From: an uncultured Bacilli bacterium
GTDB taxonomy: Bacteria; Bacillota_I; Bacilli_A; RF39; UBA660
Assembly (NCBI GenBank): GCA_947595345.1
Contig: CANQEQ010000002.1
Coordinates: 1-37,863 of the forward strand
Direction: 5' to 3'
Length of the DNA stretch: 37,863 nucleotides
The position numbers and the translations under genes were made by a program. The notes under the pieces are model-generated. The model was not told the DNA's origin and did not search any database. It worked only from the letters and a program-made list of their open reading frames with translations. Positions 1 through 37,863 of this stretch are shown in pieces; position 1 is the stretch's first letter, and every line of letters starts with the position of its first letter.

Positions 1-2
1 AG

Positions 3-281
3 AATGGAAAATATGCTAAACTTAATTATCAATTATTAAAATATAATAAAAAATTAAATTTAAGTTTACTTGAAGTAAATCTAGAAACTGGTCGTAATCA
101 CCAAATAAGATTACAATTTCAAAGTCGTGGTTATCCTTTATATGGGGACTCTAAATATGGACATGATGCAAATAAAAATTTAGGATTATTTGCTTACAAA
201 TTATCCTTTCCTCACCCAATTAGTAAAGAAATTTTAACTTTTGAAATAAAACCCGACTATGTTCCATTTACAAAATTTTAA
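3..281 (+). CDS. RluA-family pseudouridine synthase, C-terminal fragment (5' end lies outside the window)
   Basis: Frame 3 is open from the window edge to TAA at 279-281. It reads ...LEVNLETGRNHQIRLQFQSRGYPLYGDSKYG...; the TGRxHQIR block is the conserved RluA/RsuA-type motif. Confidence 0.8.
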   Translation, partial: NGKYAKLNYQLLKYNKKLNLSLLEVNLETGRNHQIRLQFQSRGYPLYGDSKYGHDANKNLGLFAYKLSFPHPISKEILTFEIKPDYVPFTKF

Positions 282-286
282 AAAAT

Positions 287-309
287 AAAAAAGTCTTTAA
301 GACTTTTTT
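287..309. terminator. Bidirectional intrinsic terminator between convergent genes
   Basis: There is a 9-bp stem (AAAAAGTC-T / A-GACTTTTT: 287-295 pairs with 301-309) with a 5-nt loop. It is flanked by an A-run on the left and a T-run on the right, so it reads as hairpin plus U-tract on both strands. It sits 3 nt after the minus-strand stop at 313-315. Confidence 0.65.
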
Positions 310-312
310 ATT

Positions 313-1473
313 TTAAGACATTATTTGATATGGACTATTTTTAGTTCCATCACCACTAGCTACTTTACTATCACTTTTTAAAGTAATAGTAGGACAAACC
401 GAAAGATTTTCTGCTTCCTTTTTTATAGTTCCATCAGCTGATACAACTGAATTTGACTTAAGTAGCCAATCACTTTTATTATTATTTACATAACTAGTAC
501 TAGGAGTACTTCCAACAATATTATTATAATCTTCAACAGATAATAAATCAACTGTAGCTTCATTTGACTTAGAAGTTAACATATTTTCTGTATTATTTAA
601 AGTATTTAAGAAATCATTATTTAAGTACTCATTTACTTCAGTTTCAGTATTTTCTACATTATCACCACTATAAACAGTAACTGGTTCTTCACTTACTAAT
701 TTTAAAGATTTATCAGGATTAATTGCCACTACTCTCCATAAATTATTAGAATAATTTACATAATTATAGTTAACACAATCATTATCTCCAACTAAATAAA
801 TTGTTCCATCACTACCTACTTTAGTATTTGAACATTTAGAATCATTAATATTACTATCTAAATTTTCATAAACTAAATCAGTCGTTCCATTATATGCATA
901 TAAATTAACTTTAAAACCAAAAGTCTCACTTACATCATTTTGAGAATAATTCTCGTCTATCCAAGTATATAGGCGATATTTAGTTGTAAAGTCTTGATTA
1001 GTAGAAGTACTATAAATTACTTTACCTTGATTACTACCTTCATATGTAGTATCGTTTAATGAAGAAAACAAAGTAGGTTCTACAATTACATTTCCCTCTT
1101 CATCTGCTAAATATACTTTTACATAATCACTACTTAATGTATTATCACTATTAGGTGTTAAATAAATTTCATAATTGATATTTTCATTATTTTTTGATTC
1201 TCCAGAGATTGAAAAATCAATATAAGATAATTTATCTAAATTATCTGTTGCATATGTATCACTTAAAGGATAAGCACTTTTTAAATTTATAACTCGTGTT
1301 CCCTTTGAATAATTCATTATTAAACTTGCATTTCTTAACGTTATATTATAGCTTCTTGAACCTACTTTAGAATAAGTAAAAAATGCATATGCTGACCCCA
1401 TTAATAAGACTAACATAATAGCTAAACTCAATACCAAAATTTTTTTATGATTGTTAGTTTTTATATTTTCCAT
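313..1473 (-). CDS. Secreted or membrane-anchored protein of unknown function
   Basis: 386-aa ORF. The N-terminus KKILVLSLAIMLVLLMGSAYAFFTYSK is a basic-hydrophobic segment ending in AYAFFT, reminiscent of SipW-dependent (TasA/camelysin-type) signal peptides. The remainder is N/S/T/Y-rich with beta-type composition. No catalytic motif recognised. Confidence 0.6.
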   Translation of the reverse strand: MENIKTNNHKKILVLSLAIMLVLLMGSAYAFFTYSKVGSRSYNITLRNASLIMNYSKGTRVINLKSAYPLSDTYATDNLDKLSYIDFSISGESKNNENINYEIYLTPNSDNTLSSDYVKVYLADEEGNVIVEPTLFSSLNDTTYEGSNQGKVIYSTSTNQDFTTKYRLYTWIDENYSQNDVSETFGFKVNLYAYNGTTDLVYENLDSNINDSKCSNTKVGSDGTIYLVGDNDCVNYNYVNYSNNLWRVVAINPDKSLKLVSEEPVTVYSGDNVENTETEVNEYLNNDFLNTLNNTENMLTSKSNEATVDLLSVEDYNNIVGSTPSTSYVNNNKSDWLLKSNSVVSADGTIKKEAENLSVCPTITLKSDSKVASGDGTKNSPYQIMS

Positions 1474-1541
1474 ATTACCAACCTATCCTTATAATATATA
1501 TTTTAGCAAATATTATTTTATTTTTCAATAGAAATATGATA

Positions 1542-1985
1542 TTATTTGAATTTATATTTGTTAAGTTTACTTGCTTCTCTTTTTAAATCTCTTTCTTTAA
1601 TTGTTTCTCTTTTATCATAATTTTTCTTACCTTTACAAAGTCCTAATAAGATTTTTACTTTATTTTTCTTAAAATATAACTTCAAAGGTATTAAAGTTAA
1701 GCCTTCTTTACTTACTTTATCATTTAATTTTAAAATCTCGTTTTTATGAAGTAAAAGTTTTCTACTTCTAGTTTCTAAATGATTAAAGATATTACCTTCC
1801 TTGTAAGGCGATATATGCATATTAATAAGAAAGACTTCCCCTTTTCTTATAACACCATAGCTATCTTTTAAGTTAACTTTTCCAAGTCTTATAGATTTAA
1901 TCTCGGTTCCCATTAAAGAAATTCCACACTCTAGTTCTTCTAAAATAAAATAGTTATATCTTGCTTCTTTATTTAAAACCTCCAT
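1542..1985 (-). CDS. smpB: SsrA-binding protein SmpB
   Basis: 147 aa. NKEARYNYFILEELECGISLMGTEIKSIR... and the basic C-terminal tail are typical of SmpB. A GGAGGG SD precedes the ATG, and the gene follows the rnr region as in other Firmicutes. Confidence 0.93.
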   Translation of the reverse strand: MEVLNKEARYNYFILEELECGISLMGTEIKSIRLGKVNLKDSYGVIRKGEVFLINMHISPYKEGNIFNHLETRSRKLLLHKNEILKLNDKVSKEGLTLIPLKLYFKKNKVKILLGLCKGKKNYDKRETIKERDLKREASKLNKYKFK

Positions 1986-3164
1986 TTAACCCTCCAAACT
2001 TTTGACCTTAACTTGATTAGAATAAGCAGTTACTACTTTACTATATTTAGTATAATAACTTTTGTAATTATTTAAAATTCCATTATTTAATTTATCATAT
2101 GGATAAACAATATATCCGTTATTACGGTCTGTATAAATTAAGGTTCCTTCTATATTATCAAAAGAAATAGTCGTCTTTCCATGATAATCAACTTTTTTAA
2201 TATTTAAAGATAACATAAGTCCAGTTAGACGTTCAACACCAATTTGACTAGATACAAAATTACCTAATGAATAAATTACTAAAGTATCTCCAATATATTC
2301 AATTGGTTCAATTACATGAGGATGACATCCAATTATTAAATCAACTCCTAAATCAGCTAAATATTTAGCTATTTCCTTTTGAGCTGTGGTTGGATAAGTC
2401 ATATATTCTGTACCCCAGTGCATAGCAACAATTAATAAATCAACTTTATCTCTATATCTTTCTATTTCTTTTTTTATTAAATCTTTATCATAGACATTAA
2501 CTAAATATTCTTTTCCTTTAGGCACGATTAAACCATTAGTATAAGTTGTATAAGACAAAAATCCATACTTTATACCATTTACTTCTTGAATATGTACCTC
2601 ATCTCTTTCTTCAAAAGAAGAATATGAACCGGCTGCTATAACATTTTCTTTTTGATTCCAATATTTTCTAGAATTTAAAACACCCTTCTCACCCTTATCA
2701 ATGGTATGATTAGTAGCAAGGGATACCATATTAAATCCAGCATCTAAAAAAGCATCTCCTACTTCAATTGGGGAATTAAACATTGGATAAGTTGAAAGAC
2801 CTAACTCAACTCCTCCTAAAATTGTCTCTTGATTATAATAAGCTAAATCATAATTTTCTACAATAGGTTTAATATATTTTAACATAGGTTTAAAATCATA
2901 ACCTTTATAGTTAGCATAACGATGGGCTGTTTGATATACTGTTCCGTGAATTAAGGCATCTCCTACCATAATTAAACTAGCTTCACTCTCTTTTTTAGTA
3001 TTAACAGTTTTATAAGTAATTTTAACTTCTTTATTAGCTAAACCATCTCTACGAGAAAAATATATTCCTATATATGATGAAATAATAACTAAAACGGTAA
3101 CTATTAAAAGATTTCTAATACCTCTTTTTAACTTTTTCTTCTTTCCCTTTTTCACACATATCAC
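1986..3164 (-). CDS. CapA/PGA_cap family metallophosphatase-like membrane-anchored protein
   Basis: Lys-rich N-terminus plus one TM segment (LLIVTVLVIISSYIGIYF), then the motifs MVGDALIHG, ATNHTIDKG, HWGTEY, GCHPHV and SLGNFVS typical of the CapA family. The track start at 3164 is GTG. An alternative GTG at 3155 is better spaced from AAAGGGTG. Confidence 0.82.
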   Translation of the reverse strand: MICVKKGKKKKLKRGIRNLLIVTVLVIISSYIGIYFSRRDGLANKEVKITYKTVNTKKESEASLIMVGDALIHGTVYQTAHRYANYKGYDFKPMLKYIKPIVENYDLAYYNQETILGGVELGLSTYPMFNSPIEVGDAFLDAGFNMVSLATNHTIDKGEKGVLNSRKYWNQKENVIAAGSYSSFEERDEVHIQEVNGIKYGFLSYTTYTNGLIVPKGKEYLVNVYDKDLIKKEIERYRDKVDLLIVAMHWGTEYMTYPTTAQKEIAKYLADLGVDLIIGCHPHVIEPIEYIGDTLVIYSLGNFVSSQIGVERLTGLMLSLNIKKVDYHGKTTISFDNIEGTLIYTDRNNGYIVYPYDKLNNGILNNYKSYYTKYSKVVTAYSNQVKVKSLEG

Positions 3165-5301
3165 CCTTTTCTAAAATAAAATCAATTCTACCAAGACTAG
3201 GCTCAGCACTTAAAACTTTTATTTTTAGCTTAGTTCCTATTCCATAGATTAAATTAGTAGATGTTTCAACCAAACACTCTGTATTTTCATTATATATAAA
3301 ATTACCATCTAAACTTTCAACTCTAATCATTCCTTCAATTAATTTATCAGGCAATAATACATACATTCCATAACTTTTAACTCCGGATACTATTCCTTCA
3401 AACTCTTCTCCAATATGGCTTTGCATATATTCAGCCATCTTCATATCATTTACAACTCTTTCACACTTATCACTAGCAATTTCTCTTTCACTAGAATGAA
3501 GAGCAATCTCGTCAAGTATACTTTCAAAATGATTAACTATTTCTTCGGTTACGCCTTTTTTACTAAATAAATAAGCTCTTAAAAGTCTATGAACGGTTGT
3601 ATCAGGGTATCTTCTAATTGGAGATGTAAAATGTAAGTAATTCCTAATAGCCAAAGCAAAATGTCCAATATTTATAGTTTGATATTTAGCTTTATCCATA
3701 CAACTTATAATCAAAGTTGAAAGAACAATATAAACATCTAAATCTTTTATTTTATCTAATATTCTTTGAATAGTATGTTGATTAACATTATTCAAGTTTT
3801 CTTTTATATTAATACCAAGTAAACTTAAAGTACTAACAAATTTTCGTAATCTATCAATATTAACTTCACCATGAACCCGATAAATAGTTGGTAAATCCAT
3901 ATTAGAAAACCAAGTAGCTACACATTCATTAGCAACAATCATAAAATCTTCAATTAAATTTTCTCCAGCTCCCCGATAACGTTTTTTAATATCTATAACT
4001 TGTCCATTCTCATCTACTACAATTTTAGCCTCTTCCGTTTCAAAATCTACATAACCTTTTCTTATTTTATAAGCCCGAATAATTTTAGATAATTCATACA
4101 TTTTTCTTAAGGTAGGAGCAAATTCTTCATAACCTTCTGGAACAACATTTTCTTCTAATATTTGATTAACTTTATTATAAGTCATTTGAATTCTTGACTT
4201 AATAACTGACTCAAATAAATTGAAATCAACTATTTTTCCATCTTTACTTATCTCAGCGACACAAGAAATAGCTAATCTATCAACACCAGGATTTAAAGAA
4301 CAAATACCATTAGATAACTTATGAGGAAGCATTGGTACTACTCTATCTGCTACATAAACACTTGTCCCTCTATTTCTAGCTTCCAAGTCAAGTGGTGTAT
4401 TTTCTTTTACATAGTAACTTACATCAGCTATATGAACTCCCAAAGAATAATTCCCATTAGGAAGTTCTTTTAAACTAATAGCATCATCTATATCTTTAGT
4501 ATCGTCACCATCTATTGTAAATATTTCTTCTTCCCTTAAATCAACTCTTCCCTTTAAATCCTTTTCAGATACTTCATTTGGAATACTCTCTAACTCGTCT
4601 AAAACTTCTTTTGGAAATTCAACATTAAAATCATTTTCAGCTAAAACAGCTAAAATATCACCATCTGGGTCATTTTTATGAGCAACATGCTTAAGCATAC
4701 TAGCAACTGGCGTTTTAGAACTATTATCGGTTATTTTTATTTTTATAATATCTCCATCAACTAAATCTTTTATTCCTTCGCCTTCTAATCTAATTTTACT
4801 TTTATCTTTAGAATTTCTAAGAATACAATATGGAATATTCTTAATTATAACAACTTCAGCAATTAAAGACTTCGGATTTCTTTTAATAATTTTTACAATT
4901 TCTCCTTGATAATTATGTTTTAAATCTTTATCCTTAACAACATTTACTAAAACCATATCTCCATTTAGGGCACTATTCTTGTAAACCTCGGGAATAAAAA
5001 TATCACTTTCTAAATTAGCAACACTTACAAAGCCATAACTACCATCTTTAATACTTTGAAATATTCCTTTATACATATGAGTAGCTAAATCACTATCCGT
5101 GAAGTTCATATAACGACCATGCTTAGTAATATACAAATCATACTCTTCTGCCATAGTCCTTAAAACTTCCATAATTAGTTCGTCATCTTCTTTTCCATAA
5201 TTAAGTTCTTTTAATATATCAATTCCCTCACGAGCTTTTTTATCACTTAATAAATTCTTAATTTCTTCTTTAATCATCTCTTTTTTTTGTTCAATATTCA
5301 T
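3115..5301 (-). CDS. rnr: Ribonuclease R
   Basis: 728 aa. RNB catalytic region (TIDGDDTKDIDDAISL, RGTSVYVADRVVPMLP), cold-shock-like N-terminal OB folds and a C-terminal S1 domain (EFEGIVSGVKSYGMYVLL). The last 50 nt overlap the capA-like ORF. Confidence 0.93.
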   Translation of the reverse strand: MNIEQKKEMIKEEIKNLLSDKKAREGIDILKELNYGKEDDELIMEVLRTMAEEYDLYITKHGRYMNFTDSDLATHMYKGIFQSIKDGSYGFVSVANLESDIFIPEVYKNSALNGDMVLVNVVKDKDLKHNYQGEIVKIIKRNPKSLIAEVVIIKNIPYCILRNSKDKSKIRLEGEGIKDLVDGDIIKIKITDNSSKTPVASMLKHVAHKNDPDGDILAVLAENDFNVEFPKEVLDELESIPNEVSEKDLKGRVDLREEEIFTIDGDDTKDIDDAISLKELPNGNYSLGVHIADVSYYVKENTPLDLEARNRGTSVYVADRVVPMLPHKLSNGICSLNPGVDRLAISCVAEISKDGKIVDFNLFESVIKSRIQMTYNKVNQILEENVVPEGYEEFAPTLRKMYELSKIIRAYKIRKGYVDFETEEAKIVVDENGQVIDIKKRYRGAGENLIEDFMIVANECVATWFSNMDLPTIYRVHGEVNIDRLRKFVSTLSLLGINIKENLNNVNQHTIQRILDKIKDLDVYIVLSTLIISCMDKAKYQTINIGHFALAIRNYLHFTSPIRRYPDTTVHRLLRAYLFSKKGVTEEIVNHFESILDEIALHSSEREIASDKCERVVNDMKMAEYMQSHIGEEFEGIVSGVKSYGMYVLLPDKLIEGMIRVESLDGNFIYNENTECLVETSTNLIYGIGTKLKIKVLSAEPSLGRIDFILEKGDMCEKGKEEKVKKRY

Positions 5302-5410
5302 AAAGCACCAACTTTCATATTTAGTATAGCATTTTTTTACAATTAAACAAAGTATTTTCTTATAAAAATAAATTAAAAAAATAGTTTATATCTAAACTTT
5401 TAAATTTTAG

Positions 5411-6115
5411 TTATAAACTATTAATCTTCTCTTTAAGTTCTGTTTCACTATCTAAATCTAGAAGTAAAGAAGCTTCTCTATTCTTTTTATCTTCTAAATC
5501 TAAGTTTTTAAGTAAATAATCCATTATATCTTCTAGTTTCTTAGTTGTATTTTCACGTTCTTTAAATGATAAATCTAAAGTTACTTCTTGCATTTTCTTA
5601 ATTACTTCAAGCTTATCTATATTAGAAACATCTAAGTAATCTATACTTTTCGTTAAATAATCTATAAAATCTAAGACATATTCATTATATAAAGAAACTG
5701 AATTATTTAAAGTATTATCTTGAAGTTCTATACTTTTAGGCTCCATCTCTTTTTCTTTTTGGTAATTTGTATCAAACTTAGCATGCAAATATTTAAGTAT
5801 TAACTTTCCTTTTGTTTTAATTATTTTATAAAACTCTTTAACAAAGATAAAAGTATACTTAAATAAACTATATATTAAGTTAATACCAATAAGGGAGTTA
5901 AATAAAATAAAAATTGTAATAATACCTACTAAAATAAATAGAAAAACTAAAATAATTGTAAATATTTTTCCTTGATTTATATCATTTTTTAAATCAAAAC
6001 GTTCATATATTCCATCATATAATTTTTTATACATATCCTGCATTTTTTCTATGATGTTAAATAAATTAAATTCTCTATCCGAACGTTTTATTTTCTTATC
6101 TTTCCTCTTTTTCAT
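5411..6115 (-). CDS. Hypothetical membrane protein (two central TM helices, acidic coiled-coil-like C-terminus)
   Basis: 234-aa ORF with an AAAGGGGA SD and a hydrophobic core IFTIILVFLFILVGIITIFILFNSLIGINLIYSLF. No recognisable family motif. Confidence 0.55.
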   Translation of the reverse strand: MKKRKDKKIKRSDREFNLFNIIEKMQDMYKKLYDGIYERFDLKNDINQGKIFTIILVFLFILVGIITIFILFNSLIGINLIYSLFKYTFIFVKEFYKIIKTKGKLILKYLHAKFDTNYQKEKEMEPKSIELQDNTLNNSVSLYNEYVLDFIDYLTKSIDYLDVSNIDKLEVIKKMQEVTLDLSFKERENTTKKLEDIMDYLLKNLDLEDKKNREASLLLDLDSETELKEKINSL

Positions 6116-6140
6116 ACCAATTCCCCTTTTTTTAGGACAT

Positions 6141-6169
6141 ATTATATAATAAAACGTTTAAAATTGCAA
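6141..6169 (-). promoter_or_regulatory. Sigma-A-type promoter for the 5411-6115 gene
   Basis: On the minus strand, TTGCAA (6169-6164), a 17-nt spacer and TATAAT (6146-6141). It lies about 25 nt upstream of the SD/ATG at 6115. Confidence 0.5.
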
Positions 6170-6178
6170 ATATTTAAT

Positions 6179-6952
6179 TTATTTTAAAGTTTTCTTTAAA
6201 GTTTTTATAGCATTTTTTTCAAGTCTTGATACTTGAGCTTGACTAATTCCAAGTTCACTGGCAATTTCCATTTGAGTTTTTCCAATTATATATCTTTTAT
6301 CTAATATATTTCTTTCTCTTTCGGTTAAATCATTTATAGCTTTTTTTAAAGCTAATTTAGTTTCTAAATCAGTATCATTCTTTTTATCTTCTAATTGTTC
6401 GTATAAATAAATAGTATCTCCTCCATCTGAATAAATTGGTTCAAATATACTAATCGGGTCAGCTAAAGCTTCAATGCTTGCTAAAATTGCATTAGCATCT
6501 TCTCCTAATTCCTTAGCTATTACTTCAATACTTGGAACATAACCTAAAGTATTTGTAAGTTCATCTCGTTTATTAATAGCTTTATAAGCTAAATCTTTAA
6601 TACTTCTACTTACTCTAAGCAAACTATTATCTCTTAAATATCTTCTTATTTCCCCACTTATCATAGGAATAGCATAGGTTGATAACTTAAGTCCTAAATC
6701 AACATTAAAATTATCTATTGCCTTAGTAAGACCAATTACTCCTACTTGAAATAAATCGTCTAAATTATCACATTTAGTAGCATATTTTTTTAAAATTGAT
6801 AAAACTAATTTTAAGTTTCCATTTATAAGTCTTTCTTTAGCTTTTAAATCTCCAGCATGAAATTTATTAAATAATTCTAAAGTTTCAGTACTTGTTAATA
6901 CTTCAAGTTCATTGGTATTTACTCCTGTAATTTCAACTTTATTTCTTGCCAA
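6179..6952 (-). CDS. sigG: Sporulation (forespore) sigma factor SigG-like, sigma-70 family
   Basis: ARNKVEITGVNT..., LINGNLKLVLSILKKY, DDLFQVGVIGLTKAIDNF, STYAIPMISGEIRRYLRDN, DPISIFEPIYSDGGDTIY and ISQAQVSRLEKNAIKTL closely track B. subtilis SigG blocks. I place the start at TTG 6952, which has an AAAGGAG SD 8 nt upstream. The track ATG at 6970 has no SD. Confidence 0.85.
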   Translation of the reverse strand: MARNKVEITGVNTNELEVLTSTETLELFNKFHAGDLKAKERLINGNLKLVLSILKKYATKCDNLDDLFQVGVIGLTKAIDNFNVDLGLKLSTYAIPMISGEIRRYLRDNSLLRVSRSIKDLAYKAINKRDELTNTLGYVPSIEVIAKELGEDANAILASIEALADPISIFEPIYSDGGDTIYLYEQLEDKKNDTDLETKLALKKAINDLTERERNILDKRYIIGKTQMEIASELGISQAQVSRLEKNAIKTLKKTLK

Positions 6953-6973
6953 AATAAAATCTCCTTTCATATC

Positions 6974-7002
6974 TATAATGATAATTAAGAAGATTTTTAT
7001 AC
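6974..7002 (-). promoter_or_regulatory. Forespore sigma-F/G-type promoter in front of sigG
   Basis: On the minus strand, GTATA (7002-6998), a 17-nt spacer and CATTATA (6980-6974). This matches the forespore consensus of approximately GnATR at -35 and CATnnTA at -10. The predicted TSS is near 6967, just before the AAAGGAG SD. Confidence 0.45.
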
Positions 7003-7005
7003 AAA

Positions 7006-8067
7006 TTAAGTTTTAAATATATATTTTTTTTGAATACGATAACCTATAAAATAAATCGTAACATCAACTATTATTTTAAGTAAAGTTTCTAAAACATTTG
7101 GAAAAATATTATGTAAAAGCATTACACAAATAGCTGAAGTTGTCATAGTTCCAAAGGTATAGAAATAAAACTTTACAAGAATTTTATCACTTCTTTCATG
7201 ACTATTAAAAACAATATTTTTATTTATATTAAAATTAATAAACCCGGATATTGCTCTTGCAAAAAAAGTTCCCATTATTATTTTAATATTATTATTAAGG
7301 TTAACAAAAGCACTTATAAAAATAGTAAATACAAGCAAATCAACAAAAGACGATAATAAACTAGATAAAGTAAATTTTATATATTCTGTAAATAAAACTT
7401 TATAAATAATAATTGGGTCAAGGGTTTTAATAAACTTTGATTCACTTTTCTTATAATAAATTGTTGTAATAGGTACTTGAATAATCATGATTTTTTCTTT
7501 AACTAGTTTAATTAACATGCTCATTTCATATTCAAATCTATCGCCACTTACTTCAAGTGATAAATTAAGATAACGATTAGGTATTCCTCTTAAGCCAGTT
7601 TGAGTATCTGATATCATTTCTCCATACAATAACTTAAATAAGAAAGAGGTTGTTTTATTTCCAAACCGATTAGGAAAAGGAACTGTTTTTAAATTAAAAT
7701 CCCGAACTCCTAAAATAACACTATCTTGATTTCCAATAAGCTTTATGGCTACATTTATAATATCACTTGGTAAATGTTGATAATCAGCATCAACTGTAAC
7801 AATACCTTTATATAAATTTTTATAATTTTCTAAATAATAATTAATTCCAAACTTTAAGGCTCCACCTTTTCCTTTATTAGAAGCATAACCTATAACATCA
7901 CATATTTCCATACTTTCAAGTTTTAAAAAGATTTTTTCACATGATTTATTAGTACTACCATCATTTACAATTATAATTTTTTTAAAATCTCTACTTAATT
8001 CTGTAACTAACTTTAATAATTTCTGACTAGGATTATAAGCCGGAATTAATATAACTACACCATCCAT
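7006..8067 (-). CDS. Family-2 glycosyltransferase fused to a GtrA-like membrane domain
   Basis: N-terminal ILIPAYNPS...VNDGSTN...TVDADYQH is a GT-A/GT2 DXD fold. The C-terminal ~120 aa contain 4 TM helices (GtrA-like). Confidence 0.85.
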   Translation of the reverse strand: MDGVVILIPAYNPSQKLLKLVTELSRDFKKIIIVNDGSTNKSCEKIFLKLESMEICDVIGYASNKGKGGALKFGINYYLENYKNLYKGIVTVDADYQHLPSDIINVAIKLIGNQDSVILGVRDFNLKTVPFPNRFGNKTTSFLFKLLYGEMISDTQTGLRGIPNRYLNLSLEVSGDRFEYEMSMLIKLVKEKIMIIQVPITTIYYKKSESKFIKTLDPIIIYKVLFTEYIKFTLSSLLSSFVDLLVFTIFISAFVNLNNNIKIIMGTFFARAISGFINFNINKNIVFNSHERSDKILVKFYFYTFGTMTTSAICVMLLHNIFPNVLETLLKIIVDVTIYFIGYRIQKKYIFKT

Positions 8068-8068
8068 A

Positions 8069-9214
8069 CTAAGATATTGTCAATGTTCCCGTAGTAGGAT
8101 AAATCTGAATAAAAGTATTTCCATCAGACACATCTATTTCCTCTCCATTTTCATATTTATAAACAGTTGCTTCAGTACGACTTGGTTTAGTCCAGGTTAT
8201 TGGAATTGCATAACCATTAGTAATATAGTATCCTTTTCCACTTCCAACATTACTTAAATCTTGATGGCCTTTTTTAGATATTGTTGTATATTTAACTGAA
8301 TAAACTATAATATTTTTAAATTTATATTGCTCACCGGTTACTAAATCTGTATGTTTTTGACCACCCATAAAACGATAATAAACTTTCTCATCGCTATTAT
8401 ATTCATAACTTGAAGTTTGATAATAAGAATATTTAATAGAAACTTTATTAGCAACTTTATTATTAGCTATTTTAGATAAATCTACTTCGTCGGTTGTATA
8501 ATTAAGTAAATAATCTTTCTTTCTTTCATTACGATATTTCAAATCAGCTATGGCTTTTTTCAAATTAGCACTAGTTGTAAAAGCAGTATGTTCAATTGAC
8601 CTATTTAAGGTTTTATCACGATAGAAGTATTTATTAGCAAATGTATTTCCATCAATGTCATCAACTCCTAATTTTTTGATGTCATTATAAGCATAAGTTG
8701 AACCACCAAAATGTACATATATAGCATCACTTTCAAGAGCATAATCTAAGTAATTATGTCTAGCACTACGAGCTGAACCGATTTTTTTTACATCTTTATC
8801 TTGAGTATATAAAGCCATCATTCTAGTAATTCCACCTTCAACCATCAACTCATATATAATATAAGCATCACTAAGACCAGCTTGAGGCCAAGCATCATGG
8901 TGATTATTAATCATCATAGCAATAGGACGTCTAGTATCTTCTAAATCAACTATTTGAACTTTAGGTTTTTCTATAGCACTTTCTAAACTCTCTCCTTTAA
9001 CTATTTTATATTTACTTTCTCCATTAAAAGAAATTAATAAAACTCCACCTACTCCAATAAGTAATACTACGGCTATAATTAAAATAATCAAAGTTTTCTT
9101 ATTTAACTTCTTTTTACTTTTTTTATTTTTCTTTGCTTCTTTCTTTTTTTGTTTTTCTCTTTCTTCTACTAACTCTTCATAGTCAGGTTCATAATTATTA
9201 TAATTATCGTTCAT
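8069..9214 (-). CDS. DUF3048 (YerB-like) membrane-anchored protein
   Basis: Poly-Lys cytoplasmic tail plus a TM segment, then RPIAMMINNHHDAWPQAGLSDAYIIYELMVEGGITRMMALY, characteristic of DUF3048. Its stop abuts the GT2 start, consistent with an operon. Confidence 0.78.
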   Translation of the reverse strand: MNDNYNNYEPDYEELVEEREKQKKKEAKKNKKSKKKLNKKTLIILIIAVVLLIGVGGVLLISFNGESKYKIVKGESLESAIEKPKVQIVDLEDTRRPIAMMINNHHDAWPQAGLSDAYIIYELMVEGGITRMMALYTQDKDVKKIGSARSARHNYLDYALESDAIYVHFGGSTYAYNDIKKLGVDDIDGNTFANKYFYRDKTLNRSIEHTAFTTSANLKKAIADLKYRNERKKDYLLNYTTDEVDLSKIANNKVANKVSIKYSYYQTSSYEYNSDEKVYYRFMGGQKHTDLVTGEQYKFKNIIVYSVKYTTISKKGHQDLSNVGSGKGYYITNGYAIPITWTKPSRTEATVYKYENGEEIDVSDGNTFIQIYPTTGTLTIS

Positions 9215-9298
9215 ATTTCCACCTACCTTAATATATTATAAACTAAAACATTTAAAAAGGAAATAGCAGATGGCGAAAATTAGCAAATTTTATTATAA

Positions 9299-9321
9299 AA
9301 GAATGACTTAAAGCCATTCTT
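9299..9321 (-). terminator. Intrinsic terminator after tagH-like gene
   Basis: 7-bp stem AAGAATG/CATTCTT (9299-9305 pairs with 9315-9321) with a 9-nt loop, 3 nt after the stop at 9324-9326. On the minus strand it is followed by UUUUAUAAUAAAAUUU. Confidence 0.5.
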
Positions 9322-9323
9322 AT

Positions 9324-10067
9324 CTAAACAACACCCATAAATTTTTCATAAGCTTCTATAACTTCATCTGGTTTACCTATCATTTTAGTCTCCCCTTCAT
9401 GAAGCCACAACACCTCATCACATAATTCCCGAATTGTATTATTATCATGAGAAACAATAATAACTGTTCTTTTGTCATCACTTATTAATTCTTTCATTTT
9501 ATTATAACTTTTCTTTTTAAATTGAGTGTCTCCAACACTTAATACCTCATCAATTAACATAACATCAGTTTCTAAAACAGCTGTAATAGCAAAAGCAAGT
9601 TTAGAATACATTCCGGAAGAATACGTTTTAACCGGTTTATCTATAAAGTCTCCAATATCAGCAAAATCAATTATTTCTTGTTCTTTTTCCTTAATTTTCT
9701 CTTCACTAAAACCTAAAAGCATTCCTGATAAATATATATTTTCATAACCAGTTAAGCTTTTATTAAACCCTACTCCAATTGATAATAAAGAAACTGTATT
9801 ACCATGTAAATTAATTTTTCCTTTATCCGGCGAAAAAATTCCTGTAATAGACCTTAACATAGTTGATTTTCCACTTCCATTACGACCAATTATTCCTAAG
9901 ATTTTTCCTTCTTCAATTTCAAATGATACTCCCTTAACAGCTTCTACAATATTACTTTCCGGAAGTCCTCTTAATTTAGACCAATATTTTCTAATAGAAA
10001 CTCTTTGAACTCCACGATATGTAATATATAAATTTTCAACTGTAACTGCAATTCTTTTCTTCTTCAT
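9324..10067 (-). CDS. tagH: ABC transporter ATP-binding protein, teichoic-acid/polysaccharide export type (TagH-like)
   Basis: Walker A GRNGSGKST, signature YSSGMYSKLAF, Walker B MLIDEVLSVGD. The start overlaps the upstream permease stop (TAATG). Confidence 0.82.
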   Translation of the reverse strand: MKKKRIAVTVENLYITYRGVQRVSIRKYWSKLRGLPESNIVEAVKGVSFEIEEGKILGIIGRNGSGKSTMLRSITGIFSPDKGKINLHGNTVSLLSIGVGFNKSLTGYENIYLSGMLLGFSEEKIKEKEQEIIDFADIGDFIDKPVKTYSSGMYSKLAFAITAVLETDVMLIDEVLSVGDTQFKKKSYNKMKELISDDKRTVIIVSHDNNTIRELCDEVLWLHEGETKMIGKPDEVIEAYEKFMGVV

Positions 10068-10849
10068 TATATCACCTTCGCATAAGTATTTTCATTTTTA
10101 TGAACTAAATGAACTCCTAAAACACATAAAACTAAACCAATACCAAACCATAAAAGCAAACCTTCAAAACTTGGAAGTTTAGAATATAAAACAACTTTTC
10201 TTGATTCACTCATAATAAAAGCAATTGGATTAGCTCTTAATAAAATATATTTTAAAGTTCCATGTAAACGGTCATTTATATTATAAAATACTCCTGATAA
10301 ATAAAAGATTAATTTTAAAGTTATATCTGTTAAATTCTTAAGGTCATCTATAAATACTCCAAAATGCATTAATATAAGACCTATGCCAAAAGATACAATA
10401 TATAAAACCGGAAGAATAATTAAAATATATAGTATATAAATTGTAAATGGTACTTTAAAACATAACATTAAAATAACCGTTAATATCATAGATATAAACA
10501 TCTTAAATAAATAAGTAAAAGATTTAGATAAAAGCAAAATATACTTAGGAATATAAACTTTACTTACAATATCTCTATTTCTATTAATTAAATTAACACT
10601 TCCATTTAACATACGCTTAAAAAAGTCCCAACAAGTTAAACCAATAAAGACAAAAACTGAAAAATATTCGTCTTTAGAATGGAATATAACCGTGAAAACA
10701 AAGGTATAAATTAACATAAATGCCAAGGGTTCTATTACCCACCATAACCAGTTTAAATAAGAATCAGCAACTTCACTTTTAAGTTCAGCTTTAGCCGACC
10801 TAATTGCATATCTAAAATATTTTTTCAAATTCTTAAAAAACAATCTCAT
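10067..10849 (-). CDS. tagG: ABC-2 type transporter permease (TagG-like)
   Basis: 260 aa with about 6 TM helices. It is translationally coupled to the TagH-like ATPase and has a GAGGTG SD upstream. Confidence 0.78.
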   Translation of the reverse strand: MRLFFKNLKKYFRYAIRSAKAELKSEVADSYLNWLWWVIEPLAFMLIYTFVFTVIFHSKDEYFSVFVFIGLTCWDFFKRMLNGSVNLINRNRDIVSKVYIPKYILLLSKSFTYLFKMFISMILTVILMLCFKVPFTIYILYILIILPVLYIVSFGIGLILMHFGVFIDDLKNLTDITLKLIFYLSGVFYNINDRLHGTLKYILLRANPIAFIMSESRKVVLYSKLPSFEGLLLWFGIGLVLCVLGVHLVHKNENTYAKVI

Positions 10850-11089
10850 AATAACACCTCAAATCAGCAAGAATTTAAAATAAGTAAAAATCATTAAAAG
10901 TATTATCTATAAAAATATAAGACGGTTTTTAAAAATATTTTTATTTTTTCTATGAAATTCACTTATACTAACCATTATACTATATCTTTGATTATTTTTT
11001 AAGACCTTTTTTTATTTTTTTTAAATTTAATAAGATTAGATTATTTAATTTATTTATAATTTTATATTCTTTATAATTTTCTAAAATTG

Positions 11090-11118
11090 TTTACAATGGC
11101 TAAAAAAAATAGTATAAT
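11090..11118 (+). promoter_or_regulatory. Sigma-A-type promoter for rnj
   Basis: TTTACA (11090-11095), a 17-nt spacer and TATAAT (11113-11118). It lies about 45 nt upstream of the GGAAGGAGGA SD and the ATG at 11165. Confidence 0.5.
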
Positions 11119-11164
11119 GTTAGAGTTAGTTCTTAAAACTTAAAGGAAGGAGGATTATTTTTTA

Positions 11165-12853
11165 ATGAAATCAGAGTCTAATAAAACTCGGTTTGTTATT
11201 TTAGGCGGATTAGGTGAAATTGGTAAAAATATGTATGCAATTGAGCATGAAGACGAGATTATAATCATTGATGCTGGTATTTCGTTTGCTGAACTTACAA
11301 TGCTAGGAATTGATTATACTATTCCCGATTATACATATTTAAAAGAAAATGAAAGTAAAATTAAAGCATTATTTATAACTCATGGACATGAAGACCATAT
11401 TGGAGCTATTCCTATTTTAATTCAAAATATTGATATTAAGAATATCTATGCTCCTAATCAAGCTGCTGAGCTTATAAAAATGAAGTTAATTGATAAAAAT
11501 ATTCGTTTTGATAACTTATTTACTTATCAAAGTGATGATGTTATTAAATTTAAACATTTTACAGTTGACTTTTTTAGAACTACCCACTCTGTTCCTGATT
11601 CACATGGAATAAGAGTTAAAACTCCAAATGGAACAATTGTTACAACCGGTGATTTTAAATTTGATTTTACGCCCATAGGACCAATGGCTGATTTGCATAA
11701 AATGGCAAGAATTGGCGAAGAAGGAGTTGATATTCTAGTAAGTGATTCAACCAATGCCTTAAATGATGGTATATCTAATAGTGAATCATCAGTTGATAGA
11801 GCTCTAAATGATATATTTGACAGTGAAACAAATTCTAGAATAATTATAGCAACCTTCGCTTCTAATATATATAGATTAAAACATATTGTTGAAACTTGTT
11901 ATAAACATAATCGGAAAATTTGTATATTTGGTCGTAGTATGGAATCAAATATTGAAATATCTATTAAGGGTGGTTATATTAATCATAAAGAACTATTTAT
12001 TTCACCTGAAGAAGCCAATACCCTAAAACCGAAAGAAATTTGTATTTTATGCACAGGTAGTCAAGGAGAACCTCTAGCTGCCCTATCAAGAATTGCTGAT
12101 TTAGAACATAAACATATTAAATTAAGACCAGACGATGTTGTAATTTTCTCATCAAGTCCAATTCCAGGAAATGGTCTTAGTATTTCAAGAACAATTAATA
12201 AACTTTATTTACAAGGGGTTAAAGTTTTCACGAATACTACTAATTCTAATATTCATACATCAGGTCATGCTAATAAAGAAGAACTTAAATTAATGATTAG
12301 ATTACTAAAACCTAAATATATGTTACCATTTCATGGTGAGTATCGTATGTTAAAAAGTCATGCTGACATTGCTGTTATGTGTGGAATTCCTAAAGAAAAT
12401 ATTTTTATTCTAGATAATGGAGATACTCTAACTTTAGATAATCATAAAATAAGTATAGGTGAAAAAGTTAAAATGGACGAAGTCTATATAGACGGAAACC
12501 GAGTTGGTGAAGTTCAAGTTCAAGTAATTCGGGATAGAAAAATCATGGCCAGTGATGGAATTTTAGTAATTGTCATGAACATTGATATGCATGAAAAGAA
12601 ATTATTATCTAAACCTAATGTTGTAACACGTGGTTTTATTCAAGTAAATGAAAATGAAGAATTAATAAAAATGTTAGAAATTAAATCAAGTTTATTAATT
12701 ACTAATAAATTAAAAGAAAGTAATATAAATTTTCAAGATATTAAAAGTTTTATAGGTGCTAATATAAGTAGCTATATCATGGAACTAACTGGAAGAAAAC
12801 CAATTATATTACCTATTATTTTAGATATTAAAAGAACTAATCAAGAAAACTGA
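11165..12853 (+). CDS. rnj: Ribonuclease J
   Basis: 562 aa. FVILGGLGEIGKNMY, the metallo-beta-lactamase motif THGHEDHIGAIP, beta-CASP region and C-terminal domain. Ends in TGA. Confidence 0.93.
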   Translation: MKSESNKTRFVILGGLGEIGKNMYAIEHEDEIIIIDAGISFAELTMLGIDYTIPDYTYLKENESKIKALFITHGHEDHIGAIPILIQNIDIKNIYAPNQAAELIKMKLIDKNIRFDNLFTYQSDDVIKFKHFTVDFFRTTHSVPDSHGIRVKTPNGTIVTTGDFKFDFTPIGPMADLHKMARIGEEGVDILVSDSTNALNDGISNSESSVDRALNDIFDSETNSRIIIATFASNIYRLKHIVETCYKHNRKICIFGRSMESNIEISIKGGYINHKELFISPEEANTLKPKEICILCTGSQGEPLAALSRIADLEHKHIKLRPDDVVIFSSSPIPGNGLSISRTINKLYLQGVKVFTNTTNSNIHTSGHANKEELKLMIRLLKPKYMLPFHGEYRMLKSHADIAVMCGIPKENIFILDNGDTLTLDNHKISIGEKVKMDEVYIDGNRVGEVQVQVIRDRKIMASDGILVIVMNIDMHEKKLLSKPNVVTRGFIQVNENEELIKMLEIKSSLLITNKLKESNINFQDIKSFIGANISSYIMELTGRKPIILPIILDIKRTNQEN

Positions 12854-12871
12854 TTAGTTCTTGCTTTTTTT
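12833..12871 (+). terminator. Intrinsic terminator of rnj
   Basis: Perfect 10-bp stem AGAACTAATC/GATTAGTTCT (12833-12842 pairs with 12852-12861) with a 9-nt loop that holds the first base of the TGA stop (12851-12853); the other two stop bases lie in the right arm. It is followed by TGCTTTTTTT. Confidence 0.85.
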
Positions 12872-12895
12872 ATTATTTTATATTATTATTTTCTT

Positions 12896-13092
12896 AGGTT
12901 TAATCTATTTTAAAATGTCGCCTAACAACTTCTCTCCGTGGAGCACTGTTGCAATTGTCTTTAATGTTATCCCGGCTGGTGAGTTAAATAACAATAGAGT
13001 TTCTAACACTAATGGCGTGCGCATGAGATTTTAATCAATTCTTTTTAAACTACTAAGGTATAAGAAAAGAGATTAAAAACAAGATTAAACCT
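12896..13092. ncRNA. Candidate structured non-coding RNA, class and strand unassigned
   Basis: An ORF-free GC-rich island (12915-13025 is clearly richer in G+C than its surroundings) lies between convergent genes. An 11-bp closing helix pairs AGGTTTAATCT (12896-12906) with AGATTAAACCT (13082-13092). A GC-rich helix pairs AUG-CGCC (12915-12922) with GGCG..CAU (13014-13024). A separate AU hairpin pairs 13029-13045 with 13065-13078. Confidence 0.4.
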
Positions 13093-13187
13093 TGGATAAT
13101 TCCTAAAAAAATAATATAGTTCTTTGATAACATTTTTTATCAAACTAAAACGTATTGTAATTTGCTATATTTTATATATAGCATTTT

Positions 13188-14531
13188 TTATTTAGCTTTG
13201 ATTTTTTCTAAATAATTACAAGTATTATTAGTAATCTTATATTTAAGTGGAAGATAATACTCATTATATTTATCTTTATTATAACAAGTTACTTTATTAA
13301 AATACTTACTTTTAGAAATAGTAAAATCTGGGCTAGCATAAACATTTTCTAAAATTCTATCTAATGTTTCATAAAAAGACATATGTTTAGAATTAAGATA
13401 TTCTTTATAACTGTTATATTCTTCATTATTGTACTTAAAACTAATATCTAAAATATTATAAAAATATAAATTATTTTTTACTTGAACTTTTCCAAGTAAA
13501 TTATTTTCATATACTTTAATATCTTTAAATACTTCTTCTCGTCTTATATGAAATTTATCTAGAACTTGTTTACTAATATTACCATTTTTACTTAAAAGAT
13601 AAGACTCTAAACTCATACTAGTAACATTATTAGAAACTACTCTATAATTTCCAGCACAAGTTGAATAAAAACGATAGTTATTAATATCAGCTACTAAATA
13701 TTCCTCTTTATTACAATTAATTAAACCCGATACGCTTACTTTATTTTGAAATAAAGGAATAGCAACCATTAAATTAATAGTTAAAGATGAAAGAAATAAA
13801 GAAAACAAAATATAATAAATAATTGTTAAAAATCTTCTATTTATTTTTAAAGTAAAAGCTTTAGTTTCTATTCCAAATTTATTTTCTTTAAAAGTAAAAT
13901 CTAAAAGTATTCTAGATATAAAATCCTTTAATTTAGTTTTATATATTAGTAAATAAAAAATAAATGAAAAAGTAATATTCAAAATAAAATCGTCTATATC
14001 TACTACTCCAAGTTTTAAAAAATATTCCAAAAGTTCATAAGCAATACTTAATAAAGCTATAAAAGGTATTAAAACATACCATTTTTTAAATTTATTATTT
14101 ATATTCGGTAAAATAATTATAAATGGTAAAAATTTAAAAATTTCTATAACTAAACTTTTTAAAGAACCATATAGTTTAATATCTTTAATAGTACTTATAA
14201 TAGATTTAAAAGGAACTAAATTAATGTAACCAAATCTATAACCATTAAAAGTAGTACTATAAATGCCACTTGTTAATATAATTTCAAGTAAAAATACACT
14301 ATATAAAACTAACATTAAACTAAGCGTTTCTTTTTTAATTTTTTTATCACTTGTTATAAATAAACTTAAAAACAAAATAAAGGGAATAATTAAAAATAAA
14401 AGGTAATCATCAGGTGAAGAAAAATCATATATCTCAAGACTTCGCATAATGACTAAAATAAAAAAGAAAATAATTAAAGCCATAGTACTTAAATAATTAA
14501 TTATTCTTTTATTCATAGAACCTCCTTTCAC
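13188..14531 (-). CDS. VanZ-like polytopic membrane protein fused to a C-terminal extracytoplasmic Cys-containing domain
   Basis: VanZ hallmarks are GYINLVPFKSI and ELLEYFLKLGVVDIDDFILNITFSFIFY. After a further TM segment (IIYYILFSLFLSSLTINLMVAIPLF) comes a ~190-aa soluble domain with four Cys and no recognised family. Confidence 0.65.
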   Translation of the reverse strand: MKGGSMNKRIINYLSTMALIIFFFILVIMRSLEIYDFSSPDDYLLFLIIPFILFLSLFITSDKKIKKETLSLMLVLYSVFLLEIILTSGIYSTTFNGYRFGYINLVPFKSIISTIKDIKLYGSLKSLVIEIFKFLPFIIILPNINNKFKKWYVLIPFIALLSIAYELLEYFLKLGVVDIDDFILNITFSFIFYLLIYKTKLKDFISRILLDFTFKENKFGIETKAFTLKINRRFLTIIYYILFSLFLSSLTINLMVAIPLFQNKVSVSGLINCNKEEYLVADINNYRFYSTCAGNYRVVSNNVTSMSLESYLLSKNGNISKQVLDKFHIRREEVFKDIKVYENNLLGKVQVKNNLYFYNILDISFKYNNEEYNSYKEYLNSKHMSFYETLDRILENVYASPDFTISKSKYFNKVTCYNKDKYNEYYLPLKYKITNNTCNYLEKIKAK

Positions 14532-14587
14532 TTTCAGTTTAATTTTTAAAACCCTAAAAGTAAAGGACTTATTAAGCCCTAAGCCAA

Positions 14588-15283
14588 TTATTCTTTTATA
14601 AAATCTAAATTTATCAAATATTCTTGATTATTATTTTCATTTACTAATTTTAAATAACTATTATTAATAATGTTTTTAATATCTTTATAATCTATATAAT
14701 TATCAAACTTTTTATTAGATATTAATACATAATCTAGAGAATTAGTTGTTAAAACTAATTTATCTTCTTCATTATTTTTATAATGATACTCAACTTTAGT
14801 ATAATTTTTTATATCATTTTTAAGACTACCTAATTTTAAATAAGACTTATCTAAAGATAAAACTGCAAGTCCCTCATTTAATTCTAAATCTCCATCTCCA
14901 CTTACTAAATAAACTTCTTGACTATTCATATTATATATATAATAACTAATAAAACCTAAAACTACCACTACTACTTCAATTATAAAAACTCTAAGTAATC
15001 TTTTTAATTTCTTATTATACTCTTTTAAAATATTTATAGAAACATTATCTATTTCCTTTTGATTATCTAAAGTTTTATATTCACCTAATAATATTTCGTT
15101 GACACTTACATTAAAAATCTCACTTAAAAGCATCAAAGAATCAGGAGTTGGCATATTAATACCCCGTTCCCACTTAGATATATTCTCTCTTGATGTTAGA
15201 AGTTTAAGACTTAACTCTTGCTGTGTCATATTTTGAGTTTTTCTAAGCTTGGCTATAAATTTTCCAATTTTTTCTTGTTCCAT
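14588..15283 (-). CDS. Membrane-tethered XRE-family HTH transcriptional regulator
   Basis: The N-terminus IGKFIAKLRKTQNMTQQELSLKLLTSRENISKWERGINMPTPDSLMLLSEIFNVSVNEIL is an HTH_3/XRE domain. It is followed by a single TM segment (VFIIEVVVVVLGFISYYIY) and a ~110-aa outer domain. Confidence 0.8.
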   Translation of the reverse strand: MEQEKIGKFIAKLRKTQNMTQQELSLKLLTSRENISKWERGINMPTPDSLMLLSEIFNVSVNEILLGEYKTLDNQKEIDNVSINILKEYNKKLKRLLRVFIIEVVVVVLGFISYYIYNMNSQEVYLVSGDGDLELNEGLAVLSLDKSYLKLGSLKNDIKNYTKVEYHYKNNEEDKLVLTTNSLDYVLISNKKFDNYIDYKDIKNIINNSYLKLVNENNNQEYLINLDFIKE

Positions 15284-15285
15284 AT

Positions 15286-16116
15286 TTAAACATTACCCAT
15301 TTCTCTAAATAAATCAGTATATTCTAAAGTATCTTCTAAATTGGTTTCTATTTCTATATTAAGATATTTTTCAAGAATACTTTTATTTTCTAAAACTTTA
15401 GAACCTACATAATTTATATAACTAGGGTCTTTCTTTAATAAAATTTTAGCTAAACTAAGATTATTCTTAGCTAAACTTGAATAAGTTAAATAAGTACTTA
15501 TATCTTGTTCTAGACTATCTTTTAAATCTCTATATAAAATTAAATCTATTTCTTTATTACCTAAAAATCTATCTGATAAGATATATAGGGAATTATCAAG
15601 GCCATAGAAACCAGCAAATATATAACTAAGATATGAACTTTCTCGCATATTTTCTAAAATAAATTCAATTGGCAAAATCCTGGCATCTACTAATAACAAA
15701 ACTTTAGGATTTCGTTTCATAAGTTTTCTAATGTTATCTATGTTATTTCTATCAGCTAATGATAAATAATTATATAATTTATAATTTTCTTTAATTCTTT
15801 TTAAGACAACTGGAAAAGAAAAAGTTACTTTATTTAAACTGTTTAAATAATTAGCAATTACTAATCTAATCTCATTATCCTTATACTCAGAAATTAATAA
15901 ATCTTTATCTAAAAATATATCTCTATCCTCTAATTTTCTAATAAATTCTAAAATACTAGTAGTTACTTCTAAAGGTGTTTTAAATATTTTTTTTAATCTT
16001 TTACTAAAATGAGTGATTACATCTTCTTTTAATAACTCGTCATATAAAAGTTCTTTTTTAGTTTCATTTATTAAATTAATAAGGTCAATAGCTTTTAATT
16101 CTTCTTCATATTTCAT
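15286..16116 (-). CDS. Hypothetical alpha-helical repeat protein
   Basis: 276-aa ORF between add and the XRE gene, with 14-nt and 2-nt gaps. Degenerate helical repeats (e.g. MKRNPKVLLLVDARILP, LLKKDPSYINYVGSKVLENKSI) loosely resemble DUF4116-type repeats. This assignment is weak. Confidence 0.5.
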   Translation of the reverse strand: MKYEEELKAIDLINLINETKKELLYDELLKEDVITHFSKRLKKIFKTPLEVTTSILEFIRKLEDRDIFLDKDLLISEYKDNEIRLVIANYLNSLNKVTFSFPVVLKRIKENYKLYNYLSLADRNNIDNIRKLMKRNPKVLLLVDARILPIEFILENMRESSYLSYIFAGFYGLDNSLYILSDRFLGNKEIDLILYRDLKDSLEQDISTYLTYSSLAKNNLSLAKILLKKDPSYINYVGSKVLENKSILEKYLNIEIETNLEDTLEYTDLFREMGNV

Positions 16117-16130
16117 ACATTACCTCCTGA

Positions 16131-17093
16131 CTATTTTTTTAATTCTTCTAATAATTCTAATTTCTCTTTACTACTTAGAAAAGCATAATTTAAAGCATTT
16201 CTATTTATCTTTTTAAAATCTTCTATGGTAAATGGAAAAGTTTTTAATAATTTTTTGTATTCTTCACTTAAAGTAATTCTTGAGACTGTCATATTATCAG
16301 TATTTACTAATAAATTAACTCCTTCTTTATATAGCTTATAGATGGGATGCTCTTTATATTCAAGAAAAGCTTTAGTTTGAATATTACTAGTTGGACATAC
16401 CTCAAGCAAAATATTATTGTCTTTTACTTTTTTAATCAATTCAGGATTACCTATTATTTTAACCCCATGACCAATTCTTTTAGCTCCAAGCTTTATAGCA
16501 AGTTCTATATCTCTTGGTGAGTCTTCCCCAGCATGAATAGTAAATGGAATTTTTAAAATTCTAGCTAATTCAAATAATTTCTTATAATCACTTAAAGGAT
16601 ATTTTTTCTCATCTCCAGCTAAATCAATCCCCCCTACACCTTGGTTTAAATACTTTTTAGCTGTTAATATGGTCTTTAAATTCTCCTCATATGAGGCTCC
16701 ACGCATTAAGCATAAAAGTAAATTTATTTTAATCCCTTTAACTTTTCTAACACCATCTAAAACAGTTTCAACGATTGTATCATAAGATAAATTACCTTTT
16801 AAAAGAAGTGGTGCAAATCTAACCTCAGCATAGATAATATTATCACTTCTAAGTCTTAAAGCTAAATTATAAGCTACTTCTTGTAAATTCTTTTTACTCT
16901 TTAAAAGATTAATTGAAAATTCAAACTTTTTTAGATAATCACTTAAATTAGAATTATTTTTAGAAACTTCCATTTTACTCCTTACAACCCTCTCGTCTAT
17001 TTTAGATAAAGTACTAGCAAGTTTTGGAGAGACTGAACCATCTAAATGAACATGAAGTTCTATTTTTTTTAATTTCTTAATATCACTGTCCAT
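16131..17093 (-). CDS. add: Adenosine deaminase
   Basis: Metal and catalytic motifs ELHVHLDGS, TIHAGED, RIGHG, EVCPTSN and VNTDNM. AAAGAGGTG SD. Confidence 0.9.
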   Translation of the reverse strand: MDSDIKKLKKIELHVHLDGSVSPKLASTLSKIDERVVRSKMEVSKNNSNLSDYLKKFEFSINLLKSKKNLQEVAYNLALRLRSDNIIYAEVRFAPLLLKGNLSYDTIVETVLDGVRKVKGIKINLLLCLMRGASYEENLKTILTAKKYLNQGVGGIDLAGDEKKYPLSDYKKLFELARILKIPFTIHAGEDSPRDIELAIKLGAKRIGHGVKIIGNPELIKKVKDNNILLEVCPTSNIQTKAFLEYKEHPIYKLYKEGVNLLVNTDNMTVSRITLSEEYKKLLKTFPFTIEDFKKINRNALNYAFLSSKEKLELLEELKK

Positions 17094-17121
17094 CTAATCA
17101 CCTCTTTTTATTTCTAATTAG

Positions 17122-17150
17122 ATTATATCAAATAATTGTCTTATTTTAAA
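17122..17150 (-). promoter_or_regulatory. Sigma-A-type promoter (extended -10) for add
   Basis: On the minus strand, TTTAAA (17150-17145), a 17-nt spacer and TGATATAAT, with TATAAT at 17127-17122. It lies about 30 nt upstream of the add ATG. Confidence 0.45.
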
Positions 17151-17443
17151 GTTTAGAAATTAAAATATTAGGAGCACTTTTAATAAATTTTAAAGATTAG
17201 TCTATAAGCTAAAAATAACTTATAGACTAACAAACTTTTATTCAGGTAATTAAAGGTGATAAATTTTTGATTTTTAATAATTATAAGCATTGAAAGGGAT
17301 TTAATCTTTAAATTAAAAACTTAAAAATAATTAGAGAAATAAACATGTATTTTTTTAAACTAAATTTGGTTCTAATTACCCGAACGCTTTTAACTATAAC
17401 AAAGAAATATAAAAAATACAAATGTTAAAATTGCTCTTAATTT

Positions 17444-17511
17444 TTAGGAAAAACTTAAAATTTTCCCTAATCTTGAAAAAATTTCCCTAGAGAATTTTTC
17501 ATTTTTCCTAA
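17444..17511. repeat. Phased TTTYCCTA / TAGGRAAA repeat array in an ORF-free spacer
   Basis: Direct copies are TTTTCCCTAA (17461-17470), TTTCCCTAG (17482-17490) and TTTTCCTAA (17503-17511), spaced 20-21 bp apart. An inverted copy TTAGGAAAAA lies at 17444-17453. Confidence 0.4.
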
Positions 17512-17575
17512 AAAAAATCTTCAAAAATAAATTTTTAAAGATTTTTAATTTAACACAATTTGACACATATTTTTT

Positions 17576-18232
17576 TTATTTAGATAACAAAAACTTCTTG
17601 ATTTTTTTATTTTCTAATTTAAGTTTTAATCTTTTAATAAGATATTTCTTAGGCATTTTTTTTAAAACTTCTCTATTAGTTGCCATTAAATTATTATAAT
17701 AATAAATAACTTCTAAATTAGTAGGCTTCAAAGTACCAAAGAAATAATTAATTTTTTGAGCTCTTCCTTTTAAAGCCTTTATTACTAAATAAGTTTTTTT
17801 ATTATCTATTACTATTTTTTCATTTACAATATGATAATCCATAAGAATTATAGCTTTTCTAACTTTTACAAATTCATTGTTAGGAGCTACAATTATTGTT
17901 TCTATATTTTTTAAATTTTCTTTATTATTTAAAATTTCACTTATTAAAATTCCACCCATACCAGCTATAACTATGGTATTTATATATCCTGGAATATTAT
18001 TTATACCATCTTGTTTTAAAACTTTAATTTTTTTACTAAATCCTAGTTTCTCTATATTACTTCTAGCTATTTCTAAAGGTTTTTCATTTATATCAGTTGC
18101 AATTACTTTAACATTTTTTTTATTACTTACTAAATAAATTGCTAATAAGGCATGGTCTGAGCCAACATCACATACATAAGAATTATCAGGAACAAAAGAG
18201 GCTACTGTTAGTAGCCTTTTAGATAATTTCAT
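17576..18232 (-). CDS. trmK: tRNA (adenine22-N1)-methyltransferase TrmK
   Basis: [14 protein letters not shown]...VCDVGSDHALLAIYL...AGMGG is the TrmK/YqfN pattern. The start overlaps the sigA stop (TAATG), reproducing the B. subtilis order dnaG-sigA-trmK. Confidence 0.85.
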   Translation of the reverse strand: MKLSKRLLTVASFVPDNSYVCDVGSDHALLAIYLVSNKKNVKVIATDINEKPLEIARSNIEKLGFSKKIKVLKQDGINNIPGYINTIVIAGMGGILISEILNNKENLKNIETIIVAPNNEFVKVRKAIILMDYHIVNEKIVIDNKKTYLVIKALKGRAQKINYFFGTLKPTNLEVIYYYNNLMATNREVLKKMPKKYLIKRLKLKLENKKIKKFLLSK

Positions 18233-19329
18233 TAATCAGTTAAGAAATCTTTTAATTTACGAGAACGACTTGGATGTCTTAATTTTCTTAAGGCTTTAGC
18301 TTCAATTTGACGAATTCTCTCTCTTGTTACATTGAATATTTGGCCAACTTCTTCAAGAGTTCTACATTGACCATCATCAAGTCCAAATCTTAAACGTAAA
18401 ACTTTCTCTTCTCTTTCTGTTAAAGTTAATAATACACCTGATAATTCTTCTTTTAACATACCAATTTCTGTAAATTCTTCAGGAGACATAGTTCTCTCGT
18501 CTTTAATAAAATCTCCTAAATGTGAATCGTCTTCTTCTCCAATTGGAGTTTCAAGACTTACAGGGTCTTGGCTAATTTTATATACTTCCCGAACTTTCTC
18601 TAAAGAAATTCCTAATTTTTTAGCAATTTCTTCATCCGTTGGTTCCCTATTTAATTCTTGTGTTAATTGACGTTGTACTCTGGCAAGTTTATTAATTGTT
18701 TCTACCATATGAACCGGAATACGAATAGTTCTTGCTTGGTCAGCTATGGCTCTTGTAATAGCCTGTCTAATCCACCAAGTAGCATAAGTTGAAAATTTAT
18801 AACCTTTTCCAGGGTCAAACTTATCAACAGCTTTCATAAGTCCAATATTACCTTCTTGAATTAAATCTAAAAACAACATTCCTCTTCCAACATATCTTTT
18901 AGCAATAGAAACAACAAGTCTTAAATTAGACTCAGCTAACATTGTTTTAGCATGCTCATCACCTTCCGTTGCAAGACGTGCATATTCAAACTCTTCATCA
19001 CTTGTAAGCAAATTAATACGTCCTATTTCCTTTAAATACATACGAACTGGGTCATTTATTTTAATATCTTTAGAGTTAGTTAAATCCTCTAAAATTTTAT
19101 CAGGAGATTCAATTTCTATACCAGCATCGTCTTCTCCTACTTCTTCTTCTGAAGTAATATCTATTTTATTTTCAAGTAAAACATTATATAAGTCATCTAA
19201 TGAGTCAGCATCAACATCTAAACCTTTTAGTTCATTTGCAAGTTGTTCATAAGTTACAAATCCTTTTTTCTTACCTTCTTCTACTAAGGATTTTTTTCTT
19301 TCTTCAAAAGTTTTAACTTCACTTACCAT
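18232..19329 (-). CDS. sigA: Primary sigma factor RpoD/SigA
   Basis: Region 2 reads [27 protein letters not shown] and region 4.2 reads [31 protein letters not shown] prefer ATG 19329, which has GGAGAG 8 nt upstream, over the track GTG at 19338. Confidence 0.95.
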
Positions 19330-21055
19330 TATTTTCACTCTCCATTTTAAGTTTCATGATTTGGTTACTTATTTTAGCTTGTTCAAGAGGGTCAACTTCA
19401 TTCATTATTAAATTCTCTAATCTTTTGATTTCAAGAGCTTTATTATAGTTTTTAATTACCATTAAATAATCTAAAATAGTATTACGATTAGGATTATTAT
19501 CAAGGTCAAGGGCTAAAATATCATTGAAAGTCTCATTTAAAACATTATTATTCTCCATATATGATTTAAAATCTGCCATGTTTATATAGCCATATTTTTC
19601 ATAAAAATAAGAAATTTCTCTTGCTAAAATACGATACGAATCAATCGGAAAATATAAATGGCTATTAATAACTAAATTTATTACATCACGATTTGTTAAC
19701 ATATAATAGATTAATGTTTGCATAGCTTTTTCATATTTATCTTTTTTACTCTTTTTAGGTATTACTTTAATCTCTTGTTCTTTTTCTTTATAATCCTTGG
19801 TATTTAATATCTCATTTAACTTTTTTTCCAAAGTATTATACCATACATTAGTTTCATTAGCAAGATTTTTTAGCATAATTTCCCGTTTTATTTCATCAGA
19901 TACTAAACTTATCTCCCCTAAAACTGAATTGATATAATTAGTTAACTCCGTACTACTTTGAAAATTAACCCCTTTTTTTAATATTTGAATTTTATAATCA
20001 TTATAATTAATGGCACTAGAAATCAAAGATTTAAACTTATCTTCTCCGTATTTTAAAATAAAATCATCCGGGTCTAAGTTATCACTTAAAGGAATAACTT
20101 TAACATTAAGTCCAGCTTCAACTAACATTTTTCCATTGTTAATTGTAGCTGTTTGACCAGCTTTATCACCATCAAGGGAAAGATAAACGGTATTAGATAA
20201 TTTTTTTAATAAAGATATTTGATTAGAAGTAAGCGAAGTTCCCATCGTAGCAACACAATTTTTAACTCCAATTGTATAAGCTCTAATAACAGCCATGAAA
20301 CCTTCCATTAAAATAACATATTTACTTTTTCTAGCTTCTTCTTTAGCTCTATGATAATTAAATAAATTTTCACCCTTTTTAAAAATAACAGTTTCTTTAG
20401 AATTTAAGTATTTATTAGTTTTTTCTCCATTATAAATCCGACCTGAAAAACCATTTACAACTCCTTTAGTATTATAAAGAGGAAAGATTATTCTATTTAT
20501 ATAAGTATCATAGTTATTAGTAGTAAGTCCTAAATCATTTAAAACTTTTAAATCATATCCCTTTTTCGTTAACATATTAGTTAAATTATCTCTTTTATCT
20601 AAAGAAAGTCCTATTTGAAATTCTTTAATTATATCCATAGTAAGGTGTCTATTAGCTAAATATTCCCTAGCTTTAGTACCTAAAGATGATAAAAGATTAT
20701 TTTGATAAAACTTTAAAGCTATATCATATATGTCATAAAAAACTTTATTTTTATCTTCTTTAATAGGTCCACTATCAATACTAATTCCAATTTCCTCTGC
20801 CACTATCCTAACAGCTTCTTTAAAAGAAATATTTTCAAACTTCATTAAAAAATTAAAAACATTTCCAGCTTCACCACAAACAAAACATTTATAAATTTGT
20901 TTTTCTCTTGATACACTTAAAGAAGGATTTGTATCATTATGAAAAGGACAAAGACCAAAATAGTTCTTGCCTTTTTTTTCAAGTGTTATATATTTACCAA
21001 TAAATTCAACAATATCTGTATTTTCCCGAATTTTATTTAATAAACTTTGTTCCAT
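19319..21055 (-). CDS. dnaG: DNA primase DnaG
   Basis: Zinc ribbon [30 protein letters not shown] and Toprim motifs ([17 protein letters not shown]). GGAAGG lies directly against the track ATG at 21061, so the ATG at 21055 (6-nt spacing) is the more likely start. Confidence 0.93.
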
Positions 21056-21120
21056 AAACATCCTTCCATAAAGAATATTTTAACACAATTTAAAGTAAAT
21101 TAAAATTGTTTATTATAAAT

Positions 21121-21882
21121 TTATCTTCTTAAAGATTTAATACCAATTATCTTAGAAGGCTCCTCTATTTCTTCTTCATGATTTAATTTATCTATTATGT
21201 TTCTATTTAAACTACTATAATAGTTATCGTCTTTTATATCTAGAGCTTTTTCACGCATTCTATAAATATTAACCTCACCTAAATCTTCTTTATAAGTATC
21301 TATATACCATCTTTCATTTGGATTATAGTTTCTATTAATACTATTTTCTATTCTATAAGAAATATCAAGTCCGACTTCTTTTATTTTAAATTCATATTCT
21401 TTTTCCTTGCATAAAGTAATTAATTCTTGTTTTTCATGTCTTATTTTTCTATATTTTTCTTGTAAATGTTCTTCTCTTTTATTAATTTTTTTATTAGTTC
21501 CATATAAAATACCTGAAATGATACTAGCTAAAATCTCATTTCCTAAAATGATTATTAAAAGATTAAGGATATTTTTAATTGTTAAGATATTATCTCCAAT
21601 ATTTAAAGGCAAAGCTAAGAAAATACTAGGAATTAAACCAGCTATAAATACAGCTAATTTTATATATTTTTTTAAAACTTTTATATCTTTAACAGCCATA
21701 ATTCTTTGTCTATATTCTTCTTCTTTTGTATCTAATCTATATACTTCATTTAAAAGCCCAAGATATTCTAAAAAATTCTCCTTAGAATTTACTTTTAAAA
21801 CTCTAGAAAAGCTTCCATCTTCTGATACTAAAGCATGTAAGTTATTAGGCATAGAAATACCCATAGTTATCTTTGTATTCAT
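21121..21882 (-). CDS. Hypothetical membrane protein with two TM helices and a charged coiled-coil-like C-terminus
   Basis: 253-aa ORF with an AAGGAGG SD. TM segments are KLAVFIAGLIPSIFLALPL and LLIIILGNEILASIISGILY. No family motif recognised. It occupies the first-gene position of the dnaG-sigA operon. Confidence 0.6.
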   Translation of the reverse strand: MNTKITMGISMPNNLHALVSEDGSFSRVLKVNSKENFLEYLGLLNEVYRLDTKEEEYRQRIMAVKDIKVLKKYIKLAVFIAGLIPSIFLALPLNIGDNILTIKNILNLLIIILGNEILASIISGILYGTNKKINKREEHLQEKYRKIRHEKQELITLCKEKEYEFKIKEVGLDISYRIENSINRNYNPNERWYIDTYKEDLGEVNIYRMREKALDIKDDNYYSSLNRNIIDKLNHEEEIEEPSKIIGIKSLRR

Positions 21883-21905
21883 GCATCCTCCTTAATTAAC
21901 TTACT

Positions 21906-21934
21906 ATTATATAAAATTATCAGCATCTTTTCAA
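21906..21934 (-). promoter_or_regulatory. Consensus sigma-A promoter for the 253-aa gene (and probably dnaG-sigA-trmK)
   Basis: On the minus strand, TTGAAA (21934-21929), a 17-nt spacer and TATAAT (21911-21906). Confidence 0.55.
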
Positions 21935-21955
21935 GAAAATTAAGCTAAAAAGAAA

Positions 21956-21984
21956 AAATACATAAACATTAAGCTTATGTATTT
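21956..21984 (-). terminator. Intrinsic terminator after esaB/yukD
   Basis: 10-bp stem (AAATACATAA/TTATGTATTT: 21956-21965 pairs with 21975-21984) with a 9-nt loop, 5 nt after the stop at 21989-21991. On the minus strand it is followed by UUUCUUUUU. Confidence 0.55.
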
Positions 21985-21988
21985 AATT

Positions 21989-22243
21989 TTATATTAATAT
22001 TAATCTTGTTCCATTTAGAATTTTAGCATCTTTAAGATTCAAATCCATGTTATAAAACTCACAAGTTTCACTATTCATTAAAGCATGATTAGAACTAATT
22101 GGATAAGCTCCATCAGATAGTTCATTTATTGCCTTAACAAGATTTAAAATAACATTACCAACTTTCTTATTAACAGGAAGAAATAAGTTATATTTAATAT
22201 CTAATTCCGGAACATATACTTCAACTAAAACTTTATGATTCAT
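21989..22243 (-). CDS. esaB: Ubiquitin-like type VII secretion protein EsaB/YukD family
   Basis: 84 aa, starting 1 nt after the essC stop, with a GAGGAG SD inside the essC 3' end. The length, the beta-grasp-like pattern and the C-terminal LKDAKILNGTRLILI match the I-x-DGD-x-L-x-LL ending of YukD/EsaB. Confidence 0.72.
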   Translation of the reverse strand: MNHKVLVEVYVPELDIKYNLFLPVNKKVGNVILNLVKAINELSDGAYPISSNHALMNSETCEFYNMDLNLKDAKILNGTRLILI

Positions 22244-22244
22244 A

Positions 22245-25200
22245 TTATAACTCCTCTACACTATTTTCAATTTTCGTGTTTTCTTCTTTTAAAGCTACTT
22301 CATCAAATGACAAGACTTTTACTAAAGCATGACGGCCATTAAGAACAACATAACCAAAATCATTCTTAATAGGAGTTTGTAAAGCTCTATCACTACTCTT
22401 TAATAACTTAATTGTAAATTGATTTGCAATTCCTTCACCAATCCAAATAGCATTATCTTGCATACTAACTTGTTTAAACCAAGTTTCAAATTCAATTTTC
22501 TTGAAGTTATCAATACCATCTACAACTACAAAATTAATAATTGGTAATTTAGTTGATTTATTAAATAAATTTGTCATTACTTGATTTAAGTCAATAGTTA
22601 ATTTACTCTTAAAGTTTGCAAAATCATAGATTACAAATAACATTGGTTGATATTTATTTATGATACTTTGGTCAAAACCACTTGCTTCATATTCAGAATA
22701 GATTTTATCAACATTATCATTAACACTTGTTAATACTTCGTCAAATCTACTATTATATTTAGTAATATTTAAGTAATTTTCTTTTATAGTATCAGTTGAA
22801 TCAAATAAATATGTTTTAAATTTTGTAATACTATTAAATTCACTTAATAATTCTTTAACAAAAGATTTAGTATTTTCTATATCACTAGCTGTAATTTTAT
22901 TAAAGAATAATTTTTTAAAGTCATAGATACAAGGTTCTAGATTTTCTTTATACATACCAATTGGAATATTATTTAGATTATCAAGTTTAGCTTCAAATAA
23001 CTTCATATTAACTTTATCTGGTAAGACAGGAACACTAATAGCCTTAGTTGTATATTTTTGATTAAGTTCTACAGCTAACTTCTTAAAGAATTCACTACTT
23101 TCTTCTTGACGTGATGGATGAGCAGTTTGGAATTCATAAATTCCTTCACCGACTTTAATTAAACCACGTCCAACAGCTTTAGATGGAACAATTTGAGTTC
23201 TACCAAGAATTGAATAGTAATCACTCTTATCATTTAATTCAAGAGCTAATACTAACTTGAAGTTTTGGGTTAATTTATAACGAACAGAACTTGTACCATT
23301 AGCAGTTAACATAAAGTAAATTCCAAATCTTGGACACTCTCTTGTGTATTTAGATAAAAGTTCTACATAATCAGGATACATTTCATTAAATGAATCAAAA
23401 CCATTAATCATAATAATTATAGCCGGTACTTCTTTTTTAGTAGATTTTCTATATTCATTTATACTACCAGCATAATTTAAGAATAATCTTTTTCTCTCTT
23501 CAAGATAAGTATTAATTAACTTAAATAAGTTTTCAAGTTTTTCTTTATCATTTGCTAAAATAACATCTCCAACATGTGGTAAATTACGTAAATTAGTCAT
23601 CGTTTCACTTGCAAAATCTAAAATATAGAAGTTAACCTCAGTTGGTTTATAAGTAGTTGCACAAGAATAAACAACCGTTGTTAAAACTAATTCTTTTCCA
23701 CTTCCGGATACACCATAGACTAAAGTATTTCCAGCTTCACTAATTGGCAAAGTAAGCAAATGTTGTTGTTGATTAACTGGGTCATCAAACTCACCTATAA
23801 CCGGATTAATTAGTAAACTAGGTTTATAGTTATATTTATTCTTTAAAGCATCTAACTTAATAAAGTCTGGAATACGATTTAACCATAACTGATTTACCAT
23901 AATATTTTCTTTATAAGCAATATTATCTAAGTATTTAACAATATTAGTAATTTCTTCACCTTCGCTTTTAATATTCTTTTTAACAGCATTGTCAACTGTT
24001 TTGTAAACAGCTCCATAGTTATTAATGAAATCCATAGACGTATCTATCTTTTTAATTCTAAAATCACTTGGATAATAAGGAGCACCAGCCCAGGCACTTT
24101 GTCCAAAATAGAAATATTCATTGAAACCAACTTGTAAGAAGAAACTACCAATGTTAGTAATATTAGCAGCATCATCTCGTTTTAACATATCCATAGAGTC
24201 ACTTCTATCTTGAACTTTCAAACAAACTTTAAAACGAGAGTTACTCCAAATTTGGTCATTTACAATACCACTTGGCTTTTGAGTTGCTAAGATTAAGTGT
24301 ACTCCTAAACTACGACCAATTCTAGCAATAGACATTAATTCGTCCATGAATTCAGGTTGTTGCATTTTAAGTTCTGCAAACTCATCACTTATAATAATTA
24401 AATGACTCATAGGTTCGTCAACTAAACCATTACGATATAATTTTTGATATTTATAAATATCAATAGTTGATTCATTTAATTTATCACGAGCTTCATTAAA
24501 GACTTTCTGACGACGACGAAGTTCACTATTTAAACTTGATAAAGCTCTTGTAATCTCTGATTGGTCAAGGTTCGTAATCGTTCCTGCAATATGAGGAAGT
24601 TTAACACCAGTATCTTTATTTTCAAAAGCTCCAGCTAAGCCTCCACCTTTATAATCTATTAAAACAAAATTTACTTCATCAGGGTGATAATTAACAGCCA
24701 TAGACAAAATATAAGTAATTATAAATTCCGATTTACCAGAACCAGTCATACCAGCAATTAATCCATGGGGTCCATGAACTTTTTCATGCACATCAAGAGT
24801 CAACAAATCTCCGGTTTCACTTATTCCAACTGGGGCTTGTAAGCTAGTAATAGGATTAGAATCACGCCAACGATTTAAAACATTTAACTGTTCAACCCGA
24901 CCAACATTATACATCTCTAAGAAAGTATAAGTTGAAGGAAGTAGGAATCTCCCTTTTTGAAATTCAATTGGAACATTAGCAACTTTAGTCGTTAAAAGTC
25001 CCATATTTAAGTTATTGAAATCAGCTTTAAATTCTTGTTTAATACCTGTTGTCAAATTAGGTTCTAGCATTAAACTTTTATCTTGATTTACATCTATAAA
25101 TACTTTAGCTTCATCAGGTAATCTTCTTAAACTTCTATCAATTGCTACAACTGAAAATCCTAAATTAGATTCTTCTTTTAAAATCTTGCTAAGTATTTCC

Positions 25201-26876
25201 ACATTACGCATATTCTTATAATTATCAGTTATTATTACATAATATGGCAAATAATTTCTAAAATCCGGATTAGAAACAACATTAGTTCTTTCTTTATCGC
25301 TGTACTTACGATTCATAAACTCGTCAAGTAAATAAATAGATATTTGATTGATTTCGTCTTTACAAGTTCCAAAAAATCTAAATGTCTTTTGATTATTCCA
25401 AACAAATGGTGTTAATTTTAAATACTCAAAATAACCCATATTCTCTTCCGTTGTTAAAACAACTAGTTTTAAATCCTCATAACTATGATAAGTAATCATT
25501 TGTAAAATTAAAGTTTCTAAGAATTGATAACCTAATTTTATTTCAGCTGTAATTGCCATAATATTTTTTTCTGTTAAATTAACAGAAACCGGAACATTCT
25601 CTAGTTTTTTATCTCCTCCAGCAACTTCATATAAAAGTTTCTTTAAATTATCGTCTACTAGTGTAAAACGTTCTTTTTCATATTCCACTGAAACTTTAGC
25701 ATCAATATCACCCATTCCAACGCGAAGATTTAAAAAGTCGTCATGACTAATCTTTCTCTCCCAAAGATTATTTTGTTTATTCATGATTACTTCAAAACAC
25801 TTTTCATTAGTTTGATTATTCTCAACTAAAATAAACTTTTGCTCTTCTAATTTATCTTTTATATCTTTTTCACGTTCATGAACATATTCAGTATATTTAG
25901 TTTGACGTAATTTCTCTTTTTTCTTATTATGATTCTTTTGCCAAATTCTTGTTATAAGAGGAACTATAAAGGAAGCTATTAAAGTAACTAAAGTAATTAC
26001 TATCATAGGCATAACTTCTTTTAAAGTTGCTCCTTCACTTAATCTTGAAATAGCTGAATATAAACTCATACTACTAGTAGCAGCCATTGTCATAGATGAA
26101 GCTAAAGTTAAGAAGAAAGGTGTTGACTCTGGGTCTTGATTTTCAGGTGGTGAATCTATATGAAATTTCTCGTCAACTATGTTTCTTTTAAATCTTGGAG
26201 TTCTAAAGAAATAATCTTCCTCATCATAAATATCAAGCTCTTCGTCTATTTCACTTTTTCTACTAGCTCCCCCTAAACTAATAGGCTTTAACTTAGCTGG
26301 ATTTATACTAACTGTATTTAAAGGATTATTAATAATCATATAGTTACCAAGAACAACTATTCTAAGTCCTAAAATAAAGATTACATCACCATTATAAAGT
26401 CTTTCTTTTTTAATACTACGATTATTTAAGTATACTAAATAAGTATCATTTAAAACTTCTATATACCAAGCATTTTCATAATAAATCCGAACATTAAAAT
26501 TACCTAGAAAATTATGTCTATATATAATATCAGAATTATTAGTTCCAATTTGAATACTAGCTGAAACTACATTAAAAAGCATTGTCTTATCATAAGTTGG
26601 AAGACAATATAAAATATATTTATAATCACTCTTACGATATAAAATTTCACAAGAAAAATAGTCTTCAAGATTAACACTTAAAACTGAAACATTATTAACA
26701 ATAATAGCTGTATCTTGAGTATTAGTAAGTAACCACTTGCCATTTTTTTCTTTAATAGTTATTAAGTCAATTTGATTACCATTGTTGTCAACATCTACAA
26801 TTTGAAAATCACCATAAATGGTATTAGGCAAAGTTGTTGTAATTATTCTCTCTTTCTTAAGAACTAATATCTTCAT
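22245..26876 (-). CDS. essC: Type VII secretion FtsK/SpoIIIE-family ATPase EssC
   Basis: 1543 aa. The N-terminal FHA-like region (~200 aa) is followed by two TM helices (PFFLTLASSMTMAATSSMSLYSAI, MPMIVITLVTLIASFIVPLI) and three P-loop-type domains. D1 is canonical (GLIAGMTGSGKSE near 24727-24753; Walker B LIIISDEFAEL). D2 has GVSGSGKEL (near 23701-23724). D3 has no recognisable P-loop. Confidence 0.9.
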   Translation of the reverse strand: MKILVLKKERIITTTLPNTIYGDFQIVDVDNNGNQIDLITIKEKNGKWLLTNTQDTAIIVNNVSVLSVNLEDYFSCEILYRKSDYKYILYCLPTYDKTMLFNVVSASIQIGTNNSDIIYRHNFLGNFNVRIYYENAWYIEVLNDTYLVYLNNRSIKKERLYNGDVIFILGLRIVVLGNYMIINNPLNTVSINPAKLKPISLGGASRKSEIDEELDIYDEEDYFFRTPRFKRNIVDEKFHIDSPPENQDPESTPFFLTLASSMTMAATSSMSLYSAISRLSEGATLKEVMPMIVITLVTLIASFIVPLITRIWQKNHNKKKEKLRQTKYTEYVHEREKDIKDKLEEQKFILVENNQTNEKCFEVIMNKQNNLWERKISHDDFLNLRVGMGDIDAKVSVEYEKERFTLVDDNLKKLLYEVAGGDKKLENVPVSVNLTEKNIMAITAEIKLGYQFLETLILQMITYHSYEDLKLVVLTTEENMGYFEYLKLTPFVWNNQKTFRFFGTCKDEINQISIYLLDEFMNRKYSDKERTNVVSNPDFRNYLPYYVIITDNYKNMRNVEILSKILKEESNLGFSVVAIDRSLRRLPDEAKVFIDVNQDKSLMLEPNLTTGIKQEFKADFNNLNMGLLTTKVANVPIEFQKGRFLLPSTYTFLEMYNVGRVEQLNVLNRWRDSNPITSLQAPVGISETGDLLTLDVHEKVHGPHGLIAGMTGSGKSEFIITYILSMAVNYHPDEVNFVLIDYKGGGLAGAFENKDTGVKLPHIAGTITNLDQSEITRALSSLNSELRRRQKVFNEARDKLNESTIDIYKYQKLYRNGLVDEPMSHLIIISDEFAELKMQQPEFMDELMSIARIGRSLGVHLILATQKPSGIVNDQIWSNSRFKVCLKVQDRSDSMDMLKRDDAANITNIGSFFLQVGFNEYFYFGQSAWAGAPYYPSDFRIKKIDTSMDFINNYGAVYKTVDNAVKKNIKSEGEEITNIVKYLDNIAYKENIMVNQLWLNRIPDFIKLDALKNKYNYKPSLLINPVIGEFDDPVNQQQHLLTLPISEAGNTLVYGVSGSGKELVLTTVVYSCATTYKPTEVNFYILDFASETMTNLRNLPHVGDVILANDKEKLENLFKLINTYLEERKRLFLNYAGSINEYRKSTKKEVPAIIIMINGFDSFNEMYPDYVELLSKYTRECPRFGIYFMLTANGTSSVRYKLTQNFKLVLALELNDKSDYYSILGRTQIVPSKAVGRGLIKVGEGIYEFQTAHPSRQEESSEFFKKLAVELNQKYTTKAISVPVLPDKVNMKLFEAKLDNLNNIPIGMYKENLEPCIYDFKKLFFNKITASDIENTKSFVKELLSEFNSITKFKTYLFDSTDTIKENYLNITKYNSRFDEVLTSVNDNVDKIYSEYEASGFDQSIINKYQPMLFVIYDFANFKSKLTIDLNQVMTNLFNKSTKLPIINFVVVDGIDNFKKIEFETWFKQVSMQDNAIWIGEGIANQFTIKLLKSSDRALQTPIKNDFGYVVLNGRHALVKVLSFDEVALKEENTKIENSVEEL

Positions 26877-26900
26877 AGTATTCCCTCTATTCTATATAAA

Positions 26901-26929
26901 ATTATAGCAAATAATCTATTACATAGCAA
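26901..26929 (-). promoter_or_regulatory. Sigma-A-type promoter for essC-esaB
   Basis: On the minus strand, TTGCTA (26929-26924), a 17-nt spacer and TATAAT (26906-26901). An AGAGGGA SD lies 5 nt before the ATG at 26876. Confidence 0.5.
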
Positions 26930-26970
26930 TTAAAATATTAAAAATTTTCTATTTTTTTACATTAATTTTA

Positions 26971-27012
26971 AGAAAAAAATATAAGAATTATTTTTTAGTT
27001 AATTCCTATATT
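26971..27012 (-). terminator. Intrinsic terminator of the U32 peptidase gene
   Basis: 12-bp stem with one G-U pair (AATATAGGAATT/AATTCTTATATT on the minus strand; 26978-26989 pairs with 27001-27012) and an 11-nt loop, followed by UUUUUCU. It starts 5 nt after the stop at 27018-27020. Confidence 0.72.
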
Positions 27013-27017
27013 CTAAT

Positions 27018-29162
27018 TTATATATCCTCTCTTAAATAATTAATTCCCATTTCAAAATATTTAGTTCCATCTTTTATAGTATCTTTATAATCATATATAT
27101 AAGTTAAATTATTTTTTTCTTTTATTAAATAATTATTTTTAAATCTATCTCTTAAATATTTAGGTTCTTTGTAATAATTACTTAATTTAGCTTTTAAAAC
27201 CATAAGTTCCATTTTTGTTTTTATAATTAACTCTAAATTAGGTTCTTTCTTATAACGTTTTTTATAAGCATTTATTAAAGCTTCTATATCATTATCTAAA
27301 AGTTCTAAAGATAAGGTTACTCTTTTAACACCAAGTGAATGTAAAAGAGCTACGGTATAAGAATTCGTTACATTAAATGAAAAATCAGTTTCTACATTAC
27401 TTAATTTTTCTAAAGCTCCAACCTCACCTACTAAATATTCTTTTTTAGGTTCAATACTATTATAATTATCCATAACTTTAGGAAGTTTTAAAATATAATT
27501 ATTATTTACTAACTCTAAGTTTTCAGTATAAATATATTTATATTTAGAGTTTTCTACTTTTTTATTTGTTAGTAAAGTATAACCTTTTTCTTTTTTAAAA
27601 TCAGGTAAATTTATTTGATAAGTTTCTTCTTTAAATTCTTTTTTAAAATTTAAAAGACGTTTTTCATTAAGTAAATCTAAAGCTTCTCGTTTTAAATTAT
27701 TCAAACTACTTATTGGTATAAATAAATTATTATCTAAATCTACTTTAAATTCTAATACGCTATAAATTGTATTCCCTACTTTTCCTAATTTTTCTTTAAT
27801 AATATCCTTGTTAAGAGGTTTATTAATTGATTTAAGAGGAATACTTCCATATACTTCTACTTTATTAATATTATCAGAGACTATTAACTTAACTTTTTCC
27901 TTTTCTTTTATAAAAATAGACATTTTAATTGGTATTTTAGGAGGTTCTTCTTTTAGTTTTCTTTCTATTTCTTCTTCTATTAAATAAGAACTTGTTTTTA
28001 AAACTTTACTATTTATAGGAATAGAAGTGTTAAGAGTTAAAGATATAATATCTCCTTTTAAAGCCTTATAAACTTGTTTGTTGTTTATTTTAAATTCATT
28101 TAATAAAAATCCATAAGTAAAATCTTTAGAAACTAATCTTAAACCATCATGAATGGACACATCTGATTGTAATTTTATTTTTATATTCCGACCACATACA
28201 TCAATTACCTGGCCTATTAATACTCCTTGATGATTAGGACTTTTAGGATTAAAAACATCACAATCTTTTAATATAAAACCTTTAGTATAAGTTCTATTAA
28301 AAACCGTCATTAACTTAAATAAATCTTCCTTATTATATTTAAGAGAACCAGTTTGTAAATAATTATCACGTGCTTCTTTATATAACTTAGATACTAAATA
28401 AACATAGCTAGGAGATTTCATTCTTCCTTCAATTTTTAAACTATCAACCCCAGCTTCTATTAAAATATTAAGATAATCTAAAGTCATTAAATCCCTCATA
28501 CTTAAAGGATATTTATCTTTATTTAATATTTTATTATCTTTAGAAACTACATCATAAGGAAGACGACAACAACCAGAGCAAGTTCCCCGATTTCCACTTC
28601 TTAGACCAATACTTCTTGCAAATAAACACATCCCAGAATAAGAAGCACATAAAGCCCCATGAACAAATACTTCAACTTCTAACTTCGTTTCTTTTTTGAT
28701 TTTTCTAACTAAATCTAAACTACATTCCCGAGCTAAAACTACTCTTTTTACTCCTAATTTTTCTACAAATTTTGCCCCTTCTAAATTATGAATATGCATT
28801 TGAGTTGAAGCATGAATTTCTAAATTAGGAAACTTCTTATGAACTAAATCTATCATACCCAAGTCTTGCATGATTAAAGCATCAACATTATTCTTATGTA
28901 AAAATTCTACATACTTTAAAAAATTAGGAACTTCTCTTTCATATAATAAAATATTACAAGTAACATAAACTTTTACTCCGAATAAATGTGCTTCATTTAT
29001 TACTTTAATTAATTCTTCTTCTGTAAAATTATCAGCAAAACTTCTAGCTCCATACATTTTTCCAGCTAAATAAATAGCATCAGGTAAGGCTAATAAGGCA
29101 CTTTTAAACATTGAATAAGAACCAACTGGTGCTAAAATTTCAACTTTTTTCATACTCATCAC
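27018..29162 (-). CDS. Peptidase U32 family protein (long form with C-terminal extension)
   Basis: VEILAPVGS...EVFVHGALCASYSGMCLFA approximates the U32 signature (E-x-F-x2-G-[SA]-[LIVM]-C-x4-G-x-C). 714 aa. The exact start is uncertain: GTG 29162, ATG 29159 or ATG 29153. Confidence 0.82.
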   Translation of the reverse strand: MMSMKKVEILAPVGSYSMFKSALLALPDAIYLAGKMYGARSFADNFTEEELIKVINEAHLFGVKVYVTCNILLYEREVPNFLKYVEFLHKNNVDALIMQDLGMIDLVHKKFPNLEIHASTQMHIHNLEGAKFVEKLGVKRVVLARECSLDLVRKIKKETKLEVEVFVHGALCASYSGMCLFARSIGLRSGNRGTCSGCCRLPYDVVSKDNKILNKDKYPLSMRDLMTLDYLNILIEAGVDSLKIEGRMKSPSYVYLVSKLYKEARDNYLQTGSLKYNKEDLFKLMTVFNRTYTKGFILKDCDVFNPKSPNHQGVLIGQVIDVCGRNIKIKLQSDVSIHDGLRLVSKDFTYGFLLNEFKINNKQVYKALKGDIISLTLNTSIPINSKVLKTSSYLIEEEIERKLKEEPPKIPIKMSIFIKEKEKVKLIVSDNINKVEVYGSIPLKSINKPLNKDIIKEKLGKVGNTIYSVLEFKVDLDNNLFIPISSLNNLKREALDLLNEKRLLNFKKEFKEETYQINLPDFKKEKGYTLLTNKKVENSKYKYIYTENLELVNNNYILKLPKVMDNYNSIEPKKEYLVGEVGALEKLSNVETDFSFNVTNSYTVALLHSLGVKRVTLSLELLDNDIEALINAYKKRYKKEPNLELIIKTKMELMVLKAKLSNYYKEPKYLRDRFKNNYLIKEKNNLTYIYDYKDTIKDGTKYFEMGINYLREDI

Positions 29163-29224
29163 TTCGCGATTAATTATAGCAAAAAGAAAGCTAATTGTAA
29201 ATTTATTTTTTAATTCAAATAAAA

Positions 29225-29251
29225 AACTAAACTATGTTCTCTAATTTAGTT
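29225..29251 (-). terminator. Intrinsic terminator after nth
   Basis: 7-bp stem AACTAAA/TTTAGTT (29225-29231 pairs with 29245-29251) with a 13-nt loop. On the minus strand it is followed by UUUUUAUUU. It lies about 18 nt after the nth stop. Confidence 0.5.
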
Positions 29252-29269
29252 CTTACTTTTAAAATTAAT

Positions 29270-29902
29270 TTATTTTTTTATATAATCTTTATTACAAAAA
29301 TCTTCTAGTTTACAGTCTGAACAGTCTGGTTTAATCGCCTTACATTTATATCTTCCAAATAAAACTAATTGCTTATGTAATTTATTCCAATTTTCTTTTT
29401 TAAATATTTTTTTTAATTTATTTTCTATCTCTAAAGGATTTGAAGAATTAACTAACCTTAGACGATTAGAAACTCTAATAACATGGGTATCAACAGCCAG
29501 AGAAGGAATATCATATAATTCTCCTAAAACAACATTAGCTGTTTTCCTGCCTACTCCACTCATACTTTCAAGTTCTAAGTGGGTTCTTGGAACTTTAGAA
29601 TTAAATCTTTCTATTAAGTCTTTAGAAATATTTTTAACATTTAAAGCTTTTTTATTATAATTTCCAATTGGTTTAATAATTTGTTTTATATCATTAAGAG
29701 GGGCTTTACTTAATTTTTCTAAAGTATCATACTTAGAAAATAATACTTTTGTTACTTTATTTACTCCTTTATCAGTTGTCTGAGCCGATAACATAACAGC
29801 AATCAATAACTCATAATCCTTACTATAATTAAGTTCACATTTAGGATTTTTAAACAAAAAATCTAAATATTCTTCAATTTTCAATGTATTCTTCTTCGTC
29901 AT
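29270..29902 (-). CDS. nth: Endonuclease III
   Basis: HhH-GPD fold (LESMSGVGRKTANVVL, VDTHVIRVSNRL) and a C-terminal 4Fe-4S ligand pattern C-x6-C-x2-C-x5-C (CKAIKPDCSDCKLEDFC). Confidence 0.9.
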   Translation of the reverse strand: MTKKNTLKIEEYLDFLFKNPKCELNYSKDYELLIAVMLSAQTTDKGVNKVTKVLFSKYDTLEKLSKAPLNDIKQIIKPIGNYNKKALNVKNISKDLIERFNSKVPRTHLELESMSGVGRKTANVVLGELYDIPSLAVDTHVIRVSNRLRLVNSSNPLEIENKLKKIFKKENWNKLHKQLVLFGRYKCKAIKPDCSDCKLEDFCNKDYIKK

Positions 29903-30575
29903 CTAACCAATCCCAACCTTCCAAAGAAGCTTCAAGGTATGAATTATCTTCATTTTGAGTTTCACTTAAGTTTTTTTTATCTTTCTCTAAATCTAAAGGT
30001 GAACTTATTCCCCGAGCTTTAAAATCTATTAAAATTCTATCTACGTATTTTAAACTATATACTCCCTCATCAAGAGCTATTTTAATTGCTTCTTTAATTA
30101 AATCTTTATTTATTTTATTAGCAACCCATCCATTTATAGTTTCAATTTCTATACTATTTAAAGTTCTTCCTAATTCTTTTTCAATAAAAGGCAAGATGTC
30201 ATTGTCATCATCTTCTGCTTTAGAATTATTAATAACTAAAGTACTTATTTTCTCATAAAAATTATCTAAATTTATTACTTCTTCTAAAACATTAGCATCA
30301 CTATTTCTAACTTCTAAAGTCAAATATCCTTTATCAGTTAAAACAGCAATATAACCCATAACTTCCATAATATCAATATTCAAGTCTTTAGCAATTGTAT
30401 CAGGATTAAAATCTAAATTATTTTGTTTATTATATAAATACATTAAAAACATAAACTCTTCCATAGTTAAGTTTAATTTTTTAAAATATTTTAAAATATA
30501 AAGAGGAATAACAATATTCCCATCACCTATAATTTTATTAATTTTTTGTTTGTTCATAAGCCACCTATTTTGCAT
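29874..30575 (-). CDS. dnaD: Replication initiation/membrane attachment protein DnaD
   Basis: N-terminal winged-helix-like region (IPLYILKYFKKLNLTMEEFMFLMYLY) and a C-terminal DnaD/DnaB_2 domain (FIEKELGRTLNSIEIETINGWV...SLKYVDRILIDFKARGI). The dnaD-nth adjacency matches B. subtilis. Confidence 0.8.
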   Translation of the reverse strand: MQNRWLMNKQKINKIIGDGNIVIPLYILKYFKKLNLTMEEFMFLMYLYNKQNNLDFNPDTIAKDLNIDIMEVMGYIAVLTDKGYLTLEVRNSDANVLEEVINLDNFYEKISTLVINNSKAEDDDNDILPFIEKELGRTLNSIEIETINGWVANKINKDLIKEAIKIALDEGVYSLKYVDRILIDFKARGISSPLDLEKDKKNLSETQNEDNSYLEASLEGWDWLDDEEEYIEN

Positions 30576-31047
30576 TTATTAAGATAGAATATTTATAAGT
30601 TGCATCTTTTAAAGTTTCATTTGCATATACATATATTTTATAAGTATCCTTGCTTTTGGACTTTATATTTCCTTCATATAAAAGATTATCTTTAACTTCA
30701 CTTAAAAGTCCCCTTTTAACCTCTTTCTCACCTAAATAAATAATATAATTAAGATTACTTCTTTCTAAATTTTCTAAAGTATCTTTTATTTTCATTGTAA
30801 ATTTAACATTACTGTTTTCCTTATTTTCTATTACAAAGATATAAGGATAAGTTTTAAGAGCTTCCTCTTCACTTTTTTTATCTAAACTTTCTACTGAAAA
30901 TTCCTTAGTATCTTCAAAAGTTACTAATAGATTAATATCATTATATAAACTTTTTTCAAGAGCATAAGCTAAAAAATAACTTACTCCAACAGCTAAAAGA
31001 CATATACCTACTATCCCCATTATTTTACCTATTAGTAATCTTTTCAT
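30565..31047 (-). CDS. Small N-terminally anchored protein of unknown function
   Basis: 160 aa with one N-terminal TM/signal segment (IMGIVGICLLAVGVSYFLAYAL). The beta-rich remainder ends with LYEGNIKSKSKDTYKIYVYANETLKDATYKYSILINA, which is similar in pattern to part of the 313-1473 protein. Confidence 0.55.
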   Translation of the reverse strand: MKRLLIGKIMGIVGICLLAVGVSYFLAYALEKSLYNDINLLVTFEDTKEFSVESLDKKSEEEALKTYPYIFVIENKENSNVKFTMKIKDTLENLERSNLNYIIYLGEKEVKRGLLSEVKDNLLYEGNIKSKSKDTYKIYVYANETLKDATYKYSILINAK

Positions 31048-31054
31048 ATATACC

Positions 31055-32008
31055 TCACTTCTTATGATTTAATAAATAAGAAAATATCAAAAAGCCAAGT
31101 CTAGTTGTATCATGTCTAAATATTCCCTCATCAGATGTTATTAAATCGTCTTCTATAATTTCTATATCACTTAAATTTTCTCTATCTAAAATAACTGGAT
31201 CTTTTTGTTCTTCAGTTTCATATTTCTTAACAAGTTCTGAATCCATTTCTTCATGATTAAATATTCCTACACTTACTTTTTTCTTACCTAAGTAACTATT
31301 CATTAAATTAATATGGTCACTGGCTTTAAAATCGTCAGTTTCTCCAGGTTGGGTTACAATGTTACAAACATACATAACTTTAGCCTCACTTTTATCAATG
31401 GCATCTGTTATTTCTTTGCAAATCAAAGTTGGTATAATACTTGTATAAATACTTCCCATACTAAGAACAATTAAATCAGCATGACGAATAGCCTTTAAGG
31501 CATCAGGACTAACTTTAGGTTCACTTTTATAAAATACTTTTTTTATTTTCTTAGAAGATTTTGTTATATTATGTTCTCCTTCAACAACAGTATCATCTTC
31601 CATTAATCCCATTAAAGTTATAGAATTATCTTCACTTAAAGGAATAACTTTTCCTTTTAAATTTAAAACTTTACCTAAAGATTTAATACCTTTACTCATA
31701 TTACCAGTTATATTAGTCATAGCTGTTAAAAGCAAATTTCCAACTGTATGACCATTTAAGTCACTTGTTGTTTTAAATCTATAATTCATAAGTTCTTCAA
31801 TTAAAGGTTCAGTCTCCGATAAAGCACATAAAACTCGTCTTATATCTCCTACGGCTACTTGATTAAATTCTTCCCGAAGACGACCTGTTGACCTTCCATC
31901 ATCACATACTGAAACAATAGCTGTTATATCAACTGGAAATTCTTTCAAGCCCCGAAGTAAATAAGAAAGTCCTGTTCCTCCACCTAAAACCACTACTTTT
32001 TTGTTCAT
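31055..32008 (-). CDS. yvcK: YvcK/GlmR-family (CofD-like, UPF0052) protein
   Basis: KKVVVLGGGTGLSYLLRGLK...VSVCDDGRSTGRLR...GHTVGNLLL are typical of the family. I prefer ATG 32008, which has AGGTG 6 nt upstream; the track start is GTG 32017. Confidence 0.88.
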   Translation of the reverse strand: MNKKVVVLGGGTGLSYLLRGLKEFPVDITAIVSVCDDGRSTGRLREEFNQVAVGDIRRVLCALSETEPLIEELMNYRFKTTSDLNGHTVGNLLLTAMTNITGNMSKGIKSLGKVLNLKGKVIPLSEDNSITLMGLMEDDTVVEGEHNITKSSKKIKKVFYKSEPKVSPDALKAIRHADLIVLSMGSIYTSIIPTLICKEITDAIDKSEAKVMYVCNIVTQPGETDDFKASDHINLMNSYLGKKKVSVGIFNHEEMDSELVKKYETEEQKDPVILDRENLSDIEIIEDDLITSDEGIFRHDTTRLGFLIFSYLLNHKK

Positions 32009-32084
32009 AATCATCACCTATATAATATAATTGTCTTCTTAAATTAATTATACACTAAAATATCTTTTTTGCCACCCTTTTTTC

Positions 32085-33698
32085 TTAAATTCTATTTTTT
32101 TCTCGTAATTTTTTAATTTCTTCATTTTGCATATAAGAAGCATAATCTACTCGTCTATCAACAATTGTTCCATTTTCAAAAATTTCTATAATTCTATTGG
32201 CTACTGTTTCGTTTAATTCATAGTCAACACTTGTAAATAAAATTTCTCCTTTAAAATTATTAAGTCCTTTATTTAAAGATGTAATACTTTCAAGGTCTAA
32301 GTGATTAGTCGGTTCATCAAGTAATAGAACATTTGGTTCTAAAAGCATCATTAAAGATAACATACAACGAGCTTTCTCACCACCTGATAGGACATTAACA
32401 GGTTTAAATACTTCTTCGCCAGAAAATAACATTCTTCCAAGAAAACCTCTTAAAACTTCTACATCATCAATTTTTTTAAATTTACCAATCCACTCAATTA
32501 TATTTTCAGAGCCTTTAAAATACTCTGTATTATCATTTTTAAAATAAGCTAAATTAGAGTTTACACACCATTTAATTTCACCACTTGTATATTTTAAATT
32601 TTTAGTTAAAACATCAAAAAGTAAAGTCTTTTGAATATTAGAACCTAAAATTAAGATTTTATCACCTTTTAAAACTGTGAAATTAATTTTATTTAAAAGA
32701 CGAGAAGTTCCATTTTGAACTGTTAAATTAGTAACTCTTAAAACTTCCTGACTATTTTCTTTTTCAAATTTAAAATCTATATAAGGATATTTTCTTGACG
32801 ATGGTACTAATTCTTCTAATTCAATTTTTTCTAAAATCTTCTTCCTAGAAGTTGCTTGTCTACTTTTAGAAGCATTAGCTGAAAATCTAGCAATAAATTC
32901 TTTTAGTTCTTTAATTTTATCTTCTTTCTTCCGATTAGCATCTTTGATTTGTTTTAATAGAAGTTCACTTGATTCACAGTAAAAATCATAATTACCAGCA
33001 TATAAAGTAATTTTTTTATAATCTATATCTAAAATATTCGTACAAACATTATTTAAAAAATGTCTATCATGGCTTACTACAATTACTAAGTTTTTATAAT
33101 TAATAATAAATTCTGATAACCAATTAACAGCTTCAATATCTAAATGGTTTGTAGGTTCATCAAGTAATAATATATCCGGATTTTGAAATAAACTTTTAGC
33201 AAGTAGGACTTTAACTTTAATATTATTTTCAAGTTCTTGCATTTTTTTGTAATGTAAACTATTATCTATTCCTAAATTAGCCAGTAAGGTTGCAGCTTCA
33301 CTTTCTGCTTCCCAACCATTAAGTTCTAAAAATTCAGCTTCTAATTCGCCAAGTCTTAGGCCATCTTCTTCGGTGAATTCTGTGTGTGAATATAATTCTT
33401 CTTTTTCAAGTTTTATATCATATAATTTTTTATTACCCATTATAACAACATCAATTACTGTATAGTTATCATATTTAAAATGGTCTTGCTCTAAAGTTGA
33501 TATTCTATCGTTTTTAGAAATTACAATTTCCCCAGTTGTTGTTTCAAGTTCTCCATTTATAAGTTTTAAAAAAGTTGATTTACCAGCTCCATTTGCTCCA
33601 ATTACACCATAGCAAGCTCCATCAGTTAATTTTAAATTAACATTTTCAAATAAGGTTTTCGTTCCAAATCTTAAACTAACATTATTAATATTTATCAT
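32085..33698 (-). CDS. ABC-F family ATPase (no TM domain) with an asymmetric pair of ATP sites
   Basis: Two NBDs are joined by a charged linker (KDANRKKEDKIKELKEFIARFSANASKSRQATSRKK). NBD1 has Walker A GANGAGKST and Walker B ILLLDEPTNHLD. NBD2 has signature LSGGEKAR and Walker B VLLLDEPTNHLD. The NBD1 signature (LENNIKVK), NBD2 Walker A (GSNIQKT) and NBD2 H-loop (SVD in place of SHD) are degenerate. Confidence 0.9.
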   Translation of the reverse strand: MININNVSLRFGTKTLFENVNLKLTDGACYGVIGANGAGKSTFLKLINGELETTTGEIVISKNDRISTLEQDHFKYDNYTVIDVVIMGNKKLYDIKLEKEELYSHTEFTEEDGLRLGELEAEFLELNGWEAESEAATLLANLGIDNSLHYKKMQELENNIKVKVLLAKSLFQNPDILLLDEPTNHLDIEAVNWLSEFIINYKNLVIVVSHDRHFLNNVCTNILDIDYKKITLYAGNYDFYCESSELLLKQIKDANRKKEDKIKELKEFIARFSANASKSRQATSRKKILEKIELEELVPSSRKYPYIDFKFEKENSQEVLRVTNLTVQNGTSRLLNKINFTVLKGDKILILGSNIQKTLLFDVLTKNLKYTSGEIKWCVNSNLAYFKNDNTEYFKGSENIIEWIGKFKKIDDVEVLRGFLGRMLFSGEEVFKPVNVLSGGEKARCMLSLMMLLEPNVLLLDEPTNHLDLESITSLNKGLNNFKGEILFTSVDYELNETVANRIIEIFENGTIVDRRVDYASYMQNEEIKKLREKNRI

Positions 33699-33780
33699 AG
33701 TATCCTCTCAAACTCTATTAGTTTATCATAAATAAGAAAAAAATAAAAGAATTTATATTCTATTAAAATATAAAATAAAA

Positions 33781-33820
33781 AGAAAAAAAGCAAAGAATTT
33801 TTTTGTTTATCCTTAGCTTT
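33781..33820 (-). terminator. Probable intrinsic terminator after the 138-aa gene
   Basis: The minus strand reads GAAAAGCUAAGGA-(12-nt loop)-UUCUUUGCUUUUUUUCU. This is an imperfect ~11-bp stem (one mismatch, one G-U) followed by a U7 run, starting 3 nt after the stop at 33823-33825. Confidence 0.45.
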
Positions 33821-33822
33821 TC

Positions 33823-34239
33823 TTAATGACTATGTTTATATAAAATTCCTCCAATATCAATAAAGAAAATATAAAAAACATTATTAATTAATCTACCAAT
33901 TACCCTAGCTAATATGGGATTATCATTAGTATATAATCTAAAAATTGCATATTTCTTATCATCAAAGTTTCTATGAGAATTTCCAGCAAAAAAGGCGACA
34001 TCTATTTCTTTTTTTATATCAACTTTTTCAAATTCTAATCCTATATTTTTAGAATAGGAGCATAATTCTAAATAAGGAATTCTAGATAATTCTCTAATTC
34101 GTTTTAAAAATTGAAGTTTATATTCATCTGTAAAACCTTTTTCATAATTTATAAAAGAAAAATTAAATTTTATATGTGTCGGACTGAAATAATTAGTACA
34201 CTTAGTATTTACCTTACCTATTTTATTTTTTACTCCCAT
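33823..34239 (-). CDS. Uncharacterised 138-aa protein, candidate toxin partner of the adjacent Panacea/DUF4065 gene
   Basis: The ORF starts 6 nt after the upstream stop. It has no TM segment, P-loop, HEPN Rx4-6H, Fic or HNH motif that I can see. The C-terminal beta-type segment is KYAIFRLYTNDNPILARVIGRLINNVFYIFFIDIGGILYKH. Confidence 0.55.
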   Translation of the reverse strand: MGVKNKIGKVNTKCTNYFSPTHIKFNFSFINYEKGFTDEYKLQFLKRIRELSRIPYLELCSYSKNIGLEFEKVDIKKEIDVAFFAGNSHRNFDDKKYAIFRLYTNDNPILARVIGRLINNVFYIFFIDIGGILYKHSH

Positions 34240-34245
34240 AAAATA

Positions 34246-34755
34246 CTATTCTAATATTTCTCTTTTGAAATATTCCATTATTAAAGTATTATCAATTTTC
34301 TTATTTTTATTTTGAACGTAAGTATTATACCAAGGACTACCAACTTCATGTGTCATATTTCTTAATTGCCAAGCTGTATAAATTGCAAAGTTATCATAAG
34401 TCATATTAAGAACATCTCTAGCTTTAGTATCCGTTTCAATTTTTCTTATAACTAAAGCACTACAAGGTGCATCTTCTAATTTTAATTCGCATCTTCCTTT
34501 ATCTTTAAAAATTTCAAAAACTCTCTTTATTACAGGTCCATGTTCCCAAGCCTCAATTGCTTCCTTGAAAAGGGGACAACCATATTTAGCTAAACTAATT
34601 CCTTGTGCATAATAAAGTAATTTTTGAAGTTTCAAATGGGTTAAATCTTCATATACTTCATAGTCTTCATTATCAACTTGTATCTCTTTTTTCATAGCAT
34701 TATTTTTATATATAAACCAAGTGGCTATATCTAATGCACTATATTCATTTTTCAT
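34246..34755 (-). CDS. DUF4065 / Panacea-domain protein (SocA/GepA/PanA-like putative antitoxin)
   Basis: YSALDIATWFIYK..., LTHLKLQKLLYYAQGISLAKYGCPLF and AWEHGPVIKRVF are hallmark DUF4065 blocks. I place the start at ATG 34755, with AGGAG 7-8 nt upstream. The track ORF extends to 34842 but without an SD. Confidence 0.78.
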   Translation of the reverse strand: MKNEYSALDIATWFIYKNNAMKKEIQVDNEDYEVYEDLTHLKLQKLLYYAQGISLAKYGCPLFKEAIEAWEHGPVIKRVFEIFKDKGRCELKLEDAPCSALVIRKIETDTKARDVLNMTYDNFAIYTAWQLRNMTHEVGSPWYNTYVQNKNKKIDNTLIMEYFKREILE

Positions 34756-34842
34756 AATTTTACTCCTATAATTATCCTTTATTCCACTTATAAGATAACA
34801 TATATTAGAAAAATATTCTACATTTTTTCTAAATATTTCCAT

Positions 34843-35322
34843 TTAATTGTATTTAAACTTTTTATTTTTAAAAATAATTTCTAATAAAATATAAAAACTT
34901 AAATTTAAAATTAAACTATGAGAAAACTTATAGAATAAATCTTTAAGTGTTACTGTATTATACTTAGTTAAATAAACTAACAAAAATAGAAAAAAATCAT
35001 ATAAGAAAATACAAACTATAACTATAATAAAATTCGTAAAAACATTATATCTTATATACTTATTTATTTTTTTAATGAATTTAGCCAAAATTAGAAAAAC
35101 TAAACTATTAAATAAAAATATATAAGAAAATAAAATATCATATAAAAATCCCATAATAAAAACTAATCTAAAATAATATTTATCTTTAACTTTTCCATAT
35201 AAAAAAACAATTAAAGTTAAAGTTAATAAAGGAAAAAAATAATTTAACTTATTAAAATAAATTGGTATAAAATAACTTAGAATAGTATCAAGTAAAATAG
35301 TAATCAATATTAAAATATACAT
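34843..35322 (-). CDS. mreD: Rod shape-determining protein MreD
   Basis: 159-aa polytopic membrane protein lying 11 nt after mreC. The call rests on position, size and hydropathy only. Confidence 0.65.
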   Translation of the reverse strand: MYILILITILLDTILSYFIPIYFNKLNYFFPLLTLTLIVFLYGKVKDKYYFRLVFIMGFLYDILFSYIFLFNSLVFLILAKFIKKINKYIRYNVFTNFIIVIVCIFLYDFFLFLLVYLTKYNTVTLKDLFYKFSHSLILNLSFYILLEIIFKNKKFKYN

Positions 35323-35333
35323 AATAATCCTCT

Positions 35334-36068
35334 CTAATTTTCTCTAATTAAAACTTTTACAAAATTAAAATCTGAAAAATTACTAGCTGGGGTTACATTT
35401 ATAATTTTAGAAACATCATATTTATCTTTCTCTATACTAGAAACTTCGCCTATTAAAATACCACTTGGAAATACTCCTCCCATACCACTTGTATAAACTT
35501 TACTCCCTTTTTCTATCTCTAAATTTTTATTAGTTGATGTTACTTCTAATAAATTATCATTATCCTTATAACCAGACATAATTCCATAAACTTTAGTATC
35601 TTTAAGTTTTATTGTAACTGATATTTTAGAATTAATATCATTAGTTGTAATTAATTTAACAAGACTTGTTCTAGAACCTACTTTACTTATTTTTCCAATT
35701 AAACCATCACTTGAAATAACAGCCATATCTTCTTTTATTCCATCTTTACTTCCTAAATTAATTGTAATCGTATTAAACCAATACATTTTATTTCTTTCAA
35801 CAACAACTCCTGTTTTAGAATCAAAATCTACTAAGGTACTACTTAAATCATTAATTTTCTTTAACTCTTCATATTCTTTTTTTAATTCTTCATTAATACC
35901 ATCTTGTAAGTCTCTACTTATTGATAAATCACTTTTAGCTTTAACCGGAAAATAAATTATATCTTTAAGAAAATAAAAAGGTTCAAAAAAATTAATAGAT
36001 GTCTTAATTGCTAAAAAAGAAATTAGATAAATAATTATTAAAATAACAATAGTTTTAATTTTTACCAT
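35334..36068 (-). CDS. mreC: Rod shape-determining protein MreC
   Basis: N-terminal TM segment, a coiled coil (EELKKEYEELKKINDL), then GLIGKISKVGSRTSLVKLITT and TSGMGGVFPSGILIGEV, which are typical MreC beta-domain motifs. Confidence 0.85.
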   Translation of the reverse strand: MVKIKTIVILIIIYLISFLAIKTSINFFEPFYFLKDIIYFPVKAKSDLSISRDLQDGINEELKKEYEELKKINDLSSTLVDFDSKTGVVVERNKMYWFNTITINLGSKDGIKEDMAVISSDGLIGKISKVGSRTSLVKLITTNDINSKISVTIKLKDTKVYGIMSGYKDNDNLLEVTSTNKNLEIEKGSKVYTSGMGGVFPSGILIGEVSSIEKDKYDVSKIINVTPASNFSDFNFVKVLIREN

Positions 36069-36750
36069 AAGGCTCCATTAAATTATTTTCAAAAAAACTA
36101 AAATAATTTTTATCACTTACTATAATATGGTCTAATAAATCTATTCCTTGTATTCTTCCAATTTCCATTAGCATTTTTGTAACATCTAAATCAGCTTTAC
36201 TTGGTTTTACATCACCACTTGGGTGATTATGCATACAAATAAATGATGAGGCACTGCATAAATAAGCATTTTTGAATACTTCTCTTGGGTGAATTAAACT
36301 TCTATCAATTGTTCCCATAAATAACAATTTCCTTTCAATCAAATTTTTTTTATTATCTAAATACATAACATAAAAATATTCTTGTTTTAATCCATAAAAT
36401 AAATATTTATTATCATTATATATAAAAGAAGGATTAATATATTGTCTTAGAGCTTCTTGCCCACTACTTAAATAAATTCTTTTTCCAAGTTCTGATAGGA
36501 CTAATAACTCTTCTTTTTTTACTTCACCTATTCCTTTAATTCCATCAAATGTATGAATATCAATATTTTTTAAATTTTCTATTTTTTTAATTCTTTGTAA
36601 AATATTAATTGATAATTCTTTAACTGATATTCCCTTACTTCCAGTTTTAAGAAAGATTGCTAGAAGCTCTTCATTAGATAAATTACTAACTCCATATTTA
36701 ATCAGTCTTTCTCTTGGTCTTTCTGATTTTGGTATTTCTTTAATTAACAT
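36055..36750 (-). CDS. radC: RadC-family JAMM-motif protein
   Basis: The N-terminus IKEIPKSERPRERLIKYGVSNLSNEELLAIFLKTG carries a HhH motif. The JAMM motif is HNHPSGDVKPSKADLDVT. GGAGG SD. Confidence 0.9.
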   Translation of the reverse strand: MLIKEIPKSERPRERLIKYGVSNLSNEELLAIFLKTGSKGISVKELSINILQRIKKIENLKNIDIHTFDGIKGIGEVKKEELLVLSELGKRIYLSSGQEALRQYINPSFIYNDNKYLFYGLKQEYFYVMYLDNKKNLIERKLLFMGTIDRSLIHPREVFKNAYLCSASSFICMHNHPSGDVKPSKADLDVTKMLMEIGRIQGIDLLDHIIVSDKNYFSFFENNLMEPYGKN

Positions 36751-36783
36751 ATTTTTTACCTCCTATATTTAATATACTCGGTT

Positions 36784-37224
36784 TTAGAGATTTAGTTTTG
36801 CATCTTGGAAAATTTCTTTAATTACACTTTGTAATTCTTCATTAGATTTTAAATCTTCTAACTTAACATCATACTCTTTTAATTTATTTAAAGTCTCACT
36901 ATTTTCTACATAATCACTTCTAATATAGGTATGTATGTTTTTATCTTCATAATAATTTTGAATTTTAAGGGCTGTATTTAAAGTAGTTGTAACTCCAAGA
37001 TAAACATAAAACTTATCATCATCTTCTTTAATTAAATAATTATCTAATGATTTAGAATTTTTAACAGCTGCTTCTTTAGAAATATATACTCCATATTGAA
37101 CATAATAAATATTTCCATCATCTTCTTGATATTCTGAGCCTTGATAATTTTTATAAATCAAACTTCCAAACAAATAACCAATTACTATTCCTAAAAAGAT
37201 AACAATAATAACATTCTTTTTCAT
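36784..37224 (-). CDS. Membrane-anchored SPOR-like domain protein
   Basis: N-terminal TM segment (VIIVIFLGIVIGYLFGSLIY), then YYVQYGVYISKEAAVKNSKSL...FYVYLGVTTTLNTALKIQNYY, which resembles the SPOR repeat pattern. AAGGAGG SD. Confidence 0.55.
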   Translation of the reverse strand: MKKNVIIVIFLGIVIGYLFGSLIYKNYQGSEYQEDDGNIYYVQYGVYISKEAAVKNSKSLDNYLIKEDDDKFYVYLGVTTTLNTALKIQNYYEDKNIHTYIRSDYVENSETLNKLKEYDVKLEDLKSNEELQSVIKEIFQDAKLNL

Positions 37225-37350
37225 ATTCCTCCTTTTTAATTAGTATAATTTTTCTAAAAGAGGAAAAATGTCGTAAAAAAACATAAACTAGTTCTTTTTC
37301 TAATTTATGTTTTTATTCTATTTTCTTTTATTTTTTATTTTTTTCTTATT

Positions 37351-37370
37351 TATGATATCATTATGATATG
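37351..37370. promoter_or_regulatory. Palindrome plus direct repeat, candidate operator in front of the RHH gene
   Basis: The sequence is TATGATATCATTATGATATG. ATGATATCAT (37352-37361) is a perfect 10-bp palindrome, and TATGATAT recurs at 37362-37369. It ends 16 nt before the ATG at 37387 and overlaps possible -10 hexamers (TATGAT). Confidence 0.35.
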
Positions 37371-37386
37371 AAAGGAATGAGTGTTA

Positions 37387-37560
37387 ATGGATAGTAAAGT
37401 TGCTACTTTAATAAGAATTGATGAACAACTATATGAAGATATAAAATACTTTGCTGAAAAATATTCAAGAAGCATTAATAAACAAATTGAATTTATTTTA
37501 AAAACATATGTTGAAAAAGAATTCTTAAAAGAAGAAAAAGAAAATCAAACTGAAGACTAA
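37387..37560 (+). CDS. Ribbon-helix-helix (Arc/CopG-type) DNA-binding protein, 57 aa
   Basis: My own translation, as it is below the track cutoff: MDSKVATLIRIDEQLYEDIKYFAEKYSRSINKQIEFILKTYVEKEFLKEEKENQTED. The beta strand (TLIRID) followed by helix-helix (LYEDIKYFAEK / SINKQIEFILKTYV) fits an RHH fold. AAAGGAA SD. Confidence 0.65.
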   Translation: MDSKVATLIRIDEQLYEDIKYFAEKYSRSINKQIEFILKTYVEKEFLKEEKENQTED

Positions 37561-37602
37561 AAAAGTTATCTAAAAATTAAAGCATTATTATTAATAACTT
37601 TT
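37561..37602. terminator. Possible bidirectional hairpin after the RHH gene
   Basis: 9-bp stem AAAAGTTAT/ATAACTTTT (37561-37569 pairs with 37594-37602) with a large loop. T-runs follow it on both strands. The large loop makes it non-canonical. Confidence 0.3.
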
Positions 37603-37622
37603 AACAAATTTTAATATAATTG

Positions 37623-37651
37623 TTTACAAATTTATATTTATCTATTATAAT
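37623..37651 (+). promoter_or_regulatory. Sigma-A-type promoter of the candidate small RNA
   Basis: TTTACA (37623-37628), a 17-nt spacer and TATAAT (37646-37651). The predicted TSS is near 37658-37660. Confidence 0.5.
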
Positions 37652-37658
37652 TTAATTT

Positions 37659-37750
37659 GTAGGGAGCAATATCGGTTTTCACGGCCGAATGCTCACCGCT
37701 ATGGTTAGCATTGTTTTATTGAAAAATCAATAAAACATGTTTTTATTTTT
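37659..37750 (+). ncRNA. Candidate ~90-nt small RNA (antisense/antitoxin-like or orphan riboswitch-like leader)
   Basis: It is bounded by a promoter and a strong terminator. The GC-rich body carries nested helices: GAGCA (37664-37668) with UGCUC (37690-37694); UCGG (37672-37675) with CCGA (37685-37688); and GCUA (37698-37701) with UAGC (37706-37709). No ORF or SD follows it on the plus strand. Confidence 0.45.
37713..37750 (+). terminator. Intrinsic terminator of the candidate small RNA
   Basis: Perfect 10-bp stem GTTTTATTGA/TCAATAAAAC (37713-37722 pairs with 37727-37736) with a 4-nt loop, followed by ATGTTTTTATTTTT. There is no U-tract on the minus strand, so it acts in the plus direction only. 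Confidence 0.8.
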
Positions 37751-37835
37751 GATTAATTATATTATATATAATCCTCAAAAATATAATGATGCTTATGTAC
37801 TTCAATAGTTGTATAACAAATATTTTATTTTCCAT
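37743..37835 (-). CDS. Candidate 30-aa hydrophobic peptide (type I toxin-like small ORF)
   Basis: My own translation: MENKIFVIQLLKYISIIIFLRIIYNIINQK. GGAGG (37848-37844) lies 8 nt before the ATG at 37835. The TAA stop (37745-37743) lies inside the U-tract of the convergent small RNA. AT-rich DNA produces such ORFs by chance, so confidence is low. Confidence 0.3.
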   Translation of the reverse strand: MENKIFVIQLLKYISIIIFLRIIYNIINQK

Positions 37836-37863
37836 AAACAACACCTCCTACTATAATATCAAC

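Follow-up and report, generated by a model that had tools for sequence, protein, structure and literature searches.

A predicted PanA-PanT module of cluster T1, possibly with a divergent RelE-fold effector, behind mreD in an uncultured Bacilli bacterium

Introduction

The predicted partners of Panacea-domain proteins were previously sorted into 88 clusters (Kurata et al., 2022; PMC8832971). In the accessible portion of Dataset S1 of that study, the rows of cluster T1 take up the first five to six of 40 parts, such that T1 is apparently its largest cluster. There, T1 members range over Chloroflexi, Mollicutes, Firmicutes, Bacteroidetes, Proteobacteria, Cyanobacteria and phages, and are common in Escherichia coli and Salmonella prophages. 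One T1 pair listed in this portion is that of Salmonella phage vB_SemP_Emek, namely, YP_006560565.1 (PanA) and YP_006560566.1 (PanT), given in the order A|T, with a gap of -62 and the remark 'not Toxic'. Tested T1 members are labeled 'mRNase' in Table S1 of the same study. Three T1 relatives were examined in E. coli, yielding no validated toxin-antitoxin pair; the C. cadaveris protein was toxic and its PanA did not neutralize it, while the proteins from E. coli MOD1 and phage Emek were not toxic (PMC8832971).

Several other described systems offer points of comparison. SocAB of Caulobacter, a type VI toxin-antitoxin system, includes SocA, a ClpXP adaptor that contains a Panacea domain. Its toxin, SocB, falls in cluster T10 rather than T1 (PMC8832971). 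Stand-alone Panacea antitoxins neutralize their toxins through direct contact, and AarT, found at NetFlax node D3 in Acinetobacter guerrae (WP_152878172.1), is described as a translation inhibitor with an mRNA-interferase fold, no HHpred match and an AAA ATPase as antitoxin (PMC10440598). The ribosome-dependent mRNA interferases of the RelE superfamily, such as HigB, YoeB, YafQ and RelE, are small basic proteins encoded after an acidic antitoxin. In YoeB and HigB, catalysis relies on Glu, Arg and C-terminal Tyr/His residues.

Here, a pair of genes found between mreD and an ABC-F gene in a 37,863-nucleotide stretch of DNA (the window) is compared with these systems. A preliminary description, prepared from the sequence alone, had proposed the pair to be a Panacea-type toxin-antitoxin module with an undescribed toxin.

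Results

Examination of the open reading frames in the window revealed two minus-strand genes lying 6 nt apart, as had been described, with the stop codon of the first (TAG, 34248-34246) being followed by the ATG of the second at position 34239. On one side, the pair is flanked by mreD (34843-35322, minus strand; Pfam MreD, E 8.5e-08), which lies outside the module and the stop codon of which abuts the left end of the cassette defined below. On the other side, the flank, also outside the module, is a gene encoding an ABC-F family ATPase (32085-33698, minus strand; two Pfam ABC_tran domains and ABC_tran_Xtn). The wider surroundings comprise housekeeping genes, encoding RadC, MreC, a CofD/YvcK-like protein, DnaD and Nth, and no phage, integrase or transposase gene adjoins the pair. 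The Pfam identities of the flanking genes thus bear out the view that the pair interrupts a housekeeping neighborhood with no mobile-element genes at its side. At 24.9%, the pair has the same G+C content as the window, meaning that composition does not set it apart.

The product of the first gene, panA (34246-34755, minus strand), is a protein of 169 residues and pI 6.0 that matches the Pfam family SocA_Panacea (PF13274) over residues 43-143 with an E value of 1.3e-19 (71.6 bits; cut-off, 25.7), confirming its assignment to the Panacea (DUF4065) family. The two hallmark blocks noted earlier, LTHLKLQKLLYYAQG and AWEHGPV, are both found in the translation. The protein also matches the phage families phrog_10390 and phrog_1281 (E 1e-39 to 1e-41). 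As no additional N-terminal HTH or PAD1 domain is present, PanA is considered a stand-alone Panacea protein, predicted to act as antitoxin or sensor. While PanA has the same Panacea domain as SocA, its score against the NCBIfam SocA_antitoxin model (NF047745) was 77.4 bits, as compared to an equivalog cut-off of 190, placing it outside SocAB as so defined; nor does anything in PanA point to the ClpXP adaptor role of SocA.

The start of panA was next considered. Contrary to the preliminary description, the 87-nt leader that precedes the gene (34756-34842, minus strand) is not free of open reading frames, being open in frame with panA from an ATG at 34842, directly after the mreD stop codon. The full open reading frame accordingly extends from 34246 to 34842 (minus strand; 198 residues), and a public gene call on an almost identical ENA contig (L048) takes ATG 34842 as the panA start. 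In an alignment of 15 PanA homologues, conservation begins at M30 of this longer version, corresponding to ATG 34755, and several homologues start precisely there. ATG 34755 is thus the better start, as originally assigned, and the Shine-Dalgarno sequence ascribed to it, AGGAG, was seen at 34767-34763, 7 nt ahead of the ATG. The leader also contains a -10-like TAGAAT (34820-34815) and a degenerate inverted repeat at about 34799-34781. When the leaders of related cassettes were aligned, a common TTGACA-N17/18-TAGAAT arrangement and a co-varying inverted repeat were seen. In the leader of the window copy, the 3' end of mreD stands where the -35 element would be, and the TTGACA of its relatives is missing; a promoter scanner listed no promoter in these 87 nt.

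At the other end of the pair, RNA folding revealed a terminator-like hairpin (33824-33783) that, together with a U-rich tract, covers positions 33770-33824 of the minus strand. The hairpin and U-run reported earlier were supported by a folding energy of -10.7 kcal/mol (z -2.4), with two of 200 shuffled sequences folding equally well, but were not called by a strict consensus terminator scanner, which passes over this hairpin because it demands at least three G-C pairs. No RNA family from Rfam was found in the window.

The second gene, panT (33823-34239, minus strand), encodes a 138-residue protein of pI 9.5, predicted to be the effector or toxin. Scans against Pfam, NCBIfam and PADLOC returned no match for PanT, and no P-loop, Fic, HEPN, PIN or HNH match was obtained, in agreement with the preliminary description. 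The absence of a transmembrane segment, also claimed there, holds as well, given that the most hydrophobic stretch of the protein forms a β-strand rather than a membrane helix in an AlphaFold model. Neither PanT nor PanA fits any PADLOC model. PanT does match phrog_38762 (E 8.6e-10), an unannotated phage family. An initial search detected 145 PanT homologues at an E value of 0.001, and when 1.84 billion proteins were searched exhaustively with a profile, 106 cluster representatives were obtained. The homologues, all unnamed or annotated as hypothetical proteins, come mostly from Bacilli and Clostridia binned from gut metagenomes, together with a Lactobacillaceae branch. Family members are basic, like the window protein, with a median pI of 9.65. 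When 81 members were scanned against Pfam with E values of up to 10 accepted, no Pfam family was common to more than one member.

In an alignment of 40 family sequences that included the branch containing the phage Emek protein, E69 and Y134 were invariant, while F25, F27, S52, G67, R101, R112, F122 and D128 were nearly so, with R112 being replaced in the Emek branch. Most family members terminate in L-Y-x-H, and H136 is present in most. Both panA and panT of the window are of full length and retain all family-conserved residues.

To relate this family to the published clusters, its 81-sequence profile was compared with Emek orf161, which an exact look-up showed to be YP_006560566.1. In the Emek genome (JQ806763), the coding sequence of orf149, a Panacea protein (E 8e-25), has exactly 62 nt in common with that of orf161, matching the gap listed in Dataset S1. 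The hhalign comparison gave a probability of 98.6% and an E value of 1.2e-15 over 109 columns, with all conserved blocks in register. On the strength of this match to a catalogued T1 PanT, the window protein is assigned to cluster T1, the comparison having been made against this one T1 accession. The description of PanT as an undescribed toxin therefore has to be withdrawn, since the protein belongs to a cluster already reported (PMC8832971). None of the accessions obtained for the gut-Firmicutes branch of the family appears in the accessible part of the published datasets (PMC8832971; PMC10440598), an absence that does not amount to proof, and a search of the available literature for later work on cluster T1 returned nothing.

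The T1 modules of phage Emek and C. cadaveris (WP_074844973.1/WP_074844970.1) resemble the window locus in that a stand-alone Panacea gene comes first and is tightly coupled to, or overlaps, a gene for a small basic partner. This partner contains the blocks F-N/S-F-S-F, L-S, G-x-E, F-R, V-G and F-Y-I-x-x-I-D and ends in L-Y-x-H. At the same time, Emek PanT is only about 18% identical to the window protein, and the gut-Firmicutes branch has an additional Y-T-N-N-N-P loop ahead of R112 as compared to published T1 proteins. Moreover, whereas such modules are carried on prophages, the window copy is chromosomal, lying between mreD and the ABC-F gene, with no phage genes.

The genomic surroundings of PanT homologues were then considered, as had been suggested. 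In complete genome loci, a PanA homologue is encoded immediately upstream and on the same strand in 16 of 17 cases. In a larger set comprising genome loci, 11 IMG/VR viral contigs, one cultured Latilactobacillus phage and Lactobacillus plasmids, panA lies directly upstream of panT in all 30 loci in which the upstream side is intact, so that PanT homologues are indeed recurrently found downstream of panA. For three remote PanT members (23-25% identity), a Panacea gene likewise lies directly upstream in each of the nine places shown. Across related loci, the spacing between the two genes varies from -1 to +6 nt. PanA and PanT diverge in step, their identities being correlated (r 0.87). The published definition of a PanAT pair (Kurata et al., 2022) calls for a Panacea domain scoring above the Pfam gathering threshold, a same-strand partner less than 100 nt away and conserved linkage. 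Here, the domain scores above that threshold, the partner is 6 nt away and the linkage is conserved in 30 of 30 loci with differing flanks, such that the proposed PanAT architecture, with the antitoxin gene first, a 6-nt gap and linkage maintained across species, is upheld. For a toxic partner that is neutralized by, and forms a complex with, its PanA, likewise part of the definition, the published work on three T1 relatives gave no validated pair (PMC8832971).

None of the genes flanking the pair in the window recurs at related loci. DNA homology to related cassettes found in unrelated contexts is confined to the region from 34838 to about 33813, beginning 4 nt past the mreD stop codon and ending at the toxin stop codon. 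The shared panA-panT linkage, together with these limits and the unrelated flanks, points to a mobile cassette of some 1 kb inserted directly behind mreD. The junction of mreD with the pair is also present in ENA contig L048, which is 99.6% identical, and the cassette together with the ABC-F side was found at 99.9-100% identity in five further contigs from other samples. In the sole relative detected (L045; 54-66% amino acid identity), the order radC-mreC-mreD is kept and the pair is absent after mreD, with different genes downstream, so that it does not offer a clean empty site.

Records of phages and plasmids show related cassettes on Lactobacillus plasmids as well as on temperate phages, where they come directly after the gene for the endolysin. 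Holin and amidase genes precede the pair in Latilactobacillus phage TMW 1.706 P2; in this record, the product of panA is labeled 'Cro/CI family transcriptional regulator', although the protein is a Panacea protein. An endolysin or amidase open reading frame was found just upstream of panA in all five IMG/VR loci tested, and in a 75%-identical relative, the pair comes after a Peptidase_M15_3 gene at an apparent prophage end. In total, the cassette directly follows an endolysin gene in seven phage or prophage loci. In temperate phages of Firmicutes, this slot usually holds accessory genes that benefit the host. On plasmids of L. gasseri and L. salivarius, copies of the cassette are surrounded by IS elements. 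A HicAB pair was seen near the cassette in two loci (L037 and L038).

The structure of PanT was predicted with AlphaFold. A run with a shallow alignment (pLDDT 68), which gave mixed NTF2 and RelE matches, was superseded by one using a deeper alignment (pLDDT 89.8; pTM 0.81). The latter model contains a strand (residues 24-26), two helices (38-53 and 56-59), a strand (68-72), a short helix (81-84) and three further strands (96-101, 111-118 and 121-129). The order strand, helix, helix and four strands is compatible with the RelE fold. When the model was compared with the PDB using Foldseek, no match below an E value of 0.001 was obtained; nonetheless, the 11 best matches were all RNases of the RelE superfamily (HigB, YoeB, HigB2, archaeal RelE, YafQ and RelK), albeit weak ones (E 0.2-1; target-normalized TM scores of 0.3-0.56). 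This weak but consistent ranking agrees with the loose resemblance to RelE/HigB-type folds noted in the preliminary description. No usable match came from the viral BFVD library.

At the level of sequence, the 81 PanT members gave no match to Pfam families of the RelE, ParE, HigB, YoeB, YafQ or MqsR type, again with E values of up to 10 accepted. Searches of PDB sequences with two PanT family HMM profiles returned only chance-level matches, such as AcrIIA6 (E 0.095). Comparison of the PanT profile with a 30-sequence HigB profile gave an hhalign probability of 0.1%, although the short local alignment lay on equivalent strands, and hhalign comparisons with single RelE, YoeB, YafQ, HigB, MqsR, MazF and CcdB sequences did not rise above shuffled controls. 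Sequence and profile comparisons thus lend no support to a place for PanT in the RelE/ParE superfamily. PanT resembles the RelE-superfamily interferases in being small and basic, with its gene following that of an acidic antitoxin, in its predicted arrangement of a strand, two helices and an antiparallel sheet, for which they provide the best, if weak, structural matches, and in its conserved Glu, Arg, Tyr and His residues, the last two of which lie at the tip of the C-terminus. It differs from them in length (about 45 additional residues, with a tail at the N-terminus and an insert separating strands 2 and 3), in lacking sequence or profile similarity, with low TM scores, and in being paired with a Panacea protein, rather than RelB, HigA or YefM. 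In the kind of evidence at hand, with no profile match to a known family but a model that points toward mRNA interferases, PanT recalls AarT, compared here by its description, yet AarT is not paired with a Panacea protein (PMC10440598).

Discussion

The findings presented here indicate, with high confidence, that the locus is a PanA-PanT module of cluster T1. Judged by its sequence, the region from 33813 to 34838 of the minus strand corresponds to an intact, putatively mobile PanAT cassette of some 1 kb, comprising a leader, panA, panT and a hairpin terminator, in which the role of PanT as 'toxin' is a prediction. That PanT acts as a RelE-like RNase, i.e., as a very divergent translation inhibitor of the RelE fold, is proposed more tentatively, falling somewhat short of an even prospect. 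The account as a whole, namely, that of a phage-derived PanAT module with a probable divergent RelE-fold effector, is held to be reasonably probable, a grading that averages the confidence in the module with that in the effector.

Because the window copy has no adjoining phage, integrase or transposase gene, its route of acquisition is one that we infer; the cassette would have arrived behind mreD by transfer from a temperate phage or plasmid. As stand-alone Panacea antitoxins act by direct contact (PMC10440598), PanA of the window would likewise be expected to bind PanT directly, so holding it inactive. The cue for release would most plausibly be phage infection or loss of the element, upon which PanT may halt translation as a divergent RelE-fold endoribonuclease. 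The putative active site would consist of the invariant Glu69 and Tyr134, together with Arg101 and the C-terminal His136 present in most members, with these roles being assigned by conjecture.

Other explanations differ mainly in what PanT is thought to do. The pair could serve not as a classical toxin-antitoxin system but rather as a sensor-effector pair in phage defense, acting by abortive infection or superinfection exclusion, with the Panacea protein sensing a phage cue and the T1 protein being harmless alone and active only in complex or on infection. Such a role, considered unlikely overall, would be in line with two of three T1 proteins not being toxic alone in E. coli (PMC8832971), with the sensory role of Panacea favored by the authors of PMC10440598, and with the accessory-gene slot taken up after the endolysin gene in the seven phage or prophage loci and the HicAB pair near two of the cassettes. 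The C. cadaveris T1 protein is, however, toxic on its own (PMC8832971), no PADLOC model matches either protein and the window copy has no other defense genes around it. It is less probable still that PanT has the shape of RelE and yet is no RNase, being instead a ParE-like gyrase poison or a protein that binds a ribosomal or other target stoichiometrically. The sequence of PanT is without detectable relation to any RNase branch and R112 is not universal in the family, as would suit a protein of this kind, but the best Foldseek matches are RNase members, not ParE, and the set of conserved residues, comprising Glu, Arg and a Tyr-x-His that forms the extreme C-terminus, is reminiscent of the active sites of YoeB and HigB.

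A further alternative concerns the window copy only, which would be an inert relic of a lost prophage. Phage genes are gone from its vicinity, the -35 TTGACA of related leaders is missing and the pair does not differ from the window in G+C content. Against this stand full-length reading frames with all family-conserved residues in place, an intact Shine-Dalgarno sequence and terminator, and contigs of six other ENA samples that are 99.6-100% identical. Given the intact reading frames and signals and the near-identical copies in six other samples, an inert relic is very improbable. The preferred reading thus remains that of a PanAT module with an effector that may adopt the RelE fold.

A broader scheme can be offered as speculation, its probability being low. 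In this scheme, T1 would be a branch of its own within the RelE fold, highly divergent and equipped with a distinct Glu-Arg-Tyr-His catalytic set. Rather than classical addiction toxins, its members would be effectors that a Panacea sensor restrains until a phage triggers them. The module would be a prophage-borne defense cassette sited after the endolysin gene in Firmicutes phages and fixed in the chromosome of some gut Bacilli. If true, the phage-triggered behavior of T1 would account for the failures of T1 pairs in the standard E. coli toxicity-neutralization test.

The T1 family itself was already catalogued, and what is added here is a new predicted member and, by homology, a gut-Firmicutes branch of T1. 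The window copy is an ordinary instance of its kind; alone, it changes no concept and settles no long-standing question. Nevertheless, T1, apparently the largest PanAT cluster in the accessible portion of the published dataset, is without a validated pair, a Pfam family or an established chemistry. To such a family, the present analysis adds a well-populated gut-Firmicutes branch, a confident structural model, a short list of invariant residues and a genomic position that recurs in temperate phages, immediately behind the endolysin gene.

The leader upstream of panA

Comparison of the DNA preceding panA revealed that the leader of the window cassette (34756-34842, minus strand) shares DNA-level homology with the corresponding leaders of five other loci, namely, L001, L002, L004, L007, and L052. 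This comparison further showed TTGACA-N17/18-TAGAAT to be common to the leaders of related cassettes, as is a co-varying inverted repeat found directly 5' of the SD sequence. The repeat reads CTATC-N10-GATAG in L001 and L002 and CTATTCTA-N4-TAGAATAG in L004, and could form a hairpin in the 5' UTR or serve as an operator. At the -35 position, the window carries 3'-terminal mreD sequence instead of the promoter element. As such, expression of panA and panT (34246-34755 and 33823-34239, respectively, both minus strand) may depend on read-through from mreCD.

The same leader bears on assignment of the PanA start codon. In a public gene call on L048, an ENA contig containing the same junction, PanA (119-715, equivalent to 34246-34842 in the window) comprises 198 amino acids and begins at the ATG abutting the mreD stop codon. 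Given that homologue conservation favours a 169-amino acid form, this call has probably been extended too far, across the open leader.

Genomic settings of the panA-panT cassette

The nearest relative found (L045; Ga0247611_10005399; 54-66% amino acid identity) retains the order orf146-radC-mreC-mreD. Downstream of mreD, L045 contains three unrelated ORFs, with neither panAT nor the ABC-F gene being present.

In a series of temperate phage and prophage loci, an endolysin/amidase gene lies directly upstream of a panA-panT(T1) pair, and the cassette is found close to the end of the element. Such is the case in Latilactobacillus phage TMW 1.706 P2 (L020; OQ240254.1, 31186-32085), as well as in L023, L028, L030, L032, L033, and L052. 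The position following the endolysin/amidase gene is a recurrent accessory-gene slot. The PanA of this Latilactobacillus phage, WCZ54921.1 (L020:2985-3446), is a Panacea-domain protein (Pfam E 3.8e-20) that yielded no HTH match, despite being annotated in the record as a 'Cro/CI family transcriptional regulator'.

T1 in enterobacterial genomes and published catalogues

T1 proteins of the type found in Salmonella phage vB_SemP_Emek (L035:15152-15637) abound in E. coli and Salmonella, as does the cognate PanA, with member sequences of each 90% cluster appearing on up to about 1000 contigs. The partner carries the name SocA/Panacea antitoxin, whereas the T1 protein is a 'hypothetical protein' throughout. 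In the available portion of the NetFlax taxa table (PMC10440598, supplementary file 2), 0 predicted TA systems appear to be given for Bulleidia extructa W1219 and Sutterella megalosphaeroides, two taxa for which the 2022 dataset (Kurata et al., PMC8832971) includes PanA-T1 pairs. It may be, then, that the NetFlax core network no longer includes T1.

Other TA-like genes

Within the window, a 59-amino acid ORF (37381-37560, plus strand) matches ParD_like (PF11903, E 5.9e-07) and, weakly, RHH_5. Between this ORF and the window end (37863), there is no partner ORF. Its product may be an orphan ribbon-helix-helix antitoxin or regulator. Elsewhere, a HicA/HicB pair (L037 and L038, loci of remote family members; 575-1145) precedes a remote panA-panT(T1) pair by ~1.3 kb, suggesting that the genome concerned harbours a small TA/defence island.
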